This document shows positions 1 through 64,000 of a DNA stretch of 64,000 nt, one piece after another. Source of the stretch: Candidatus Saccharimonadota bacterium (GTDB taxonomy: Bacteria; Patescibacteriota; Saccharimonadia; QS-5-54-17); the NCBI GenBank assembly GCA_050486185.1, contig JBJHCT010000001.1, positions 178,866 through 242,865 on the forward strand, written 5' to 3'. Below the pieces are notes generated by a model that was not told the origin of the DNA, searched no databases, and worked only from the letters and a program-made list of their open reading frames with translations. A program made the position numbers and the translations under genes. Each line of letters begins with the position of its first letter. Position 1 is the first letter of the stretch.

Positions 1-119
1 CCATTAGCGTAAGGCCAGGCTACGAAAACTGCAATTTTTCCCATTTCGTGAATAATTTTATCACGTTCTGGCTGTTCTTCAGAGGATTTCTCTGTAATTA
101 ACTCATGATTCATGTACAT
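1..119 (-). CDS. class I aminoacyl-tRNA synthetase, N-terminal fragment running off the window (MetRS-like)
   Basis: Hand translation of the minus strand gives MYMNHELITEKSSEEQPERDKIIHEMGKIAVFVAWPYANG. PYANG precedes the HIGH motif in MetRS-type enzymes. Only about 40 aa are visible. Confidence 0.4.
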   Translation of the reverse strand, partial: MYMNHELITEKSSEEQPERDKIIHEMGKIAVFVAWPYAN

Positions 120-153
120 ATTATAAACTAAACTTTATAAATAAGCAAATGTA

Positions 154-1134
154 TTAAGATATAATTTCAAATATTTTTTTATCAAATTGCTCAGGCCAAA
201 GCCTAAGTCTTATATAGTTTGCATCTTCTTGTCCAAACTCATCTCCTGAGCGAACAATTATACCTTGTCTTTTTAGTTCGTTTGCAATATTTATTTTATG
301 AGTTTGAATAAATATAAAATTAGCCTCTGTTTTAAAAAACTTTATGTTATTAGATCTTAAAAGCTTATATATCCTCTTCTTGTTCTGCTCATTTTTATTA
401 ATAGTATCTTGTATATACGTGTCTGTTTTTTTAAGAAGATACTCAAAACTATTATATTGTAAATCGCTAATGGAATAAGGGGTTAGTAGTTTTGCTAATA
501 CATTTATATTTTTTGAATTTGAAATGATATAGCCTAACCTTAAGCCAGGAAGCGCATATATTTTTGATAAGGAGCTTACCACATGTACATTTTCATATGT
601 TTCTATACTTTTTATCAATGAATTAATAGCGTAATTAGCAGAGAATCTTAGGTAGGTTTCATCTATTATAAAGTCGTGAATCCTAAAATGTTTTGCTAAA
701 CTAAGTATGTCTTCAGCGCTTATCAGTTTACCCGTGGGATTGTTGGGGTTGCATAATATTACAACAGCTGGCTTATCAATACTTTTACACCTCTTTTTTA
801 ATTTACTTACTACATTTTCTTGAATAGCGTTAACTCTAAATATTTTTGAGTCGTTTTTATTGTAAAATTCATATTCCCAGAATGTTGGGCTTAAAACTAC
901 TCTTGGACGATTTGAGAAATGATCAAGCAATATTCTAATAGCTTCAGTACTACCATTGGTTACCGATATCTGACCTTTTCCTAATGACATTATTTTTTCG
1001 ATAACTGAGTAGTCGTATTTACTATATTGATCACCCGCGTATTTGCCTAGAAAGCTCTCAAGATTTTTTTGTACAAAGTTTAAGTAGTTGATTGGAGGAC
1101 CTAAAGAGTTAAAGTTTTGAGATAAGTCTATCAT
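154..1134 (-). CDS. class I/II PLP-dependent aminotransferase (HisC/CobD-like)
   Basis: 326-aa ORF with NPNNPTG and SSLSKIYALPGLRLGY (PLP-lysine region), both typical of the family. The locus is very AT-rich. Confidence 0.6.
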   Translation of the reverse strand: MIDLSQNFNSLGPPINYLNFVQKNLESFLGKYAGDQYSKYDYSVIEKIMSLGKGQISVTNGSTEAIRILLDHFSNRPRVVLSPTFWEYEFYNKNDSKIFRVNAIQENVVSKLKKRCKSIDKPAVVILCNPNNPTGKLISAEDILSLAKHFRIHDFIIDETYLRFSANYAINSLIKSIETYENVHVVSSLSKIYALPGLRLGYIISNSKNINVLAKLLTPYSISDLQYNSFEYLLKKTDTYIQDTINKNEQNKKRIYKLLRSNNIKFFKTEANFIFIQTHKINIANELKRQGIIVRSGDEFGQEDANYIRLRLWPEQFDKKIFEIIS

Positions 1135-1764
1135 TTAGATGTCTGAATAAATGTTACGTATATATTCAAGAAGCTGGACTAGGTTTTTTTCATTCGTATT
1201 AGGATTGCCTGGCATAAATCGTAAAGGGTAGATTAATGCACCCTCTTCAAATACTCCTTTGTCAGGAATGCTGAATTGGTGTACATGGTATTTACCTTCA
1301 TCAATTATTCTTTTGTGTATAGCCTGATTTATTTGATTAATTTCATTGATTGAAATTCCTTTTATTTCTGGTTTATACATAAACGCTACAGCGTTTATGT
1401 CTACATCGTTTACAGAAACAAAGTCAGTAGACTTATCAACCATATTTTTAAGTTTTAATGCCAGATTATGTCTATCCTCGATAATTAGACCATAACCTTC
1501 TCTTCCAATATTCTTTATCGCAAACCATAGTTTAAGGGACAGCCAAGACTTACTGCCTATGTTTGGTGTAATTTGACCGAAGGCGTACTGTTCTTTCATT
1601 ATTAGGTCAGAAATACTGGAAATACTTTTCATTTTACCTGGATCTTTAACAAGTAGTGCGCTGAGAGTGTAGGGTATATTCATAACTTTATGTGGGTCAG
1701 TTGTAACACTGTCAAAAAGCTCAATTCCTTTTATTTTATGTTTGAGTTCTCTTTGTGTAGATAC
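1135..1764 (-). pseudogene. group II PLP-dependent decarboxylase, C-terminal fragment (N-terminal half missing)
   Basis: The ORF-track protein (182 aa) matches only the C-terminal small domain. Hand-extending the frame upstream gives SVTTDPHKVMNIPY, the D-x-HK PLP-lysine motif, then hits a stop at 1765-1767. No N-terminal major domain is present. Confidence 0.55.
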
Positions 1765-2783
1765 TCAGCGTGACGAAGATCTGCATCAGGACTGTCCAGT
1801 ATGTGTAGTGAGTACTGAAATGGAAGATTTTGGTACGGGCTTAATCCATCAAAATATGGTACTAAAGAAGAAAGCGTTTCATAATCAAAAAAATACAGTG
1901 GATATTCAAACCCTGAGAGAAACTCCGAAATACTATCCCGCTTTATAATCGGTCTGCCCGACCGGCTCGTTTCAAGATATAGGGCCTGTTTGGTCTTTAG
2001 TTTAAAGTCATCGGGTATATCGGAGATTAGATTAATACCAGCATCCTCAAGGTCGGCTAATTGTTTGGAGGTGAGTTGGTATAGGTTATAGATACTATCT
2101 GGCTCAACCTTCATGAGGTGTTTGTAAATATCTAGCCATTCCCGAAAAGCGTCCTTACTAGCTAGCGTAGGTGAAAGATCAGGCTTAACACCAGAGTTAA
2201 GCATATCTATCGCAGCTTGAGACTGCTCGGCAACAAGCTCCCTATTATCCTTAACTTTTTCGGTGATATCGGTTATCTCTGTTAAACCTTTTGCATCTAT
2301 GTCGCCATGGCGTACATACTGGCTGTTTACATGTACGACTGCAATATTTCGCACTTCAAATCCACACCCCTCTAAAACTATTGTTTGAAATGCTAAATCA
2401 ATCTCATGGTCAGGCTTGGCGCTACTACTAGACTTGATCTCATATAGGTCAACAGTTTTGTCATCTACAAGCTCGATAATGTCACAGATGAAGGTGCGGT
2501 CCTCATACTCAAAGCGTCCCTGGAATATAGTGGTTGCACCATCCTCTAAAGCTTTTAGCGTACGTTCAGGTAGCGTTTTATACTCTTCATAATTATCAAA
2601 TCCTAATCTTACTCCACCTGGGAATAGTGATTCTGCATAGGGTTCAAAAGCATTGCCTGTGTCGAATATAGCCTGTAGCTTGTCGCTGACTGGCGGTAGC
2701 TTAGAAGGGTCATGTTTTTTTAACCACAGCCAAGCTGGGTGTTTTAAGTACGTCATGTAGTCTGATTTAGAGAGTTGCATCAT
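1731..2783 (-). CDS. DUF2779-like PD-(D/E)XK (RecB/Cas4-like) nuclease domain protein, probably C-terminally truncated
   Basis: LSKSDYMTYLKHPAWLWLKKH N-terminus, DLYEIKSSSS nuclease motif and YPLYFFDYETLSSLVPY...PFQYSLHIL motif, as I recall for DUF2779. The ORF ends soon after that motif and overlaps the decarboxylase fragment. Confidence 0.5.
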   Translation of the reverse strand: MMQLSKSDYMTYLKHPAWLWLKKHDPSKLPPVSDKLQAIFDTGNAFEPYAESLFPGGVRLGFDNYEEYKTLPERTLKALEDGATTIFQGRFEYEDRTFICDIIELVDDKTVDLYEIKSSSSAKPDHEIDLAFQTIVLEGCGFEVRNIAVVHVNSQYVRHGDIDAKGLTEITDITEKVKDNRELVAEQSQAAIDMLNSGVKPDLSPTLASKDAFREWLDIYKHLMKVEPDSIYNLYQLTSKQLADLEDAGINLISDIPDDFKLKTKQALYLETSRSGRPIIKRDSISEFLSGFEYPLYFFDYETLSSLVPYFDGLSPYQNLPFQYSLHILDSPDADLRHAEYLHKENSNIK

Positions 2784-3888
2784 TCAATTCATCGAGTAAA
2801 CTTCTGTAAATTGCAATAAACTCGTCAATTTCGGAAGATTTTGACATTTGATTTGGTGATATGTACAGCCTGCTGGATTTTATATTTTGATCACTTTTAC
2901 CAAACAATCCCTTTGAAATAACCTGACTGTATAAGTCGCGCAAGACATTAACCATCGGCGATTTTTTTTCATAGAAAAAGTACGAGAGCATTCCGTTTGA
3001 TTCAAACTCGTAGTTATATTTTTCATCAAGAAAGAATGATTTAGCAAAATCTTCATCGCCCCGCTTTGATTTATAGTACTCAATGCGTCCACCGGTTTTT
3101 GTAGAGAGTATCTTATTCAATTCGTGAATTTGTACTGCTTGTTTGACAGTTAGGGCACTCTTATCATACTGGCCAAGCTTCAATATGTTTAGAAATGTTT
3201 CTTCATCACATGGTTCAGAGTCAACATTAGTCCCGGTCTTTTTAGAAGTTGATACTTCCTTCTTAACTTCAGCACCATAGATTTTAGGAATAATTATTTC
3301 AAATGATTTATGCTTATAGTACTCAAGCTCCACAGCATACAAATCAAATCTGCTGTTTTGGTTTACAAAAATCACTAGATCCTTAAGTGCATCATGTAAT
3401 TTGTCCATAAGTACAACGAACTTAATGCTTCCGTCATGAAGGTTAGATCTAATTGTTGCAATGTTATCTGTTGCATCGTCTAGTTCAAAGAAATCGGCAT
3501 AGGCCTGACGAAAAGAGTTGGTAAACTCCTTTTGACAGTGCTCGTCGATTCTTGACTCAAAATCTTCAAAGTTAACAGCATGACGCCATAGAGATGCTCC
3601 ATAGTCTAGAGCCTGTGCTACGACCGTTCGTTTGTCTGGATTTTTATAAAGCTTGGTCTCAACAACATAGATATTGCCGTTTGCGTCAAATCCCAAAGCG
3701 TCTATAGGGCCACTCTTAGTGTTAAACTCTCGTGCCGCAATGAATAAGCGTGTATCTTCGTCTATATCGTAGAGTGGTATTGCATCAGGGTTATCATAAA
3801 TATATTGTTGCAGCTTGTCTTCAAGCCCAAACTGAGACTCATCAATACGTTTTGCGTCTTTCCCGTTTTCAGAAATAATTATTGCCAT
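2767..3888 (-). CDS. PD-(D/E)XK nuclease-like protein (NucS/DUF91-like N-terminal domain) with unknown C-terminal domain
   Basis: GPIDALGFDANGNIYVVETKL gives a D...E-x-K pattern. There is a 17-nt overlap with the downstream nuclease-like ORF. Confidence 0.45.
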   Translation of the reverse strand: MAIIISENGKDAKRIDESQFGLEDKLQQYIYDNPDAIPLYDIDEDTRLFIAAREFNTKSGPIDALGFDANGNIYVVETKLYKNPDKRTVVAQALDYGASLWRHAVNFEDFESRIDEHCQKEFTNSFRQAYADFFELDDATDNIATIRSNLHDGSIKFVVLMDKLHDALKDLVIFVNQNSRFDLYAVELEYYKHKSFEIIIPKIYGAEVKKEVSTSKKTGTNVDSEPCDEETFLNILKLGQYDKSALTVKQAVQIHELNKILSTKTGGRIEYYKSKRGDEDFAKSFFLDEKYNYEFESNGMLSYFFYEKKSPMVNVLRDLYSQVISKGLFGKSDQNIKSSRLYISPNQMSKSSEIDEFIAIYRSLLDELNDATL

Positions 3889-3998
3889 GTTTTGAGTTTA
3901 ACACTTTTTACATACTAAAGTTACTTTCACAAGCCCTATTATTAAGACCCGTACATCATAGGGTGAGTAATTCATGGACTTGCCCTTGGTGTCTGTAT

Positions 3999-4072
3999 TG
4001 GCTGGGGTGCTAGGATTCGAACCTAGGATCACGGTACCAAAAACCGTTGCCTTACCACTTGGCTACACCCCA
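3999..4072 (-). tRNA. tRNA-Gln (anticodon TTG)
   Basis: Hand-folded cloverleaf: acceptor TGGGGTG/CACCCCA, anticodon arm ACGGT-TTTTGGT-ACCGT, T-arm CTAGG-TTCGAAT-CCTAG, encoded CCA. Confidence 0.85.
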
Positions 4073-4188
4073 TCAGTGTAGTTTAGATTATCCTTGATTA
4101 AACACAGCTATTGTAGCAAATCATAGGTATTAGCGCTACGAAAAGGGGTATTGCTTCTAACTCCTATCTATTAGATACTATATCTAAT

Positions 4189-5256
4189 ATGAAAAAGTTA
4201 GGTGATCTAATGCAGCTTAAAGTAGATGTAAGTAATAAAACTATTTTCAGAGTCTTTGCTGTAGCACTAGTATTTTTACTAGCCATACAATTTGTGATGG
4301 TAGCTCGCACTGCTCTAGTACTGATTTTCGTCTCTTTCTTCTTAGCCATAGCATTTAACCCGGTAGTTAGCTATCTGTCACAGTGGATGCCAAGAAAAAG
4401 TCGAGGGCTAGCAACTGCCTCTACCTATGTAGTGGTTATAGTAGTTTTTGGTGTATTGATCTCCTCCCTGCTACCTCCTATCGCTAGACAGACCGGTCAG
4501 TTAATTGATAGCTTGCCAGGATACATACAGCAGCTTCAGGAATCTGATGGAGTTCTGAGCTCTATAGTAGGATATTATGATACCGAGGATGCTGGTACTA
4601 ACTTGCAAGAAGAGCTAACGCAGAGGTTCTCTGGTGCTAGTGAGCCGGTATTAGCTTTCATGGGCCGCATATTTTCAAATGTAGTCTCTACTCTAACTGT
4701 ACTTGTTGTAACCTTCTTCATGTTGGTAGAAGGGCCGCGTTGGGTTAATAAGTTCTGGGATCTACATCCCAAACATCACCGCAAGCACCGTCAGAGTTTG
4801 GCCGATAAGATGTATAGGATTATTACAGCCTACGTCAACGGCCAGCTACTAATAGCCGCTATCAACGGTCTAGTTACTTTCATAGTCTTAAGTATTGTCG
4901 GCATCCCATACGCCCTATCACTAGCCGCTATATCGGCTCTACTTGGTCTAATTCCGGTCATAGGTACTACTTTAGGTGCAGTTATCATCATAACTGTCGG
5001 ACTATTCGAGTCAACAACTGCAGCTATCATCCTAACTATCTACTTCATAGTCTATCAACAGATTGAAAACAACGTTATTCAACCAGCTATACAGTCTAGA
5101 TCACTAGGCATGTCTCCACTTCTAATTTTGATCTCAGTGATTATCGGTTTCTCGCTAGCCGGTATCTTGGGCGGTCTATTAGCTATACCGATTATGGGTT
5201 GCTTGCGAGTTTTGGTACTTGACTACATTAAGCAACATCACCTTGCTAATGCCTAA
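4189..5256 (+). CDS. AI-2E family (PerM-like) transporter
   Basis: Multi-TM 355-aa protein with YFIVYQQIENNVIQP, typical of the AI-2E family. Confidence 0.8.
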   Translation: MKKLGDLMQLKVDVSNKTIFRVFAVALVFLLAIQFVMVARTALVLIFVSFFLAIAFNPVVSYLSQWMPRKSRGLATASTYVVVIVVFGVLISSLLPPIARQTGQLIDSLPGYIQQLQESDGVLSSIVGYYDTEDAGTNLQEELTQRFSGASEPVLAFMGRIFSNVVSTLTVLVVTFFMLVEGPRWVNKFWDLHPKHHRKHRQSLADKMYRIITAYVNGQLLIAAINGLVTFIVLSIVGIPYALSLAAISALLGLIPVIGTTLGAVIIITVGLFESTTAAIILTIYFIVYQQIENNVIQPAIQSRSLGMSPLLILISVIIGFSLAGILGGLLAIPIMGCLRVLVLDYIKQHHLANA

Positions 5257-5287
5257 AAAGAACTCTAAAAAGGAGTTTTAAAGTAAC

Positions 5288-6343
5288 ATGCAGGCAACTA
5301 TCGACATTTCTACCAAGGCAATCGTTAGAAGACTACTATTTGTAGTAGCTTTATTGGCTATAGCTACACTAGCTTACAACCTCCAGGGCGTTATTAGGAT
5401 GTTTATCATCGCCTTTTTCATAGCTTTAGTGATGCATGGACCAACCACTAAGCTGCAACAGTACGTTATAGCTCAAAACCGTAAACTAGCTGCCATAGTG
5501 GCCTTTATGTCGATTGGCTTTGTAGTCTCTGTCGTTATAGCCCTAGTAATACCAGTGATATCAAATCAAGCTAGAGAACTAGCCTTGCAAGCTCCGGGAT
5601 ATTTCCATGATCTGTCTAGTGGGGATGGATTTATATCTACTTGGATGCAGAATCTAGATATAGTTGGTAGTTTCCAGGACTTTCTAGCGAGTATTGCTAG
5701 TGGTTTAACTCTATCAGTTGATTTAATTATCGACGTTGCAGCTAGGGTTTTAGATAACATCATAACCTTCCTATTTACTATAGTTTTAGCCTTTCTGATG
5801 GTAGTTGAAGGGCCAAATTGGGCTAAACAGTCGAAGAAGTTCATACCAAAGTCCGCATCCCCTGCTTTAACTGAGTTGATGCCAAAGATGTACAAGGCAG
5901 TTACTGGTTTTGTGGCAGGACAGATTATTGTCACCTCTATAGCGGCTACAGCTACATTGATACTGTTATTTATATTCGGTGTTCCCGCTCCATTGTCTCT
6001 AGCGGCTGTCATATGGGTGACGGGCCTAATCCCACTCATCGGTAATACTCTAGGCGCAGTTATAGTTGTCGCAGTAGCGCTATCACAATCAGTCTTTGTA
6101 GCTATCTTCCTAGGAGTCTACTACATCATCTATCAGCAAATTGAAAACAATGTTTTTGAGCCGATTGTGCAGTCTAGAACAGTCAGTCTAACTCCACTAT
6201 ATGTCATTATCTCAGCCGTTATAGGTGTTTTTGCCGCCGGCTTTATAGGAGCGTTGATCGCTATACCGGTTGGAGCTTGTGTGAAGATTGTAGCTGAACA
6301 CTTCCTAAATGAGAGTTTAGACCCGGATAAATCTAGTACTTAA
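5288..6343 (+). CDS. AI-2E family (PerM-like) transporter, tandem paralog
   Basis: Multi-TM 351-aa protein with YYIIYQQIENNVFEP. Paralogous to the upstream gene. Confidence 0.8.
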   Translation: MQATIDISTKAIVRRLLFVVALLAIATLAYNLQGVIRMFIIAFFIALVMHGPTTKLQQYVIAQNRKLAAIVAFMSIGFVVSVVIALVIPVISNQARELALQAPGYFHDLSSGDGFISTWMQNLDIVGSFQDFLASIASGLTLSVDLIIDVAARVLDNIITFLFTIVLAFLMVVEGPNWAKQSKKFIPKSASPALTELMPKMYKAVTGFVAGQIIVTSIAATATLILLFIFGVPAPLSLAAVIWVTGLIPLIGNTLGAVIVVAVALSQSVFVAIFLGVYYIIYQQIENNVFEPIVQSRTVSLTPLYVIISAVIGVFAAGFIGALIAIPVGACVKIVAEHFLNESLDPDKSST

Positions 6344-7148
6344 TACAGTAAAGTAAAGCGATGTTACGAGGGCGAGCTTCTGTCCCACCGCTATCTGCAG
6401 TATTGCCGGATATGCTATGAGTATGAGACCCATTACTGGTTGTAGACATAGTGCCATTACGGAAATACATTGTTGCATCATCATGTATCCCACCCTGACT
6501 AAAGCGAGGATTACTGCCGTCTTTTACTCTAAGTCCAGCCGTTTCACCAACAGTAGGTACAGTTATAGTTGGGCTAGATCCATTGTTTGCAATCATACGG
6601 ACTTGATTTAGGTAGTTCTGGGTATGTGTATGTGCTCCATCTGAGGCTGCTGTCAGTGATCCTGAATCATGTTGATGCTCTTTATTTTGATCTGCCTGAG
6701 CTGAACCTAAGTCTCTTCCGGTATCTACCCCTCTACCATCATCCCAAGCCCTAAGAAATTCACCCCTTAAGTCAGGTAGGTTAAAAGTAGTCGACCCATC
6801 ACCTACGCCATATTCAGTACCTATAATTGCAAATAAGTCTGCATACTGAGTGCGAGATACTGCCTGACCGTTACATTTCAGCCAGCCGTCAGGTTCTGCG
6901 TTCATAATAAAGCTCATAATAGCTCCTGGAGGAACCGAGGGTGCGCTGCTGCCAGTCACCCAAGTTGAGGTAGCCTCCTCATAGACCAACGTATCTCCAT
7001 CACTAGGACTATTAGCTGCAAGATTACTAATTTGCTCTAAGTTAATATTTCTCAAGCTACCATCTTGATTGTGGGCCACTTCAAGGAACTCATTTAGTAT
7101 GTCTCCCCAGGTACCAATATCTTCGCCTGGTATAGGCAGACGCGCCAT
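6333..7148 (-). CDS. phage tail collar domain protein (tail-fibre-like)
   Basis: TFNLPDLRGEFLRAW collar motif, C-terminal TEARPRNIALLYCIKY, N-terminal PIPGEDIGTWGDILNEFL as in many fibre proteins. Confidence 0.75.
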   Translation of the reverse strand: MARLPIPGEDIGTWGDILNEFLEVAHNQDGSLRNINLEQISNLAANSPSDGDTLVYEEATSTWVTGSSAPSVPPGAIMSFIMNAEPDGWLKCNGQAVSRTQYADLFAIIGTEYGVGDGSTTFNLPDLRGEFLRAWDDGRGVDTGRDLGSAQADQNKEHQHDSGSLTAASDGAHTHTQNYLNQVRMIANNGSSPTITVPTVGETAGLRVKDGSNPRFSQGGIHDDATMYFRNGTMSTTSNGSHTHSISGNTADSGGTEARPRNIALLYCIKY

Positions 7149-7220
7149 AAACTATCTCCTTAATTAAAAACTATTTTTATATATATATTTTAGCATGAGC
7201 TTAAATATATGAGTAATAAG

Positions 7221-8591
7221 CTACACCCTACTCCATATCTGTCCAGCCGGCGTATCACGCACCTCCAAGCCTTTATCTAGTAGCCTGTCTCTGAGTTCAT
7301 CTGCTAGCTTCCAGTCACTAGCCTCTCTAGCCTGAGAGCGCTTCTCAAGCAGCTCCTTATCACTCTTCTTGATATCGGTAGTTTTAAGCAGGTCTAGTCC
7401 TAACACCTGATCTACTAGTCCTAAATACTCTTCAAACTCCTCTCTTTGGTTCTCACCTACCAAGTAATCAGAGATCATACGAAAACTATCACCTAGCGCG
7501 CTCAAGGCTTTAGGTGTGTTGATATCCTCAGCCATAGCTTTTAGGAAATTATCAGTATGCTTAGTGAAATCTATATTCGAATTATCACTTATGGGCTGCC
7601 AGCGTAAATCTGCTACTGCATGTAAGCTCTTTAGTCTAGTAGCGGCAGTATCTAGTAAATCCCAAGAAAAATCTATACTAGATCGATAGTGGGACTGCAA
7701 TATCAGTAGCCTTAGAGCCATAGGATCATATCCTTTATCTACAACCTCTTTGATAGTATAAAAGTTGCCTTTTGATTTAGCCATTTTAGAGCCTTTAATG
7801 TTTAGGAATCCGCTATGTAGCCAGTACTTAACGAAAGGAGTTTTTCCTGATATGGACTCCATCTGAGTGATCTCTGCTTCGTGGTGTGGGAAGATTAGAT
7901 CTACTGCTCCACCATGGATATCGTACTGGTCGCCAAAGATTTCTTGGGTGATGGCGGTATCTTCTATATGCCAACCCGGCCTACCACTACCAAAAGGAGC
8001 ATGCCACTCCGGTTCATTTGGTTTAGAAAACTTCCATAAACAAAAGTCATTCCAACCCCTCTTTTTATCACTCTCATCTATGCGGCTTTGAGCGTCATCC
8101 TCAGCTATCTCTGCTCGTCCAGATAACTTGCCATAATCAGGAAACTTAGCAATCTCAAAATAGATACCGTCGCCTTTGATGGTGTAGGCAAAACCTTTAT
8201 CTAGTAATACCTCTACTTGTTTGATGATGTTGTCGATATGATCAGTTGCTCTAGCATATTTATCTACAGAAACGTTGTTGAGTAACTTCATATCTTCTAT
8301 GTATAGCTTTTCGTACTTTTTGGCTAGTTCTTGTGGGTCTTTACCCTCAACTTCTGCTCTATCGATAATCTTGTCATCAATATCAGTGATGTTTTGTAAA
8401 TAAAACACCTTATACCCTAAAGCCTTTAGAGTTCTAGCTACTACATCCATAGCTACGTAAGTCTTGGCGTGTCCTATATGGGTATGATCATAAACGGTTG
8501 GACCACAGACAAAGAAGTTGACCCTTGTCTCATCCAGGGGCTTAAAATCTTCTAATTTACCACCTAAAGTATTATGCAGTTTTAGCTGCAT
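7221..8591 (-). CDS. cysS: cysteine--tRNA ligase
   Basis: HIGHAKTY (HIGH) and KMAKSKGN (KMSKS) motifs. 456 aa. Confidence 0.95.
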   Translation of the reverse strand: MQLKLHNTLGGKLEDFKPLDETRVNFFVCGPTVYDHTHIGHAKTYVAMDVVARTLKALGYKVFYLQNITDIDDKIIDRAEVEGKDPQELAKKYEKLYIEDMKLLNNVSVDKYARATDHIDNIIKQVEVLLDKGFAYTIKGDGIYFEIAKFPDYGKLSGRAEIAEDDAQSRIDESDKKRGWNDFCLWKFSKPNEPEWHAPFGSGRPGWHIEDTAITQEIFGDQYDIHGGAVDLIFPHHEAEITQMESISGKTPFVKYWLHSGFLNIKGSKMAKSKGNFYTIKEVVDKGYDPMALRLLILQSHYRSSIDFSWDLLDTAATRLKSLHAVADLRWQPISDNSNIDFTKHTDNFLKAMAEDINTPKALSALGDSFRMISDYLVGENQREEFEEYLGLVDQVLGLDLLKTTDIKKSDKELLEKRSQAREASDWKLADELRDRLLDKGLEVRDTPAGQIWSRV

Positions 8592-9607
8592 TATTTATTC
8601 TCCTCATTACTGTAATACTCATCCATATACTTATCGGCCATTTTAACTAGCTTATTTCTGGCTTGCTTGAGAGATCTAGCCTCTATCCTACAACCAGCGG
8701 CTAGGTCATGTCCACCACCACCGAATTCCTCAGCGATTTTGCGCGCTACGGGTATATGAGCCCTCATAGTTATGGTAAAGAGATTGTGACCCACGTCAGT
8801 GACACCGATACTTAATTTAACGTCCTTAACGGTCAATAGCTCATATTTAATATATTCAGATATTGAGCCTCTAGTTTTCAGCCATTTGCGCAAACGCTTG
8901 CTAGTGCTAAAGATAGCGACTCTACCATCTAAATAGTATTTGGTTTTAGCAGCTAGTTTGCTTTTAGCTCGGTAGGTATCCTTGTCGATAGCAAAAGCCT
9001 GGTCATACTCGTAGTTAATATCGGCTATGTTGATACCATAATCAAGCAGCTCGCCAACTGTCCTGAGATGTTCTGAGCTGATCTTATCGATCATTAATTT
9101 ACGGGTATCATACATATATGCTAGTAATATGAGACGAGCAAACTCTTTATCTATGGGCCAATTTAGCTCTTTAGCGATTCTATAAACTATCTCAGCTGCA
9201 GCCGGAGCATTGCTATCTACAATTTTCAGATCGGCAAAATCAAAAGAGCCGGGTATTTCTGGATGGTGATCAATGATTATGAAGTTCTTTTTCTTAAGCC
9301 CTGGGCCTTGGTCTTTGAGAGCTTGAGAGATTAATTTCTCCTCATTAGTATCAGTTACTATTACAGTGTCGTATTCTTCGGGGAATTCATCGACAAAATA
9401 CTCACCAAATAGCTCCTCGTTAGCTCCTCTGAGCTGTTTGAGGCAGACCAAGGTATTAGCTACGTTGATAGAGTCAAGCCCCAACTTTATAGCTACTGAT
9501 GAGGCTAGACTATCAAGATCGGGATTATCTGGCTGAAGTAATACTACGTGATGAGAATCTAGTAACATATTATCTAGCTGTTTGATGAGCTGTTTGTTGA
9601 TACTCAT
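8591..9607 (-). CDS. DHH family phosphoesterase (NrnA-like)
   Basis: IIIDHHP and GGGHDLAAG motifs. Confidence 0.8.
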   Translation of the reverse strand: MSINKQLIKQLDNMLLDSHHVVLLQPDNPDLDSLASSVAIKLGLDSINVANTLVCLKQLRGANEELFGEYFVDEFPEEYDTVIVTDTNEEKLISQALKDQGPGLKKKNFIIIDHHPEIPGSFDFADLKIVDSNAPAAAEIVYRIAKELNWPIDKEFARLILLAYMYDTRKLMIDKISSEHLRTVGELLDYGINIADINYEYDQAFAIDKDTYRAKSKLAAKTKYYLDGRVAIFSTSKRLRKWLKTRGSISEYIKYELLTVKDVKLSIGVTDVGHNLFTITMRAHIPVARKIAEEFGGGGHDLAAGCRIEARSLKQARNKLVKMADKYMDEYYSNEENK

Positions 9608-10191
9608 ACTGCTTGCCTACCTTCTAGCGCTCTACTGAGGGTGATTTGATCGGCATATTCAAGGTCACTGCCCATCGGTAGACCCCTAGCCAGTCTAGTA
9701 ATCTTAACTTCTGGCAACATCTGGCGGATATAGTGGGCGGTTGCTTCTCCTTCTACACTAGGATTGGTAGCTAGAATCAACTCCTCTATATCACCTTCCT
9801 CTACTCTACTCTTCAAACTCTCTAAATTTAGATGTTCTGGACCGATGCCATCTACCGGTGAAATAATGCCGCCTATGACGTGGTAAACCCCCTCAAAGCT
9901 ACCGGCTCGCTCTATGGCTATGACGTCTAGGGCGTCTTCTACGATAGCGATGATGCCTTGATCTCTTTTGGGGTTCTCACAGATATTACAGGTATCCTCA
10001 CTAGTTAGGTTGTAGCAACTCTGACACTCTTGAATGTTGATGTGAAGATCACTTAGAACTTCTGATAGTCTCTTAGCTTCGCCTGCACCTTTTTTGAGTA
10101 TCGACATAGCTAACCTCTCGGCCGTCCTAGGGCCTACACCTGGTAGTTTATTTAACTCTACAACTAGATCTTCAAGGGCTTTAGGTAGCAT
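9604..10191 (-). CDS. recR: recombination protein RecR
   Basis: LPGVGPRTAERLA helix-hairpin-helix, C4 zinc finger CQSC...CNIC, Toprim region. Confidence 0.95.
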   Translation of the reverse strand: MLPKALEDLVVELNKLPGVGPRTAERLAMSILKKGAGEAKRLSEVLSDLHINIQECQSCYNLTSEDTCNICENPKRDQGIIAIVEDALDVIAIERAGSFEGVYHVIGGIISPVDGIGPEHLNLESLKSRVEEGDIEELILATNPSVEGEATAHYIRQMLPEVKITRLARGLPMGSDLEYADQITLSRALEGRQAV

Positions 10192-10202
10192 TAGCTATTT
10201 CT

Positions 10203-10478
10203 TTAAAATCCCAAGTTGCCTAAATCTGCACTAGCAGACTTCATCTTATCAGCAGCTACTTGTTGTGACTTATTGATCGCTTGAGTGATGGCTGATTCTA
10301 GCCATTTCTCTAGTTTAGCTATATCATCGGTTGCTTCAGGGTCAATAGTTACTTTTTTGACTTTTTGTTCACCGGTAATCTGTACTGTTACAGCGCCATC
10401 TCCAGCGCTAACTTCGACGACCTCTTTACTCAGTTCTTTTTGTAGTTTGCGTAACTGCATAAGTTGTTTGGGATTCAT
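10203..10478 (-). CDS. ybaB: YbaB/EbfC nucleoid-associated protein
   Basis: 91-aa protein in the conserved position upstream of recR. MQLRKLQKEL...VTVQITGEQKVKKVTIDPE pattern. Confidence 0.85.
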   Translation of the reverse strand: MNPKQLMQLRKLQKELSKEVVEVSAGDGAVTVQITGEQKVKKVTIDPEATDDIAKLEKWLESAITQAINKSQQVAADKMKSASADLGNLGF

Positions 10479-10547
10479 ATATTTACCTCTTAATTTAATC
10501 TTTCACTACATTATATCAAGCCTGGAGCTTCTAGGCTAAGTACGCTT

Positions 10548-12119
10548 CTATTCAGTTATGACGTAAAACAGTACTTTGCTTACTATGAGCTCCGAGAATC
10601 GCTTCTCTGCCTGGGCGGTATCTATCTCTAGCTTATCAGCTAAAACTAAAGACTCCTCATTCGCAGCTAATAGGATAGTTGCTTGATCTGATATATCTAT
10701 ACCATCTTCATAGTAGCTAACGTCAATATCACTGCGTTCAAACAGTAGATATTGAATCGGCAGCAGGCTTTGTTCATCAGCTATTACTAAATATTGCTGA
10801 CCTGCTTCTTCCTCTGGCTTTTCCTCTAATATATACTGAGCCATTTCATAGCTATGTTCATAACTAGCTTCGATTGCCTCTTTAGAGTTAGCCCAAGCTA
10901 CGAAGTAGAGGTTGTAGTTGTAAAAGGCGCTGAAACCTACCGATAGTACGATGATAGTAGCACCGATATGCCAAGCTACTACGTTGAATGGGAATACGCC
11001 GCGCCAACGCATTAGTAGTTCACTTAAACCAACTGCTGCTAATAGGTAGATAATCGGCATGGCTGGAGCTAACATTGTAGCGCTAGGAGCTAGCCCTGGC
11101 TCTAAAGTGACCGCTACTATTACAGTGATAGTTAGCAGGATGATTAAACTAGCGTAACGTAAGTTGCGCCATTTCGTAAAAGCTAGAATCAATCCCAGTA
11201 TGAAGAGAATACCGGTAAATGCATTTAAGTGAGCTGTTGTGGGTAGGTTAAACATATATGATGGATCGCCATTAATATGTAACATCATTAGCGTGCTCAA
11301 AAGAGCAGAGAACATATCAGTAAATCCAGTTAAACTAGCGTTAATGCCGCTACTAACTAGTGAGTAGATTGCCAGCGGTAGAGCCATAGCCATAGCTCCT
11401 AACAAAATGATAGCTAGCGGTTTATATACTCGTTTCAATCTATCTTTATGTACAAACCAGCTATAGGTTAATATAGCTAGAACAGATAACGGAATTATCC
11501 ATGTTAATGGATAGATATATAGACCTAGACCCGCTACTAGGCCGGTAGCTGTGTAATGTCTTGCCTTGTTGGTCTTAACCGCTATAGCTAGTAGCCACAT
11601 AGCTGTTGGTAGTATCAACATAGCTAGTGAAAAATCCATTCCCAGTCTGCTGATTTGAGCGGCCCAAGCCGAAGCTGCCATAAAGAATATAGCGATTAAG
11701 CCGGCTCTTTTGGAAAACCAGCTTTTAGCAGCTAGGTAGGTCATCACTACTACTACTATCGATAGTAGGGCCGGTATGATTCTCAGCATTAAGGCACTGG
11801 TGTTAGAAAATAGAGCCAACAGACTCTGTAGATAGATGAAGACTACTGAAGAACCCAATGCTCCTACCTCAGGAGCCATGAGGTTGCCAGACGCTATCTC
11901 TTTAGCTAGTAGCCCTATCTGGGCCTCTGCAGGGTAGATACCGACCGGCAATTGAGCTGATGGTGGCAATATTCCCCAGAGCCTAAATAGAGCAGCTACC
12001 ATCAAAGAGATAATTAGAATCGTCCACTCTCTATGATCTATCGCCCAATCCATGCCGGTTTCAACTAACCCTTGGGCTTTTTTAGCCAGGGTGGATAGTT
12101 GGTCAAACAATGTATTCAT
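10548..12119 (-). CDS. polytopic membrane glycosyltransferase (GT39/ArnT-like)
   Basis: 523 aa with about 10 or more predicted TM helices and a soluble C-terminal domain. The family call rests on architecture only. Confidence 0.45.
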   Translation of the reverse strand: MNTLFDQLSTLAKKAQGLVETGMDWAIDHREWTILIISLMVAALFRLWGILPPSAQLPVGIYPAEAQIGLLAKEIASGNLMAPEVGALGSSVVFIYLQSLLALFSNTSALMLRIIPALLSIVVVVMTYLAAKSWFSKRAGLIAIFFMAASAWAAQISRLGMDFSLAMLILPTAMWLLAIAVKTNKARHYTATGLVAGLGLYIYPLTWIIPLSVLAILTYSWFVHKDRLKRVYKPLAIILLGAMAMALPLAIYSLVSSGINASLTGFTDMFSALLSTLMMLHINGDPSYMFNLPTTAHLNAFTGILFILGLILAFTKWRNLRYASLIILLTITVIVAVTLEPGLAPSATMLAPAMPIIYLLAAVGLSELLMRWRGVFPFNVVAWHIGATIIVLSVGFSAFYNYNLYFVAWANSKEAIEASYEHSYEMAQYILEEKPEEEAGQQYLVIADEQSLLPIQYLLFERSDIDVSYYEDGIDISDQATILLAANEESLVLADKLEIDTAQAEKRFSELIVSKVLFYVITE

Positions 12120-12143
12120 TGGTATCTAGACTCTCCTTTTGAC

Positions 12144-13475
12144 CTATTGTCTTTGTTTTTCTAAATCTCTAAATTGGGTCTTCTCGGCATGGAAGTATAG
12201 TTCAGCCTGCCCAATAGGTCCATTACGGTGCTTTTTGATAAATAGATCGGTAATGCCCTGTCTATCGGTATCGGGATTGTAGTAATCTTCACGGTAAAGG
12301 AACATCACTACATCGGCATCTTGCTCAATACTTCCAGATTCACGCAAATCTGCTAGTTGTGGTATCTGTGGACTTCTAGACTCTACACTTCTAGATAGCT
12401 GTGACAAAGCTAGTACCGGTACATTTAGCTCTCTAGCTAGACCTTTAAGGCCTCTAGATATCTCAGAGACTTCCTGGACACGGTTTTCACCGTAATTACC
12501 TCTACCGCTCATGAGCTGCAAGTAGTCAACGATAATGAGGCCTAGGCCGTGCTGGCTCTGTATGCGTCTAGCTTTAGTGCGCATATCCATAACATTAGCC
12601 ATAGGGGTGTCATCTATAAATATAGGGGCTTCAGATAATACACCCATAGCATCACCGATCTTGGCAAAGTCTTTATCATCTAAGTTACCGGTTCTAAGTT
12701 TCCATGAATCTACACTAGCCTCGGCGCTAAGCAGCCTATCGACTAACTGTTCCTGACTCATCTCTAGAGAGAATAGACCGACCGGTATACCCTCCTCTAT
12801 AGCTACGTGGTGAGCAATATTAAGCGCAAATGATGATTTACCCATAGCCGGCCTAGCAGCTAGGATTAAAAGATCGGAGTTTTGTAAACCTGCTAGAACT
12901 TTGTCGATACTACGAAAGCCGGTAGGTACACCCCGCAATTTGCCTTTATCTTTACTTAGCTCCTCTATTCTATCGAAGCTTTCATTTAAAACATCCCCTA
13001 TTGAACGAAAGGCCTGACGGTTCTTATTCTCTGAAACACCATATAGTAGCTGTTCAGCCTGATCGATCAGCTCGGCCGTATCTTGGCTGTCGCTATATCC
13101 TAGAGTAGTAATTTCTTGAGCTGCACCTATTAGTCTGCGCAGGGTAGCTTTTTTAGCTACTATCTCAGCATATTCTTGTACGTGAGCAGCGCTAGGTACG
13201 GAGTTAGCGAGATCAGTTACGTAACTAGCTCCACCGACTTTTTCGATCAATCCACTGCTCTCTAGTTTTTCGGTAACTGTTAATATATCGATCGGTCTGC
13301 GCTGTTCATACAGCTGCAAAATACTAGAGAATATCTGGCTATGCCGATTTTCATAGAAGTCATTAGTACTAACCATATCGGCTATCTTAATCATAGCTTC
13401 TTGGTCGATTAGAACACTGCCTATTAGGCTAGCCTCGGCTTCAATATTTTGTGGAGGAATCTTATCGGCCACCAT
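12144..13475 (-). CDS. dnaB: replicative DNA helicase DnaB
   Basis: PPQNIEAEASLIGSVL N-terminus, Walker A ARPAMGKSSF, DYLQLM motif. Confidence 0.95.
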   Translation of the reverse strand: MVADKIPPQNIEAEASLIGSVLIDQEAMIKIADMVSTNDFYENRHSQIFSSILQLYEQRRPIDILTVTEKLESSGLIEKVGGASYVTDLANSVPSAAHVQEYAEIVAKKATLRRLIGAAQEITTLGYSDSQDTAELIDQAEQLLYGVSENKNRQAFRSIGDVLNESFDRIEELSKDKGKLRGVPTGFRSIDKVLAGLQNSDLLILAARPAMGKSSFALNIAHHVAIEEGIPVGLFSLEMSQEQLVDRLLSAEASVDSWKLRTGNLDDKDFAKIGDAMGVLSEAPIFIDDTPMANVMDMRTKARRIQSQHGLGLIIVDYLQLMSGRGNYGENRVQEVSEISRGLKGLARELNVPVLALSQLSRSVESRSPQIPQLADLRESGSIEQDADVVMFLYREDYYNPDTDRQGITDLFIKKHRNGPIGQAELYFHAEKTQFRDLEKQRQ

Positions 13476-13518
13476 GCACCTCTTTAATAGTTATTGCCCT
13501 TTAGGGTCGTATTTAACA

Positions 13519-15042
13519 TCATACCGCCTCACCCCCCAATATACTAGTGACTTGAGATATGGCATCTAAATCCTCATCATTACTACCTTCTTGGCTAGTT
13601 TCTGGTTCTACATTGGCTTTACGACTAGCAGATCGTTTGCTCATAACTATATTGAGCTTGATATCGCTACCGGTCGCTTGGTTAAGGGCATCACTGATTA
13701 ATCCATAGTTTTTGGGTTCATTGAGTCTACGGTAGTGAAACTGAAAACCGACTTTGATATTGCAATCTTTATCACCTAAATCAACATCAGTATTAGCTAG
13801 TAGAGAATACAGGGACTGTTGTTTGACTTTAATAATACTTAAAGCTTTGATCCAGGCTTGATTATCAAGCGATTTATTCTCTCGCACCTCTTTAGCAGAT
13901 ACTGGACTTATATCGGTATCTACTGCCTGCTTTTTGGTTTCGGTGTTTTTAACAGTATTTTGGGTTTTAGGACTTGGGTCAGGCTTCTTATCCTTCTTTA
14001 CATCTTCTTTTGAGGCTAAATCTGGCTTTGCATCACTTCTTTCGCTTGAGTTTGAGGTATTAGTAGGGTTACTACTAGTTTCAGTAGCTGCTTTGAGTAA
14101 TAACACTTCTAGGGCAAATTCAGCATGTACTAGATTACTGGGCAGTCTTGAGAGGCTATCTAATAGATTAGAAACTATATCTATCGGTTGGTTATTCTCT
14201 AACCTATTTCTAATTTGTGATCTTAAACTAATTAGTAGTTGTTTGACCAAGACTTGTGGTGATATACCACCACTAATTATCTGATCATATATCTTAATAA
14301 CTTCTTGCCTATCACTAGACTCAACAGCTTCAATCAGTTTGTTGATGTCTTGGCTTTTAGCCAGCCCAACTACAGACTCTACTTCTTTGATTCCTATCTT
14401 TTTAGCTGGTGAAGAGCCGATCTGATCTAGCAAGCTGATACTATCTCTCATGCTACCCTCACCTAGTTCGGTGATGAGCTCAATAGCTGTATCATCTATC
14501 TTGATCTTTTCTAAATCGGCGATTTTGCGTAAGTGAGCTGCTACATCCTGTTTTGAGATAGGTTGGAATGGGAAGTGTTGAGTTCTAGAGATAATGGTGG
14601 CTGGTAACTTATGTGGTTCAGTAGTAGCTAATACGAAGATTACGTGAGATGGTGGCTCTTCTAGGGTTTTAAGTAGAGCATTAAAGGCTGCTGTTGATAG
14701 CATATGGACTTCGTCTATGATGTAGACTTTGTATTTAGTGTAGTTCGGAGCTATATGGACTTTTTCTCTTAACTCACGTATCTCTTCTACTCCATTGTTG
14801 CTAGCTGCATCGATCTCGATTATATCCGGATGATCGATTGCCTCCTCTAGCTCATTGACTCTTCTTGCTAAGATTCTAGCTGCGCTGGTCTTACCCACAC
14901 CTCTAGGGCCGGTGAAAAGGTAAGCATGAGAGATTATCTGATTCTTAACAGCATTCTCTAAAGCTTTTGATACGTAGTCCTGGCCGACTAACTCGGAAAA
15001 ATCCTGACTACGATAGTGACGATATAGAGCTAGTTTGCCCAA
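13519..15042 (-). CDS. dnaX: DNA polymerase III subunit gamma/tau
   Basis: GPRGVGKTS Walker A, IIDEVHMLS and SRTQHF motifs. The start appears to be TTG. Confidence 0.9.
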   Translation of the reverse strand: MGKLALYRHYRSQDFSELVGQDYVSKALENAVKNQIISHAYLFTGPRGVGKTSAARILARRVNELEEAIDHPDIIEIDAASNNGVEEIRELREKVHIAPNYTKYKVYIIDEVHMLSTAAFNALLKTLEEPPSHVIFVLATTEPHKLPATIISRTQHFPFQPISKQDVAAHLRKIADLEKIKIDDTAIELITELGEGSMRDSISLLDQIGSSPAKKIGIKEVESVVGLAKSQDINKLIEAVESSDRQEVIKIYDQIISGGISPQVLVKQLLISLRSQIRNRLENNQPIDIVSNLLDSLSRLPSNLVHAEFALEVLLLKAATETSSNPTNTSNSSERSDAKPDLASKEDVKKDKKPDPSPKTQNTVKNTETKKQAVDTDISPVSAKEVRENKSLDNQAWIKALSIIKVKQQSLYSLLANTDVDLGDKDCNIKVGFQFHYRRLNEPKNYGLISDALNQATGSDIKLNIVMSKRSASRKANVEPETSQEGSNDEDLDAISQVTSILGGEAV

Positions 15043-15136
15043 AGTAATTCATCTCCTCTAACAACTTTTATAACTTTAAGTATGACGCAAACAGCCAATA
15101 AATTCCAGGTAAGCCTGGGGCTGAAATTGTATTGGT

Positions 15137-15727
15137 CTAGCTAGTGATAGCTGCTTCTATAGCTGCCCACTCGGCCGTTTCATCCTCTGGGACTACTGCA
15201 GTAACCTGATCGCCAACTTGAGCTTTGAAATACGTTACGCTAGCTAGCAATACTCTATATTCGATATCATCAACTTTGACGTAGTATTGACCATTACGCT
15301 GCTCAACAGTACCGATGACTTTCTTGCGTGGCACAGGGCCGATCTGTTTGTAGATGAAAGTGCCATCATCAGCGATAGTTAGTTTCAAAATATCACCTTG
15401 AACTAGCTTGGATTTAGAGGCATAGTTGGCCGGCACTGGGTAGGTTTTACCATCTGGGCCAATCATGTTTTGACCATCGAATACACCTTCGATGACTTTA
15501 CCGATATCTTCACTAGAAACATGACGTGAGCTACTCTCTTCATCACCCACTAAACTAATGAGCAACTCTTTAGCTGCGGCTACACTTGTCTCTGCTTCGT
15601 CAAGTAGCGCTCGTAAGCGTTTTATTTGTTTGTCTGCTATGTCTGCCATTTTTGTGTCCTTTAAAAACGTAGAATAAAGCTCCCTAGCTTCATCTCTATC
15701 AACAACTATACTAGTAATAGTATACAA
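15137..15727 (-). CDS. hypothetical protein
   Basis: 196-aa ORF with no recognisable motif. An internal start at MADIADK is possible. Confidence 0.4.
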   Translation of the reverse strand: MYTITSIVVDRDEARELYSTFLKDTKMADIADKQIKRLRALLDEAETSVAAAKELLISLVGDEESSSRHVSSEDIGKVIEGVFDGQNMIGPDGKTYPVPANYASKSKLVQGDILKLTIADDGTFIYKQIGPVPRKKVIGTVEQRNGQYYVKVDDIEYRVLLASVTYFKAQVGDQVTAVVPEDETAEWAAIEAAITS

Positions 15728-15827
15728 AAGTCAAAAAATTTATTCAATATGTTGACTCTGGTTAGTTTTGTTGTACTTATATTTTTTTATACCAAGCTTA
15801 ATTAGTTTCTTTGATAAACTCCATAAC

Positions 15828-16424
15828 TCATCGTGTCACCACTCTCCATCCAAAAACTCGCGTATTACCAGATGGATTATACAGTTCCAGTTTCATGCTC
15901 GATGCAGCCTTAGCTGCAAACAAAGCACTTAGGCCAAATGAGTCACCATTGGCGGCTGTACCATCAGACACTCGACCCAGCGATGAAGTAGTTCGATTTA
16001 TTGCCACTGTGTCATCAATCGTTAGGCGTACGCCTACACCAAAGCCCTGGATCGATCCACCAATCAGCTCAACTGGCACGGCAATATCAAAGATTGTGTG
16101 ATATGAGCTTGCTGATACTGACTGAGAAGTACCTTCGTGAAAGGTTAGCTCTCCTGCGTCTGCGGCTGTGATTGGTAGTACTACAGACTCCCCAATCTGC
16201 CCCTCAACCCATTGCTTATTAGCAACATCAGTGTCATTGACTGGATCTGCTACTTGCAATCTACCCCATTCATCATAGGCTGCTAGCCTACTACCTCCTG
16301 CTGTTGTTCCATCATGTACTCTAAGAGTTTTATTAGTAGTATCTACTGTAACTTCTCTAGCTGCTCCAGTGAAGCTATCGTTATCTGTATTACTACCACC
16401 TCTTAGTTGTACTTGGTCGGGCAT
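15828..16424 (-). CDS. tail-fibre-like protein, Mtd-N-like conserved N-terminal module + unique C-terminal domain (paralog P1)
   Basis: MPDQVQLRGGSNTDNDSFTGAAREVTVDTTNKTLRVHDGTTAGG...DPVNDTDVANKQWVEG is shared with four other ORFs in the window. Confidence 0.8.
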   Translation of the reverse strand: MPDQVQLRGGSNTDNDSFTGAAREVTVDTTNKTLRVHDGTTAGGSRLAAYDEWGRLQVADPVNDTDVANKQWVEGQIGESVVLPITAADAGELTFHEGTSQSVSASSYHTIFDIAVPVELIGGSIQGFGVGVRLTIDDTVAINRTTSSLGRVSDGTAANGDSFGLSALFAAKAASSMKLELYNPSGNTRVFGWRVVTR

Positions 16425-16493
16425 AATCTACCTTTTTATATATAACCCTTATACTAAACCAAATACTCTGGAGTAGTCAATTTTAAGATCAAA

Positions 16494-16527
16494 TAAAAAA
16501 ACCACTACCCTTTTAAAAGTAGTGGTT
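16494..16527 (-). terminator. rho-independent terminator after rplL
   Basis: Minus strand reads accactac-loop-gtagtggt followed by TTTTTTTATTT. Confidence 0.6.
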
Positions 16528-16561
16528 AATTACCCCCTAACCCTAAAGAAGTTTTTTAGCC

Positions 16562-17020
16562 CTAGGCTAGCTCTACGCTAGCACCAGCTTCTTCTAGCTT
16601 AGCTTTGGCTTCTTCAGCTTCTTCCTTAGGCGCGTTTTCTTTAACTGCCTTTGGAGCGCCATCAACTATAGCTTTACTTTCAGCTAGGCCTAGTCCGGTA
16701 ATTTCACGAACTGCCTTGATGACGTTGATCTTGCTAGCACCAGCGTCAGTTAGAGTGATAGTAAACTCACTCTTTTCTTCTGCTGCGCCACCTTCAGCGT
16801 CTCCACCAGCTGCTGGAGCAGCGGCAACTGCCATAGGAGCAGCTGCTGATACACCGAAGTGCTCTTCTAGAATCTTAACTAGTTCGCTTAGATCTAGAGC
16901 GCTCAAGCTTTCTATATCTTTAACTATACTAGCAAACTTTTTAGGTATCTCTACCTTAGTTTCTTCTTTAGTCTCTTTAACTTCCTTAGTATCTTTAGTT
17001 TCTTTCTTATCTTCTGCCAT
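16562..17020 (-). CDS. rplL: 50S ribosomal protein L7/L12 with K/E/T-rich N-terminal extension
   Basis: C-terminal [28 protein letters not shown]...[17 protein letters not shown]. Confidence 0.95.
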
Positions 17021-17048
17021 TTTAATCTCCTTATTTCTTAGTATTAAA

Positions 17049-17573
17049 TTAACTTTTAGCTTGGGCCGCTTTATCTAGTACTGTAACTAGACCTCGCAAG
17101 TTGCCCGATAGTACACCAACAAAGCCAGATAGTGGCGCGGCGATAGTGCCAACAAGCTGAGCTTGCAACACTTCTTTGGCCGGTAGATCAGCTAGTCGCT
17201 TGATCTCCTCAGCCGATAGTACTGTTCCTTGATCATCTATAGCCATGATCGGCTTTAGACTCTCATGTTTCTTGGCGTGTTCTGAGATAGTTTTAGCTAC
17301 TGCAACTGGATCGTTGTAGCCAAAAGCCATAACTACTGGGCCCTCTAGCTCGGATAGGTCCACATCTTTATGGGTTTCAGATACGGCAATCTTCAACATA
17401 GCGTTTTTAACTACTCTGAAGTTACCGCCTTGTTCCTTGATGGCCTTTCGAAGATTCTGAGAATCTTCTACAGATAGGCCGGTGTAGCTAGATAGAACAC
17501 TTAGACTGCTTTTGCTAAGCTCATCTTTGATATCGGCTACTTGAGCCTCTTTTGCTTGTCTGGATATAGCCAT
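17049..17573 (-). CDS. rplJ: 50S ribosomal protein L10
   Basis: Lies immediately upstream of rplL. Typical L10 N-terminus ([18 protein letters not shown]). Confidence 0.9.
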
Positions 17574-17868
17574 AAACTATATTCTCCCTATATATTTAGT
17601 TGATTTTTTAAGTGAGCATAAAAAAAGTCTTTGGATTATCGACCAAAAACCAAAGACCTATCTTTTATCCTTTTTTAGATAGTTACAAAAATATCTATTA
17701 CTAGACCTTTTTTGGTAACTTTCACCTAGGTAGTCTGATTTATTAAGTTCTTTGTTACAAGAACGGCTACGGTCTTTGGCTCACTAGGGATTAATATACA
17801 CTTTAAATAGGCTATTTGTCAAAAAATCCTTCCTAAAAGTTGGCAACAATTGTATACTTCTTCGAGTT

Positions 17869-18513
17869 ATGAGTATAGATGACCAACAATCAGACAACAC
17901 CTTAAGTAGCGATATCGACGCTAAAATTGCCAAGGATATGACTAAGGTAGACTATGAGCAGAAGATCGCTGAGCTAGAGGCGAAAATAGAAGAGCTAGAG
18001 GGTCGAGTAGTGACCGACTTTCTAACCGGTATCTATAATCGGCGCGGCTTAGAGGCATTGATGAACCGTGAATGGAACAGAATTAAAAGACTAGATAGCC
18101 CTAAAAGCCAAATCTTTTCTATAATCTGTATCGATAAGGACAATTTTAAAAGTATTAACGACAAATACGGCCACCTAAGTGGTGATATAGCCCTAAAGTC
18201 CATCGCCGAGCTATTAGAATCGTCCGTGCGAGAAAGTGATATCGTGGCTAGGTTTGGTGGCGATGAGTTTGTAGTAGTGCTACTTTCAACCGATACTGAA
18301 GAAGCTAAGCGGATAGCCGATGAGCTTGTTGATGTAGTAGCTAAGAACAAGATCACTAGTATTGATGGTAGGGACTTCTACTGCAAGATGTCTGCTGGTG
18401 TAAGCACCTATAAAGACCATCAAGATTGGCGCGAAGTCCTACATGAAGCCGACCAGGCGCTACTACAAGTCAAGGCTAAAGATAAAGGCAGAGCCCTTGC
18501 TTACGAGGTTTAA
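17869..18513 (+). CDS. GGDEF-domain diguanylate cyclase with N-terminal coiled coil
   Basis: RFGGDEF active-site motif with upstream DFLTGIYNRRGL. Confidence 0.85.
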   Translation: MSIDDQQSDNTLSSDIDAKIAKDMTKVDYEQKIAELEAKIEELEGRVVTDFLTGIYNRRGLEALMNREWNRIKRLDSPKSQIFSIICIDKDNFKSINDKYGHLSGDIALKSIAELLESSVRESDIVARFGGDEFVVVLLSTDTEEAKRIADELVDVVAKNKITSIDGRDFYCKMSAGVSTYKDHQDWREVLHEADQALLQVKAKDKGRALAYEV

Positions 18514-18707
18514 ATATCCTCTTGTATTAACTGCTTCCAGGTTTTGTAGTTGACAAGAGCCACTTATATCGAGTAATTTAGTTGGTATGTCAGTGCAACC
18601 AATCAATAGAATCATGTTTAGCAGTTCTCCGCTTAGCGGTCTGGTGCTAATTGTGGGTGATATTAGATAGGTTGAAGCCTCTGGCATAAAAAAGTTAAAG
18701 AAATAAC

Positions 18708-18745
18708 AATCCCGGGACTTCAACCAAGAAGCCTCGGGATTTTTA
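18708..18745 (+). terminator. putative rho-independent terminator
   Basis: aatcccgggacttc / gaagcctcgggatt stem (one G-U pair, one mismatch) followed by TTTTT. Confidence 0.45.
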
Positions 18746-18882
18746 ATTTAAAGTGTTTTGATGAAAGCTTTTATCGATAACGATAATAAAAGTTTTCATG
18801 GAATCGCTTCAAAGATTCCAATATTCTTGAGGGGCAACCTTCAGGATGTACATCAACAAAGCGGGAGAAAGGCAGATGAGGG

Positions 18883-19293
18883 ATGGATGCTATCGCGCAA
18901 CAAGAAGTGACTACTGACCCTTGGAGGTATCCGATGTTCGATCCCAAGTACGACAACAGCAACACTCAGCGTCGCCATATGTTGGCGGTCGGCCGAATTC
19001 CTAGACTGATTGGCGATCTAAAGAAAGGCAAAAGAACTCTCGACGAGAAGTTCGTGCGCCTTCTCTACTCGGAGTATCGGGCCTACTGGCGAAGTCGCCA
19101 TCCTTTCCACATGCGGCTGCAGCACTGTCAGATGAAGGAGACCGGTGCCTTCTATGGCTGGTCTCTTGGCAAAATTTTGGAGTACCTCAGCACTCCAGAT
19201 GACACCACCAAGGAGGGTGCTTGCGAGGCTGTATGCATCCTCAGAAATTCCGTCAAGGCTAATGTGGTTGATGACTTACTGGCTCTTAGCTAG
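18883..19293 (+). CDS. hypothetical protein in a locally GC-elevated segment
   Basis: 136-aa ORF with no recognisable motif. Composition looks richer in G+C than the flanks. Confidence 0.35.
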   Translation: MDAIAQQEVTTDPWRYPMFDPKYDNSNTQRRHMLAVGRIPRLIGDLKKGKRTLDEKFVRLLYSEYRAYWRSRHPFHMRLQHCQMKETGAFYGWSLGKILEYLSTPDDTTKEGACEAVCILRNSVKANVVDDLLALS

Positions 19294-19394
19294 AGCCTCA
19301 GACACCACTACTCCCCGGGATTGAGGCTGCAAAGGATGTACTTATCTAGTGAGTAACCCTTACTAGCTTTGGACATCGTGCCTCTTTCCCGACT

Positions 19395-19453
19395 GGGGCG
19401 GCGAGTCATAGTCATGTGGATGATAGATCCATCCTAGGCTGACTCGCCGCCCC
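19395..19453. repeat. perfect 14-bp GC-rich inverted repeat (hairpin) with 31-nt loop
   Basis: ggggcggcgagtca (19395-19408) and tgactcgccgcccc (19440-19453). The loop contains a nested tggat...atcca pairing. It lies between convergent genes. Confidence 0.7.
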
Positions 19454-19474
19454 TAACCAAACACTTCTCCCGCT

Positions 19475-21172
19475 TTAACTTCTATCTAGTAATTCACTAG
19501 TATTATCATAATTTGGCTTTACTGCTAATCCCTTTTTTCTTTGTGTGTAAGTAGAGTCAGCTAAAGTTTCTGCCATATCGAAAGTGGCATCTCTATAGCC
19601 ATAATCTCCACCTGGACGTATTCGTAAATGAGTTAGGTAGTCCCACTGCATAAGAGGGCCACTCATTAGTAATCTAGACTGATGTCCTAGTGGTAGTACG
19701 TGTTGCATAAAACCATAGTCTTGATCTGGGCCTAAGACAGTTTTTATATCTTCATAAAATCTATAGATATTATCATAAAGATCTACCATGTCTTGATTCC
19801 ACTCATCTTCCACAGACCTAAGGCTACTGGTTCTAGAGATGACATGGCTACGATTGAACCCAGTTCTAATTACGGCATCGTGGTTATCGGTCTCTAGCAT
19901 AGTTGCTAACCTGCCCATGGCTCGGTGCCTATTGAAGTCTCTTTGATAGGCTAGCGCAGTATCTATATCCATAACATGACCGCGTATATCAGCAGCGTTG
20001 CGTAAGATATTATGATGCGTGTGATCATTAAAGATAGTTCTTAGTAGATCGGCCTGCTCAACTTCTGGTAGTTGGTTGACAAATCCTAGCGCTTCATCGA
20101 ACCCTATATTAGGCAAGATAGTCATGATATAGCCAGCAACTACTTCATTTCCTGGACGAATTGCAGCATTAGCTTCAATAAGTTCTACGGATGTTTCTTG
20201 AGGACTTGGAGTAGTTTGCAGTCTAGATAGAGATAACTCTTTAAGACGACTAAACTCCGGTGTTTGATCCAGTGACTCTTTGAGTCTTTCGGTATTTTTA
20301 CTAATAGTATCAGAGCCTTTAGCGTACTTAAGTAGTCCTGCTAAATCGGCCTGTATATCCTCGCTGCCTTCGTAGCGTTTTAGGCTGAGCAGTGTAGTTA
20401 GTTGGTCTGCTAATCTTTGGCCATAGAAATCTTGACGTTGATCAAGCTGAGTAATTAAGCTGATAGCTTCTCTGACATCAAACTGCAAGGACATACTAGT
20501 TCTACCGCCAAACGGTATCCAAGCTCTAGCAGCATCCAAAGCTCTTTTGTCCATAGCCCCCTCTTTAGCATCTGGATGCTCTTTTCTAACAAAGTCCATC
20601 AATCCATCTTTTATAATAGGGAACCATTTAGCGAAACCATCGTGAGCTTGACGTTGCAAAACCTCCCAATCCGTCACTAACTGCTGCCTGCGAGCATCTT
20701 CTAAGCCGCTAATATCTACTAGGCTTTCTAGGGCGGTAACTGTTGGGTTCTTCAGCTCGACATATCTAGTAGAGGTTTCTTGACCTCCTACCAAAACCAA
20801 GTGGTTGAATATCCAATATGCCTCGCTCATAGGCAGGTTATTTAGATGCACCATAAGTGGGCTCATGTTGGCTATCGATTGGTGTCCATATCCAAAAAAC
20901 ATATCGATCTTTTCTGAATGGGTTACGTCTCTTATCTCTGCGTAAATACCTTCATGAGGGTCATCACTGCGAGAAGTTCTAGCGCCAGCCCACGGTATGG
21001 CTGCATGAACATCATATCCATCATTAAACTCTACGAACACAGCTGTAATGTCGGTCTCTGAGCTTTTTACATTAAATAGCCTTACACCGGTTTCTTTCGG
21101 GTCAGATACCGATAGCTCGTATTCTGGCGGTAGTTGTTGTGATTCTGGCTTGGTGGTTGTTTGTTCTGACAT
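19475..21172 (-). CDS. ThyX-like FAD-dependent thymidylate synthase, tandem-domain form
   Basis: Two ThyX-like halves. The first has GQETSTRYV and ARAWIPFGGRTS...; the second has FNRHRAMGR and VLPLGHQSRLLMSG...THLR. Only the second half keeps the RHR motif. Confidence 0.6.
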   Translation of the reverse strand: MSEQTTTKPESQQLPPEYELSVSDPKETGVRLFNVKSSETDITAVFVEFNDGYDVHAAIPWAGARTSRSDDPHEGIYAEIRDVTHSEKIDMFFGYGHQSIANMSPLMVHLNNLPMSEAYWIFNHLVLVGGQETSTRYVELKNPTVTALESLVDISGLEDARRQQLVTDWEVLQRQAHDGFAKWFPIIKDGLMDFVRKEHPDAKEGAMDKRALDAARAWIPFGGRTSMSLQFDVREAISLITQLDQRQDFYGQRLADQLTTLLSLKRYEGSEDIQADLAGLLKYAKGSDTISKNTERLKESLDQTPEFSRLKELSLSRLQTTPSPQETSVELIEANAAIRPGNEVVAGYIMTILPNIGFDEALGFVNQLPEVEQADLLRTIFNDHTHHNILRNAADIRGHVMDIDTALAYQRDFNRHRAMGRLATMLETDNHDAVIRTGFNRSHVISRTSSLRSVEDEWNQDMVDLYDNIYRFYEDIKTVLGPDQDYGFMQHVLPLGHQSRLLMSGPLMQWDYLTHLRIRPGGDYGYRDATFDMAETLADSTYTQRKKGLAVKPNYDNTSELLDRS

Positions 21173-21194
21173 CTCGATACCTCCTTAAAGGGTT

Positions 21195-21851
21195 TTACAT
21201 CATCTTCTCTACTTCACTAACTATCCTTTGATGAACTTCATCAGGACTACCGCCACCATCAATCAGTGGGATATTTAAATCCTCTGCTTCCTGCAAATAA
21301 CCGTTCATAATCCTAACCAGAACTCCTTCATCCATGTTTTCGAAGTAGTCCTTACTTCTGGTAGTATCACTTGATATCCTGCGCCTTCTTTCGCCTTCCT
21401 CTAGGTGGATTATCAACTCTAAGTCTGGAGTGGCGTGTGTAGTAGCTCGTCGGCACTCGTCTCTAACGTATTGTAGGTCTAAACCTTCACCATGACCCTG
21501 ATAGACATGTGATGAGAGTCTATTGCGGTCACAAATTACCCACTTGCCAGCATCAAGCTCTGGAGCTATCACCTGCTTCTGAAGCTCGATTCTAGCAGCA
21601 TTAAATAGATACAAATTAGTCTCTGGTTCTCGCTCTAGTTCGGGGTCTTTGAGTGTGGTTCTAATAGCCTCTCCAATTGGAGTGCCACCGGGCTCCCTAA
21701 TATCAGTTCGAGACTCTATACCTTGAACCGCTAGCCATCCAGCCAGCATCTTGACTTGAGTGGTTTTCCCTACTCCGTCTCGGCCCTCTATGACTAGATA
21801 TTTACCTCGTTCTGGCGGTTTTGCTTGCTGGCTTTCAATAGTTCGATTCAC
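21195..21851 (-). CDS. tmk: dTMP kinase
   Basis: IEGRDGVGKTTQ P-loop and DRNRLSSHVYQG. Confidence 0.85.
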   Translation of the reverse strand: MNRTIESQQAKPPERGKYLVIEGRDGVGKTTQVKMLAGWLAVQGIESRTDIREPGGTPIGEAIRTTLKDPELEREPETNLYLFNAARIELQKQVIAPELDAGKWVICDRNRLSSHVYQGHGEGLDLQYVRDECRRATTHATPDLELIIHLEEGERRRRISSDTTRSKDYFENMDEGVLVRIMNGYLQEAEDLNIPLIDGGGSPDEVHQRIVSEVEKMM

Positions 21852-22726
21852 TTGGACCTCCTGCGCTTGTTCTGTAAATCTTTAAGTTGGTGAATCTGAT
21901 CTGGTCTAGCTTTAGGTAGCATCATTTCTGGCTTCCAGTCCTTGATTAGATCTAGTAAGCTGGCACTGCGTTGGTAACTACCGGTATCTTCATAGGAGCC
22001 GGCAACTCTACCAGTACCTTCAAAAACGAACTGGCCAACCTCATAGCCAACCGGTATAGCTGTAGTTTGATTACGGCCATTTTCGGTCTCTACCGTCCAG
22101 CGGTTGATATATCCTGGATCACCTAGTCCTGCATCTCGACATACCTGGATAGCGTTTCTACCAGTAGTACTTCTAGCATACATTCTAGTAGTTCCAGGTC
22201 CCTTAATGCCGATAAATTCATGGCTGTGGTTTAAGTTTTGTTGATGGGGGCCAAATACAAACATAGGGGTATCTTCTGGGATATTTTCCCATTTAGTCCC
22301 GTGATTCTGAGCCGACCATTGTTTATGTGATATAGCTTGGTCTTTTCGGTAGTGTTTCTCTATATCCTGAGAGTCAAACATGTTGTGGAAAGTACCTAAT
22401 TGAGTATCGATTACATAAGTATGCTCACCAAGCACGAAATTGTAACTAGCTGGGTTTAGTTGTGATTCACTGTATGGATATATAACTATATGCCCATCAA
22501 GCAGGGCTTCTTTAATATCGAGGTTGCTATAGACACCGCGGTTTAAGTATTTATTGGGATCGTACTCGATTTCAGCTAATTCAACTCTGAGAGATATATC
22601 TTCTGGTAATTCCACATCACCCCACCCTGATTTCAGAGAACTCTTATATTCTTGAACTTCATTTCTAATAGCTAATCTATCTTTTTTCGATAGTTTACGT
22701 CGGTTGATTAAATTAATCTTTGCCAA
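21848..22726 (-). CDS. dCTP deaminase/dUTPase-superfamily protein (Dcd-like, enlarged)
   Basis: NPASYNFVLG and AGLGDPGYINRWTVETEN resemble Dcd motifs. 4-nt overlap with tmk. The start appears to be TTG. Confidence 0.55.
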   Translation of the reverse strand: MAKINLINRRKLSKKDRLAIRNEVQEYKSSLKSGWGDVELPEDISLRVELAEIEYDPNKYLNRGVYSNLDIKEALLDGHIVIYPYSESQLNPASYNFVLGEHTYVIDTQLGTFHNMFDSQDIEKHYRKDQAISHKQWSAQNHGTKWENIPEDTPMFVFGPHQQNLNHSHEFIGIKGPGTTRMYARSTTGRNAIQVCRDAGLGDPGYINRWTVETENGRNQTTAIPVGYEVGQFVFEGTGRVAGSYEDTGSYQRSASLLDLIKDWKPEMMLPKARPDQIHQLKDLQNKRRRSK

Positions 22727-22810
22727 TTCATCTGCCCTCGTTTTGGTTGAAGTTAATTATGGCATGGCCAATCTCAACCACCAAGCACAGGCGTTTTAGA
22801 ATATGAGGTT

Positions 22811-23770
22811 TTAGATACTACTAATATCCAGCCTTATACTAGGCCCCATACTGGTAGTTAATACAGCTTTTTGCATGTAAACACCCTTTGATGAACCGGG
22901 CTTAGCTGCCTTAATAGCTTGCAGAAGGGTGTCAAGATTGTCTTTAAGTTGTTCTGGTTTATAACTAACTTTACCGACTGCTTGGTGGATTATGCCGTAT
23001 TGATCAACTCGGTACTCTACTCTTCCAGCTTTTAGTTCTTTGACTACTTTAGCTACATCGGTAGTGACTGTACCGGCTTTAGGGCTAGGCATAAGTCCTT
23101 GTGGCCCTAAGACTTTAGCTTGCTTACTTAAGTCTTTCATGACATCAGGATGAGCTACTAGTATATCGAAATCTACCTTACCTTTACTTATCTTAGCTAA
23201 GAGGTCTTCATAGCCTGCTAAATCAGCACCGGCTTTTTTGACCTTATCAACTTCAGAATCCGGTACTATAGCGGCGACTTTCTGAGTTTTGCCGCTACCG
23301 TGAGGTAGTATCACCTGACCCCTAACTAGTTCATCTGATTGCTTAGGATCTACTCCTAGGTTGATGTGGAGTTCAACAGTAGCATCAAACTTCACAGTTG
23401 AGCTGTCTTGAGCTAGCTTGATAGCTTCCTCTATAGGGTATTGCTTGCCCTGCTCAACTTTATCGCGGGCTGCTTGGTAACGTTTACTACTACGCAAATA
23501 TCTTGGTTTCGGTGGGTTAGCTTTAACTTTTGGCTTCTTGTCTTTCCCTTTAGCTGACTCTTCATCTTGCTTTGCAGCTTTAGCCTTGGACTTTGGTTTA
23601 TCATCTTCGTCCTCACTAGTTTTATTCGACTCAGCATCAGCTACAGCCTTGAATATGGCGCTTTTTAGATCATCAGCTCGCTTATATTCATCTGGGTTAA
23701 TACCTAAAGTGGCGGCGTACTCATTGAGCTCGCCACGTTTCATTTGCTTGATTTCGCTTTCAGTTGCCAT
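22811..23770 (-). CDS. rplA: 50S ribosomal protein L1 with about 90-aa N-terminal extension
   Basis: The L1 core starts near KRYQAARDKV...VELHINLGVDPKQSD. It is preceded by an extra helical and K-rich region. Confidence 0.9.
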   Translation of the reverse strand: MATESEIKQMKRGELNEYAATLGINPDEYKRADDLKSAIFKAVADAESNKTSEDEDDKPKSKAKAAKQDEESAKGKDKKPKVKANPPKPRYLRSSKRYQAARDKVEQGKQYPIEEAIKLAQDSSTVKFDATVELHINLGVDPKQSDELVRGQVILPHGSGKTQKVAAIVPDSEVDKVKKAGADLAGYEDLLAKISKGKVDFDILVAHPDVMKDLSKQAKVLGPQGLMPSPKAGTVTTDVAKVVKELKAGRVEYRVDQYGIIHQAVGKVSYKPEQLKDNLDTLLQAIKAAKPGSSKGVYMQKAVLTTSMGPSIRLDISSI

Positions 23771-23781
23771 AGTCTAACTCC

Positions 23782-24111
23782 TTAATTTTCTTCCACTGCT
23801 TTTATAATATAAGTATCAGCTCCGTTTTCTGGAACATGCATAACTCTAGAACCTCTACTCTGCTCTGAGTGAACTATCACTACAGGCCTACTGCCGTTAC
23901 TGCCATAGATATCAGCATCGTATATATCCGGACTAGGTTTTTGATCAACGAGACCTAAGCTCATTCGAGTTATACCTATAAATCCAGATGACAAAAAATT
24001 TGCCGCCCGGTCTCTAGCTTGACGACGAAGTGAGTCGCCTTTGAATTGTCTAACTTCTTTCATGTAATCTCCTTCGTGGTTCAAACGCCAACTATGTATT
24101 GGCTCCCACAA
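23782..24111 (-). CDS. hypothetical protein inserted between rplK and rplA
   Basis: 109-aa ORF (likely start at MKEVRQ). No recognisable motif. Confidence 0.35.
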   Translation of the reverse strand: MWEPIHSWRLNHEGDYMKEVRQFKGDSLRRQARDRAANFLSSGFIGITRMSLGLVDQKPSPDIYDADIYGSNGSRPVVIVHSEQSRGSRVMHVPENGADTYIIKAVEEN

Positions 24112-24124
24112 ACTTTAGTTTATA

Positions 24125-24547
24125 CTAACTCTCTACCTCAACTCCCATGCTACGGGCTGAGCCGGCTACAACCTTCTTGGCAGCCTCTAAATCATCCGTA
24201 TTCATGTCTTGGAGCTTCTCTTCCGCTATCTCAGTAAGTTGGGCTTGGGTAAGTTTGCCTACCTTCTCCTTGTTGGGCTCACCTGAAGCCTTATCTATAC
24301 CGAGCTTTTCTCTGATAATCTCATCGGTAGCTCTACCTTTAACTTTAAAGTCAAAACTACGATCGTCGTAGATAGTGACGTATACTGGCAAGTCTCCTCG
24401 CATCTCTTTGGTCTGTTCGTTGAATGGGTTTATAAAGTCCATCATATTTACACCATACTGACCCAATATAGAGCCTACTGGTGGTGCCGGAGTAGCTTTG
24501 CCGGCCGGAATCTTCATCTTGATATTTGCTATTACTTCTTTAGCCAT
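24125..24547 (-). CDS. rplK: 50S ribosomal protein L11
   Basis: IKMKIPAGKATPAPPVGSILGQYGVNMMDF. Confidence 0.95.
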   Translation of the reverse strand: MAKEVIANIKMKIPAGKATPAPPVGSILGQYGVNMMDFINPFNEQTKEMRGDLPVYVTIYDDRSFDFKVKGRATDEIIREKLGIDKASGEPNKEKVGKLTQAQLTEIAEEKLQDMNTDDLEAAKKVVAGSARSMGVEVES

Positions 24548-24559
24548 GGTTTTCTCCTA

Positions 24560-25108
24560 TTAAACTTTATCTACCTGCAGGGAATCTAGCTCTACAGGAG
24601 TTTCCCTACCGAATATATTAACTAGTACTTTAATCTTGCCTTTTTGTTCATCGATCTCAGCAACATTACCATCAAAGCCTTTAAACGGCCCATCAGTAAT
24701 ATTGACAGCTTCACCTTCGGTAAAGTTCATCTTGTATTTAGGCTCTTCTACACCCATACGCTTCTTGATAGAGCGGATTTCATCATCATCAACTGCTGTA
24801 GGAGTATCACCACTACCGACAAAGCCGGTAACGTTTTGAGTATTGCGGATAGCGTACCAGCTCTCATCACTCATAATCATCTCAACTAATACGTAGCCTT
24901 GGAAGATTTTGTTCTCTACCACTTTACGCTTACCGTTTTTAATCTCGATCTGTTTTTCTTTAGGTACGATCACGTCAAAAACTTTATCGCCCAAATCTAG
25001 TGATTCTACGCGCTGCTTGATACTTTCTGCTACTTTGTCTTCATAGCCAGAATAGGTGTGCAAAGCATACCATTTACGTTGATTGTTCTCTATCTTCTCG
25101 TCATTCAT
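24560..25108 (-). CDS. nusG: transcription termination/antitermination protein NusG
   Basis: KWYALHTYSGYEDKV NGN start and C-terminal KOW (GPFKGFDGNVAEID). Confidence 0.95.
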   Translation of the reverse strand: MNDEKIENNQRKWYALHTYSGYEDKVAESIKQRVESLDLGDKVFDVIVPKEKQIEIKNGKRKVVENKIFQGYVLVEMIMSDESWYAIRNTQNVTGFVGSGDTPTAVDDDEIRSIKKRMGVEEPKYKMNFTEGEAVNITDGPFKGFDGNVAEIDEQKGKIKVLVNIFGRETPVELDSLQVDKV

Positions 25109-25121
25109 TTATATTGCTTCC

Positions 25122-25310
25122 TTATAGTCCTAAGATTAGGTTTTGTAATACTTCTATTAATCCAAAGTCGACAGTTGCGATAAAGGCGGCTACTAGTCCC
25201 GACATTACAATCACCGCAATAGTTAGCTTGATTGATGTTTGTCGATTAGGCCAAGTAACTTTTTCTAGTTCCTGCCATGACTCCTTAAAATAGGTTAGCA
25301 AAGCTCGCAA
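25122..25310 (-). CDS. secE: preprotein translocase subunit SecE
   Basis: 62 aa with ELEKVTWPNRQ and a single TM helix. Lies upstream of nusG. Confidence 0.8.
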   Translation of the reverse strand: MRALLTYFKESWQELEKVTWPNRQTSIKLTIAVIVMSGLVAAFIATVDFGLIEVLQNLILGL

Positions 25311-25499
25311 GACTTCTAATCTCCTTTGGTTATTAGATAGACCAAGACATAGGTTCTTTCAAAAGAAAAAACCTATAAATGTATAGGCCTTTTGTCAATA
25401 ATACTACTATTTTTAGTAGTGGTCAACGTTTTATTGTGGTTTATAACATGAGCAACACTTCTTCTTTGTTTTCTAGTTTGGTCTTGTATCTATTGGGTG

Positions 25500-25589
25500 T
25501 CAAATATCCCAGTGACTGTCGAATGGTTCCGGGTTGCCTTGCATCTCGAAAGTTCCCGCGTCGAGGTCACAGACGATAAGCACGGTCAT
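25500..25589 (-). CDS. 29-aa mini-ORF at the end of the high-GC block
   Basis: Hand translation gives MTVLIVCDLDAGTFEMQGNPEPFDSHWDI. The ATG is preceded by TAGGAGGACACC, where TAG is the stop of the upstream gene. Confidence 0.3.
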   Translation of the reverse strand: MTVLIVCDLDAGTFEMQGNPEPFDSHWDI

Positions 25590-25598
25590 GGTGTCCTC

Positions 25599-26459
25599 CT
25601 ACGGCTCGATTGGATAGCGGATGTAGGCGACCCCGCGTCCACCGCGACCCGAAAAGGGACCTGTGTTACCAGCCGCACCGCCGCCACCTGCGCCTGTACC
25701 ATGCGTTCCGGCACCGCCTGTGGGAGACGCATCGCTACCTCCTGCGCCGCCGCCGCCAGCACCACCGGCACCGCCAGCATCACGACCGCCCCCGCCGCCG
25801 CCACCGCCGCGAATGACGCTCGACCCGGTGAAGTCGGATGACTCCCCGGCCCCACCGGCACCACCTGTCGTCCACGTCGGGCCGTTCGCCCCCGCCGCCG
25901 AGGTTCCACCGCCACCGCCGCCCGAGTCGTCAGCCGAGCCGTCGCCACCGTCGTTCCCTTGACCTGATGATCCACTGCCCCCGGTTGAACGAGATGCTCC
26001 ACCGCCTCCTGAACCTCCTGAGCCACCAACCTGCTGCCCCGAACCAAAAGTACCCCCACCACCGCCGCCACCAGTTGCAGTCACACCCGCAAACGTCGTG
26101 TTCGAGCCTGCATTACCTCGCCCACCGCCGGTTACACCGGCACCTTCTGCACCGACCACCACGGGGTAGACGGAAGCCGCGACCGGGACACTGCCCGTGC
26201 GCCGACCACCGGCACCGCCACCGCCACCGCCACGGATACCCGAAGATCCGCCACCAGCGCCGCCTCCAGCGACCAGGTAATACTCGACTTCTTCGTCCGT
26301 ACCCGGATCTAGAACCGTAAAGTTGGCTGACCCCGCCGCCGCGAACGTATGAAGCCTATACTGCCGACCGTCGATGGTGATGGTCGACTCGGTGCCGCCA
26401 GTTGCCGAGACAGAAACCCACACATCAGACGCAATGATCCCGCGACGAAGCAGCCGCAT
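25599..26459 (-). CDS. glycine-rich tail-protein-like protein (high GC)
   Basis: FTVLDPGTDEEVEYYLVAGGGAGGGSSG...GGGGGAGG and long G-rich tracts, as in phage minor-tail or glycine-rich-domain proteins. The ATG at 26459 overlaps the P2 stop (TGATG). The ORF track's alternative start is 26492. Confidence 0.65.
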   Translation of the reverse strand: MRLLRRGIIASDVWVSVSATGGTESTITIDGRQYRLHTFAAAGSANFTVLDPGTDEEVEYYLVAGGGAGGGSSGIRGGGGGGAGGRRTGSVPVAASVYPVVVGAEGAGVTGGGRGNAGSNTTFAGVTATGGGGGGGTFGSGQQVGGSGGSGGGGASRSTGGSGSSGQGNDGGDGSADDSGGGGGGTSAAGANGPTWTTGGAGGAGESSDFTGSSVIRGGGGGGGGRDAGGAGGAGGGGAGGSDASPTGGAGTHGTGAGGGGAAGNTGPFSGRGGRGVAYIRYPIEP

Positions 26460-27007
26460 CAGGTGACCGCCTGTGCGCCGGTCATAACCCACTCGTTCGT
26501 AGCGTGCTTCGTGAGCACCGCCGTGCCGTACCGGTCGAGCGTCCCCGCTAGACGAACCGTAACCCCAGAGCCACCCACGACGGTCACGCCACCTGCACCG
26601 GCCGCATAGACCTCGATCACACTGCCCACCACAAACGCGACCGACGAGTTAGGCGGGACAGTGACAGTCACCGCGGCGGTATTGGTGAACCGCTTGACCG
26701 TCCCCGCGTCGGCCAGGGCGAGTGTGTAGGTCGTGCCCGATTCGTCAGAGAGCGCGACAGACGCGACAGAGTCGCCAATCTGTCCATCTACGTAGCCCTT
26801 GTTGGCGATATCAGCATCATCGACAGGATCGGCTACTTGGGCGCGACCCCACTCGTCATAGACTAGGAGCTTATGCCCACCAGCTGTTGTTCCATCATGT
26901 ACTCTAAGAGTCTTATTAGTAGTATCTACTGTAACTTCTCTATTAACGCCAGTAAAAGCATCGTTCTCTGCTTCGGTTCCACCTCTTAGTTGTACTTGGT
27001 CTGGCAT
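26459..27007 (-). CDS. tail-fibre-like protein, Mtd-N-like N-terminal module (low GC) + high-GC C-terminal domain (paralog P2)
   Basis: MPDQVQLRGGTEAENDAFTGVNREVTVDTTNKTLRVHDGTTAGG. Base composition switches inside the ORF near 26860-26890. Confidence 0.8.
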   Translation of the reverse strand: MPDQVQLRGGTEAENDAFTGVNREVTVDTTNKTLRVHDGTTAGGHKLLVYDEWGRAQVADPVDDADIANKGYVDGQIGDSVASVALSDESGTTYTLALADAGTVKRFTNTAAVTVTVPPNSSVAFVVGSVIEVYAAGAGGVTVVGGSGVTVRLAGTLDRYGTAVLTKHATNEWVMTGAQAVT

Positions 27008-27083
27008 AGCGTTAGTTACTCTTCCTAAATCCTTATGGATTATTGTTGTCTCTATACTAAGTTAGTGGGGTGAGTTTAGTCAA
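27008..27083 (-). promoter_or_regulatory. conserved promoter/5' UTR of the P-family (copy at P2)
   Basis: Minus strand reads TTGACT-N18-TAGTAT, then aatccataaggatt hairpin, then AGGAAGAG RBS. A near-identical 75-nt block lies upstream of P5. Confidence 0.4.
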
Positions 27084-27258
27084 ATCAGTGTGTGGGGCTA
27101 TACTCCAACAATGCTGAATTCAATCTTGCTTGAGAAGATGAGAATATTGCAAGATGAATAGTAGAAGTTTATAGAGTGAATCTCTCCAATATAAACAGCC
27201 ACTTCCTAAGCAGATATATGGTATATTTTGCTATAATTCTTAAATATTATGGAGAGAT

Positions 27259-27600
27259 ATGAGTAACGATAATACTTTTAAGAATTTTAAGAACTACTAT
27301 CATTCAATCTCAAAACAGAGCTTGGATGAGGAGAGCTTTTTGAGACTAGCTAGTAGAGCTATCTCTGCATACAAAGAAGATCCTAGTATGAGGGAAGATA
27401 TAGCTAGAATAATGACTGGGATTTGGATTAGCAATCTGGACGTAGAAGAAGGTTCAGAGATAGATTTAATAGGCGGTGAATTTGCTGATTTAGAATTACC
27501 AGATGCCCATATTGATATATCTGACTTTAGTAGTGTGGAAGAAAAATGGGGTGCTTTAGAGAAGAAAATTGACCAAGCAATAAGCTCGAGAAAGCAATAA
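27259..27600 (+). CDS. hypothetical acidic protein
   Basis: 113-aa ORF preceded by GGAGAG. No recognisable motif. Confidence 0.4.
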   Translation: MSNDNTFKNFKNYYHSISKQSLDEESFLRLASRAISAYKEDPSMREDIARIMTGIWISNLDVEEGSEIDLIGGEFADLELPDAHIDISDFSSVEEKWGALEKKIDQAISSRKQ

Positions 27601-27641
27601 TAAATTAAATTTTATTCTAAGTCTTCTTGGTCGCCCTCTTC

Positions 27642-27851
27642 TTATTCTTCCTCCTGAGTTTGATCCTCTTCCTCAGGCTGATCTTCTTCAGGGGCTATAA
27701 ACTCACCATCTCTATAAGTCCAGCCTGGGCCGGCTGCACCGGTTACTTCTATTAGTTCTGTGCCTTCTGGTGGTGTGTATTGCGCTTCACCATCCCAAAC
27801 TATAACGTTAGTGACATTGCCGCTTTTGTCTACTACTGCATATCTTCCCAT
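27642..27851 (-). CDS. small hypothetical protein (phage-associated type)
   Basis: MGRYAVVDKSGNVTNVIVWDGE...GWTYRDGEFI resembles small ORFs I recall next to phage tail-fibre genes. Acidic tail. Confidence 0.45.
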   Translation of the reverse strand: MGRYAVVDKSGNVTNVIVWDGEAQYTPPEGTELIEVTGAAGPGWTYRDGEFIAPEEDQPEEEDQTQEEE

Positions 27852-27930
27852 ATTTAACCTCCATTAAAGATTTAAAATATTGATTTTGATAACTAAATTA
27901 TAGCAAATCTTTTATGCTAGGATAGTATAT

Positions 27931-29001
27931 ATGTCAGATTTAATCATACTGCTAGCCTGCTTATACGTCATAGGTCAACTAACTTATGGCTTTAAGGTCA
28001 AATATGCCTTTAGCGATGAATTAGACTCTAATAACGACTCAGATGATAACCTACCGACAGTATCACTACTGATACCGGCCCGAAATGAGACTCATGCTAT
28101 TACTAATGCCTTACATAACGCACTATCTCTAGAGTATCCCAAACTAGAAATTGTAGTGCTTGATGATCAATCGGGTGATAATACGTCAGAGAAGATTCGC
28201 TCCTTTGCTCATGATGGCATTAGATTTATAGAAGGAGAGCCCCTGCCTGAAGGGTGGGTGGGTAAAAACTGGGCCAACCACCAATTAGCTGAAGCTGCTA
28301 GTGGTGAGGTGTTAATTTTTTGTGATGTCGATGTTTGGCTCAACACTCAAGGTTTGCATCTATTGGTAGATCGGGTAGTGCATACTAGATTTAAGGCCGT
28401 CTCAGTAGTACCTAAACTACTACCTAAGAGTGGGCTTGAATTACTACTCTTTCCCGTGCTGCACTGGTTGCTAGTCAGCAGCTCTTATTTAAAGAGTAGC
28501 AATCTCCTAGCCTACAGTGGATTGTTAGCTTTTGATAGGTCGGCCTACCTCAAACACGGCGGGTATGCTAAATATGCCGATAAAGTATTACCAGAGTTTT
28601 GGATGGGAAAAGACTTTAGTAGAACAAGCAGCCTTGGTTTTAAAAGCTACCGCAATAACGGCTTTAATTTTACTTTCAAGAAAAAGCCTTCTAGTCTACT
28701 CGAGTCTCGTCTGCGCTACTTAAGGCCGATGTATAGAGGATTTCCCTTTATAGCGGCTAAACATATCATCTACCTAGCAGCTCCCCTAGCGGCCCTAATA
28801 ACTAGTTTGTGGGTCTATTTAGGAGTCAGCCTTGTATATAGTTTATCTATGCACCAACACATTAAACACTGGTGGTTAATACCCTTAACCTTGCCGGTAA
28901 TCTGTCTAGTAGAGCTAATCCTACTAGCTCTATCAATGTACCAACACCTAAGACAAGAGGTGTCCTGGAAGGATAGAGCATTACAGCCTAGTGCTCACTA
29001 A
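27931..29001 (+). CDS. family 2 glycosyltransferase with C-terminal TM region
   Basis: VSLLIPARNETHAI...LEIVVLDDQSGDNT...FCDVDV (DxD). Confidence 0.65.
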   Translation: MSDLIILLACLYVIGQLTYGFKVKYAFSDELDSNNDSDDNLPTVSLLIPARNETHAITNALHNALSLEYPKLEIVVLDDQSGDNTSEKIRSFAHDGIRFIEGEPLPEGWVGKNWANHQLAEAASGEVLIFCDVDVWLNTQGLHLLVDRVVHTRFKAVSVVPKLLPKSGLELLLFPVLHWLLVSSSYLKSSNLLAYSGLLAFDRSAYLKHGGYAKYADKVLPEFWMGKDFSRTSSLGFKSYRNNGFNFTFKKKPSSLLESRLRYLRPMYRGFPFIAAKHIIYLAAPLAALITSLWVYLGVSLVYSLSMHQHIKHWWLIPLTLPVICLVELILLALSMYQHLRQEVSWKDRALQPSAH

Positions 29002-29024
29002 TTCATAAATAGTTTAGATTTTTA

Positions 29025-30656
29025 CTACTTTTTATCAACTTTGGTTTTAGGATGTTTCGGTATGGCGCAATAAAAGGTAGAGCCTTTATTAAGTTTGCTC
29101 TCAAACCAAACTCTACCACCCATAGACTCAATTAAGCGCTTGGTGATATACAGTCCTAGGCCCGTACCGCCGCTTTGTCTGGTGCGGTAGTCCTCGCTAC
29201 GGTAGAACTTCTCAAAGACATGCTTTTGATCGGAAGAGGATATACCGATACCGCTATCTTCTACAGCTATAACTACCCCATCATCCTCGCTATCGGGTTG
29301 AGCCGATATGACAATCTCCCCTTTTTCGGTGTACTTAATAGCGTTGGTTATAAAGTTCTGCATGATTTCTTTAACAGCATCGACACTAGCCCAAACGCTG
29401 CCAACATCTTTATCGATATCAACTTTAAGTTTTAGATTCTTGTCGCCAGCTTGCTGCTTGTAGTCCTCTGCTATTTTTTCTAGCAATTCCTTAACATCAA
29501 CTTCCCCAACTTTAAGCTGCAATCTACCTCTTTCAGCCTGAGCTAATACATACAAATCATCTACTAGATTACTTAAGAATATTACGTTTTCGTGCGCTTG
29601 TTCTAGGAGTTTGCGCCCATCTTCATTTAGTTGGTCGGCAAACTTAGGTAACATAGCTGTTGATATGTTGGCTTCAGCTATAGCTATGGGGGTACGTAAT
29701 TCGTGTGAGGCTACCGATATGAACTCATCTCTTTGCTCATCCAGTGACTTTTTCTTGGTGATATCGCGCAGTAAGAATATGAAGCCTTCTTGCTGTCTAT
29801 CAGCTCCTGGAGTCGATACAGCCGAGGCATTAATACTCAAGCTGACCTCTGAGCCATCACCAGGATCAAATCCAATATCATCTCTCATCATAGATCCACC
29901 GGCCTTAGCTATATCGGTAACTAGATTAACCGACTGATCTTTGCCATCGTAAAATTTAGCTAGATCGTTGATATTGAGATCTTGCAGTGTTTTGTTGGTA
30001 TCAAATAACTCCAAAGTTGCGCCGTTATATAGCAGGATATTGCCCTTACTATCAGTAGCAATTACGGCATCACGCATACTGTTAATTAGCCTAAGCAACC
30101 TAGCACGCTCGAAATAGAGATTCTGATTGTCTTGTTTGTGAGTATCGGTATCGGCCTGTTGGTAGCTAACTACTCTCTCAAATAGTACTGCCAGAAAAGT
30201 AAGACCTGCCATATATAGACCTATTTGATAGATTAACTCCCCTGATATCGATCCGAACTGTACGGTTACAGCTGCGATGATAGTGCCGAAACTAGCTATT
30301 AAGCTACCTATAGCTCCGAAACGGCCATACCAAATAACGGAAGTAAATAGCAGTAGAGTTAGTATCTGAAAGTACGGACCGAAAATATCGGTAAAGAATA
30401 TCAACAGCACTGCAGCAATACTGTGGTGCAAGATCATCAGCAGACTTTTAACCCTAGGTGCAGTGAAATCTCCTACCGGAAAGAACAGTGCTGGGATAAT
30501 ACCCAGAGCTGGCAAAAGGTAGAAGAGGTTACCTAAAGAGGTAGTAATAGTATCGGTGATGGAGTAATCGATAATGACGGCTGTAGCGATAATAATCTGA
30601 ACTACGTAAACAGACCTATCCTGCCGCATTGACGATAGTGCTTCTTTAAGATTCAT
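29025..30656 (-). CDS. sensor histidine kinase (multi-TM + PAS-like + HisKA + HATPase_c)
   Basis: H-box SVASHELRTPI. N/G boxes NAIKYT, DSGIGI, GGTGLGLYI. Confidence 0.85.
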   Translation of the reverse strand: MNLKEALSSMRQDRSVYVVQIIIATAVIIDYSITDTITTSLGNLFYLLPALGIIPALFFPVGDFTAPRVKSLLMILHHSIAAVLLIFFTDIFGPYFQILTLLLFTSVIWYGRFGAIGSLIASFGTIIAAVTVQFGSISGELIYQIGLYMAGLTFLAVLFERVVSYQQADTDTHKQDNQNLYFERARLLRLINSMRDAVIATDSKGNILLYNGATLELFDTNKTLQDLNINDLAKFYDGKDQSVNLVTDIAKAGGSMMRDDIGFDPGDGSEVSLSINASAVSTPGADRQQEGFIFLLRDITKKKSLDEQRDEFISVASHELRTPIAIAEANISTAMLPKFADQLNEDGRKLLEQAHENVIFLSNLVDDLYVLAQAERGRLQLKVGEVDVKELLEKIAEDYKQQAGDKNLKLKVDIDKDVGSVWASVDAVKEIMQNFITNAIKYTEKGEIVISAQPDSEDDGVVIAVEDSGIGISSSDQKHVFEKFYRSEDYRTRQSGGTGLGLYITKRLIESMGGRVWFESKLNKGSTFYCAIPKHPKTKVDKK

Positions 30657-30696
30657 TTCCTTATGTAGTATATCAGGTTATGCTTATGCTTCTAAT

Positions 30697-31683
30697 CTAG
30701 CTAGTCATACGTAAAATACTTTCTGCAACTACAAAGTAGATGATGATACTGCCAACATCTAAAATTATAGTGCCCAAAGGCCCACTAGCTACAGCTGGGT
30801 CTCGCCCTAATTTAATAAATATTCTAGGCAAGATTACAGCTACTACACCAGCCGTTACTACACTAATTAATACCGCTATAGCTACTATGATAGCTAGGGT
30901 TAAACCACCCAACCACAAGGTAATCGCAGCTGCTAAAAGAGCGCTTAATACTAATCCCATACTCACAGCTACCAAAAATTCACGGGCTAAAATAGAGGTC
31001 AGTTTGCTGGATAGACCAAAAGCGTAAGCTCTGATATAGATAGTCTGTACTTGAGTACCGACAGCATCAGCTAGATAGACTACTAGTGGTATAAAGGCAG
31101 CTAGTAGTATCTGTTCATTTAATGAGGCCTCAAACCAATTAACCACTAAAGCTGCAAGTAAGCCTCCGATTGCACCGTAAACTAACCAAGGTAGTCTAAG
31201 TTTGATTTGTTTAAACACGCCCAATTTACTGCTTAGATCTCTAGCGATCACACCAGACTCTTTGAGCATATCTTCAACATGTTCACTATGTAGGATTTTC
31301 AGTAGTTTATGTGGAGATACTACACCTATGAAGTTATCACCATCCATAACTGGGATTGATTTTAGGCTTTTTTGTAGAGCTAGTTTGACTATGTGTTCCT
31401 GATCAGTTTCTGCTGGAACCGAAGTTATATCACTAGTCATAAAGTTATCTACTCTAGCGCTGTCTGGTTGCATGAATAGCTGCCGGAGCGGCAATATGCC
31501 GGTTAGTTGGTTAGAGTTATCAACTACGTAAACATAATCTAGAGTGTCATACTTATCGGCATTAGCACGCAACAGCTGCATGACTTGAGATACGCTACTA
31601 CCCAATGAAACTGTAGCGATATTGCGATCACAGATAGCGCCGGCAGATTCAGCAGGGTAAGTTTTATTTGAATCAATCATCAA
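30697..31683 (-). CDS. MgtE-like divalent cation transporter (CBS pair + TM domain)
   Basis: CBS-like N-terminal half and a C-terminal 5-TM region with PLVVYLADAVGTQ. Confidence 0.75.
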   Translation of the reverse strand: MMIDSNKTYPAESAGAICDRNIATVSLGSSVSQVMQLLRANADKYDTLDYVYVVDNSNQLTGILPLRQLFMQPDSARVDNFMTSDITSVPAETDQEHIVKLALQKSLKSIPVMDGDNFIGVVSPHKLLKILHSEHVEDMLKESGVIARDLSSKLGVFKQIKLRLPWLVYGAIGGLLAALVVNWFEASLNEQILLAAFIPLVVYLADAVGTQVQTIYIRAYAFGLSSKLTSILAREFLVAVSMGLVLSALLAAAITLWLGGLTLAIIVAIAVLISVVTAGVVAVILPRIFIKLGRDPAVASGPLGTIILDVGSIIIYFVVAESILRMTS

Positions 31684-31760
31684 CTAGTATTATACCTTGC
31701 TTTGGCAAATGTAGTTTATATATGGTTATTCAGATTAGTTAGCTAATGGAGTGATTTAAG

Positions 31761-32075
31761 TTATTTTTTAGGGAACAGACGTCTTTGAGAACCTATGCAG
31801 ATAGAAGAGCCCATCATTCTTGAAATCTCTAGGGTGGCGTCACCTGTGTTAAAGACTACTTCACCACCTTCTTCATAACCTCGACGAGCAACGCTATCTG
31901 CTAACTCTTCTAAATCTATACCGCTAAAGGCAGCTCTACTCAATTCACCGCGAATAATATCTCTCATCTGTAGCCTAACATCATCTGATGGGTATAGAAC
32001 TTCTGCATCGCCTTCCCACGGTTCTCTTAATTCATCTGGATCCGTCAGTACGTTAGGTAGTTCAGGACTATTCAT
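31761..32075 (-). CDS. hypothetical protein
   Basis: 104-aa acidic ORF. No recognisable motif. Confidence 0.35.
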   Translation of the reverse strand: MNSPELPNVLTDPDELREPWEGDAEVLYPSDDVRLQMRDIIRGELSRAAFSGIDLEELADSVARRGYEEGGEVVFNTGDATLEISRMMGSSICIGSQRRLFPKK

Positions 32076-32121
32076 ACTTATATATTACACCACATTTAGA
32101 TATTGCTTCAATCTTTATTTG

Positions 32122-32197
32122 TGGCAGGGGTACCAGGATTCGAACCCGGACTACGACTTTTGGAGAGTCGTGTGCTAGCCGTTGACACTATACCCCT
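32122..32197 (-). tRNA. tRNA-Trp (anticodon CCA)
   Basis: Hand-folded: acceptor AGGGGTA/TACCCCT, anticodon arm CGACT-CTCCAAA-AGTCG, T-arm CCGGG-TTCGAAT-CCTGG, encoded CCA. Confidence 0.85.
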
Positions 32198-32903
32198 TCA
32201 ACTCACTAAATTCAGTATAAATCATTTCTAGTAACTTTCCGAGTCTCCTATCTAGGTATCTTATACTAATGCACCCTGGATAGTTGATACGCTTCGTTTT
32301 ACCGGCATGCTTCTTTAAGTAAGGTTTATGGAACTGATTTATTGGTATTTTTGTTACTTGTGACCAATATTCTGTCTGTGTAAGCGCATCATGATAGCTA
32401 TGTAAATGTATTAATGCTCTAAACTTAGATTCATCTAAATCGAAACACTCCCTTAAATAGCCCATGAATATTCTTACCATATTTGGATCAGAGTTAGCGA
32501 ACTGTATTCCTGCCGATATATCCTTACCCCCTTCACACCAAAATAGCATTGAGCATACTAGTTTTTTGTGAGATATATCTAGATTTATGTTTTTAGCAAT
32601 ATTTCTGGCAGATAAAGTAATTTCTTGATCTCTAGCAAGCTTTCTTTCCTTATTTATAGTTGCTAATTTATTGATATTATCTCTTTGTGTATTCCGGATT
32701 TTATGATTAGAAAAGTCTATACCATTTGAACTAAGCTTTATATCTTTAGTCCATGCATAGGCTGTAGACTTGGCAATATCAAGTTCCTGTGCGATTTCTG
32801 AATAGAAAAAACCTTGTTTTCTTAGCGTTACTGCTTCTTTTTTTATTTTCGAACTATAGCTCACTAATAACATAACCTCTTTATATAAGAAATTATACAG
32901 CAC
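32175..32903 (-). CDS. HTH + LAGLIDADG-like (homing-endonuclease-like) protein; 3' end overlaps tRNA-Trp
   Basis: N-terminal HTH (YSEIAQELDIAKSTAYAWTKD). LFWCEGGKD and NSDPNMVRIFMGYL resemble degenerate LAGLIDADG-type domains. The last 23 nt lie inside the tRNA. Confidence 0.4.
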   Translation of the reverse strand: MLYNFLYKEVMLLVSYSSKIKKEAVTLRKQGFFYSEIAQELDIAKSTAYAWTKDIKLSSNGIDFSNHKIRNTQRDNINKLATINKERKLARDQEITLSARNIAKNINLDISHKKLVCSMLFWCEGGKDISAGIQFANSDPNMVRIFMGYLRECFDLDESKFRALIHLHSYHDALTQTEYWSQVTKIPINQFHKPYLKKHAGKTKRINYPGCISIRYLDRRLGKLLEMIYTEFSELKGYSVNG

Positions 32904-32931
32904 TTAAATCTAATTGAAAAACAAACTCAGA

Positions 32932-33111
32932 TTAGTGTAGCTTCTTCTTTGATTCTCGATATATACTGCGTCTCTTAAGTAGTGGGTTGAACTTCTTAAG
33001 CTCTAATCGCTCTTCAGTGTTTCGAACGTTTTTAGTAGTGGTGTAGGTGCGGTGTCCTGTCTCTGTACACTCCATAGCGACAATACGTCTAGCACCTTGT
33101 TTCTTAGCCAT
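32932..33111 (-). CDS. rpmG: 50S ribosomal protein L33
   Basis: Not in the ORF track (59 aa). Hand translation gives MAKKQGARRIVAMECTETGHRTYTTTKNVRNTEERLELKKFNPLLKRRSIYRESKKKLH. Confidence 0.85.
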   Translation of the reverse strand: MAKKQGARRIVAMECTETGHRTYTTTKNVRNTEERLELKKFNPLLKRRSIYRESKKKLH

Positions 33112-33269
33112 TTGATACCTCTTAAGTTATATATTTAGTTAAACAAGTAAGGATATTTACAGTGATATATTAATAATATAGCCGTTATTATCCGAGAGTT
33201 TTTATCAAACGTGTATTTTACGCTACATATTAACTACATGCAACACCTGCATGTGTAACTACGGCATTG

Positions 33270-33932
33270 TTAGGTCGTGATTCCTAAATCAACTACCATC
33301 TGCCAGACTGGGCGTACAGGATCCCCTACAGTGAAGGTTCCAACAGCAGGATTCCCGCGTGTCTTGAGCGTCATAGGTGAACCTGTCCCTACAAAAAGAT
33401 GTTCACAATAGGCAGAAACATTGCCCGATGCATTTGCGGCGTTATAGATTGCGACTTGCTGTTGGCCGTTCGATCCGTTAGTGATAGTCATATTGCCGCG
33501 ACCAGCAGTTGATCCGGTTAGGACTACCGCGAAAGCCCGATAGGCATATAGGCGGCCAGTCTCGGTATTAAACGTGAACTCAGAGCCAACTAAATCGACA
33601 GAGGCTCCTTCTGAAACAATCTGTTGTGTAGTACGAATATTAAACGCAAATCCTCCTGTACCCCCAGATGTTGCAGATACTACACCGTCGGGCTTGGGAG
33701 TAATAACCCCATCCACATAGCTCTTGTTAGCTACATCAGTGTCATTAACTGGATCTGCTGTTTGCAGCCTACCCCATTGATCATAAGCTGCTAGTTTACT
33801 TCCACCTGCTGTTACTCCATCATGTACTCTAAGAGTCTTATTAGTAGTATCTACTGTAACTTCACGTTGTGCTCCTGTGAAGTTATCATTATCTGTGCTG
33901 CTTCCACCTCTTAGTTGTACTTGGTCGGGCAT
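33270..33932 (-). CDS. tail-fibre-like protein, Mtd-N-like N-terminal module + unique C-terminal domain (paralog P3)
   Basis: The family start MPDQVQLRGGSSTDNDNFTGAQREVTVDTTNKTLRVHDGVTAGG lies at 33932. The 23-aa upstream extension in the ORF track is AT-rich and absent from the other paralogs. Confidence 0.8.
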   Translation of the reverse strand: MPDQVQLRGGSSTDNDNFTGAQREVTVDTTNKTLRVHDGVTAGGSKLAAYDQWGRLQTADPVNDTDVANKSYVDGVITPKPDGVVSATSGGTGGFAFNIRTTQQIVSEGASVDLVGSEFTFNTETGRLYAYRAFAVVLTGSTAGRGNMTITNGSNGQQQVAIYNAANASGNVSAYCEHLFVGTGSPMTLKTRGNPAVGTFTVGDPVRPVWQMVVDLGITT

Positions 33933-34068
33933 AGTGTGTTTACTACCTTTTATAGAATTATATATCATAAGCATAATACTAAATTTATTACTGTTAGACA
34001 ATCTAAAATAAAATCTATCAAACTACTTCTATGGAGTTTGATAGTAAGTTGGTTATAATATTGTCTGT

Positions 34069-34143
34069 GCCCTGATAGCTCAGTGGTAGAGCGCTTCCAT
34101 GGTAAGGAAGAGGTCGCGAGTTCAATCCTCGCTCAGGGCTCCA
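34069..34143 (+). tRNA. tRNA-Thr (anticodon GGT)
   Basis: Acceptor GCCCTGA/TCAGGGC, anticodon arm CTTCC-ATGGTAA-GGAAG, T-loop TTCAATC, encoded CCA. Confidence 0.85.
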
Positions 34144-34217
34144 TATTAAAATAAATAGTTTTTGCTATAATCAGAAGCTGTTAGTATTCGTTTCTTTCCT
34201 GATGATACAATTATTAC

Positions 34218-34628
34218 ATGTCCCTATGTAAGAATTGCAGTACAGGATTAAACAGATTATCTAGTGTTTATTGTTCTAATAAATGCCAGAAAAATTACGA
34301 ATATGCTACGTACATTAAAAAGTGGAAACAAGGTAAAGTTACTGGTAGCAGAGGGGTTGATGCTAAGAATATTTCTAGGCATATTGTTAGATACCTAATC
34401 AGCAAGTATGAAGGTAGATGTGTAGAATGCGGCTGGAACAAGCTTCATCCAGTTACAGGTAACGTTTTACTAGAAGTAGATCATATAGATGGTGACTCGG
34501 ACAATAATCAGGAAGAGAATTTGCAGTTATTGTGTCCAAATTGCCATTCACTTACTAGTACATACAAAAATCTTAATAATGGTATGGGCAGAGAATGGAG
34601 AAGGTCTAAGTATATAAAATCTTCTTAG
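34218..34628 (+). CDS. HNH endonuclease
   Basis: N-terminal Cys-rich region and VDHIDGDSDNNQEENLQLLCPNCHS (H-N-H motif). Confidence 0.8.
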   Translation: MSLCKNCSTGLNRLSSVYCSNKCQKNYEYATYIKKWKQGKVTGSRGVDAKNISRHIVRYLISKYEGRCVECGWNKLHPVTGNVLLEVDHIDGDSDNNQEENLQLLCPNCHSLTSTYKNLNNGMGREWRRSKYIKSS

Positions 34629-34636
34629 TGTTTTTT

Positions 34637-34712
34637 GCCACCTTAGCTCAGTTGGTAGAGCAACGCTCTTGTAAAGCGTAGGTCGTCGGTTCGAGCCCGA
34701 CAGGTGGCTCCA
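34637..34712 (+). tRNA. tRNA-Thr (anticodon TGT)
   Basis: Acceptor GCCACCT/AGGTGGC, anticodon arm ACGCT-CTTGTAA-AGCGT, T-loop TTCGAGC, encoded CCA. Confidence 0.85.
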
Positions 34713-34728
34713 TAAATAACATACATAT

Positions 34729-34815
34729 GCCAGGGTAGCGAAGCGGCCAAACGCATCTGACTGTAAATCAGACGGCTTCATGCCTTCGGGGGTTCGAATC
34801 CCTCCCCTGGCACCA
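34729..34815 (+). tRNA. tRNA-Tyr (anticodon GTA), long variable arm
   Basis: Acceptor GCCAGGG/CCCTGGC, anticodon arm TCTGA-CTGTAAA-TCAGA, long variable arm, T-loop TTCGAAT, encoded CCA. Confidence 0.85.
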
Positions 34816-34821
34816 CATAAT

Positions 34822-34851
34822 TTGACTGTTGTGCCCTAACTACCCTATTAT
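34822..34851 (+). promoter_or_regulatory. putative sigma70-type promoter of P4
   Basis: TTGACT (34822-34827) - 18 nt - TATTAT (34846-34851). Same architecture as the other paralogs. It starts 7 nt after tRNA-Tyr. Confidence 0.35.
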
Positions 34852-34906
34852 CTAAGAATAACCAGTATTTATACTTTTTTTATATAACCAAAGGTAGATA
34901 ATAATC

Positions 34907-35587
34907 ATGCCCGACCAAGTACAACTAAGAGGTGGTACAGAAGCAGAGAATAATAACTTCACAGGAGCAGCCAGAGAAGTTACAGTAGATACTACTAATA
35001 AGACTCTTAGAGTACATGATGGAGAAACAGCAGGAGGAAGTAAACTAGCAGCTTATGATCAATGGGGTAGGCTGCAAACAGCAGATCCAGTTAATGACAC
35101 TGATGTAGCTAATAAGCAGTGGGTTGAAGGGCATGTTAGTGGTGCTGCTACTCGTCGCGCACTTGTGATTCGCGATGATGTTCAAACAATCCCTAATGCC
35201 ACCACTACAGCAATGATATTCCAGACAGAGGTTTATGACGACGATGGCATGTTTGATATCGGATCACCAACCATGCTTGTTGTGCCATCCGGTGCGTCGA
35301 AAGTACGTGTGTCCGCTAGCGTGGTATGGGGAAGTAATGCAGACGGTCTGCGACAAGCGTTTATTGAACGCGACACTGGTGCAGGATTTACTGCGAGCTA
35401 TAACGGAGTAGCCCGGTTCGCAATGGACCCCGGGACTTCCAATCAGGCTTACTGGACAATGGCGACTGCCTGGATTGCATGTGATCCAGGTGATAAGTTT
35501 CAATTAGCTGTGCATCATACACGAGGAACCACTCTGCAAATGCAAGGCAGTGGTCTAACATGGATGATGATGGAGATATTAACATAA
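34907..35587 (+). CDS. tail-fibre-like protein, Mtd-N-like N-terminal module + unique C-terminal domain (paralog P4)
   Basis: MPDQVQLRGGTEAENNNFTGAAREVTVDTTNKTLRVHDGETAGG. The C-terminal part has a C1q/TNF-like beta-sandwich-type pattern (weak impression). Confidence 0.8.
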   Translation: MPDQVQLRGGTEAENNNFTGAAREVTVDTTNKTLRVHDGETAGGSKLAAYDQWGRLQTADPVNDTDVANKQWVEGHVSGAATRRALVIRDDVQTIPNATTTAMIFQTEVYDDDGMFDIGSPTMLVVPSGASKVRVSASVVWGSNADGLRQAFIERDTGAGFTASYNGVARFAMDPGTSNQAYWTMATAWIACDPGDKFQLAVHHTRGTTLQMQGSGLTWMMMEILT

Positions 35588-35658
35588 GGATAATAGATAA
35601 TCCTCATCAATCCTAACTTAGCTTTAATACACGCCACACTAAACCCATCGCAAAAGTA

Positions 35659-36267
35659 TTATGCTGGCATATTCCTAATCTGTTCTCTGACTTCCTCAGC
35701 CTTTTTGTACTGTTTAGCATTTTCATAAGCTTCTAGTAAGTATTCTAGATTTCTAGGGCTAGGGTCTTCTTCTACTACGTCTTCTAATATATCTACTACT
35801 CGTTTATGGTTCTCCATTTTCTGCAATACTTTAGCAAATACCAACATTCTTTTTACGGTCGGCTCTAAATCGATAACTTTTTCTAGTGCCGTAGCGGCCT
35901 CCTCTAGATTGCCGGTTCTAAACTGCAATACTCCTAGGTTGTACAAACTAGCTACTGAAGGAGCCAGTGATGAGGCGATGTCTAAACAGGCTATAGCATC
36001 ATCGGTTCTATTCATACGTGAATACAGTAAACCTAAGCGGTTATATGCTGCTGTGTTTTTTGGATCGTACTTTAATATCTTTAGCAACGCTCTTTCGGCG
36101 CTTTGGTACCTGCCTTTTTCTATAGCAGTCTCTGTATAGCTCCAAAAGCGCTTTATAGCTTGAGTCATTTTGGGAGTTTTAATATCTTGCATGTAGTATT
36201 TTTGGTATCTTTTGACACCTATAACTACCAAGACCATAGCTAATATAAGTAGGCTAATTTCCGCCAT
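35659..36267 (-). CDS. TPR-repeat protein with N-terminal TM anchor
   Basis: TM helix followed by repeated A..Y..LG..Y......A TPR-like units. Confidence 0.65.
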   Translation of the reverse strand: MAEISLLILAMVLVVIGVKRYQKYYMQDIKTPKMTQAIKRFWSYTETAIEKGRYQSAERALLKILKYDPKNTAAYNRLGLLYSRMNRTDDAIACLDIASSLAPSVASLYNLGVLQFRTGNLEEAATALEKVIDLEPTVKRMLVFAKVLQKMENHKRVVDILEDVVEEDPSPRNLEYLLEAYENAKQYKKAEEVREQIRNMPA

Positions 36268-37084
36268 CTACAACCCCTGCGTGATTATTTGCTAATGCGA
36301 CTGTATCTAGTATATAGCGCTTATTAACATTCGTCACCATCAATTCACTTGATTTAATAGTTGCAATCGATTTTTCTAACCAATCTTGATTACCTGCGTC
36401 ATTCTCTAGCATATATCTAGCGTATAGGACGATTTCATCTAATACTTCCGGTAGGTATTCTTGCAAGTCTTTAGCTGCTTTAAGCCTAGAGCTAGGCTGG
36501 CCACTTAGTAGCTGCTCAATTAATTGGTATCTTTCTAGAACCGCTTCTTTAACCTCTTCATCAGCAAGTATGCTGACTAAACGACCTGGCAAGTATCCAC
36601 TCATAACTAGAGCAGCTTCTAGCATGCCTTGATCAACGTCTTTAAACTCTTCACTAGCCCAATCAATCATTTCAGATTTACTTGGTGGTGGGAAATATAG
36701 GGCTTGGCTGCGTGATCTAATGGTCGGCAGTAACGCATAGAGGTCACTGGTGACCATAATGACAGCTACACTCTCTGGCAGCTCCTCAAGTGTCTTTAAA
36801 AAAGCGTTCTGAGCCGCTGCTGTCATCTTTTCAGCTGATTTAATTAATATATAGACAGTCTCTTTATGCCACTGCTTTAGTTTTAGCTGCTTGGTAAGGT
36901 ATTTAATCCCCTCTACTCCGATAGAGCCTTCCTCACCAAATATCTGCACGTTATTTACTCCTAAAGTCTCAACTATAGAGGAGCTCTTACCTATGCCTCC
37001 TGGCCCATAGACTATATAGACTCCAGGGGTCTTGATAGTATCGAGTACCGCATCGCTCTTAGAATTTAACAACATCATCGGCAC
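36254..37084 (-). CDS. holB: DNA polymerase III delta-prime-like clamp-loader subunit
   Basis: GPGGIGKSS P-loop and TIRSRSQALYF (SRC-type motif). Confidence 0.7.
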   Translation of the reverse strand: MPMMLLNSKSDAVLDTIKTPGVYIVYGPGGIGKSSSIVETLGVNNVQIFGEEGSIGVEGIKYLTKQLKLKQWHKETVYILIKSAEKMTAAAQNAFLKTLEELPESVAVIMVTSDLYALLPTIRSRSQALYFPPPSKSEMIDWASEEFKDVDQGMLEAALVMSGYLPGRLVSILADEEVKEAVLERYQLIEQLLSGQPSSRLKAAKDLQEYLPEVLDEIVLYARYMLENDAGNQDWLEKSIATIKSSELMVTNVNKRYILDTVALANNHAGVVDGGN

Positions 37085-37138
37085 CTATTATATAGCTAAA
37101 AGAGGTAGCAGCCAAAACGGGCTACATTTCTTAGATAC

Positions 37139-37822
37139 TTACAAAGACTGCCAGTAGTTGGCCAGTTCATCTGGTAACTCGCTAGTGTAGCTAACCGACT
37201 CACCGCTCATATCGACAAAAGCGATACTTTTAGCATGCAGAAACTGTCTACTCAAACCCTTGGTCGATACTCCATATATGCGGTCCCCTAGTACCGGGTG
37301 GCCTAAGTGAGCTAGATGCACTCTAATTTGATGAGTTCTGCCCGTTAAAATCCTAACTCCCAGTAAACTTTTACCGTCTTTTTCTTCCAAGACTTCGTAC
37401 TCAGTGATAGCCATCTTACCACCAGATCTGACCTGTCTCTTGGCAGGATCCTTTGGCGATCTAGCTATGGGCCACTCGAGTCTTGCTTGTGGCAGTTTTA
37501 ATTTACCGCTAACAGCTGCTAGGTAGTATTTCTCTACCTGCCGGCTTTTAAATAGGCTTTGTAGGTATTCTCTACTTTTAGTATTTTTAGCAACCAATAA
37601 CACTCCAGAAGTATCTCTATCTAGTCGATGAACTATGCCTGGTCGATCAGAACCTGGATCATCTATTTGATCTGCTAGTATCTCTGCGACCGATAAGCCT
37701 ACTGTATCAGATGAGGCTGCATCAGCTTCCCTGCCAGGATGCACCAACATACCGGCCGGTTTATTTACTACCAGGTAATCTGGAGTTTGAAAGATAATTT
37801 CTAGATTATGAGCCATATACAT
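37139..37822 (-). CDS. RluA-family pseudouridine synthase
   Basis: HRLDRDTSGVLL catalytic motif and GRTHQIRVHL. Confidence 0.85.
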   Translation of the reverse strand: MYMAHNLEIIFQTPDYLVVNKPAGMLVHPGREADAASSDTVGLSVAEILADQIDDPGSDRPGIVHRLDRDTSGVLLVAKNTKSREYLQSLFKSRQVEKYYLAAVSGKLKLPQARLEWPIARSPKDPAKRQVRSGGKMAITEYEVLEEKDGKSLLGVRILTGRTHQIRVHLAHLGHPVLGDRIYGVSTKGLSRQFLHAKSIAFVDMSGESVSYTSELPDELANYWQSL

Positions 37823-37864
37823 CAGCTAGTATAGCAGTTGAAACCTAAGGGCTTTAAGTAGGTT

Positions 37865-38281
37865 CTAACGCTTAGTGAACTGTGGAGCCTTACGAGCTCG
37901 CTTGAGGCCGTATTTCTTTCGTTCTTTGACTCTAGAGTCACGTTTGATGTATCCAGCTCGTTTCAGAGTCGATCTAAGCTGATCGTCCATAGCTACTAGG
38001 GCGTTAGCTATAGCTAGTCTGGCTGCATCGGCCTGGCCACTAATTCCGCCACCTTTAATTACCAAAGTTATGCGGTATTTATCTTCTTTATCAAGTAGTT
38101 TTAATGGCTGAGCGATTCTTTGTGATAGTTCTTCGTGGCCGAAATATTCTTCAGCCTTTTTATCACCTACCCAAATACCTTTATCTCCAGAGCTATATAG
38201 CCTAGCAGTCACTACTGCTTCTTTGCGTCTACCGATTCCGTAATAGTATTTCATATGCTTATGACCTTTCTTTCTTACCAT
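37865..38281 (-). CDS. rpsI: 30S ribosomal protein S9
   Basis: YYYGIGRRKEAV and GGGISGQADAARLAIANAL...KRARKAPQFTKR. The true start may be the internal ATG at 38254. Confidence 0.9.
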   Translation of the reverse strand: MVRKKGHKHMKYYYGIGRRKEAVVTARLYSSGDKGIWVGDKKAEEYFGHEELSQRIAQPLKLLDKEDKYRITLVIKGGGISGQADAARLAIANALVAMDDQLRSTLKRAGYIKRDSRVKERKKYGLKRARKAPQFTKR

Positions 38282-38708
38282 CGAGCTTTAGCTCCTCTGG
38301 TTGCTGAGCTTCGTGAGTATGCTCTGCCCCTGGGAACACTTTTAGTCTCAACATTCTACCGTCCCGTAGTTTATTGCTGGGCAGCATTCCTCTAACTGAG
38401 CTGATTATAACTTGGGTGGAGTCTTTATCTAGCTGCTCACTCAAAGTACGTGACTTGATGCCTCCTGGGTAGCCACTGTGTCTGTAGTAGGTTTTAGCAG
38501 CTAACTTATTACCGGTAGTTTTAACCTTATCAGCGTTAATAACGATAATGTGATCACCACCATCAATATGCGGTGTGTAGCTAGCTTTATGTTTACCCAT
38601 CAAGTATTTAGCAACTACAGTTGATAGTCTACCTAACACTACGTCTTTAGCATCAACAACATACCATTTTCTAGCAACTTCAACCGGTCTTTGTGAGTAA
38701 GTTTTCAT
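38259..38708 (-). CDS. rplM: 50S ribosomal protein L13
   Basis: KWYVVDAKDVVLGRLST...YYRHSGYPGG. Confidence 0.95.
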   Translation of the reverse strand: MKTYSQRPVEVARKWYVVDAKDVVLGRLSTVVAKYLMGKHKASYTPHIDGGDHIIVINADKVKTTGNKLAAKTYYRHSGYPGGIKSRTLSEQLDKDSTQVIISSVRGMLPSNKLRDGRMLRLKVFPGAEHTHEAQQPEELKLDGKKERS

Positions 38709-39238
38709 TATTTATCCTCTTTCTTTTTGGCAGCAGAAGCCTTCTTAGCAGCAGGTTTCTTGGTTGTCGTTTTAGTTGCCGTCTTAGCGGTTGATTTAGC
38801 AGCGGTAGTCTTTTTAGTAGTGTCGGCTGTCTTTGTTGTAGATTTAGCAGTAGTAGCAGGCTTAGTAGCTGGTTTCTTGCTGTCTTCTTTAACAAAGCTA
38901 ATTGTAGCCATCTCGGTATTATCACCTCTGCGCCAACCGGCCGACTCAATCCTTAGATATCCGCCAGGTCTAGTCTTAAACCTAGGTCCTAAATCAGAAA
39001 ACAACTTATCTAGTGACTCTTTGGTGCTGATTTTACTCAAAACCAATCTGCGGTTGTGTTGGTTATCAACCTTAGCTTTAGTTATCAGCTTCTCAACGTA
39101 AGGTCTTAGAGCCTTAGCTTTAGGCTTAGTGGTCTTAATACTCTCATGAGTTATTAGAGACTCAGTTAAAGTCTTTAATAGGGCTCGGCGCTGATCGCGC
39201 TTTCTGGATAGTTTATGTCTTTGCGCTGGCAGTGACAT
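38708..39238 (-). CDS. rplQ: 50S ribosomal protein L17 with about 60-aa K/T/A-rich C-terminal tail
   Basis: HRRLVLSK and GGYLRI L17 core, followed by a low-complexity tail. Confidence 0.9.
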   Translation of the reverse strand: MSLPAQRHKLSRKRDQRRALLKTLTESLITHESIKTTKPKAKALRPYVEKLITKAKVDNQHNRRLVLSKISTKESLDKLFSDLGPRFKTRPGGYLRIESAGWRRGDNTEMATISFVKEDSKKPATKPATTAKSTTKTADTTKKTTAAKSTAKTATKTTTKKPAAKKASAAKKKEDK

Positions 39239-40146
39239 TATTTTAGCTCCAGTTCCTTTAGCTTACTTATAACTTCATCTAGGGCCTTAGCGCCGAAGCC
39301 CTTTAGGCCTTTAAGGTCAGAATCATTCATGGCAGCTAGTTGCTTCAGTGTGACTACACCGTTTTTCTCTAATGCATTGAAAGTGCGTTGTGAAAAGTCT
39401 AGATCAGCTACGCTGATGTTTAGATCTTCTGGCTCTTCTTCTGGCTCTTCTACTTCGGCTACAGCATTGCCACCGGCTATGACGTTGAATTGGTTAACTA
39501 GGATAGTAGAGGCTTGTTCTAAGGTGTCTCTAGGATCGATAGTACCATCAGTTTCTATACTGATAATTAGCTTGTCTAGGTCGGTAACTTGTCCGACACG
39601 AGTGTTCTCTACCTTGTATCTAACCTTTTTGATAGGTGAGAATAGGGCATCAAGTCCGATCATGCCTACACCAAAGTTTCCAGCCTGCTCATCAACTGTC
39701 TGATAACCGCGGCCTTTCTCTACCTGTAAGCTCATCTCTAGTTTAGATTTGTCGTTATCTAAAGTAGCAATGATTTGATCAGGGTTGACTACTTCAACCT
39801 CAGAACTACCTTCTAAATCAGCAGCCGTTACAGGGCCTTTGCCCTTTTTGCTGATTTTAAGAGTTTGTGGTTCATCGCTGTAGACTTTGAATCTAATCTT
39901 CTTTAGGTTCAAGCTGATGATCACTACATCTTCTTTAACACCATTTAGAGTGGTGAACTCATGGGTTGCTCCATCAACACTAAAGGCAGTAGCTGCTGCA
40001 CCGCTTAGTGAGGAAAGTAGCACTCGACGCAGTGAGTTGCCGATAGTAACACCGAAACCCCTGTGTAAAGGCTCGATAGTGTACTCACCGACAAAATCGC
40101 TTTCGTCTATAATCTTAACTTCTGGCAAATGAATATTGTATTGCAT
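39238..40146 (-). CDS. rpoA: DNA-directed RNA polymerase subunit alpha
   Basis: PLHRGFGVTIGNSLRRVLLSS N-terminal domain and C-terminal domain with RTFNALEKNGV. Confidence 0.95.
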   Translation of the reverse strand: MQYNIHLPEVKIIDESDFVGEYTIEPLHRGFGVTIGNSLRRVLLSSLSGAAATAFSVDGATHEFTTLNGVKEDVVIISLNLKKIRFKVYSDEPQTLKISKKGKGPVTAADLEGSSEVEVVNPDQIIATLDNDKSKLEMSLQVEKGRGYQTVDEQAGNFGVGMIGLDALFSPIKKVRYKVENTRVGQVTDLDKLIISIETDGTIDPRDTLEQASTILVNQFNVIAGGNAVAEVEEPEEEPEDLNISVADLDFSQRTFNALEKNGVVTLKQLAAMNDSDLKGLKGFGAKALDEVISKLKELELK

Positions 40147-40168
40147 ATATTTCTCCTTCTTTTCTTGC

Positions 40169-40774
40169 TTATCTTGAGTAAAACTCTACTATTAATTGTT
40201 CATTGATCTCAGGCTCTGCCTCATCACGATTAGGTAGACCTGTTACTTTAGCGCTCATCTTACTTTTATTAAAAGAAAGCCAACTTAATTCTGGAGATCC
40301 TTCAATAGTAAGTGACTGGAAGTAAGTGTTTTTCGCACTTTTCGGTCTAATCGTAATCTCATCACCTGGCCTGACTCTAATAGAAGGTATATCTACGCGG
40401 CGTCCATTAAGCATAATGTGGCCATGAGTAACTAGCTGACGAGCTGATTGACGAGAAGTAGCTAGTTGCAGCCTATAAACTACATTATCTAGACGTCTTT
40501 CTAGGTATTGCAATATCAATTCACCGGTTACGCCTTCGCCTTTTTCGGCCTCTTTAACTAATTTACGGAACTGCTTTTCAAGTAGTCCATAGATTCTTTT
40601 GACCTTCTGCTTTTCACGTAACTGCGTAGCATACTGGGTAGGCTTTGATCTTCTAGCACCGGCATTTTCTCCCGGTAGGGACTTTCGCTTGGCCATAATC
40701 TTGTGAGCTTTAGGATGCAAAGCTACACCTTCTCTACGACTTCTTTTAGCAATCGGCATTAAATCTCTAGCCAT
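40169..40774 (-). CDS. rpsD: 30S ribosomal protein S4
   Basis: YATQLREKQKVKRIYG and S4 domain (RLDNVVYRL...ARQLVTHGHI). Confidence 0.95.
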   Translation of the reverse strand: MARDLMPIAKRSRREGVALHPKAHKIMAKRKSLPGENAGARRSKPTQYATQLREKQKVKRIYGLLEKQFRKLVKEAEKGEGVTGELILQYLERRLDNVVYRLQLATSRQSARQLVTHGHIMLNGRRVDIPSIRVRPGDEITIRPKSAKNTYFQSLTIEGSPELSWLSFNKSKMSAKVTGLPNRDEAEPEINEQLIVEFYSR

Positions 40775-40777
40775 ATC

Positions 40778-41173
40778 TTAAACCCTTCTAGCCTTTCTAG
40801 GCCTACAGCCGTTGTGTGGCACACCTGTAACGTCTTTGATACTAGTTACATTGATATCAGTATTCATCAGCGCTCTAATGGCTGCTTCTCGGCCCTGGCC
40901 AATACCTTTAACAAACACCTGAACCTGCTTCATACCGAAAGGCTTAACTTTCTCAGCAGCATTCTCACTAGCTAGCTGGGCGGCATAGGCAGTGCCCTTA
41001 CGAGATCCTTTAAAACCACTAGCACCAGCTGAGGAAGAAGCTAGTGTATTACCCTTGTTATCGGTAAAAGTAACTATGGTGTTATTAAAACTAGCGAAAA
41101 CATGCACCTGGCCGGTTGGGACAGATTTCTTCTGCTTTGCTTTAGTAGTAGTCTTTTTTGTAGCTTGAGCCAT
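40778..41173 (-). CDS. rpsK: 30S ribosomal protein S11
   Basis: [15 protein letters not shown]...[16 protein letters not shown]. Confidence 0.95.
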
Positions 41174-41205
41174 TAAATATTACCTCTTTTATACCTTTCT
41201 TGATC

Positions 41206-41592
41206 TTAAGTTGGCGTTGGAGCCTTATTTTTCGCACCACCAACTGTCATTCTCTTGCCTCGTTTAGTTCTAGCGTTGGTCTTGGTTCTTTGTCCTCGTA
41301 CCGGTAGTCCTGCTTTGTGTCTCATACCTCTGTATGAGTTGATTTCTCGAAGACGAGAAATACTAACTCTAATACGTTGAGCAAGATCTCCCTCAACTTC
41401 GTAATCTTTATCGATAATTTCACGGATCTTACTTAGCTCTGTTTCTGATAAATCTTTGATTCTGACATTCTCATCTACTTTAGCTTTAGCTAGTATCTTT
41501 TGAGAGTTTGCTCTACCAATGCCGTAAACGTATGTCAGCGCAATAACTGCTCTTTTATCATCTGGAATGTTAACTCCTGCTATTCTAGCCAT
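41206..41592 (-). CDS. rpsM: 30S ribosomal protein S13
   Basis: [14 protein letters not shown]...[23 protein letters not shown]. Confidence 0.95.
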
Positions 41593-41595
41593 TTT

Positions 41596-41709
41596 TTATC
41601 CTTGCCTCTGCTTATGTTTAGGGTTTACGCATATAACACGCACCACGCCCTCACGGCGAATAACTTTGCATCTGGCGCAAATCTTCTTGACGCTAGCTTG
41701 AACTTTCAT
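41596..41709 (-). CDS. rpmJ: 50S ribosomal protein L36
   Basis: Not in the ORF track (37 aa). Hand translation gives [37 protein letters not shown]. Confidence 0.9.
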
Positions 41710-41727
41710 ATTAAGCGTTTAAACCCC

Positions 41728-41949
41728 TTATTTATGTCTATAGGTGATTCTGCCCTTCTCTAGATCGTAAGGTGTCATTTCAACTGTCACCTTGTCCCCG
41801 GGCACAATCTTGATGTAGTGCATTCTCATTTTTCCAGCAATAATGCCTGTTATCTCGTGTCCGTTTTCTAAACGCACACGAAACATTGCGTTTGGCAACG
41901 TTTCTAGAATTGTTCCTTCAAATTCTACAACCTGCTTTTTGCTGGCCAT
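41728..41949 (-). CDS. infA: translation initiation factor IF-1
   Basis: [25 protein letters not shown]...[16 protein letters not shown]. Confidence 0.95.
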
Positions 41950-41980
41950 AAGCTACAAGACTCCATTATAAGTAGTGGAC

Positions 41981-41998
41981 AGGGGTTTGTAAACCCCT
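41981..41998. repeat. 18-nt palindromic motif aggggtttgtaaacccct (copy 1)
   Basis: An identical 18-mer recurs at 59277-59294. It can form a GC-clamped hairpin. It lies 32 nt upstream of the infA ATG, before a tataat and ggag. Confidence 0.7.
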
Positions 41999-42206
41999 AT
42001 TTCACAACTTTTTTTATTTGTATTAATTAGCACTATATCACTAGTGGTAGGGATTTGCAAGGATATTAGTTTTGGATAAGCAAAGAATATGTGCTTAATT
42101 AATATCTGGAAATCTTGGATTTGAATAGTGATTACTCTAACGCAACACTCCTGGATCTCTCGCTAGAAGGAGGGTAATACCGTTATTGTTGGCATTTAAA
42201 CCACCA

Positions 42207-42866
42207 CTACATCTTCTCTGCAACAACAGTAATTACCCGATTCCTAAAAGTACTAGTGGCCGAAGATGTCGCATACTTTGCGGTAAACGTAGTAGTACCG
42301 GGGTTCAGCCCGCTAAGCAAAAACGTTCTGGAAGCCGTACCATGTCCTGACCCGGCCCAGGAATTCCCTATAGCACTACGGCTTTGCGCTGTCAGCCCTC
42401 CCCAAGTATCCCCAGCGGCGTATGTATTTGTTCCAGTCGCTGCAAGGTTCATTGACGTCACAACACCAGCACCCGAACCCCACATAAAGGCACTCAGCGA
42501 TACCAGGACTTTACCAGATGCTGGTACGTCGATTTCAATAGAAGGACCAACAGTGGCTAAATCAGTAAAAGATGTGCTAGTGGTTGACTCTTGTGCTGCT
42601 GTTTCTGAACCCTCGAAGCTTATTCCAGACTCTTCAACCACCCCATCTACATAACTCTTGTTAGCTACATCAGTATTATTGACTGGATCTTCTACTTGCA
42701 GCCTACCCCATTCATCATAAGCTGCTAGTCTACTTCCTCCTGCTGTTTCTCCATCATGTACTCTAAGAGTCTTATTAGTAGTATCTACTGTAACTTCACG
42801 GCTTACTCCAGTGAAGCTATCGTTATCGTTTGCTGTACCACCTCTTAGTTGGACTTGGTCGGGCAT
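42207..42866 (-). CDS. tail-fibre-like protein, Mtd-N-like N-terminal module + unique C-terminal domain (paralog P5)
   Basis: MPDQVQLRGGTANDNDSFTGVSREVTVDTTNKTLRVHDGETAGG. Located between secY and infA. Confidence 0.8.
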   Translation of the reverse strand: MPDQVQLRGGTANDNDSFTGVSREVTVDTTNKTLRVHDGETAGGSRLAAYDEWGRLQVEDPVNNTDVANKSYVDGVVEESGISFEGSETAAQESTTSTSFTDLATVGPSIEIDVPASGKVLVSLSAFMWGSGAGVVTSMNLAATGTNTYAAGDTWGGLTAQSRSAIGNSWAGSGHGTASRTFLLSGLNPGTTTFTAKYATSSATSTFRNRVITVVAEKM

Positions 42867-42912
42867 GGTGTTAGTTACTCTTTCTAAATCCTTATGGATT
42901 ACTGTTGTCTTT

Positions 42913-42942
42913 ATATTAGGTTAGTAGAGTAGGTTTAGTCAA
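42913..42942 (-). promoter_or_regulatory. putative sigma70-type promoter of P5
   Basis: Minus strand reads TTGACT (42942-42937) - 18 nt - TAATAT (42918-42913). It begins 6 nt after the secY stop. Confidence 0.35.
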
Positions 42943-42948
42943 CGCTAT

Positions 42949-44256
42949 CTACTTATAACTAGCGTTAATAATCTGTGAGTCGATTTGGCGCAAGCTTTCG
43001 ATACTAACACTGACTACAATCAATAGCCCTGTACCACCAAAGGTTAGAGCTTGTGATCCGGTGATGTATTCACCTATAAAGGGCAGTACAGCTATAAAGC
43101 CTAGGGAGATAGCTCCAAAGAGAGTAATCCTATTAACGATCTTCCTTAGATACTCCTCTGTTTGTTTACCGGGCCTAATACCGGGTATAAAGCCGCCTTG
43201 TTTTTGCAAGTTCTCAGCAATGTCGACTGGATTGAAGACTATACCGGTATAGAAGTAAGTAAAAGCTACTACTAAGCCAAAGTAGGTGAAAGCATAGATC
43301 ATATTGGATGGATCAAACCATACAGTTAAGTTAGTAGCTAGTGTTGCTAGCCAAGCTGCATCGGCATTAGCTAGAATCTGACCGATAAAGGCCGGTAAGG
43401 ACAGGAAGGCTACTGCAAATATGATTGGGATTACACCGGCCGTTAGAATACGGATAGGAAGCTCTGATTCCACCCCGCCATAGCCGCTGTTTTGCATCCG
43501 CTTAGCATAGGAGACTTTAACGATTCTCCTAGCCTCATTGAGCTTAACGATATAGTAAGTGATGATGAGCGAGGCGATTACAAAGAAGCCGACCTGCAGA
43601 ATTTCAGTAGTTGAGGCTTGAACTATCGAAACAGCCTGACCGAAGACACCTGGCAATTGAGCGATGATAGAGGCGGCAATCAATATAGATATACCATTAC
43701 CTACACCCTTCTCACTAATTAACTCACCCATCCACATCAGTAGCATCGAACCGGCCACCATAACTGTAATCATCAACACCCACTCATAGGCACTAGGATT
43801 ACCAATAATATCGGTCTGGCCCACCTGGATAGCTAATTGTCTAATAAAGAAGACGGTACCGATAGATTGGCCGATAGCTAATGGCAAGGTTAGATACCGA
43901 GTATATTGATTGATCTTGCGTCTACCCTCTTCACCCTCTTTTTTCAACTCCGAGAACTTTGGCACCACCTGGGTAAGTATCTGCATGATAATTGAGGCAT
44001 TAATATATGGGCCTAGACCCATTAGAGCAATCGAGAAGTTCGCTACCGCACCACCGGAAAATAGATCAACTAAGCCAAATAGACGATTGCTAGATAGTAG
44101 ATCAGTTAAAAAGTTACTTAAAGTCGCACTATCGGCAAAAGGAATAGGTACATGGGCCATAATCCTGTAGATTAATACCATAAAAAAGACCGCTAGGATT
44201 TTGTTACGTAAATCCTTATTGGTTAAAACGGATTTGAGTATCCTGTTGCCCTCCAT
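42949..44256 (-). CDS. secY: preprotein translocase subunit SecY
   Basis: 435 aa with 10 TM helices. GLGPYINASIIMQIL and conserved operon position. Confidence 0.95.
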   Translation of the reverse strand: MEGNRILKSVLTNKDLRNKILAVFFMVLIYRIMAHVPIPFADSATLSNFLTDLLSSNRLFGLVDLFSGGAVANFSIALMGLGPYINASIIMQILTQVVPKFSELKKEGEEGRRKINQYTRYLTLPLAIGQSIGTVFFIRQLAIQVGQTDIIGNPSAYEWVLMITVMVAGSMLLMWMGELISEKGVGNGISILIAASIIAQLPGVFGQAVSIVQASTTEILQVGFFVIASLIITYYIVKLNEARRIVKVSYAKRMQNSGYGGVESELPIRILTAGVIPIIFAVAFLSLPAFIGQILANADAAWLATLATNLTVWFDPSNMIYAFTYFGLVVAFTYFYTGIVFNPVDIAENLQKQGGFIPGIRPGKQTEEYLRKIVNRITLFGAISLGFIAVLPFIGEYITGSQALTFGGTGLLIVVSVSIESLRQIDSQIINASYK

Positions 44257-44281
44257 GAATATGGACTCCTACCTTTAAGCT

Positions 44282-44761
44282 TTAAGTTACTTTGCTTTCT
44301 TCTGTCTTCTTGGGTTTCTCTGCTGTTTTAACTTTCTCTATGCTACCACCGGCCGACTCTATAGCTTCTTTGGCGGTCTTAGACATTTTAGCCAAGCTAA
44401 CTTTTAGTGATTTTTCTAATTTACCCCTATTGAGTAGCTTAACATCTATCGCCTTATCACTCACTAGTCCTGCACTAATTAGAGCCTGCTTATCAACCAC
44501 GCTTCCAGCTTTAAACTGGTTCAACTGATCGGTGTGGACTACCGCCGGCTTAGCTCTGTTAGATTTAAATCCCCGGCTCTTAGGTATTCTCTTTAGTAGT
44601 GGGTTCTGACCACCCTCAAAGCCTGGACGAGTACCGCCACCGGTTCGAGCGTTTTGACCCTTAGTACCACGTCCGGCCGTTTTGCCACGACCACTACCTG
44701 TGCCGCGTCCGACTCGTCTGGCTTTTTTGCTGCTTTTAGCTTTTAGTTCGTGGTACTTCAT
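44282..44761 (-). CDS. rplO: 50S ribosomal protein L15
   Basis: RVGRGTGSGRGKTAGRGTKGQ. Confidence 0.95.
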   Translation of the reverse strand: MKYHELKAKSSKKARRVGRGTGSGRGKTAGRGTKGQNARTGGGTRPGFEGGQNPLLKRIPKSRGFKSNRAKPAVVHTDQLNQFKAGSVVDKQALISAGLVSDKAIDVKLLNRGKLEKSLKVSLAKMSKTAKEAIESAGGSIEKVKTAEKPKKTEESKVT

Positions 44762-45255
44762 TATTTAACCTCTCCTGATACATCAACATCATCGATTATC
44801 TTATCCAAAGCCTTCATAGTGGCATAGCTGCAGTTAATCTTATTAGATGATCCTAAAGACTTAGATAGAATATCGGATACTCCAGCTGCTAGTAGCACTT
44901 CTCTAACTGCACCGCCAGCAATTACACCAGTACCAGGTCCGGCCGGTTTTAGTAATACCTTAGCTCCTGAGTGTTTAGCCTGAACTTCATGGGGAATAGT
45001 ACCATCATTGAGTGCGATTTTTCTCATATCTTTCTGAGCTCTATCGGTAGCTTTAGAGACAGCGGTACTAACATCAGCACCCTTAGATATTCCAACACCT
45101 ACGCTACCCTCTCCATCACCCACTACTACTAGGGCACGAAAACGGAAACGGCGGCCACCCTTAACTACTCGAGTTACTCTATCTATGCTGATAACTCGCT
45201 CGTCAAGACCTGAGCTTTGTTCTTCTAGTCTGTTATTTCTTTCTCGATTATCCAT
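44761..45255 (-). CDS. rpsE: 30S ribosomal protein S5
   Basis: RVTRVVKGGRRFRFRALVVVGD. Confidence 0.95.
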   Translation of the reverse strand: MDNRERNNRLEEQSSGLDERVISIDRVTRVVKGGRRFRFRALVVVGDGEGSVGVGISKGADVSTAVSKATDRAQKDMRKIALNDGTIPHEVQAKHSGAKVLLKPAGPGTGVIAGGAVREVLLAAGVSDILSKSLGSSNKINCSYATMKALDKIIDDVDVSGEVK

Positions 45256-45569
45256 TAAAACTCCAATCCTCCCTCTCTAGCGGCTGTTGCTAGAGCTTTG
45301 ACTCTACCGTGATATAGCTTACTGCCTCTATCAAAAACTACTTGTTTGATTTTAGCTTTTTGAGCCTTTTTGGCAATATCATCGCCAACATAGGTTGCCT
45401 TATCGGTCAAGCTGCCCTTAACCTTACCAGCCATTGAGCTGCTGTGAGCTAGGGTAATGCTCTTTTCATCATCGATAATTTGAGCGGTAACATTACGGTT
45501 ACTAACACTAACGCTTAAGCGTGGTTTTTGAGAAGTGCCATATACTGCTCTTTGTCTTAATCTGCTCAT
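45255..45569 (-). CDS. rplR: 50S ribosomal protein L18
   Basis: PRLSVSVSNRNVTAQIIDD...VFDRGSKLYHGRVKALA. Confidence 0.95.
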   Translation of the reverse strand: MSRLRQRAVYGTSQKPRLSVSVSNRNVTAQIIDDEKSITLAHSSSMAGKVKGSLTDKATYVGDDIAKKAQKAKIKQVVFDRGSKLYHGRVKALATAAREGGLEF

Positions 45570-46108
45570 TTTGCTACTCCTGCTGCTTTACCGGCTTTGC
45601 GGATTATATACTCGCCTTGGTAGTGAATACCTTTGCCTTTATATGGCTCAGGTGGTCTTAAGGCTCTAATATCGGCCGCAATCTGGCCAATTAACTGTTT
45701 ATTATATCCCGATATAGTAATTACGTTACCTTCCACTTGAGCTTCTACACCATCAGGCAAGATAACTTCATGTGGGTGTGAGTACCCTAAATTCAGTACC
45801 AACTTATTGCCGCTCAAAGATACCTTGAAACCAACTCCTTCAACTTCTAGGACTTTTGAAAAACCTTCACTAACACCAACTACAGCATTGCTAATTAGAG
45901 TGCGAATTAGTCCGTGTTGGGCTCTAGCTTCTGGTTCGTCGTTAGTGCGAGTAATTACTACACTTTCACCGTCTTTGGCTACCTTAACTTGATCTAGAAT
46001 ATCAACATGTAGTTCACCTTTAGGGCCCTTAACGTTAACTTTATCCTTATCGATATCAACGCTAACTCCGCTAGGTATTGTAATTGGCATGATTCCGACT
46101 CTACTCAT
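45566..46108 (-). CDS. rplF: 50S ribosomal protein L6
   Basis: MSRVGIMPITIPSGV...PEPYKGKGI. Confidence 0.95.
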   Translation of the reverse strand: MSRVGIMPITIPSGVSVDIDKDKVNVKGPKGELHVDILDQVKVAKDGESVVITRTNDEPEARAQHGLIRTLISNAVVGVSEGFSKVLEVEGVGFKVSLSGNKLVLNLGYSHPHEVILPDGVEAQVEGNVITISGYNKQLIGQIAADIRALRPPEPYKGKGIHYQGEYIIRKAGKAAGVAK

Positions 46109-46130
46109 AAGATTATCCTTTAGCCTTTCC

Positions 46131-46520
46131 TTAAAATACCTTACATATCAGCTCACCGCCGATACTTTGTTTTTTAGCTTCTCGGCCGTCCATAATGCCT
46201 TTGGAGGTAGATAGGATGACCACACCCCTACCGCCTAACACCTTAGGTATCTCATCTTTAGATGCATAAACTCGACGGCCTGGCTTAGAGATACGGTGCA
46301 ATTCATTGATCGATTTAGTAGCTGAAGATAGATCTATCTCGATAATCTTGGTAGCTGGAGAGTCTCCAGAAACACTGACATTACCTAAGAATCCCTGCTT
46401 TTTAAGTACTTCTGCTATAGCGTGCTTCATTTTGGAATACGGCACCTCTACTCGGTCTTTGTTGACCGCTAAAGCGTTTCTAATTCTGGTTAACATATCT
46501 GCTATTGTATCCAACGTCAT
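46131..46520 (-). CDS. rpsH: 30S ribosomal protein S8
   Basis: DTIADMLTRIRNA...GGELICKVF. Confidence 0.95.
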   Translation of the reverse strand: MTLDTIADMLTRIRNALAVNKDRVEVPYSKMKHAIAEVLKKQGFLGNVSVSGDSPATKIIEIDLSSATKSINELHRISKPGRRVYASKDEIPKVLGGRGVVILSTSKGIMDGREAKKQSIGGELICKVF

Positions 46521-46535
46521 AATCTCCTTTTAATA

Positions 46536-46721
46536 CTACCAACTGGCCTTAGTTATGCCTGGTATTTTACCTTCACTAGCTAATTCCCTAAAACATATAC
46601 GACAAAGCCCAAACTGTCTCATGTAAGCTCTAGGTCGACCACACCTATTACAGCGATTGATTTTCCTAGAACTAAACTTAGGCTTTCTAGCTGCTTTTTC
46701 TACTAATGCTTTTCTAGCCAT
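46536..46721 (-). CDS. rpsN: 30S ribosomal protein S14, zinc-binding type Z
   Basis: 61 aa with [23 protein letters not shown]. Confidence 0.95.
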
Positions 46722-47265
46722 TGTCGCTCCTCTCGAATGGAAAACCCAAAGCTTCTAACAGAGCTTTTGAATGCTCCGAGCTCTTAGAGTCCATAATTAC
46801 GTTAATCTGCAAACCATGAGTAATGTTTAAATCCTCATAGCTTAGCTCTGGAAATATATTCTGATCCTTAATACCTAGTGAGTAGTTGCCACTACCATCA
46901 AAAGCTGTTGGTGATATACCTCTAAAGTCACGCATACGTGGTAATACAACACTAATTAGTCTATCTAGGAACTCATACATTCTCTTGCCCCTTAGAGTTA
47001 CCTTGACACCTATATCGGCACCTTCGCGCAACTTAAAGCCGGCAATGCTCTTCCTAGCTTTGGTAGTTACCGGTTTTTGTCCGGTAATTTTAGTCAAGGT
47101 AGTCTTAGCGGTCTCAAGCGCTCTTGAATCGTTAAGACTGCGTCCAGCACCTACATTAATGACCACTTTTTCTATGCGTGGTACTTCATGTAGGTTGTTA
47201 AGTCCCAATTTACTCTTGAGATCCTTAGCTACTTTCTGCTGGTATTGATCTTGTAATCTGCTCAT
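46714..47265 (-). CDS. rplE: 50S ribosomal protein L5
   Basis: Operon position and KVVINVGAG...[19 protein letters not shown]. Confidence 0.95.
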
Positions 47266-47576
47266 TTGACCTCTTTATTATTTGCCTGTCTATAAACGCG
47301 CTTCTTAGTCTCACCCTTGACTTCATAGCCGACTCGGCTAGCTCTTTTATCTTCATCAGGATGAACCAGACCGACATTGCTCACATCTATTGGAGCTGAC
47401 ATCTCAAATATCCCCCCTTTAGGGTTTTTCTGAGTAGGCCTAGCGGCACGTTTAACTATATTTATACCATCTACGACCACCTTATTCAAGGATGGAATCA
47501 CTTTAGACACGGTACCGACTTTACCCTTGTCCTTACCGGCTCTAACAATTACGTTATCTCCCATGCGGATTTTCAT
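47262..47576 (-). CDS. rplX: 50S ribosomal protein L24
   Basis: KOW motif GDNVIVRAGKDKGKVGTV. Confidence 0.95.
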   Translation of the reverse strand: MKIRMGDNVIVRAGKDKGKVGTVSKVIPSLNKVVVDGINIVKRAARPTQKNPKGGIFEMSAPIDVSNVGLVHPDEDKRASRVGYEVKGETKKRVYRQANNKEVK

Positions 47577-47578
47577 AA

Positions 47579-47947
47579 CTACAGTACCTCCGGTGCTAGT
47601 GAGATAATTTTGGTAAACTTCTTATCCCTTAATTCTCTAGCTACTGGTCCAAAGACACGTGTGCCTCTTGGGTTGTCATTAGCATCGACTATCACAGCTG
47701 CATTTTCATCGAAACGAATAGTAGAGCCATCTTTACGGTTTTTGATGTGATTAGATCTAACTAGAACAGCTCTAACTATCTCTTTCTTCTTAACTCCTGC
47801 GCCTGGTGTAGCTGATTTAACACTGGCTACAAAGATATCACCAATCTTAGCGTAGCGTTTACCACTACCGCCTAAAACGCGAATACACTGTATCTCTTTA
47901 GCACCGCTGTTATCGGCCACTTTTAGTCGGGATTCCTGCTGTATCAT
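47579..47947 (-). CDS. rplN: 50S ribosomal protein L14
   Basis: [27 protein letters not shown]. Confidence 0.95.
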
Positions 47948-48217
47948 CTACTTAGATCCTTTCTCGATGACTTTGATGACTTCCCAGCGCTTACGCTTAC
48001 TGGTCGGTCTAGTCTCGGCAATCTCTACTCTATCGCCAACCTGGTATTGGTTGTCTTCATCGTGAGCTAGAAACTTCTTGGTAATCTTGTATCTTTTGCG
48101 GTACAACGGGTGAGTCTTGAGCCTAGCTACAGCTACAGCTACAGTCTTGTCCATCTTATTAGACACTACATCACCCACTAAAGTTCTGGTTGGTTTTACA
48201 TTTTCAGCTTTACTCAT
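47948..48217 (-). CDS. rpsQ: 30S ribosomal protein S17
   Basis: [30 protein letters not shown]. Confidence 0.95.
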
Positions 48218-48407
48218 CTGTAAGCTCCTTTTCTCTAATCAAAGTCTTAATACGGGCAATATCTTTCCTAAGCTTCCTGCCTTGAGAGTTATCGCTAACT
48301 TTCTGGCTACTAATATCAGTTTGAAACTCTAGCCACTCACTAGTAGTTTTATCTAGCAGTTTCTGTAGCTCTTTGGCTGATTGTTTACGCAATTCTGTAA
48401 TCTTCAT
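48210..48407 (-). CDS. rpmC: 50S ribosomal protein L29
   Basis: 65 aa in the operon position between rplP and rps[18 protein letters not shown]. Confidence 0.9.
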
Positions 48408-48832
48408 TATTCCGTCTCTCCTGCTGTGTGCCTGATGATGAACTTAGTTTTAACCGGTAGTTTATGGGCAGCTAGCCTCATAGCTTCTCTAGCTATTTCC
48501 TCACTTACACCAGACATTTCAAAAAGCATAGCACCGGGTCTAACTTTAGCCACGAAAAACTCTGGGGCACCTTTACCACTACCCATAGGGGTTTCATTAG
48601 GTTTCCTAGTTACCGGTGTATCTGGGAAGATGCGAATCCAGATTTTACCACCTCTTTTAACGTATCTAGTCATAGCTCGACGTGATGCCTCTATCTGTCT
48701 AGAGGTGATTCTAGCTGTTCCGTGTGACTGTAGCCCATAGCTACCAAAAGATACTTCATTAGCACGGTGAGCTAGGCCTTTAACACGGCCCTTCATCACT
48801 TTGCGGTATTTAGTTTTATTCGGTAGTAACAT
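48407..48832 (-). CDS. rplP: 50S ribosomal protein L16
   Basis: [16 protein letters not shown]...IWIRIFPD. Confidence 0.95.
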
Positions 48833-48834
48833 AA

Positions 48835-49461
48835 CTACTCCTCCCCCTTGTATATCCAGACCTTAACACCTATAACGCCGTATGTGGTGGTAGCCTTAAC
48901 GCTAGCGTAGTCGATATCAGCTCTGAGTGTGTGTAGCGGTATAGAACCAACCGCTTCTTTTTCAACTCTAGCCATCTCAGCGCCATTTAACCGGCCTGAA
49001 ACCATAATCTTAATACCTTTAGCACCAGATCTCATGGTAGCATCTGCACTAGATTTGATAGCTCGCCTGAAAGATATTCTGCGTTCTAACTGAGAAGCGA
49101 TATTATCGGCTACTAACTTAGCGTATAGCTCAGGCTTTTTGATCTCTTCGATATTGAGCGTAATAGGTCCTTCAACTAGTTGTGATAGTTTATTCTTCAA
49201 CATCTCTACGCTCTCACCACCACGGCCGATAACTACTCCAGGTCTAGCTGTATAGATGTTAACTATTAGTGAATTAACCGATCTTTCGATCTCTATTTTG
49301 TTGATAGCGGCTCTACGGTCAAGCTGCTTTTCGATTAGTTCACGAATCTTGATGTCTTGATTTAAGGTTTTAGCATAGTCACGCTTAGGAGCAAACCACT
49401 TGGACTGCCAATTCTTATTGACCTGCAACCTCATGCTAGTTGGGTTAACTTTGTGACTCAT
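48835..49461 (-). CDS. rpsC: 30S ribosomal protein S3
   Basis: [11 protein letters not shown] and KH domain GVVIGRGG. Confidence 0.95.
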
Positions 49462-49796
49462 TATTTAGCCTCTTTCTTTTCTAATTGCACGACTACATTA
49501 CTTAGTCTGTGCCTCTGTGGTTTAACGGTACTCTTACCACCTATTTTGAATCTTTTAATCATACCGGCAGTATTAACATTGATATCGGCAATCTTGAGCT
49601 CATTAATATCGAGCTTGTCGTTATGTTCAGCATTAGCAGCGGCACTTTTGATGATCTCAGATAGATGTTTAGCAGCGCTTCTGGGGGTATTCTCTAAGAT
49701 TACTAGAGCATCAGCTACATCACGCTTTCTAACTAAAGCGGCTACTACACCTAATTTACGTTGGGAAGTCTTCACTCCCTTAGCTATAGCCTTCAT
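49461..49796 (-). CDS. rplV: 50S ribosomal protein L22
   Basis: Operon position and [21 protein letters not shown]. Confidence 0.95.
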
Positions 49797-50071
49797 TCTG
49801 AATCTCCTTTAGCTAGTTTTCCACCGTGTCTAATAAATTTCCTAGTGGGAGCAAACTCGCCTAGCTTATGGCCAACCATATTTTCACTAACAAAGACAGG
49901 CACATGAACTCTGCCGTTATGTACAGCAATCGTCTTACCTACCATCTCAGGAGTGATAGTTGAGCCTCTAGCCCAAGTTTTGATAATGGTCCTATCATTG
50001 GTACCTAAAGACTCCACCTTCTTTTGAAGGCGTTCATCAATGTATGGTCCTTTTTTAAGTGATCTTCCCAC
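49793..50071 (-). CDS. rpsS: 30S ribosomal protein S19
   Basis: [11 protein letters not shown]...[11 protein letters not shown]...[11 protein letters not shown]. Confidence 0.95.
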
Positions 50072-50072
50072 T

Positions 50073-50903
50073 TTATCTCCTACTCTTATTTCTTGATCTA
50101 ACTATTAGCTCTTGGCCGCGCTTACGTCTACGGGTCTTCTTACCTATAGCAATCTTACCTGTAGGTGTACGTGGCAAGCGTCCAGGTCCAGATAGACCCT
50201 CTCCACCACCCATAGGGTGATCGACTGGGTTCATAGCCTTACCGCGAACACTTGGTCTCTTACCTTTACGACGATTGCGACCAGCACTGCCAATAGTGAT
50301 ATTTTGGTGCTGTTCGTTACCAACGCTGCCTAGTGTAGCGTAACAGTTCTGATGTATCAAGCGAACCTCACCACTAGGTAGTCTGACGAAAGCGTATTCG
50401 CCCTCTTTAGAGGTTAGCTGGGCTCTAGCACCAGCACTACGGACTAGCTGTCCACCTTTGCCGATATGCATCTCGATATTGTAGATACTACTACCTAGAG
50501 GAATACTAGCTAGAGGTAACCTATTACCAGGCTTAATAGCTGCTTCACTGCCTGCCTCAATCTTGTCTCCGACACTCATCTTGGCACCGGCTAGAATGTA
50601 GGCATACTGTTCATCTTCAGTTTTAATCAAAGCGATTCTAGCAGTTCTGTTAGGGTCATACTCGATAGATTCAACTACTCCTTTGATGCCATCTTGGAGC
50701 CTAAAGTCTACTTGGCGATATTTACGCTTAGAGCCGCCACCACGATGTCGGGTAGTAATCTTGCCGTCGTTACCGCGACCAGATATCCTTTGCTTAGGTG
50801 CAGTTAAGGATTTCTTGGGTTTCTTAGCCGTGATTGAGGAGGTGTCTTGAGATGTCATATCCCTTCTACCTGGTGTAGTTGGTTTGTATTTTTCAACTGC
50901 CAT
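50073..50903 (-). CDS. rplB: 50S ribosomal protein L2
   Basis: [12 protein letters not shown] and [18 protein letters not shown]. Confidence 0.95.
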
Positions 50904-51196
50904 TACTCACTCCCCTCAAATAGCTTAATACTGTCGCCATCTTTAACTCGCACGTAGGCTTGTTTTAGATCGCTTCTTTCACCGGTAATAAATCTGCGAC
51001 CTCTACGAACGTAGGTACGCTTGGTTTTGCCTTTATTAATCTTGGTACGCACAGATTCAACCCCTACTTCGTATCTATCAGACACTGCCTTAGCGATCGA
51101 TATCTTATCGGCGCTTTTTGGTACATAGAAAACGTAAGTATTCTCTTCATCTGCGAGAACAATAGCTTTTTCAGAAATGGCAGGTTTTAATAACAT
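50903..51196 (-). CDS. rplW: 50S ribosomal protein L23
   Basis: Operon position and YVFYVPKSADKISIAKAV. Confidence 0.9.
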   Translation of the reverse strand: MLLKPAISEKAIVLADEENTYVFYVPKSADKISIAKAVSDRYEVGVESVRTKINKGKTKRTYVRRGRRFITGERSDLKQAYVRVKDGDSIKLFEGSE

Positions 51197-51197
51197 C

Positions 51198-51833
51198 TTA
51201 TTCTCCTAGCCTTTCGCTGATTAGCTTTAGGGCCGGCTTAGTAATAAGTAGATTATCACTGTCGATAACTTGCTTGGTATTTAGGCTACTAGCCAGTACT
51301 ACTTGAACTGATGATATATTGTTAGCCGCACGTTTTAGGTCTTCGCTGACTTCATCAACCACTAATAGAACGTTTCTGTTGAGTTTTAGCTTATCTAGTA
51401 TAATCTTTAAACTTTTAGTCTTGCCGTCTTTGGCTTCAAGAGCCTCGATGATAGCTATATTGCCGCTACTAGCCTTGAGACTTAAAGCTTGTCTTATAGC
51501 TAATCTACCAGCTGTCTTATTCAGCTTTTTACTGTAGTTGCGCTCTTTGAGTGGGCCGAAAGTAATTCCACCACCGCGCCAGATAGGGCTACGGATCGAT
51601 CCAGCTCTAGCTCGACCGGTACCCTTTTGTCTCCATGGCTTTTTACCACCACCGCGGACATTGCTTCTAGTTTTAGTGTGGGCACTAGATTTGCGTCCGT
51701 TGCTCATATGAGTCTCATATGCTTGTTTGAGTAAGTGATGGTTTGCAACGTCTTCGCCAAACACTACCTTTGATAGGGTAGTAGCTTTGGTGGCCTTAGC
51801 CCCAGTCTTGGTGTAAGTTGCTGCAGTCGCCAT
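51198..51833 (-). CDS. rplD: 50S ribosomal protein L4
   Basis: GGGKKPWRQKGTGRARAGSIRSPIWRGGG. Confidence 0.95.
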   Translation of the reverse strand: MATAATYTKTGAKATKATTLSKVVFGEDVANHHLLKQAYETHMSNGRKSSAHTKTRSNVRGGGKKPWRQKGTGRARAGSIRSPIWRGGGITFGPLKERNYSKKLNKTAGRLAIRQALSLKASSGNIAIIEALEAKDGKTKSLKIILDKLKLNRNVLLVVDEVSEDLKRAANNISSVQVVLASSLNTKQVIDSDNLLITKPALKLISERLGE

Positions 51834-52444
51834 TACTCTTTATCCCCTTTAGATTCAATTACCACAATGCCGCCTTTATTACCTGGAACTGCACCGCTAA
51901 TAGCTAGGATGTTATCAGTCGTATCAACAGCCTCGATTTTCAGTCCCTTAGTAGTAACTTTTTCATCACCCATACGACCAGGCATCTTCCTACCCTTATA
52001 GACCTTTTGTGGGTACATAGAACCAATACTTCCAAGTTTGCGTTTGCTTTGAGAACCATGGCTCATAGGGCCTCTACTGAAGTTATGTCGCTTGATAGTG
52101 CCGGCAAAACCTTTACCTTTACTAATACCACTAACTGTAACCTCGTCACCAACTTCAAAGTTAGAGACATCTACTTTGTCGCCAACTTTAGCATCAGAAC
52201 TTAACTTAAACTCACGCAAGTACCGATGGTTAGACTTGCTAGACTTTAAGTGTCCTGCCTGGGGCTTGCTTTGGTGCTTTGCCTCTCCATAACCTAGTTG
52301 CACAGCCTCATAACCATCTTTGTCTGAGTTTTTTAGGGCTGTAATAGTGCACGGGCCAGCCTCTACCAAAGTAACCGCCTTGGCGCTAGAGTCATCTGTA
52401 AAAATTTGTGTCATGCCGAGCTTACGCCCGATGATAGCTTTCAT
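51833..52444 (-). CDS. rplC: 50S ribosomal protein L3
   Basis: MKAIIGRKLGMTQIF...GKGFAGTIKRHNF. Confidence 0.95.
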   Translation of the reverse strand: MKAIIGRKLGMTQIFTDDSSAKAVTLVEAGPCTITALKNSDKDGYEAVQLGYGEAKHQSKPQAGHLKSSKSNHRYLREFKLSSDAKVGDKVDVSNFEVGDEVTVSGISKGKGFAGTIKRHNFSRGPMSHGSQSKRKLGSIGSMYPQKVYKGRKMPGRMGDEKVTTKGLKIEAVDTTDNILAISGAVPGNKGGIVVIESKGDKE

Positions 52445-52559
52445 CTTAGTTATTCCTTATCTAAACATAAAAATACTGCTACGAATTATACCTTTACTTT
52501 CAGGTATCTTCTAGCAGTCTCCGCCTAAAATATAGCGAATCTGTGTTTATATCCTAGGA

Positions 52560-52589
52560 ATTGTAACAGTATATTTCCCCAGGTGTCAA
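52560..52589 (-). promoter_or_regulatory. putative sigma70-type promoter for rplC and the downstream ribosomal operon
   Basis: Minus strand reads TTGACA (52589-52584) - 18 nt - TACAAT (52565-52560). This leaves a 5' UTR of about 115 nt before rplC. Confidence 0.4.
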
Positions 52590-52606
52590 CTGTAGTAGCG
52601 AAAAAT

Positions 52607-53656
52607 CTATTTCCACTTACCTATAGCTGCATAACCTATTATAGTTTCTGTGCCAGAAGCCCTCTGATTGACATCTATACCCCTGATCGAAATGCTAGTG
52701 GTGGATATAGCGCTGACGGTGCCCCATGAAGCACTAGTACCCCACTTAAAGACAGTGGTTAGAGGTGTTGGGGTTTCAGAAAATTGCTGGGGGAAGGTGT
52801 ACGCCCTAACACCTTGGTAGAGACTACCGTAGGCGTTGTCAATGCTTTGATCGGTCACGGTTTCGACCTTGTGAATAATCATAGTTCCATCAGACCATTT
52901 CACCCAATTACCATTACTATCAGAACCGGACTCTACAACGGGAGCACCATTAGATACTAGGCCCCCTGCAACTACAGTACCGCTAAACTCTACTTCGCTA
53001 GTGCTGTGATCAACCGCTATAACATCTTCATCTTTTTGATAGTTCCATAACCTAATATCACTACTGGGCTGATCAAGATACCATAGCCATTTGCTCTCTG
53101 ATGAATCAGCTAGAGCAAAGCCGTGATAACTTGATGATCTGACCCGAATGTGCCCGCCCAAAACATCGAATATAGTGTTGGAGCTATTTGTACCTGGATT
53201 AACATTATTAACCCCTATCCTGCCCCCAGAATCTATATACAATCTGGCTTGAGAGTCTACGCCATCCCATATATATAAATCTCTAGTATTGTTACCGTTG
53301 TAGTCGGTGCCTATATTAAACCGGCCGGCACCTTGTTGTCTGAATTTAATTTCGCTATCCATACGAGTAGCAGAGTCTTTATCTATAGTGATGCCGCCCC
53401 AGTTATCGTTATGACGAACATGCAGCTTTGTTCCCGGAGTATCTGCGCCTATACCTACCCTACCATCTAATCTATAGATATCGTTCCCGCTAACTACCCA
53501 TGAAGACAGAGAAGAAGGCGTTATCCAGGCAGTATCATAATCATTAATAGAATCCTTGGCTAAAACATCACCACTAGCACCGCCAGCCGGAATGCCTTTC
53601 CCACCACCACCTCCTAGCGGCACCAACTCGCCATTTTGTTTTATCCAACGTGTCAT
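52607..53656 (-). CDS. tail-fibre-like protein T3 (gp53-like C-terminal receptor-binding-type domain)
   Basis: GRVGIGADTPGTKLHV fibre motif. C-terminal GSDSNGNWVKWSDGTMIIH...YTFPQQFSETP pattern, as I recall for fibre tip domains. Confidence 0.7.
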   Translation of the reverse strand: MTRWIKQNGELVPLGGGGGKGIPAGGASGDVLAKDSINDYDTAWITPSSLSSWVVSGNDIYRLDGRVGIGADTPGTKLHVRHNDNWGGITIDKDSATRMDSEIKFRQQGAGRFNIGTDYNGNNTRDLYIWDGVDSQARLYIDSGGRIGVNNVNPGTNSSNTIFDVLGGHIRVRSSSYHGFALADSSESKWLWYLDQPSSDIRLWNYQKDEDVIAVDHSTSEVEFSGTVVAGGLVSNGAPVVESGSDSNGNWVKWSDGTMIIHKVETVTDQSIDNAYGSLYQGVRAYTFPQQFSETPTPLTTVFKWGTSASWGTVSAISTTSISIRGIDVNQRASGTETIIGYAAIGKWK

Positions 53657-53746
53657 TTTGTTGATTATTATACTCTCTTAGTAATACCTATAGATTAGCA
53701 CAAGCATATATCAGTCTCAAAAAAACACACAAACATTTAGCTAATG

Positions 53747-54526
53747 CTAAGTAGGCACTGCATCTACTCTATAATAGAGCCCCGTCTTCTCACTGTCACT
53801 ATCATTTAGGGTACCGGCCTGTCCTGTTAAGTTAAAATTAAAACTGTGAGTGCCGGAATTGAGAACTACCATGCCAATCCCAGCGGTTGTGCGCACGTGA
53901 CTATCACCTGTATTAACAGGCATAGCTACTCTTCTTATACTATTTCCATTAACTAGGGCATCGATATAAAACCAGCTAGTGGTTGTAGCACCACTGGGCC
54001 TTGCTGAAACGTTGAAATCCACGCTCAAAACCGCATTAAAGGGTAGCTCTATTTCTATATCTGTACTAAAAAAGTTAGTACCCCTATCCCAAGTACCTTT
54101 TGCAGCCTGGTCTTGAGCTAGAGTTAGAGCAACGTTATTGGCTCTAATCCATCCATCAACATCTAGCCTAACTTGCGGGTTTTCCACTCCTATACCTACT
54201 GAGCCGCCGCCGCTAGGCATAATCTTGATATCTTCACCCGCACCAGAAACAATGTTGTGACCGTTAACGTCTAAGTCACCTCCCAGTTGTGGCGAGTCAT
54301 CCTCCACTAATTTAGATATAGTACTCATACTATTAACTGTCCCTGCAACTTCATCTATTGCAGACTTAACATCTGTAGCGAGTAATCCTGATTCAGTATT
54401 GTCGTATGAAAGACTACTTATATCAATGCTAGCTTCAGATAAATCTATGGTGCCATCTGGATGCAAGACTATATTAGAATCCATAGCATCGGGATGCTGT
54501 ATTTTTGTAGTCTTAACGGTACTCAT
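53747..54526 (-). CDS. tail-fibre-like protein T2
   Basis: DVKSAIDEV, DDSPQLGGDLDVNGHNI and GSVGIGVENPQVRLDVDG motifs, all typical of phage fibre proteins. Confidence 0.7.
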   Translation of the reverse strand: MSTVKTTKIQHPDAMDSNIVLHPDGTIDLSEASIDISSLSYDNTESGLLATDVKSAIDEVAGTVNSMSTISKLVEDDSPQLGGDLDVNGHNIVSGAGEDIKIMPSGGGSVGIGVENPQVRLDVDGWIRANNVALTLAQDQAAKGTWDRGTNFFSTDIEIELPFNAVLSVDFNVSARPSGATTTSWFYIDALVNGNSIRRVAMPVNTGDSHVRTTAGIGMVVLNSGTHSFNFNLTGQAGTLNDSDSEKTGLYYRVDAVPT

Positions 54527-54532
54527 ACTTAA

Positions 54533-55408
54533 TTAACCTTCTAGCCAAAAGCCCCTAGTATAAATATTCTCCACCCAGGGTTGCCAACCACCCGAGTAAG
54601 CCCATATATAGAACCTACCCTCGGAATCCGTCTCTACATCATACTCTATACCCCATCTATCCACACCCACCCCCTGTATAGCAGGGGCATGGGAGGTCCA
54701 AGCATTCCCCGTAGTTGGATCGCCAAATGGTTTAGTCATCCAAAGCATTCCCGAAGCGCCAAGTCTTCTGGTAACTATATATAATTTTACCGCACCTATA
54801 CGACCAATTACTCCCTGTGGCAAGTGCTGACTCATATCTATTAGCTGTGGGCTGGTCGATAGTGGATTTTGTGTAAATATACTACTGGAAGCTAAAGGTG
54901 ATGATTTATCTAATCTATAGTATGCTCCTAGAGCTTTATAGTTAGAGAACTGTTCGTATCTAATGTTGTCGCCAACCCTCACCTCTCCATCAACATGCAG
55001 ACTGGCTTGTGGGTCATCTGTACCTACACCCACCCTGTTATCTGTAGTATTTACGCTAATAGTAGGGGTTTGGCCATCTGAAACCTTGAAAGCTTCAGTG
55101 TTGTTAGTGGCAACATCAACAGGGCCACTAAAGCTAGCCCCATCTAACGGGGCCTTTTTACTATCTAACTCATCGATTGCTTCCTTAACATTGTTTGCAC
55201 TAACAGTAGAGTTGGTATTGTCATAAGTGATACTGCTATTAGTGTCGATATTAACATCAGAGATATTGACCTTGCCGTCTTGATTGAAGGTAATATTGGC
55301 ATCTACAGCTTCAGGGTGTTTAATTGATGTAGTTTTAATTTCCCCAGTTTCTACAGTATTGGTATCCACTACATCACTAATTATTCTATTGGCCTTTATA
55401 TCAGACAA
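54533..55408 (-). CDS. tail-fibre-like protein T1
   Basis: The N-terminal module is paralogous to T2 (TTSIKHPEAVDANITFNQDG...YDNTNS...NVKEAIDEL). NRVGVGTDDPQASLHVDG motif. Confidence 0.7.
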   Translation of the reverse strand: MSDIKANRIISDVVDTNTVETGEIKTTSIKHPEAVDANITFNQDGKVNISDVNIDTNSSITYDNTNSTVSANNVKEAIDELDSKKAPLDGASFSGPVDVATNNTEAFKVSDGQTPTISVNTTDNRVGVGTDDPQASLHVDGEVRVGDNIRYEQFSNYKALGAYYRLDKSSPLASSSIFTQNPLSTSPQLIDMSQHLPQGVIGRIGAVKLYIVTRRLGASGMLWMTKPFGDPTTGNAWTSHAPAIQGVGVDRWGIEYDVETDSEGRFYIWAYSGGWQPWVENIYTRGFWLEG

Positions 55409-55511
55409 AATAACACCTCTTTATACTTAATTTTAATTAGGAGTTAAAACTACTAATACATATATACTACGCAAGCTACAAACAAGGTGTCAAATCAGTC
55501 ACGCTTAGGTA

Positions 55512-57281
55512 TTATCCCACTCTACCTAGTAATATGGCTACTTCGCTATCTACTGGCCACGGATTAAATTTACAACCCTGCAAGTCTATAGACTGTTGCA
55601 ACATCACTGGAGCCGGTGCTCCTGGAGTAGGGCAGTTTAGATGACCAAAGCCAAGTAGGTGACCGGCTTCATGATTGACCACCATATGACGGTAATCTCG
55701 CAAATTCCCACCGGCCTCATTCCAAGAAGGTGTAGCATTTCTCCACCTAACATCATTAATAATGACATCTCTACCGACTCGGCAACTATACTCTGCTGAG
55801 CAGAGAGTAGAGAAACTAGTCAGCTGATCAGCTGCTGCCAGCCAGATAGTGAAATCACTCACACCACTATCTACTCTGCGGAATCCTACGTCACTTCTAG
55901 ACCATCCTCGGCTATCACCTAGAGTTTGGGCAACCAATACTGCAAACTCATTAATATCAGCTACTGTATCCCCTCTAGTAGCGATATTGTAGGTCAATAC
56001 TAAGCTAGGACTTTTAATGCAATACTCTATAGAGCCCTCACCTAGTTCTACCTCGTCTGATTTAGCTGATATAGCTAATATGTAGCATTGATCTTCCAAA
56101 AAACTACCATCTACTACCCCTGATAGATTTACACTTAGTCTATCCTCGCTATTGAGGCTATCTAGTTGATTTGTATCTAAGGACATTCTTTCATCTATAC
56201 TTAGTGGCTGTTGATCACTATCGACAACAAGCTCTAAAGATTTAATAGTTGGCCCGCTTTTATGCAGCATAATATCAATACTTAACTCATCTCCAGATGA
56301 AACCTCTACAGAGCTGGTTGAGATCTCTAAATCTAGAGAAGACTCCTGGGGGTAGGCAAAAACTAACAAAGTTTCTGAGCCGACATATGGAGCATATACA
56401 GAAGCAGCCGAGAGACGTAAATCAAAACTATGACCTCTAATGACGTCTAAGATATTGGTGGTAGCAAAATCACTGTGCCACTCAGTAGAGCAATTTATGC
56501 TTCTTGGACAGTTATCACTAACAAATTGATACCCTGCACCCTTACTGGGTAGACCCTCATCAGTTTGAGTAGTAATATCACCACACTCTAGGTAGTTGAT
56601 ACACCACAGCTGATGAGACTCATCTTCATTGATAATATCTACACTACCTCCATCATCGACCCAAACAGCCGCCTTGTCGGCAAAATCACCATAAACCGGT
56701 GTCTCAAGATCTAAATTAGTATTCGCTATATCGATACTAAAGGGGTTTAATCTACTTAAGAGTGATGGCTTTTTAATAAACTTGGGAGACTTAGAGCTAG
56801 TAATGTCTTGGTTTAGATTTGGTACTCCTAATCTTACGTATTCTGCCCTAGCGCCGCTGTAGCGATATTGATCTGACAGTAAGTCTATAGTTTCATCAAT
56901 ATCACTACTACAAGCATGCTCACCACCGGTAGCTATATAAGTTGGCTCTTCTTCGATAGTCAGAGGCTTGTTAATATCATCTGCTTTGCCGTAAAGACTG
57001 AAGCTTCTAACTTGGTAATGCATTCCCTCTTGATTCCAGATCTCTGAGTCACTCTCATCATTACTACCATCGCTACTTTCTTCACCACCATCCCAGGAAG
57101 CGACTACATCACCATAGGAGACCTGGCACTGAGAATAATTAACATCAGCTATTACTGGATAACTAAACCACCAATAACCCCAAGAGGCTGTAGCTACTGC
57201 CAAGATACTCACAAGAGATATCAGTAGAGTCTTTGGTGAAGTTACTAGTTGCTTCATCCAAGCTCGGATTAATTTCATCAA
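55512..57281 (-). CDS. membrane-anchored metzincin-motif protein (DUF3152-like C-terminal domain)
   Basis: N-terminal TM helix. C-terminal CRVGRDVIINDVRWRN...YRHMVVNHEAGHLLGFGH (HExxHxxGxxH)...APAPVMLQQS, as I recall for actinobacterial DUF3152. Confidence 0.65.
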   Translation of the reverse strand: MMKLIRAWMKQLVTSPKTLLISLVSILAVATASWGYWWFSYPVIADVNYSQCQVSYGDVVASWDGGEESSDGSNDESDSEIWNQEGMHYQVRSFSLYGKADDINKPLTIEEEPTYIATGGEHACSSDIDETIDLLSDQYRYSGARAEYVRLGVPNLNQDITSSKSPKFIKKPSLLSRLNPFSIDIANTNLDLETPVYGDFADKAAVWVDDGGSVDIINEDESHQLWCINYLECGDITTQTDEGLPSKGAGYQFVSDNCPRSINCSTEWHSDFATTNILDVIRGHSFDLRLSAASVYAPYVGSETLLVFAYPQESSLDLEISTSSVEVSSGDELSIDIMLHKSGPTIKSLELVVDSDQQPLSIDERMSLDTNQLDSLNSEDRLSVNLSGVVDGSFLEDQCYILAISAKSDEVELGEGSIEYCIKSPSLVLTYNIATRGDTVADINEFAVLVAQTLGDSRGWSRSDVGFRRVDSGVSDFTIWLAAADQLTSFSTLCSAEYSCRVGRDVIINDVRWRNATPSWNEAGGNLRDYRHMVVNHEAGHLLGFGHLNCPTPGAPAPVMLQQSIDLQGCKFNPWPVDSEVAILLGRVG

Positions 57282-57288
57282 TTAACTC

Positions 57289-57555
57289 CTAAATATTGGT
57301 AGCGTCTAACACTATACCTATTGGTGCTACTAGACTCAAAATAGCAGCTATCAGTAAAATTGCGTACTCTATCTTGCGGTCTATCTGGAAATGATCGTGT
57401 GAGGCGAAAATAAGTCCTAGTATTAGACCTACGGGTACGGGTAGGTTTATAAACCCTACCTTTAGCCAGATAGCTCCCACCAAGAAATACATCAAGATTT
57501 TAAGAAAATACAGACTATCAGGCTCTTGTTTGTTTGTTTGTTTACTCTTAACCAT
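57289..57555 (-). CDS. small membrane protein (3 predicted TM helices)
   Basis: 88-aa hydrophobic ORF ending 7 nt before the metzincin-like gene. Confidence 0.45.
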   Translation of the reverse strand: MVKSKQTNKQEPDSLYFLKILMYFLVGAIWLKVGFINLPVPVGLILGLIFASHDHFQIDRKIEYAILLIAAILSLVAPIGIVLDATNI

Positions 57556-57594
57556 TAGCTATATATTACTGTTAATCTCTGCTACGTGCAAATT

Positions 57595-57629
57595 AAAAAC
57601 CCTTGAGCGAATAACGTCCAAGGGTTTTT
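57595..57629 (-). terminator. rho-independent (bidirectional) terminator directly after rpsJ
   Basis: aaaaacccttg-(13 nt)-caagggttttt. On the minus strand the stem is followed by TTTTT. Confidence 0.65.
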
Positions 57630-57658
57630 ATAAGTAGTTAGGTTAGCTAAATCTACAT

Positions 57659-57985
57659 CTACATCTTGATTTCTGTATCTACACCGCTAGGTAGATTCAG
57701 ATTCATCAAAGAGTCAATCGTCTTATTAGTAGGCTCACTAATATCAATTAATCGCTTATGAACTCGCATCTCAAACTGTTCACGAGAAGATTTGTAGATA
57801 TGTGGACTCTTAACTACTGTGTAACTACTTCTATCGGTCGGTAGTGGAATGGGGCCAGCAACCTTCGCACCAGTTCTAAGAGCTGTTTCGATAATCTGTT
57901 TAGCTGATTGATCTATCAGCTTATGATCATAGGCCTTAAGTCTGATACGAATACGTTGCTTAGTGGGTGCTTCGGAAGTAGCCAT
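57659..57985 (-). CDS. rpsJ: 30S ribosomal protein S10
   Basis: [21 protein letters not shown]...GPIPLPT...HKRLIDI. Confidence 0.95.
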
Positions 57986-59166
57986 TATTTATTGATTTTG
58001 GTTACTACACCAGCACCAACGGTCTTACCACCTTCACGAATAGCGAAGCGCAAGCCCTCTTCCATGGCGATTGGCTGAATTAGTTTAACTTTGAAAGTCA
58101 CATTATCACCTGGCATGACCATCTCGGCGCCTTCTGGTAGTTCTACCTCACCAGTTACGTCAGTGGTTCTGAAGTAAAACTGTGGCTTATATCCCTTAAA
58201 GAATGGGGTGTGTCGTCCACCTTCCTCTTTGTTTAGAATGTAAACTTCTGCATCAAATTCTGTGTGTGGAGTGATAGTTCCTGGCTTAGCTAGTACCTGT
58301 CCGCGCTCGATATCTTCACGCTCAATACCTCGAAGCAAGATACCAACGTTATCACCGGCCTGACCGCTATCTAGGTTCTTGTTGAACATCTCAACACCGG
58401 TAACGATCGATTTAGTAGTGTCTTTAAGTCCGACGATCTCTATCTCGTCGTTAACATTAACTACACCTTGTTCAATTCTACCGGTAGCTACAGTACCACG
58501 TCCTTTAATAGAGAAAACGTCCTCTACTGGCATCAAGAAGTCTTTGTCGATTTCACGCTTTGGCTCTTCGAAGTACTCATCCATAGCTTTAACTAGCTCC
58601 ATGATTGAGTCTTGGTGTTCAGCTTCACCCTCGATAGCCTTAAGAGCGGAACCCTTAATGATCGGAGCTTCTGCATCAAACTCGTACTTCTCTAGAAGTT
58701 CACGAACTTCCATCTCAACTAGTTCAATTAGATCTGGGTCGGCTAGATCGGTCTTGTTTAGATAAACAATAATACTTGGTACACCTACCTGACGAGCAAG
58801 CAAAACGTGCTCTCTAGTTTGTGGCATAGGGCCATCAGCAGCAGATACTACCAAAATAGCACCATCAACCTGAGCAGCACCGGTAATCATGTTTTTAACG
58901 TAGTCGGCGTGTCCTGGCATGTCGACGTGGGCGTAGTGTCTGTTCTCCGACTCGTACTCTAGGTGGGTTGTAGAGATGGTAATACCACGCTCTTTCTCCT
59001 CTGGTGCCTTGTCGATCGCTTCATAGGCAGTAGCTTTGTTAATTTCGCTAGGAACCTTTTCAGCTAGTACTGCAGTAATAGCAGCACTCAAAGTAGTTTT
59101 ACCGTGGTCCACGTGGCCCATAGTACCTACATTAATGTGTGTCTTGTCTCTTTTAAAATCAGCCAT
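57985..59166 (-). CDS. tuf: elongation factor Tu
   Basis: [18 protein letters not shown] and NKTD GTPase motifs. 393 aa. Confidence 0.97.
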
Positions 59167-59275
59167 ATTTAATACTCCTTATTGGATTTTAATTGATATA
59201 GTAATATTTTTGCTAAATATTTGCATGCGAAATACGCACACGATTTATCATCAGTTTAGAATTATACTTTAGCCC

Positions 59276-59295
59276 CAGGGGTTTGTAAACCCCTG
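59276..59295. repeat. 18-nt palindromic motif aggggtttgtaaacccct (copy 2, extended to 20 nt by c/g)
   Basis: Identical to 41981-41998. It abuts the fusA stop codon (59296-59298). Confidence 0.7.
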
Positions 59296-61377
59296 CTACT
59301 CCCCTGTTTGTACGCCAATGATTTCATCGGCAATATTCCTAGGTACTGGCTCGTAACGATCAAGCTCCATAGAGCTAGCAGCTCTTCCTTGGGTCATCGA
59401 TCGAAGATCTGTAGTGTAGCCAAACATCTCAGCTAGAGGTACGAAGGCATCGATGATTTTAGAGTTAGATCGATCTTCCATCTTCTCGACTCTACCTCTT
59501 CTAGAGTTAATGTCACCCATAACTTCACCCATGAAGTCTTCTGGAGTAATTACCTCTACTCGCATGACCGGCTCAAGCAGTACTGGTGCAGCTCTCTTAA
59601 CAGCGCTTTGAATAGCCATAGAACCGGCGATCTTGAAGGCTACTTCTGAGGAGTCGACGTCATGGTATGAACCATCGTGTAACTTCACAGCTACATCTAT
59701 AACTGGATATCCAGCGATAATACCGCTAGCTAGAGCCTCTTTAATGCCCTCTTCTACTGGCTTGATGTACTCTTTAGGAATAGATCCACCAACTATAGCG
59801 TTCTCAAACTCAAAACCTTCACCACGTTCTCTTGGCTCAACATCGATAATGACATGTCCATATTGACCGCGACCACCAGTTTGGCGGATAAACTTAGCCT
59901 CAACGTCTTTAACCGGTTTCGTGATAGCTTCACGATAAGCAACTTGCGGCTTACCAACGTCAGCTTCAACCTTGAACTCTCGCTTCATCCTATCGACGAT
60001 AATGTCTAGATGTAGCTCACCCATACCGGCTACGATAGTCTGACCTGTCTCATCATTTGTAGAGACTTGGAAAGTTGGGTCTTCTTCGGCTAGTTTCTGT
60101 AAAGCTATAGACATCTTCTCCTGATCGGCCTTAGTTTTAGGTTCAATCGCTACAGCTACAGGAGGTTCTGGGAAAACTATATTCTCTAACATAATTGGAT
60201 TCTTCTCATCACACAAAGTATCTCCAGTAGTAGTGTCTTTAAGACCTACAGCAGCAGCTATATCGCCGGTAAAGACCTTATCAACATCCTCTCTAGAGTT
60301 AGCGTGCAATCTAACGATTCTACCTAAACGCTCCTTAGTACCGGTATTGGAGTTAAGTGCATACGACCCAGCTTCAACTGTACCTGAATAGACTCTGAAG
60401 AAGGTCAGCTTACCGACATATGGATCAGTAGCGACTTTAAAGGCTAGGGCCGAAAATGGCTCCTCATCAGATACTTTTCTACTAGCAGGCTCACCGCTAC
60501 TAGGGTCTTCACCCTCTATGGCTGGAACGTCTAATGGTGAAGGTAGGAAATCAACAGCAGCATCTAATAATTTCTCAACAATAACACCGCGTCCATCACC
60601 ACCACTAACGACAAAAAACTTACCGGTTAAAACAGCGGCTCTAACGGCCCTTTTAATCTCATCAACACTTAACTCACCCGCCTCTAGATACTTCTCTAAT
60701 AATTCATCGTCATGCTCTAAAGCTGCTTCAATTAGCTGTTCGCGGTAGGTTTGGCATTTCTCCACCATATCTTCTGGTACATCACCGACCGTAAGCTCTT
60801 TGTCGGTAAAATCACTGTAACTGTAGGCTTTCATCTCTATTAGATCGACTATACCGTTGATAGCTTGCTCAAAACCTATAGGTAGATGGATCGGGTAGGC
60901 GTGTTTGCCTAGACGTTCATGGATAGTATCTAAACTAGAGTAGAAATCTCCACCGGTTTGGTTGATTTTGTTGATAAAGCAGATTCTAGGTACACGGTAT
61001 TTATCGGCCTGACGCCAAACAGTTTCAGACTGTGGCTCTACACCCATCTTGCCGTCAAATATAACTAATGCTCCGTCTAGCACTCTAAGGGATCTCTCTA
61101 CCTCAACTGTAAAGTCGATGTGACCTGGAGTATCGATAATGTTGATGCGGTGCTCGTTCCAAAAACAGGTAGTAGCAGCCGAAGTAATAGTAATGCCTCG
61201 CTCTCTTTCCTGCTCCATCCAATCCATAGTAGCTTCACCTTCATGAACTGCACCAATCTTGTGCGTTAAGCCAGTTCGATACAGTATACCTTCAGTAACG
61301 GTCGTTTTACCGGCATCGATGTGAGCGATGGTTCCTACGTTTCTAGTATTTTCCAGTGAGTATTCTCGATTAGACAT
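59296..61377 (-). CDS. fusA: elongation factor G
   Basis: [17 protein letters not shown] and NKIN motifs. 693 aa. Confidence 0.97.
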
Positions 61378-61412
61378 TTTCTATTCCCTAACTTATTTAA
61401 GTTTTTAGTTAT

Positions 61413-61889
61413 TTAAAATCTAGCTAGATGCGCAAAGGCACGGTTAGCTTCAGCCATCTTGTGAGCATCTTCTTTTTTCTTAAAGGTTTCGCCGGCGTTA
61501 TTGTAAGCATCGATAATCTCATCAGCTAGAATCAGATACATCGGCTTACCGCTGCGCTTGCGAGTAGCTTGAACCATCCACATCATAGCTAGGTGAACCT
61601 GTCGGCTACCTTTAACTTCGAAAGGTATCTGGTAGTTAGCACCACCAATACGTCGACCCTTGACCTCTAGTTGTGGGTAGACATTACGCATAGCTGTTTC
61701 AAAAACATCCAAAGCTGGCTGTTTGGTGCGTTTTTCTACTTCTTCTAAAGCAGCATAAACTATACCTTCAGCTTTAAGTTTTTTACCGTCTTTCATCACC
61801 TTATTGATGAAGCGCTGGACTAATACGCTATTATACCTGCGATCTGGCTGAATTTTACGTTGTAGTGATTTAGTCTTTTTTCTTGGCAT
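61413..61889 (-). CDS. rpsG: 30S ribosomal protein S7
   Basis: PDRRYNSVLVQRFINKVM...ANRAFAHLARF. Confidence 0.95.
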   Translation of the reverse strand: MPRKKTKSLQRKIQPDRRYNSVLVQRFINKVMKDGKKLKAEGIVYAALEEVEKRTKQPALDVFETAMRNVYPQLEVKGRRIGGANYQIPFEVKGSRQVHLAMMWMVQATRKRSGKPMYLILADEIIDAYNNAGETFKKKEDAHKMAEANRAFAHLARF

Positions 61890-61912
61890 CTTAGTTTATC
61901 TCCTGCTTGTTT

Positions 61913-62320
61913 CTAGCTCTTCTTAGTTCCGTATTTACTTCTACTAGTGGTACGCTCACTGACTCCACCGGTATCGAAGCTACCACGTACGATGTGATAT
62001 CTCACACCTGGTAAGTCTTTGACTCTTCCACCTCTAACTAAAACTACTGAGTGCTCTTGTAAGTTGTGGCCTTCACCAGGTATATAGGCGGTAATCTCTT
62101 TACCGTTAGTTAGTCTCACACGAGCGATTTTTCGCAAAGCTGAGTTAGGTTTCTTAGGAGTCTGAGTAGTGACACGTAAACATACACCTCTCTTGAATGG
62201 AGATGGCTTGGTGTAGTTTTTGTTAGCCAACTGGTTGTTGACATGGTGCAAGGCGGCCGACTTTGACTTCGACTTAGTGCTCTTGCGTGGTTTGGAAATT
62301 AATTGGTTAATCGTTGGCAC
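61913..62320 (-). CDS. rpsL: 30S ribosomal protein S12
   Basis: MPTINQLI...[10 protein letters not shown]...[13 protein letters not shown]. Confidence 0.97.
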
Positions 62321-62371
62321 TTTATAGTGTCTCCTCTTTTAGAACCAGATTGTAGCTTAGCAGATGACGCA

Positions 62372-64000
62372 TTAGGCTTCAACCCCTTGAGTCTCTAAAT
62401 CAGCTACTGGGTCAGCCTCTTCAGCCTCTACTTCTGGAACATATCCAGTACCAACCGGTATCTTACGACCAATGATGACGTTTTCTTTTAGACCGTACAG
62501 TCTATCGGTGCTACCAGATGTAGCAGCGTTAATTAAGACTCTAGTAGTGTCCTGGAAGGAAGCCGCAGATAGCCATGAGTCGGTGCTCAATGAGGCTTTA
62601 GATATACCTAGTAATAGTTGTTTGTAGGTAATTGGCTGTTTGCCATCTTGACTGAGTTTTTGGTTCTCTTCAATCACAGTAGATCTAGCTACAACATCAC
62701 CGGATACAAATAGACTATCCCCTGAATCCTCTACTTGGACTCTTGATGTCATCTGTCTGATGATAGTCTCAAGGTGCTTATCTGAAATACCTGCACCCTG
62801 CAGAGTGAACACCTTTTGTACTTCGTTCATGACGTGACGCTGTACTTCAGAGGTACCGGTTAGCTTCAATAGATCTTGTAAGTTGACTGAGCCCACTATT
62901 AGTTGTTGACCGGCAGTAACTTTATCACCGTCTTTTACTAACAAGCTCTTGTATCTAGGGATGGTATATTCAGTGGCGCCAACTTTTTCGCCTTTAATCA
63001 CCACCTTGGTCTTAAGCACTTTAGCTATACCCTTGATAGTGGATGTAACGGTCTTCTTGTAGTCTGGGGAAGCTACTACTACATCACCGGCTTCAACTTC
63101 CTGGCCATCCTTGACCATAGCTATCATACCTTTAAGTGGATGTGAGCTAGTAGCATCACCTTCAGGAGAGATTCTCACTTTGTAGTGGTTTTCTTTCTCG
63201 CTTATATGTACAGTACCGCCGATATCAGCAATTTGCGCTAGACCTTTTGGATTTCTAGCTTCAAACAGCTCTTCAACTCTAGGTAGTCCCTGAGTAATGT
63301 CATCTCCGGCTGCACCACCACCGTGGAAAGTTCGAAGTGTTAGCTGTGTACCAGGCTCACCGATAGCTTGAGCTGCCATAACACCTACGGGTACACGTAA
63401 GCCCACCATCTGACCGGTAGATAGGTCTACACCGTAACAGTCACGGCAAACACCACGCACCGATTGACAGGTTAGTAAGCTGCGTATTTTAACTTGATCG
63501 ATATCGCTTGCAACTATTTCAGCAGCTGCTTCTTTACTAATTAGTTCACCGGCTTTAACGAACTTGCCGATATTCTCAGCAGCGATTCTGCCGGCTAACC
63601 TGTAAGCTAGGTCGCCACCAATCTCCTCAGTCTCATGACGATCAATGATGATACCATCTCTATCGCCACAATCATCTTCGATAGTAAAGGCGTCTTGCGC
63701 TACATCAACTAATCTCCTAGTCAAATACCCTGAGTCGGCAGTCTTTAGAGCGGTGTCGACTAGTCCTTTTCGTGAACCCCTAGCATCGATAAAGTACTCA
63801 ACGCTAGTTAGACCCTCTTTGTAGTTACTCTTGATTGGCAGCTCAATGATATTACCGTAAACATCCTGTCTTAGACCGATCATACCGATGATCTGTGACA
63901 CGGCACTAAGTTTAGCTCTAGCCTTAGAAACTACAGTAATAGTTGTAGAGTTGTTTTGCTCAGCAAAGCTGCTTTCTACGGCACCTTGAAGTTTTTCGTT
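62372..64000 (-). CDS. rpoC: DNA-directed RNA polymerase subunit beta-prime, C-terminal part (continues beyond window)
   Basis: SQIIGMIGLRQD...GYLTRRLVDVAQD...GEPGTQLTLRTFHGGG. By hand translation the frame stays open upstream of 63901 to the window edge. Confidence 0.95.
   Translation of the reverse strand, partial: NEKLQGAVESSFAEQNNSTTITVVSKARAKLSAVSQIIGMIGLRQDVYGNIIELPIKSNYKEGLTSVEYFIDARGSRKGLVDTALKTADSGYLTRRLVDVAQDAFTIEDDCGDRDGIIIDRHETEEIGGDLAYRLAGRIAAENIGKFVKAGELISKEAAAEIVASDIDQVKIRSLLTCQSVRGVCRDCYGVDLSTGQMVGLRVPVGVMAAQAIGEPGTQLTLRTFHGGGAAGDDITQGLPRVEELFEARNPKGLAQIADIGGTVHISEKENHYKVRISPEGDATSSHPLKGMIAMVKDGQEVEAGDVVVASPDYKKTVTSTIKGIAKVLKTKVVIKGEKVGATEYTIPRYKSLLVKDGDKVTAGQQLIVGSVNLQDLLKLTGTSEVQRHVMNEVQKVFTLQGAGISDKHLETIIRQMTSRVQVEDSGDSLFVSGDVVARSTVIEENQKLSQDGKQPITYKQLLLGISKASLSTDSWLSAASFQDTTRVLINAATSGSTDRLYGLKENVIIGRKIPVGTGYVPEVEAEEADPVADLETQGVEA

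Follow-up and report, generated by a model that had tools for sequence, protein, structure and literature searches.

A predicted transcription-unit boundary between rpsJ and rplC in Saccharibacteria and three fibre-like genes located within it

Genes and signals between rpsJ and rplC

In the window, i.e. the whole stretch of 64,000 nucleotides that was analysed (Candidatus Saccharimonadota bacterium, contig JBJHCT010000001.1), the ORF list gives rpsJ (S10), then five genes, then rplC (L3), all on the minus strand, an arrangement and coordinates that agree with the first-pass annotation (Table 1). The rpsL-rpsG-fusA-tuf-rpsJ unit ends with rpsJ, whose start shares 1 nt with the tuf stop codon, and rplC is the first gene of the long rplC...rpsH...secY cluster. 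The host-like composition attributed to the five genes was recovered, their GC, GC3 and codon usage all falling within the range of 16 other window genes, and no integrase, other mobility gene or flanking repeat was found around the interval. A second fibre-like pair, compositionally foreign, is present elsewhere in the window.

Table 1. Position of the genes and predicted signals in the window
Feature	Position	Strand	Basis
rpsH (S8), in rplC cluster	46134-46514		located by tblastn
rplC (L3)	51833..52444	-	Pfam Ribosomal_L3
rplC 5' leader, ~115 nt	52445..52559	-	two-hairpin fold
Shine-Dalgarno sequence of rplC	~52454-52459	-	
Leader U-run after hairpin 2	52462-52474	-	
Leader hairpin 2, GCUAGAAGAUACC...GGUAUAAUUCGUAGC	52475-52518	-	
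Leader hairpin 1	52520-52539	-	
rplC promoter TTGACA-N18-TACAAT, TG extension	52560..52589	-	consensus scan, 11/12 positions
T3, fibre-like, receptor-binding tip at residues ~216-349	52607..53656	-	phrog_2712 tail fibre, E 3e-20
T2, putatively fibre-like, N-terminal paralogue of T1, orphan C-terminal domain	53747..54526	-	PHROG, T1 alignment
T1, putatively fibre-like	54533..55408	-	N-terminal 150 aa common to T2; shaft repeat; separate C-terminal domain
Promoter-like site TTGACA-N18-TAGTAT, upstream of T1	55464..55493	-	consensus scan, 10/12 positions only
DUF3152 protein, 589 aa	55512..57281	-	Pfam DUF3152, E 4e-23
88-aa membrane protein	57289..57555	-	three hydrophobic segments
Possible 88-aa promoter TTGCAC-N17-TAATAT	57556..57591	-	read from sequence; tentative
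Intrinsic-terminator-like hairpin and U-tract, directly after rpsJ	57589..57630	-	fold energy, comparison
rpsJ (S10)	57659..57985	-	Pfam Ribosomal_S10, E 1e-37

The strong terminator proposed after rpsJ corresponds to the hairpin AAAAACCCUUGG...CUCAAGGGUUUUU (~57594-57630), which is followed by a U-run and has a fold energy of -20.5 kcal/mol (z = -3.7 relative to shuffles); the consensus scanner missed it because its loop is longer than 8 nt. At the other end of the interval, the promoter previously annotated after T3 is present. As this region has no excess of consensus matches (30, against 31.7 expected from shuffles), the support for this promoter comes from its conservation in place among relatives rather than from its score: all seven aligned relatives keep the -10 at the same position, and all five in which the alignment extends far enough also keep the -35 (TTGACACC). 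The leader of about 115 nt that had been described before rplC was also found and is structured (-26.9 kcal/mol, z = -4.2), with a consensus structure and a few compensatory changes across seven subclade genomes.

The 88-aa protein, with its three hydrophobic segments, is in agreement with the membrane protein announced earlier; it contains an invariant loop H(D/E)HFxIDRKIEYA and matches no Pfam or NCBIfam family. The possible promoter of its gene, which is tentative because the consensus scan did not list it, ends 7 nt before the ATG, and a transcript starting from it would be near-leaderless; the stretch CAGTAATATATAGCTAATG at this site is identical in the relative L082. The next gene encodes the membrane-anchored HExxHxxGxxH protein of the first-pass annotation, of which both the N-terminal transmembrane (TM) helix and the motif (HEAGHLLGFGH, residues 537-547) were verified. 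Its true start is likely the ATG at 57278, giving 588 aa, the length of the DUF3152 database entry P0068. Cys-rich beta-sandwich domains precede a C-terminal HExxHxxGxxH domain of metzincin-like fold. It is a membrane-anchored, metzincin-like surface protein, and it evolves fast.

The three remaining genes, T1-T3 (52607-55408), represent ~2.8 kb of coding sequence, or ~3.0 kb with the flanking intergenic DNA. Their description as tail-fibre-like is solid for T3, whereas for T1 and T2 it extends no further than motifs and repeats. In sequence, the T3 tip resembles the C-termini of Pseudomonas phage tail fibres (42-47% identity) and the tips of 571-aa proteins encoded in phage tail modules (50-56% identity). 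The structural model of T3 is unreliable over the N-terminal two-thirds (pLDDT <50) and reaches pLDDT >90 for residues 240-349, and the best structural match of the tip is the foot of the R1 pyocin fibre (6cl5, 6cxb) together with H-type lectins. The centre of T1 consists of a VGxGTxxPxxxLHVxG shaft repeat, through which an exhaustive HMMER search with T1 gave 743 matches; this repeat occurs in up to 44 copies in giant proteins, some of which carry Peptidase_S74 or T7 tail-fibre domains. T1 residues 155-290 match stand-alone proteins of ~175 aa, and the gene has a clear ribosome-binding site. T1 and T2 (34% identity over 151 aa) have an N-terminal module and the shaft repeat in common and differ in their C-terminal domains. 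T2 matches phrog_31104 (E 3e-6), phrog_677, a tail-fibre connector (E 2e-3), a Pelagibacter phage structural protein (E 5e-5) and, through residues 25-87, eight viral contigs, and found no match but itself among 5.8 billion proteins. In the same collection none of T1-T3 has a full-length homologue. All three ORFs are intact (259-349 aa) and carry neither a signal peptide nor a TM segment; no other phage gene or pseudogene fragment adjoins them, and no terminator was found after T3. By their matches, T1-T3 appear to be orphan mosaics of phage fibre modules.

The rpsJ-rplC junction in related genomes

The first-pass annotation started from rpsJ and rplC being adjacent in essentially all bacterial S10 operons. 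For related genomes this premise is wrong, since rpsJ and rplC are separated by 560-5,500 bp in 39 out of 39 Saccharibacteria and other candidate-phyla-radiation (CPR) loci in which rpsJ lies upstream of rplC on the same strand, versus 3-85 bp in 24 Actinomycetota-type loci. In L046 the gap measures only 186 bp and is occupied by the leader, rpsJ is inverted in six loci, and several other loci have no rpsJ within 10 kb. The synteny check proposed with the annotation revealed unrelated genes in the gap of related lineages, including CTP synthase, TsaD, ABC-F, MacB/FtsX and an MprF-like protein, some of them housekeeping, an outcome that largely counts against the first-pass reading. This cargo differs by lineage. 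Only one gap gene recurs, that of the 88-aa family: 26 of the 38 clustered split loci, and every subclade relative, have a homologue there. The 88-aa gene is a recurrent gap resident in most Saccharimonadia loci. A terminator-like hairpin was found at most 130 nt after rpsJ in 30 of the 39 split loci, and the subclade relatives L083 and L085 have an analogous one; no terminator was detected there in the other nine, which include the closest relatives of the window, L082 and L087 (96% EF-Tu and 79% L3 identity). The predicted terminator after rpsJ is a clade-wide habit. As judged by these comparisons, the gap is an inherited trait of Saccharibacteria, and in Saccharimonadia and neighbouring CPR lineages the S10 operon does not begin with rpsJ; the transcription units of rpsJ and rplC are very probably distinct.

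Within the subclade of the window, the order rpsJ–88-aa–DUF3152–rplC is fixed in the four of the seven relatives that have junction-spanning contigs (L082, L083, L085 and L088), and the three shorter contigs are consistent with it; L087 shows this order with rplC truncated by the contig end. In each of the seven relatives looked up, the gene immediately preceding rplC is the DUF3152 gene, and T1-T3 are missing. At the level of gene order, the DUF3152 gene, at this position in every relative found, is shown to be the gap cargo of the subclade. Homology between the window and its relatives, L082 included, resumes at the T3 stop codon, and the promoter and leader align base for base with those of relatives lacking T1-T3; on this alignment the predicted rplC promoter and leader are older than the T1-T3 insertion. 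Over the seven relatives, T1-T3 alone would be lineage-specific, unique to this genome and a recent addition, a gain being more parsimonious than repeated loss in the relatives.

Beyond the subclade too, across the clade, rplC is preceded by a predicted promoter and a structured leader. The covariance model R1 gave 46 matches, each of them on the rplC strand and 10-280 nt ahead of the gene, and none in Actinomycetota-type loci. In its alignment 86.7% of cells are paired, compared with ~40% when the partner columns are slid, and 15 of the 16 pairs show a compensatory change. Ahead of a U-tract, the R1 leader reproduces the core of 16S helix 21 to which S8 binds; this core comprises A595, the 596:644 pair, G597, U598, C599 / G639, A640, N641, A642, C643, and the two helices that flank it are both supported by covariation. 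As this core lies inside a hairpin resembling a terminator, control by attenuation seems likelier than repression of translation, and we propose the clade-wide leader as a candidate S8-dependent attenuator. It is not in Rfam and was not found in the literature searched. In the subclade of the window the S8-type core is absent and a different conserved leader is present instead, which matches neither R1 nor any Rfam family.

Origin of the interval and of T1-T3

The reading that we favour, with a probability of about 0.8, is that two transcription units meet here at an inherited boundary, to which one lineage-specific gene set was added. The tuf unit would be closed by rpsJ at the intrinsic terminator, and the rplC unit would start from its own sigma-70-type promoter and structured leader, T1-T3 having been inserted between the DUF3152 stop and the already existing rplC promoter. 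T1-T3 could be transcribed from the promoter-like site upstream of T1, by read-through from the 88-aa and DUF3152 genes, or both. Since there is no terminator after T3, these transcripts would continue into the rplC leader and be stopped or attenuated there by hairpin 2 and its U-run. The five genes had been regarded instead as a single 5.2-kb mobile cassette inserted in an otherwise universal junction, with a terminator and a promoter evolved or imported to re-wire the operon, as could be suggested by five contiguous co-oriented genes between such signals and by the adjacency of rpsJ and rplC in the 24 Actinomycetota-type loci. This view is very improbable and is ruled out by synteny, as every Saccharibacteria or other CPR locus examined is already split, relatives without T1-T3 possess the 88-aa gene, the DUF3152 gene, the promoter and the leader, and there are no flanking repeats, integrase or mobility genes. 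The 88-aa and DUF3152 genes are residents rather than parts of a cassette. Since relatives without T1-T3 keep the same promoter and leader, and a terminator after rpsJ is a habit of the whole clade, the insert did not cause the operon to be re-wired. A chimeric assembly, in which the T1-T3 segment would be mis-joined into the ribosomal cluster, is hardly credible even for a metagenome assembly in which T1-T3 are unique: both NCBI and Logan list identical T2, T3 and DUF3152 proteins (264,553-bp contig), GC, GC3 and codon usage are host-like, and the boundaries lie in intergenic DNA, with L082 homology resuming as described above.

With the inherited boundary as the framework, the role of T1-T3 is more tentative. 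We speculate, with limited confidence, that, besides the surface protease, the epibiont keeps them as receptor-binding fibres for glycans on the surface of its host bacterium. The alternative view is that they have no present function and are the inert remains of a decayed prophage or of a transfer by phage that happened to reach an intergenic site tolerant of insertions. The phage origin of the modules, their restriction to this genome with no full-length homologue and the lack of export signals are in agreement with it, and the compositionally foreign pair elsewhere in the window indicates that such DNA does enter the genome; it is nevertheless doubtful in view of three intact ORFs, the ribosome-binding site and promoter-like site of T1, a codon usage fully ameliorated to the host and the absence of adjoining phage genes or pseudogene fragments. 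The small genomes of CPR bacteria also typically lose useless DNA quickly. It is improbable that T1-T3 serve as interchangeable receptor-binding fibres for a tailocin, a phage-like particle or a contractile injection system encoded elsewhere: structurally, the T3 tip is closest to an R-type pyocin fibre, and particles able to switch their specificity typically have several fibres with a common N-terminal module and differing tips, but no sheath, tube, baseplate or tape-measure gene lies beside T1-T3 and tblastn with T1-T3 within the 64-kb window returned no further fibre genes.

Comparison with known systems

The S10 operon of E. coli has an L4-responsive leader acting by transcription attenuation and translational control (PMC3616713). 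The arrangement in Saccharibacteria is similar in that a long ribosomal-protein operon lies behind a structured leader, with a hairpin followed by a U-tract and probable control by one operon-encoded protein. It differs in that rpsJ is outside the operon, ending the tuf unit, so that the leader precedes rplC, in the lack of sequence or Rfam similarity to any known leader, and in the S8-type core of the clade-wide leader in place of an L4-type element. In the spc operon of E. coli, the S8 operator is an mRNA mimic of 16S rRNA helix 21 situated at the rplE start. The clade-wide rplC leader likewise has a helix-21 core, a predicted S8 site, and rpsH is within the rplC gene cluster; unlike the operator, the leader lies ~6 kb upstream of rpsH, heading a fused S10-spc cluster, its core is inside a terminator-like hairpin, and the subclade of the window is devoid of this core.

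Compared with phage and R-type pyocin fibres, the modelled T3 tip has the fibre-foot fold of the P. aeruginosa R1 pyocin and the sequence of the tip resembles the C-termini of KPP25/phi2-type Pseudomonas phage fibres, while T1 and T2 present the shaft-repeat and N-terminal motifs of phage structural proteins. In contrast to these fibres, T1-T3 are short, have no full-length homologue and occur, with no virion or tailocin gene context, in the ribosomal super-cluster of a CPR bacterium. For DUF3152 (PF11350), the only paper found to mention it lists it in a computational adhesin screen (PMC3726780). As in the other DUF3152 proteins of Actinomycetota and Saccharibacteria, the C-terminal domain of the window protein scores above the Pfam threshold and the zinc-binding signature HExxHxxGxxH is invariant, whereas the subfamily of the window is distinguished by a long Cys-rich beta-sandwich ectodomain and by its fixed position between rpsJ and rplC.

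The rpsJ–rplC interval in the window and in other genomes

On the minus strand of the window, the genes run in the order fusA, tuf, rpsJ, an 88-aa ORF, a 589-aa ORF, the three fibre-like ORFs T1, T2 and T3, then rplC and rplD onward. The start of rpsJ overlaps the stop codon of tuf by one base, and the gap between rpsJ and rplC amounts to 5,214 bp. A putative intrinsic terminator, consisting of a strong GC-containing hairpin followed by a U-tract, lies 3' of rpsJ (-20.5 kcal/mol, z = -3.7), and a consensus promoter match, TTGACA-N18-TACAAT with a TG extension, is found upstream of rplC. Downstream of rplC, the ORFs resemble L4, L23, L2, S19, L22 and S3 when their translations are inspected by eye, Pfam having been run on L3 and S10 only among the window's ribosomal proteins; the same order bears Pfam labels in relatives. 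In GC, GC3 and codon usage, all five gap genes are indistinguishable from the other genes of the window. Every element observed by the first-pass annotation (genes, terminator, promoter, leader and host-like composition) was confirmed by ORF calls, Pfam, fold energies and codon usage. Its interpretation, that a single 5.2-kb tail-fibre/metzincin cassette had split the rpsJ–rplC junction and re-wired the ribosomal operon, proved mostly wrong.

Features of the rpsJ–rplC interval and related elements (window positions unless a locus handle, L, is given)
Feature	Position	Strand	Basis or remark
rpsJ (S10)	57659-57985	-	Pfam
TTGCRC-N17-TAATAT	57556-57591; L082:3515-3547	- (window)	
88-aa ORF	57289-57555	-	ORF call
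589-aa ORF, DUF3152	55512-57281	-	Pfam
Promoter-like site	55464-55493		
T1	54533-55408	-	ORF call
T2	53747-54526	-	ORF call
T3	52607-53656	-	ORF call
rplC leader of the window	52445-52559	-	
Hairpin 2 of that leader	52475-52518	-	
rplC (L3)	51833-52444	-	Pfam
Second fibre-like gene pair	25599-27007	-	upstream of 62-aa ORF, nusG, further ORFs, rplA
R1 leader, ~65 nt	loci L002-L078, 10-280 nt upstream of rplC, e.g. L058:1147-1204, L054:9917-9979		absent from window
ORF between rpsG and fusA	L083:5483-5779; L085:5595-5945		98-116 aa, unannotated

EF-Tu, S10, L3 and L4 were located in the 80 genome loci with the most similar L3, the best L3 identity to the window among these 80 loci being only 62%. 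The spacing of rpsJ and rplC is 3-85 bp in 24 Actinomycetota-type loci and 560-5,500 bp in 39 of 39 loci from Saccharibacteria and other members of the candidate phyla radiation (CPR) where rpsJ lies upstream on the same strand. Locus L046 has a gap of merely 186 bp, occupied by the leader; rpsJ is inverted relative to rplC in six loci (L047, L055, L062, L068, L074 and L076) and absent within 10 kb in several others. A terminator-like hairpin follows rpsJ within 130 nt in 30 of the 39 split loci, and neither these loci nor the window have a canonical S10 operon, with rpsJ directly upstream of rplC in one transcription unit. The split had been presented as an exception to a junction kept in essentially all bacteria, a claim that would fall if related lineages universally carried unrelated housekeeping genes there; all same-strand Saccharibacteria and CPR loci are split and their cargo is heterogeneous, which is essentially that situation. 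Our literature searches on an rpsJ/rplC split, on the S10 operon and on ribosomal leaders of CPR bacteria, Saccharibacteria included, returned nothing of relevance.

When the gap ORFs were clustered, a single recurrent family was obtained, that of the 88-aa membrane protein (26 loci), the remainder being heterogeneous. Larger cargo genes encode a beta-propeller protein, ABC-F, CTP synthase, an MprF-like protein, PGA_cap, MacB/FtsX and TsaD. The tuf–rpsJ junction is also broken, by 0.6-2 kb, in many Saccharibacteria (L008, L013, L017, L020, L024, L026, L031 and L042). With these breaks and the inverted copies, rpsJ behaves as a free-standing gene in the loci concerned, and the separate TM7x 'rpsJ promoter' employed in PMC10633639 fits this picture. 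A small insertion in the str operon of two relatives, an ORF between rpsG and fusA, was also noted (see table).

Resident genes and the probable T1-T3 insertion

The 88-aa protein belongs to a family of 83-135 aa with three hydrophobic segments and an invariant cytoplasmic-loop motif, H(D/E)HFxIDRKIEYA, which in the majority of Saccharimonadia loci resides in the rpsJ–rplC gap. No credible family match was obtained in Pfam or NCBIfam, and assignment to an NCBIfam holin was rejected at 16.5 bits for a cut-off of 39.7. A conserved TTGCRC-N17-TAATAT element, present in the window and in the close relative L082, stops 7 nt short of the start codon (ATG) of the 88-aa gene, which suggests a near-leaderless transcript of the resident gap genes.

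The 589-aa protein matches Pfam DUF3152 with 82.6 bits (gathering threshold 25.1). Its mechanically called start is TTG 57281; the ATG at 57278, one codon downstream and preceded by AGGAG, agrees with the N-termini of homologues and with a 588-aa database entry. The zinc-binding motif HExxHxxGxxH is present as HEAGHLLGFGH (residues 537-547), with H537, E538, H541, G544 and H547 invariant in 12 sequences, and the alignment displays an N-terminal TM helix, about 10 conserved cysteines and an invariant NHExGHxxGxGH. The AlphaFold model (pLDDT 80.5) comprises the TM helix, beta-sandwich domains and a C-terminal alpha/beta domain. The DUF3152 profile gave no matches among PDB sequences and whole-chain Foldseek gave mostly generic beta-sandwich matches. 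The best reading is a predicted membrane-anchored extracellular metzincin-like protease.

Full-length homologues of this protein (39-60% identity) are confined to Saccharimonadales assemblies. The window's organism is itself a divergent member of Candidatus Saccharimonadales, the name under which its closest DUF3152 homologues are recorded. In the window's subclade (L082, L083, L085, L087, L088, L090 and L091), rplC is immediately preceded by the DUF3152 gene and T1-T3 are absent in all seven relatives with a readable contig. The order EF-Tu, S10, 88-aa, DUF3152, L3, L4 is complete in L082, L083 and L085; L087 has the full order with rplC truncated by the contig end, L088 has it with only a fragment upstream of S10, and the contigs of L090 and L091 begin within the 88-aa gene or beyond it. 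L082 and L087 are nearest to the window, with 96% identity for EF-Tu, 95% for S10 and 79% for L3 but only 60% for DUF3152, which points to a fast-evolving resident gene.

The intergenic DNA between DUF3152 and rplC of the relatives aligns with the T3–rplC region of the window. A -10 box CTGnTACAAT, hairpin 1 and hairpin 2 are common to all of them, and the -35 element TTGACACC is present in every aligned sequence long enough to include it. Since promoter and leader are shared with relatives devoid of T1-T3, and since the homology of L082 to the window restarts at the T3 stop codon, both elements appear older than T1-T3. By this synteny, T1-T3 are an insertion of about 3.0 kb between the DUF3152 stop codon and a pre-existing promoter. 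The operon was thus probably not re-wired around an insert, as had been proposed, the split, terminator, promoter and leader being inherited.

The proposal of three tail-fibre-like proteins holds best for the tip of T3. Its residues ~216-349 match the PHROG tail-fibre family phrog_2712 (E 3e-20) and share 42-47% identity with the C-terminal ends of Pseudomonas phage fibres (tblastn E down to 6e-23). With the corresponding tips in 571-aa proteins, the identity reaches 50-56%; one such homologue adjoins a Prophage_tail gene on a 36-kb phage-like contig and another is in a 61-kb phage contig. The T3 tip model (pLDDT >90) retrieved the R1 pyocin fibre foot (6cl5/6cxb) in Foldseek with a probability of 1.00, and also H-type lectins. 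For T1 and T2 the likeness lies in motifs and repeats, and no characterised homologue was found for their tips. Their first ~150 residues are 34% identical and their C-terminal domains are unlike each other; the shared region has a YDNTxS...VKxAIDE motif, known from phage structural proteins, and a VGxGTxxPxxxLHVxG repeat, which reaches 44 copies in giant proteins, some of them bearing Peptidase_S74 or T7 tail-fibre domains. As regards an elongated trimeric shaft, this repeat, carried by T1, is of the shaft type, and the T3 monomer model is unreliable in its N-terminal part. A C-terminal receptor-binding domain homologous to characterised fibres is predicted for T3 only, not for T1 or T2. For a putative N-terminal domain docking to a tail or baseplate, there were only weak motif matches (phrog_677, E 2e-3). 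No homologue of T2 was found among 5.8 billion proteins, T1 had no match in annotated phages, and scans of viral contigs returned nothing for T1 and T3 and just a ~40-residue motif for T2. Inspection revealed no export signal in the three proteins, which are orphan mosaics of fibre modules and have no virion context.

The interval is flanked by ribosomal genes and contains no integrase or recombinase ORF, the neighbours of T1-T3 being DUF3152 and rplC. The trio lacks flanking direct repeats, the sole repeat family being the fibre motif shared inside the three genes, and PHROGs and Pfam searches of the five interval proteins gave only fibre-type matches, with no capsid, terminase, tube, tape measure or baseplate protein beside T1-T3. 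A prophage or integrated mobile element was rejected on these three grounds: no recombinase, no att-type direct repeats and no adjacent virion genes. Elsewhere in the window, a second phage-fibre-like pair encodes a 182-aa protein that combines an Mtd_N domain (PF18454, E 2e-11) with a C-terminus resembling minor tail proteins, and a 297-aa Gly_rich_2 protein (PF21722, E 4e-17; phrog_2295, E 2e-39). Its high GC (52-61% for a background of ~42%; GC3 0.57-0.58) indicates a recent transfer from a high-GC donor.

Leader RNAs upstream of rplC

In nearly all Saccharibacteria and other CPR loci, rplC is preceded by a promoter and then by a conserved hairpin with a U-tract. A covariance model of this leader, R1, built on 23 sequences, gave 46 matches in a search of 1.2 Mb. 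Every match is on the rplC strand, at a distance of 10-280 nt upstream of that gene; the matches occur in Saccharibacteria, CPR2 and other Patescibacteria, and none in Actinomycetota-type loci. R1 consists of an outer stem around A-N-GUC-[hairpin]-GA(A/U)AC-N, with a U-tract after it. Covariation gives it strong support: in the alignment, 86.7% of cells are paired (a figure somewhat inflated since the alignment was fitted to the model) vs ~40% when the partner columns are slid, with compensatory change at 15 of 16 pairs. R1 is absent from Rfam 15, an E-value scan with the leader of a relative giving no family match, and a survey of ribosomal leaders contained nothing comparable.

The invariant core of R1 is that of the internal loop of 16S rRNA helix 21. 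The likeness, found by motif scan, is limited to this core, the whole model having no match in the E. coli rRNA operon. In the E. coli rrnH operon the core pattern has two matches and forms a stable helix only at 16S nt 593-647, where it comprises A595, A596:U644, G597-C643, U598-A640, C599-G639 and A642. A595, the 596:644 pair, G597-C643, U598-A640, C599-G639 and A642 constitute the S8 recognition core (PMC4176348). Among 42 distinct leaders, 40 retain GUC...GA(N)AC, with an A at position 595 in 37 of them; the 596:644 pair shows covariation, as A:U or G:C, and position 641 is A or U. The strict core motif with both flanking helices was found 27 times upstream of rplC vs 5 times elsewhere in 2.45 Mb. 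In addition, rpsH lies ~6.2 kb downstream, on the same strand and in the same cluster, in each of the 34 R1 loci whose DNA extends far enough, which places the S8 gene within the presumed R1-regulated unit. We regard R1 as a candidate for S8-dependent attenuation of a fused S10-spc operon.

The leader of the window is different. It is 115 nt long with two hairpins (z = -4.2), the second followed by UAUUUUUAUG. Hairpin 2, GCUAGAAGAUAyC...GrUAUAAUUCGUAGC, also precedes rplC in L082, L083, L085, L087, L090 and L091 and is near-invariant in the subclade although L3 identity is only 56-79%, with a few compensatory changes; a U-tract follows it in five of eight sequences. R1 had no match in this leader, even with filters off, nor in the subclade loci, so that the window leader lies outside the R1 family. 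The S8-core motif with flanking helices is absent throughout the window, and hairpin 2 has a regular helix at the position where the helix-21 core would sit; on these grounds an S8-binding helix-21 mimic was rejected for the window leader. The subclade has apparently replaced the S8-type leader by a different hairpin. Rfam returned only tRNAs from the whole window at the gathering threshold and nothing credible in an E-value scan of the leader. In E. coli rRNA, the subclade hairpin motif had one exact 9-mer match, GAAGAUACC, at ~23S nt 1753-1761; no partner strand was found, and the match is attributed to chance. Two DNA-pattern scans of metagenomes for the subclade leader gave none and nine matches, respectively, the nine being chance matches with no nearby ribosomal genes.

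Interpretation of the locus

The comparison shows two predicted transcription units separated by a permissive slot, where the 88-aa gene, and DUF3152 in the subclade, are residents and T1-T3 were added later. Taken together, our data are consistent with a gap that owes its existence to an undescribed regulatory boundary, a tentative reading to which we assign a probability of about 0.4. The fused S10-spc operon of Saccharimonadia and other Patescibacteria would be headed by the ~65-nt attenuator, whose hairpin would mimic the S8 site of helix 21, and excess S8 (not L4 as in E. coli) would stop the transcription of about 20 ribosomal genes. With rpsJ expelled to the tuf unit, the unregulated slot from terminator to attenuator would have become a landing pad, occupied by the conserved small membrane protein and by surface genes specific to each lineage, here the metzincin-like protease and the phage-derived fibres. 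In the window's subclade, another operator, conserved to the same degree, would have taken the place of the S8 mimic. T1-T3 may be transcribed from the promoter-like site listed in the table, by read-through from the upstream genes, or both; no terminator follows T3, so that transcription would end or be attenuated at hairpin 2. Fibres and protease might, speculatively, act at the cell surface in recognition of an epibiont's host.

Several other explanations could be considered. T1-T3 could be an inert phage remnant, which we hold to be rather unlikely, or the fibres of a particle encoded elsewhere, which is improbable. To the single 5.2-kb cassette of the first-pass annotation we give very little credence; the synteny of the relatives indicates that the 88-aa and DUF3152 genes are inherited and only T1-T3 new. 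An assembly chimera is the least probable, since NCBI and Logan each have the exact proteins on record, on a contig of 264 kb. What is genuinely new in the window is the trio of orphan phage-derived fibre genes.

By themselves, T1-T3 are a modest finding, a strain-specific phage-derived fibre trio in a permissive slot. The locus gains in value from the lineage-wide re-partition of the operon and from the candidate S8-type attenuator, the leader outweighing the cassette. Saccharibacteria and related CPR lineages have re-partitioned the most conserved bacterial gene cluster, which bears on synteny-based annotation, binning checks and the choice of promoters and neutral sites in new CPR genetic systems. 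The locus also ties to itself an uncharacterised small membrane protein family, and if the fibres and surface protease are adhesion factors, they would be candidate host-range determinants of an epibiont. R1 would be a new ribosomal-protein autoregulatory RNA, the first proposed for CPR bacteria within the literature searched, and its relation to S8 is directly testable with recombinant S8 and cultivated strains. Two controls are known from E. coli (PMC3616713): S8 acts as a repressor of the spc operon at rplE, and L4 acts on the S10 leader by attenuation. Compared with these controls the CPR leader looks like a hybrid, a predicted S8 operator inside an attenuator heading a fused S10-spc operon.

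What the first reader, a model, noticed from the sequence alone, without database searches (positions are those of the whole stretch)
52607..55408. Second modular family: three tandem fibre-like genes with a shared N-module and shared VGIG...L.VDG motif
T1 and T2 share an N-terminal module:
- T1: TTSIKHPEAVDANITFNQDGKVNISDVNIDTNSSITYDNTNS...NVKEAIDEL.
- T2: TTKIQHPDAMDSNIVLHPDGTIDLSEASIDISSLSYDNTES...DVKSAIDEV.

All three carry an (R/S)VG(V/I)G...P...L(H/D)V motif. Their C-terminal halves are unrelated.

T2 has DDSPQLGGDLDVNGHNI. T3 ends with a GS.SNGNWVKWSDGTMI...FPQQF pattern. Both are features I associate with phage fibre shafts and tips.

This repeats the P-family theme of a constant N-terminus and variable tip in an independent sequence family.
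Basis: partly seen in the sequence, partly recalled or inferred. Interest (0 to 1): 0.55.

Follow-up and report, generated by a model that had tools for sequence, protein, structure and literature searches.

The report
Phage-type fibre genes inside ribosomal operon
Three adjacent genes for short, modular, phage-style receptor-binding fibres sit as a strain-specific insert between ribosomal-protein operons of a tiny Saccharimonadales (CPR/TM7) bacterium; the genes are ordinary phage-type parts, but their place and number in this genome are unusual.

Summary
T1 (54533-55408), T2 (53747-54526) and T3 (52607-53656) are real, co-oriented minus-strand genes.

- **Shared parts.** T1 and T2 share a ~145-aa N-module (34% identity, E=8e-16). 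All three carry one VGIGxxxPxxxL(H/D)V motif (3 seen, ~4e-6 expected). This is the capping-loop motif of trimeric beta-helical fibres.
- **Setting.** This is not a prophage. The host is a Candidatus Saccharimonadales chromosome. The ~2.9-kb cassette lies between rpsJ-88aa-DUF3152 and the rplC promoter/leader. Three related genomes lack it at that junction. Composition is host-like.
- **Absent features.** No signal peptide, S74 chaperone, integrase or flanking repeats.
- **Wider pattern.** The same 64 kb holds at least seven more phage-fibre-like genes scattered among housekeeping operons.

Best reading: a horizontally acquired cassette of mosaic, trimeric, glycan-binding fibres. Whether the cell itself uses them (host recognition, as in Bdellovibrio) or a phage-like particle does is unresolved.

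The parts
52613..55511 (-). The accessory cassette as a whole (T1-T2-T3 plus its upstream intergenic region). It is present here and absent at the same junction in three related genomes.
   Evidence: blastn homology to relatives L001 and L017 stops at window 55548-55552 and resumes at 52612. In L001-L004 and L017 the DUF3152 gene is followed after ~200 bp by rplC.
55409..55511 (-). Intergenic region upstream of T1, with a sigma-70-like promoter match (TTGACA-18-TAGTAT, 55493->55464) and a Shine-Dalgarno sequence AAAGAGGTG before the TTG start.
   Evidence: These are consensus matches only; no expression data.
54533..55408 (-). T1, 291 aa: specific N-terminus, then the SYDNT..AIDEL segment, a shaft with the capping-loop motif, and a beta-sandwich tip.
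54914..55339 (-). T1 N-module (aa 24-165) shared with T2.
   Evidence: BLASTP E=8e-16, 34% identity; tblastn; DNA-level repeat families D1, D3, D5 and D9 at ~819-834 nt spacing.
54992..55033 (-). T1 capping-loop motif VGVGTDDPQASLHV.
54536..54946 (-). T1 C-terminal tip domain (aa ~155-291), a beta-sandwich.
53747..54526 (-). T2, 259 aa. Its start lies 6 nt after the T1 stop codon. It has the same N-module as T1, the DDSPQLGGDLDVNGHNI segment, the capping-loop motif and an orphan C-terminal domain.
54083..54517 (-). T2 N-module (aa 4-148) shared with T1.
54251..54301 (-). T2 DDSPQLGGDLDVNGHNI segment, inside the region (aa 51-116) that matches phage families.
   Evidence: phrog_31104 at 3.3e-6 and phrog_677 'baseplate wedge tail fiber protein connector' at 0.0018. 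Pelagibacter phage HTVC115P structural protein, 40% identity over aa 41-117.
54158..54199 (-). T2 capping-loop motif VGIGVENPQVRLDV.
53750..54157 (-). T2 C-terminal domain (aa ~124-259), with no detectable relative.
   Evidence: The homologue search returned only T2 itself. No Pfam, PHROG or PDB hit covers it. It is unrelated to the T1 tip family. No structure model was made.
52607..53656 (-). T3, 349 aa: Gly-rich N-terminus, a shaft with the capping-loop motif, and a pyocin-type foot domain.
53525..53584 (-). T3 N-terminal segment GGASGDVLAKDSINDYDTAW, preceded by a Gly-rich stretch.
   Evidence: Regex hit. Residues 16-49 match positions 271-304 of the NCBIfam Lcl collagen-like adhesin model (E=1.7e-5, far below the family cut-off).
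53417..53458 (-). T3 capping-loop motif VGIGADTPGTKLHV.
52610..52954 (-). T3 C-terminal tip (aa ~235-349): the lectin-like foot domain of R/F-pyocin and AP22 gp53-type fibres.
52445..52612 (-). Conserved rplC promoter (TTGACA-18-TACAAT, 52589->52560) and a structured 116-nt leader. This is the downstream boundary of the insert and is not part of the cassette.
   Evidence: Conserved with the relatives. Promoter scan. Fold -30.6 kcal/mol, z=-3.78. No Rfam match.
55512..57281 (-). Upstream neighbour: membrane-anchored DUF3152 protein with an HExxH motif (589 aa), conserved at this position in the relatives.
   Evidence: PF11350 at 3.9e-23; synteny; hydrophobic N-terminus.

Best explanation
The interval is a ~2.9-kb accessory cassette of three phage-type receptor-binding fibre genes in the chromosome of a Candidatus Saccharimonadales (Patescibacteria/TM7) bacterium. 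It sits at the boundary between the rpsJ-88aa-DUF3152 unit and the promoter and leader of the rplC ribosomal operon.

**Architecture (shown).** Each protein is a mosaic of exchangeable modules:
- an N-terminal attachment module, which is the same in T1 and T2 and different in T3;
- a short shaft segment carrying one VGIGxxxPxxxL(H/D)V capping-loop motif of trimeric beta-helical fibres;
- a C-terminal beta-sandwich tip that differs in each protein. T1 has a Bd2133-tip/CBM-like sandwich, T2 an orphan domain, and T3 an R/F-pyocin-type lectin foot.

**Mechanism (inferred).**
- Each protein forms a homotrimer, and its tip binds a surface carbohydrate.
- T1 and T2 share the N-module, so they dock to the same partner and offer it two alternative specificities. 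They arose by tandem duplication followed by tip replacement.
- None has a signal peptide or membrane anchor, so they are built in the cytoplasm in the phage manner and need some partner structure.

**Origin (inferred).** The cassette came from the phage gene pool. Its host-like composition suggests a phage of this lineage or an old acquisition. It landed at an operon boundary that has its own downstream promoter, so ribosomal gene regulation is not disturbed.

**Open.** I cannot say who uses the fibres. The two options are listed as rival refinements below.
For: **Genes and modules**
- ORFs, starts and tight spacing.
- T1/T2 N-module.
- Motif far beyond chance.
- The same motif is repeated up to 44 times in giant fibre-like proteins.
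- It is the only region of the T1/T2 profile that hits the PDB, and all of those hits are Bdellovibrio MAT fibres. The MAT paper describes the capping-loop consensus (PMC10769870).

**Tips**
- T3. Its relatives sit in phage tail modules. In L005/L006 the relative lies two genes downstream of a Prophage_tail gene, and an integrase is on the same contig. In L012 it follows baseplate genes.
- T1. Tandem tip paralogues occur in L008 and L010.

**Cellular host and insertion**
- EF-Tu and S10 cluster with Saccharimonadales MAG proteins, and the contig is 264,553 bp.
- The flanks are rpoC, S7, EF-G, EF-Tu and S10 on one side and L3, L4, L23 and L2 onward on the other.
- Three related genomes (the L001-L004 set and L017) lack the cassette, with homology breakpoints at 55548-55552 and 52612.

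**Other features**
- No hydrophobic N-terminus: maximum Kyte-Doolittle score 0.11-0.87, against 2.3 for the DUF3152 anchor.
- Host-like GC content and codon usage.
Against: - Trimerisation and glycan binding are inferred from homologues, not tested. Only monomer models were made, and the N-terminal and shaft parts of both models are of low confidence (pLDDT <50).
- The T2 tip has no homologue and no model.
- The direction of the event is not proven. Insertion here and loss in the relatives are both possible, because the three relatives may be each other's closest kin, and they are only 75-78% identical to the window in L3.
- No integrase, att site or target duplication marks how the cassette arrived.
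Confidence: 0.8

Rival explanations
1. Refinement A: domesticated host-recognition fibres. The bacterium itself expresses T1-T3, together with the five Mtd_N-headed paralogues, the Collar protein and the Gly-rich protein in the same window. They form a repertoire of interchangeable adhesive fibres for finding and holding the cells it lives on, in the way Bdellovibrio uses its mosaic adhesive trimer (MAT) fibres. The shared N-modules anchor different tips to one cell-surface structure. The position next to ribosomal operons gives steady expression.
For: - At least ten intact phage-fibre-like genes lie at six separate places among housekeeping genes within 64 kb of a reduced genome. Two of these places are inside the ribosomal super-operon: rpsJ|rplC and secY|rpsM.
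- Two independent families repeat the constant-N-terminus, variable-tip design. That design is the logic of the 21 Bdellovibrio MATs (PMC10769870).
- The T1 tip is structurally closest to a MAT tip.
- The tip of P-family paralogue 42207-42866 resembles minor tail proteins of Mycobacterium phages (85 of 103 matching records; phrog_7565 at 1.9e-25). Actinobacteria are the hosts of cultivated Saccharibacteria (PMC10633639).
- T1-T3 have host-like codon usage.
- No phage structural gene lies nearby.
Against: - None of these proteins has a signal peptide or anchor, whereas all MATs do. No export route is evident.
- They are much shorter (259-349 aa) than MAT fibres. The full-length Bd2133 construct runs to residue 1,031.
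- They are not conserved in the three related genomes at this junction. All are singleton clusters at 90% identity.
- Cultured-phage relatives of the T3 tip infect Pseudomonas and Vibrio, not Actinobacteria.
- Published work on Saccharibacteria adhesion names type IV pili, a T4SS and VCBS/dockerin/FN3 proteins, not fibres of this kind.
Confidence: 0.35
2. Refinement B: phage parts without a cellular role. T1-T3 are receptor-binding proteins that serve, or once served, a phage, tailocin or gene-transfer-agent-like particle encoded elsewhere in the genome. Alternatively they are leftover phage DNA, for example taken up by natural competence, that persists at permissive intergenic sites.
For: - No signal peptide, which means cytoplasmic assembly as for virion proteins.
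- Their sizes and module types are those of phage RBPs. Relatives of the tips lie in phage tail modules.
- The cassette is strain-specific.
- Another fibre locus in the window (25.6-27.0 kb) has foreign composition, GC 0.58-0.67, which shows ongoing import.
- HNH endonuclease genes flank the RBP gene in phage locus L005, and one lies beside a P-family gene in the window.
- Saccharibacteria are naturally competent (PMC10633639).
Against: - There is no capsid, terminase, tail tube, baseplate, integrase or lysis gene within at least 10 kb on either side.
- All three ORFs are intact, tightly packed and host-like in codon usage.
- Phage RBP genes are normally clustered in one structural module, not spread over six loci.
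- A reduced genome would be expected to lose useless DNA.
Confidence: 0.4
3. Assembly chimera: a fragment of a phage contig was wrongly joined into the ribosomal region of this metagenome-assembled genome.
For: - The genome is a MAG, and the cassette is unique to it.
- I could not retrieve the contig or read support.
Against: - Both breakpoints fall in intergenic DNA at gene boundaries. The right one lies directly after the T3 stop codon and before the conserved rplC promoter.
- GC content and codon usage match the host.
- No repeat is present that could mislead an assembler.
- T1, T2, T3 and the neighbouring L3, L2, EF-G and 88-aa proteins are each recorded from both the NCBI record and an independent Logan assembly.
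Confidence: 0.04
4. Chance: the shared motifs are low-complexity coincidences and the ORFs are not a related set.
For: T3 shares only a 14-17 residue motif with T1 and T2.
Against: - The motif has an expectation of 4e-6 against 3 observed.
- The T1/T2 alignment has E=8e-16.
- The motif region finds hundreds of fibre-like proteins at E down to 1e-52.
Confidence: 0.01

Closest known systems
Bdellovibrio bacteriovorus mosaic adhesive trimer (MAT) fibres, non-S74 subgroup (Bd2133, Bd1334; PDB 8OND, 8OK3, 8OML; Caulton et al. 2024, PMC10769870)
   Same: - They are cell-encoded relatives of phage fibres in a bacterium that lives on other bacteria.
- A constant N-terminal part is combined with swapped, unrelated C-terminal tips.
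- The same VG.G..P...L capping-loop motif is present.
- The T1 tip is structurally closest to the Bd2133 tip.
- Many paralogues are present in one genome.
   Different: - MATs have signal peptides and a conserved ~130-aa N-terminal domain, and they are long fibres. The full-length Bd2133 construct runs to residue 1,031.
- T1-T3 are 259-349 aa with no signal peptide.
- The T1/T2 N-module shows no similarity to the solved MAT fragments outside the motif.
- The organism is a monoderm-type CPR bacterium, not a Gram-negative predator.
- Surface location of T1-T3 is untested.
R-type and F-type pyocin fibres and phage AP22 gp53-type tail fibres (PDB 6CXB, 6CL6, 6CU2, 4MTM, 25VE)
   Same: The T3 C-terminal ~115 aa is the same lectin-like foot domain, by both fold and sequence profile. 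It is 42-47% identical to tail-fibre ends of Pseudomonas and Vibrio phages.
   Different: - T3 is much shorter than the R2-pyocin fibre PA0620 (691 residues) and has a different N-terminus and shaft.
- It is not encoded in a tail or baseplate cluster.
- No small ORF that could be a chaperone gene follows it.
Phage fibres with a C-terminal S74 intramolecular chaperone (T5 pb1 L-shaped fibre, K1F endosialidase)
   Same: Trimeric beta-helix shaft with the same capping-loop motif.
   Different: T1-T3 have no Peptidase_S74 domain (Pfam scan). They end in binding domains instead.
Tandem receptor-binding-protein gene arrays in tailed phages (e.g. metagenomic loci L010 and L012)
   Same: Several short fibre or tip genes lie head to tail with small gaps or overlaps. 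They share N-termini and have different tips. L008 and L010 carry tandem pairs of T1-tip paralogues.
   Different: Here the array is flanked by ribosomal-protein genes of a cellular chromosome, with no other virion gene nearby.
Mtd_N-headed (PF18454) small tail-protein-like paralogues of the same window
   Same: The same design (constant N-terminus, variable phage-like tip), the same lack of a signal peptide, and the same scattering among housekeeping genes.
   Different: No sequence similarity to T1-T3. The P-family genes are single genes rather than a tandem array.

Membership tests
Phage tail fibre / receptor-binding protein with a pyocin-type foot (T3) | C-terminal lectin-like foot domain homologous to R/F-pyocin and AP22 gp53 fibre tips | tested here: met
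Phage tail fibre / receptor-binding protein (T1-T3) | Encoded within a virion tail or baseplate gene module of a phage, prophage or tailocin | tested here: not met
   The flanks are rpsJ, an 88-aa membrane protein and DUF3152 on one side and rplC onward on the other. No capsid, terminase, tail or integrase gene lies within 10 kb. The rest of the 264-kb contig was not available.
Phage tail fibre / receptor-binding protein (T1-T3) | Homotrimeric fibre that attaches by its N-terminus to a baseplate or tail | not testable with these tools
   Only monomer AlphaFold2 was available, and the N-terminal and shaft parts have pLDDT <50. No partner protein is known.
Phage tail fibre with a separate assembly chaperone (as for the R2 pyocin fibre PA0620 with PA0621; from my own knowledge) | A small chaperone gene immediately downstream of the fibre gene | tested here: not met
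   No minus-strand ORF of 30 aa or more lies between T3 and rplC or between the T genes.
Bdellovibrio MAT superfamily | Sec signal peptide at the N-terminus | tested here: not met
   The maximum 15-residue Kyte-Doolittle score in the first 75 aa is 0.11-0.87 for T1-T3, against 2.33 for the DUF3152 anchor. The MAT requirement is stated. No dedicated signal-peptide predictor was run.
Bdellovibrio MAT superfamily | Conserved ~130-aa beta-rich N-terminal domain following the signal peptide | not tested
   No MAT N-terminal sequence was at hand, because the solved chains cover only C-terminal parts. The T1/T2 N-module profile matches MAT chains only at the capping-loop motif.
Bdellovibrio MAT superfamily | Beta-helical shaft with the capping-loop motif V-G-G/N-pi-x-x-P-x-x-x-L | tested here: met
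   One motif in each of T1, T2 and T3. Sequence hits to 8oml, 8ond, 8on4, 8ol4 and 8ojn at that motif. The consensus is quoted. The structural role in T1-T3 is inferred.
Bdellovibrio MAT superfamily | Interchangeable, unrelated C-terminal tip domains on a shared N-terminal part | tested here: met
S74-chaperone fibres (T5 pb1, K1F endosialidase type) | C-terminal Peptidase_S74 intramolecular chaperone domain | tested here: not met
   No Pfam hit at E<=1 in T1-T3 except a sub-threshold Phage_tail_S match in T1.
Prophage or integrative mobile element | Integrase or recombinase and flanking direct repeats (att sites) | tested here: not met
   No recombinase ORF lies in or beside the insert. Only short, probably chance repeats are present at the borders.
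Anti-phage defence system | Match to a PADLOC model | tested here: not met
   No PADLOC hit at E<=0.1 for T1-T3, DUF3152 or the 88-aa protein.

The most novel reading that the evidence does not exclude
A Saccharimonadales epibiont has captured receptor-binding modules from phages and keeps them as its own repertoire of interchangeable host-recognition fibres. The repertoire would include T1-T3, five Mtd_N-headed paralogues and the Collar and Gly-rich proteins. The genes are wired into ribosomal-protein operon boundaries for steady expression and are exported by a route that needs no signal peptide. One conceivable route is the conserved holin-like 88-aa membrane protein and the DUF3152 metallopeptidase just upstream. 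This would be a CPR counterpart of the Bdellovibrio MAT system. It would also make phage-tip similarity, for example to mycobacteriophage minor tail proteins, a predictor of which hosts an uncultured CPR bacterium attaches to.
Probability: 0.25. Interest if true: 0.85.

Novelty: new variant of a known kind. Interest (0 to 1): 0.55.

Why it matters
How ultra-small CPR/Patescibacteria epibionts recognise their host cells is largely open. Published work points to type IV pili, a T4SS and a few lectin-like adhesins (PMC10633639, PMC12206443).

If the cell itself uses this dense, dispersed set of phage-type binding fibres with swapped tips, it would be a second, independent case of a bacterium-dependent bacterium re-using phage receptor-binding parts, after the Bdellovibrio MAT fibres. 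It would also give a sequence-based handle on host range for uncultured lineages.

If the genes are only phage leftovers, the finding still has value. It shows that operon boundaries of the ribosomal super-operon in these reduced genomes are permissive landing sites for accessory DNA. In relatives, the fusA|tuf boundary holds a toxin-antitoxin pair instead.

The three proteins themselves are ordinary mosaic phage-type fibres. However, the first ~35 residues of the T1/T2 module (the KTT.I.HP.A.D part) and the T2 tip have no detectable relatives.

Tried and rejected
**Searches that found nothing or little**
- Word-indexed homologue searches with T1 and T2 found nothing beyond the query itself.
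- Exact-protein contig look-ups for window proteins found nothing on record, so the contig beyond the window could not be read.
- The T1-tip family (A3) was scanned against the genome, viral and metagenome collections with no confirmed relative.
- The T1/T2 N-module (A7) found only two matches to the generic SYDNT..AIDEL segment in metagenomes and none in IMG/VR. The first ~35 residues (the KTT.I.HP.A.D part) are therefore so far unique.
- The T3-tip family (A6) gave one Christensenellaceae MAG locus and one viral contig. The patterns used were narrow.
- Three alignments were too divergent for the locus scanner.
- T1 against cultured phages by tblastn: no match.
- PADLOC: no hit. Rfam on the interval: no hit.

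**Ideas tested and dropped**
- The T2 tip as a distant relative of the T1 tip: rejected (hhalign probability 1.3%).
- Flanking direct or inverted repeats as att sites or a target duplication: none convincing. The 9-mer TTGACACCT occurs upstream of both T1 and rplC. I judged it a -35 box plus three chance bases.
- Invertible or shufflon-type tip switching: rejected, because no long inverted repeats are present.
- A DGR: no long direct repeat that could be a template/variable-repeat pair was found in the cassette, and no reverse transcriptase domain appeared among the window ORFs I scanned.
- A collagen triple helix in T3: rejected. The Gly-rich stretch is not a G-X-Y repeat.


Full report
**1. 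What is in the sequence**

Three long ORFs lie on the minus strand at the stated coordinates. T1 is 54533-55408 (291 aa, TTG start), T2 is 53747-54526 (259 aa) and T3 is 52607-53656 (349 aa).

T1 has a strong ribosome-binding site, AAAGAGGTG, before its TTG. The public annotation of the contig uses the same start. T2 starts 6 nt after the T1 stop codon, and T3 follows after 90 nt. No other minus-strand ORF of 30 aa or more lies between them or before rplC. GC content and codon usage are within the range of the neighbouring housekeeping genes.

**2.

- T1 residues 24-165 and T2 residues 4-148 align at 34% identity (E=8e-16). An exhaustive HMMER search of 1.84 billion representative proteins with T1 recovers T2 at E=6.5e-11.
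- The motif [RS]VG[IV]GxxxPxxxL[HD]V occurs exactly three times in the six-frame translation of the 64-kb window, once per protein. Its expectation is about 4e-6.
- T3 shares only this motif with the other two.
- The C-terminal parts are unrelated. A profile comparison of the T2 C-terminus with the T1 tip family gave probability 1.3%.

**3. What the modules are**

*Motif and shaft.* The T1 region around residues 100-155 matches hundreds of proteins, some with 15-44 matched stretches in proteins of 1,300-5,300 aa. The sequences I read are typical GNVGIGTxxPxxKLHV repeat proteins. Against the PDB, the T1/T2 N-module profile hits only Bdellovibrio bacteriovorus fibre structures (8oml, 8ond, 8on4, 8ol4, 8ojn), and always at this motif. 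The paper on those mosaic adhesive trimer (MAT) fibres describes the motif as a capping loop on the edge of a trimeric beta-helix. It notes that phage S74-type fibres share it (PMC10769870).

*T3 tip (residues ~235-349).*
- It hits phrog_2712 'tail fiber protein' at 3.4e-20.
- It has 66 relatives besides itself, nearly all confined to this domain, the best at 50-56% identity, in proteins of 195-606 aa.
- It matches 51 cultured Pseudomonas and Vibrio phage records at 42-47% identity, several annotated as tail fibre.
- The AlphaFold2 model of the tip is confident (pLDDT ~95).
- The family profile matches the F2-pyocin side fibre at E=6.4e-10.
- Relatives of the tip lie in phage tail modules.

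*T2.* Residues 51-116, which include DDSPQLGGDLDVNGHNI, match phrog_31104 (3.3e-6), phrog_677 'baseplate wedge tail fiber protein connector' (0.0018) and a Pelagibacter phage structural protein. The C-terminal ~135 aa has no detectable relative.

*N-termini.* The SYDNT.S....V..AIDEL segment of T1 and T2 is a repeated unit in other fibre-like proteins (P0092, P0138). The first ~35 residues (KTT.I.HP.A.D.NI...) found no relative in the metagenome or viral scans. The T3 N-terminus is different. It has a Gly-rich stretch and a GDVLAKDSINDYDTAW segment that weakly matches the Lcl adhesin model.

*Absent features.* No Peptidase_S74 domain is present. There is no hydrophobic N-terminal segment in any of the three.

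**4. Where it is**

The window is cellular. EF-Tu and S10 fall in 90% clusters with 'Candidatus Saccharimonadales bacterium' MAG proteins, and the contig is 264,553 bp.

The gene order on the minus strand is rpoC, (S12), S7, EF-G, EF-Tu, S10, an 88-aa three-span membrane protein, a membrane-anchored DUF3152 HExxH protein, T1, T2, T3, L3, L4, L23, L2, S19 and onward.

Three related genomes (the L001-L004 set and L017) keep S10, the 88-aa protein, DUF3152, a ~200-bp gap and then L3, with no fibre genes. Nucleotide homology to both lineages stops at window 55548-55552 and resumes at 52612, directly after the T3 stop codon. The relatives are not close: L3 is 75-78% identical. Gain here is therefore more likely than loss there, but it is not proven.

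The 165 bp before rplC are conserved. They hold a near-consensus promoter and a 116-nt leader that folds well (z=-3.78). The ribosomal operon thus keeps its own control elements, and the boundary can tolerate an insert.

No integrase, att-like repeat or target duplication is present. PADLOC and Rfam gave nothing.

**5. The wider pattern in the window**

The same 64 kb holds the following other phage-fibre-like genes.
- Five Mtd_N-headed paralogues with 69-84% identical N-termini and different tips: 15828-16424, 26459-27007, 33270-34001, 34907-35587 and 42207-42866.
- A Phage Tail Collar protein at 6333-7148.
- A Gly_rich_2 protein at 25599-26492.

Most of these hit phage tail or minor-tail PHROGs in their C-terminal parts. 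The four I checked (the two Mtd_N paralogues at 15828-16424 and 26459-27007, the Collar protein and the Gly-rich protein) have no signal peptide. One Mtd_N paralogue sits between secY and rpsM. Its tip resembles minor tail proteins of Mycobacterium phages. At least ten such genes at six loci among housekeeping genes is unusual for a reduced genome.

**6. Interpretation**

*Well supported.* This is a chromosomal cassette of three mosaic, phage-type receptor-binding fibre genes. T1 and T2 are paralogues with a shared attachment and shaft module and replaced tips. T3 is a separate architecture with a pyocin-type foot.

*Inferred from homologues.* The proteins form trimers, and the tips bind carbohydrate.

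*Unresolved.* I cannot say who uses them.
- Refinement A (about 0.35): the cell's own repertoire for recognising other cells, analogous to the Bdellovibrio MATs. The number, dispersion, intactness and modular logic of the genes favour it. The missing signal peptides and the lack of conservation argue against it.
- Refinement B (about 0.40): parts for, or remnants of, a phage-like particle. The phage-like biogenesis features favour it. The absence of any virion gene nearby and the scattering over six loci argue against it.
- An assembly chimera is unlikely (about 0.04).

The full-text searches I ran on phage-fibre-like proteins in Saccharibacteria or CPR turned up no such report.

**7. Verdict**

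The proteins are new, partly orphan members of a known kind. The chromosomal setting and the repertoire-like pattern make it a new variant worth following at the genome level.

Noticed in passing
window 15828-16424(-), 26459-27007(-), 33270-34001(-), 34907-35587(+), 42207-42866(-): Five paralogues begin with MPDQVQLRGG (Pfam Mtd_N). Their first ~80 aa are 69-84% identical and their C-termini differ and resemble phage tails. They are scattered among housekeeping genes and tRNAs, and one lies between secY and rpsM. The two checked (15828-16424 and 26459-27007) have no signal peptide.
   Followed up: partly
window 42207-42866(-), residues 90-216: The tip of this Mtd_N paralogue hits phrog_7565 'minor tail protein' at 1.9e-25. 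It is 36-44% identical to proteins of Mycobacterium phages, many annotated as minor tail proteins (85 of 103 matching phage records). Actinobacteria are the known hosts of cultivated Saccharibacteria, so this could hint at the host or at the donor phage.
   Followed up: partly
window 25599-27007(-): A Gly_rich_2 protein and the adjacent Mtd_N paralogue have GC 0.67 and 0.58, against ~0.42 for the genome, and atypical codon usage. This looks like a recently imported two-gene island.
   Followed up: partly
window 6333-7148(-): A 271-aa Phage Tail Collar domain protein (PF07484 at 1e-26; phrog_523 at 1e-49) stands alone beside a 456-aa ORF that looks like cysteinyl-tRNA synthetase by eye. It has no signal peptide.
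   Followed up: partly
window 52445-52612(-); L001 12481-12643; L017 5648-5815: A conserved promoter and a 116-nt structured leader lie before rplC. The leader has a long hairpin followed by a U-run (dG -30.6 kcal/mol, z=-3.78) and matches no Rfam family. It may be an L4-type attenuator placed before rplC rather than rpsJ in this lineage.
   Followed up: partly
window 55512-57555(-); L001 10378-12444; L017 3545-5611: In this lineage rpsJ and rplC are separated by a conserved pair of genes. One is an 88-aa three-span membrane protein with a weak holin_phiLC3 hit (E=0.0076, below the family cut-off). The other is a membrane-anchored DUF3152 protein with an HExxHxxGxxH motif and 12 cysteines. This is an unusual interruption of the S10 operon.
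   Followed up: partly
L001 and L002 7988-8620, compared with window 59167-59295: Relatives L001 and L002 carry a PhdYeFM antitoxin and PIN toxin pair between fusA and tuf. The window and L017 do not. This is another operon boundary in the str/S10 region that takes up accessory genes.
   Followed up: no
window 34218-34628(+) and 32175-32903(-): An HNH endonuclease (phrog_1271 at 1.5e-17) lies between tRNA genes and the Mtd_N paralogue at 34907. A 242-aa HTH protein with weak transposase and terminase-small-like hits lies next to tRNA-Trp. Both are possible traces of mobile DNA near fibre-like genes.
   Followed up: no
L010 2291-3353 and L008 63-1034: Metagenomic contigs carry tandem pairs of ~176-aa paralogues of the T1 tip. 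In L010 the pair follows two LamG-domain proteins and the genes overlap. This shows that arrays of small genes with alternative tips recur for this domain.
   Followed up: partly
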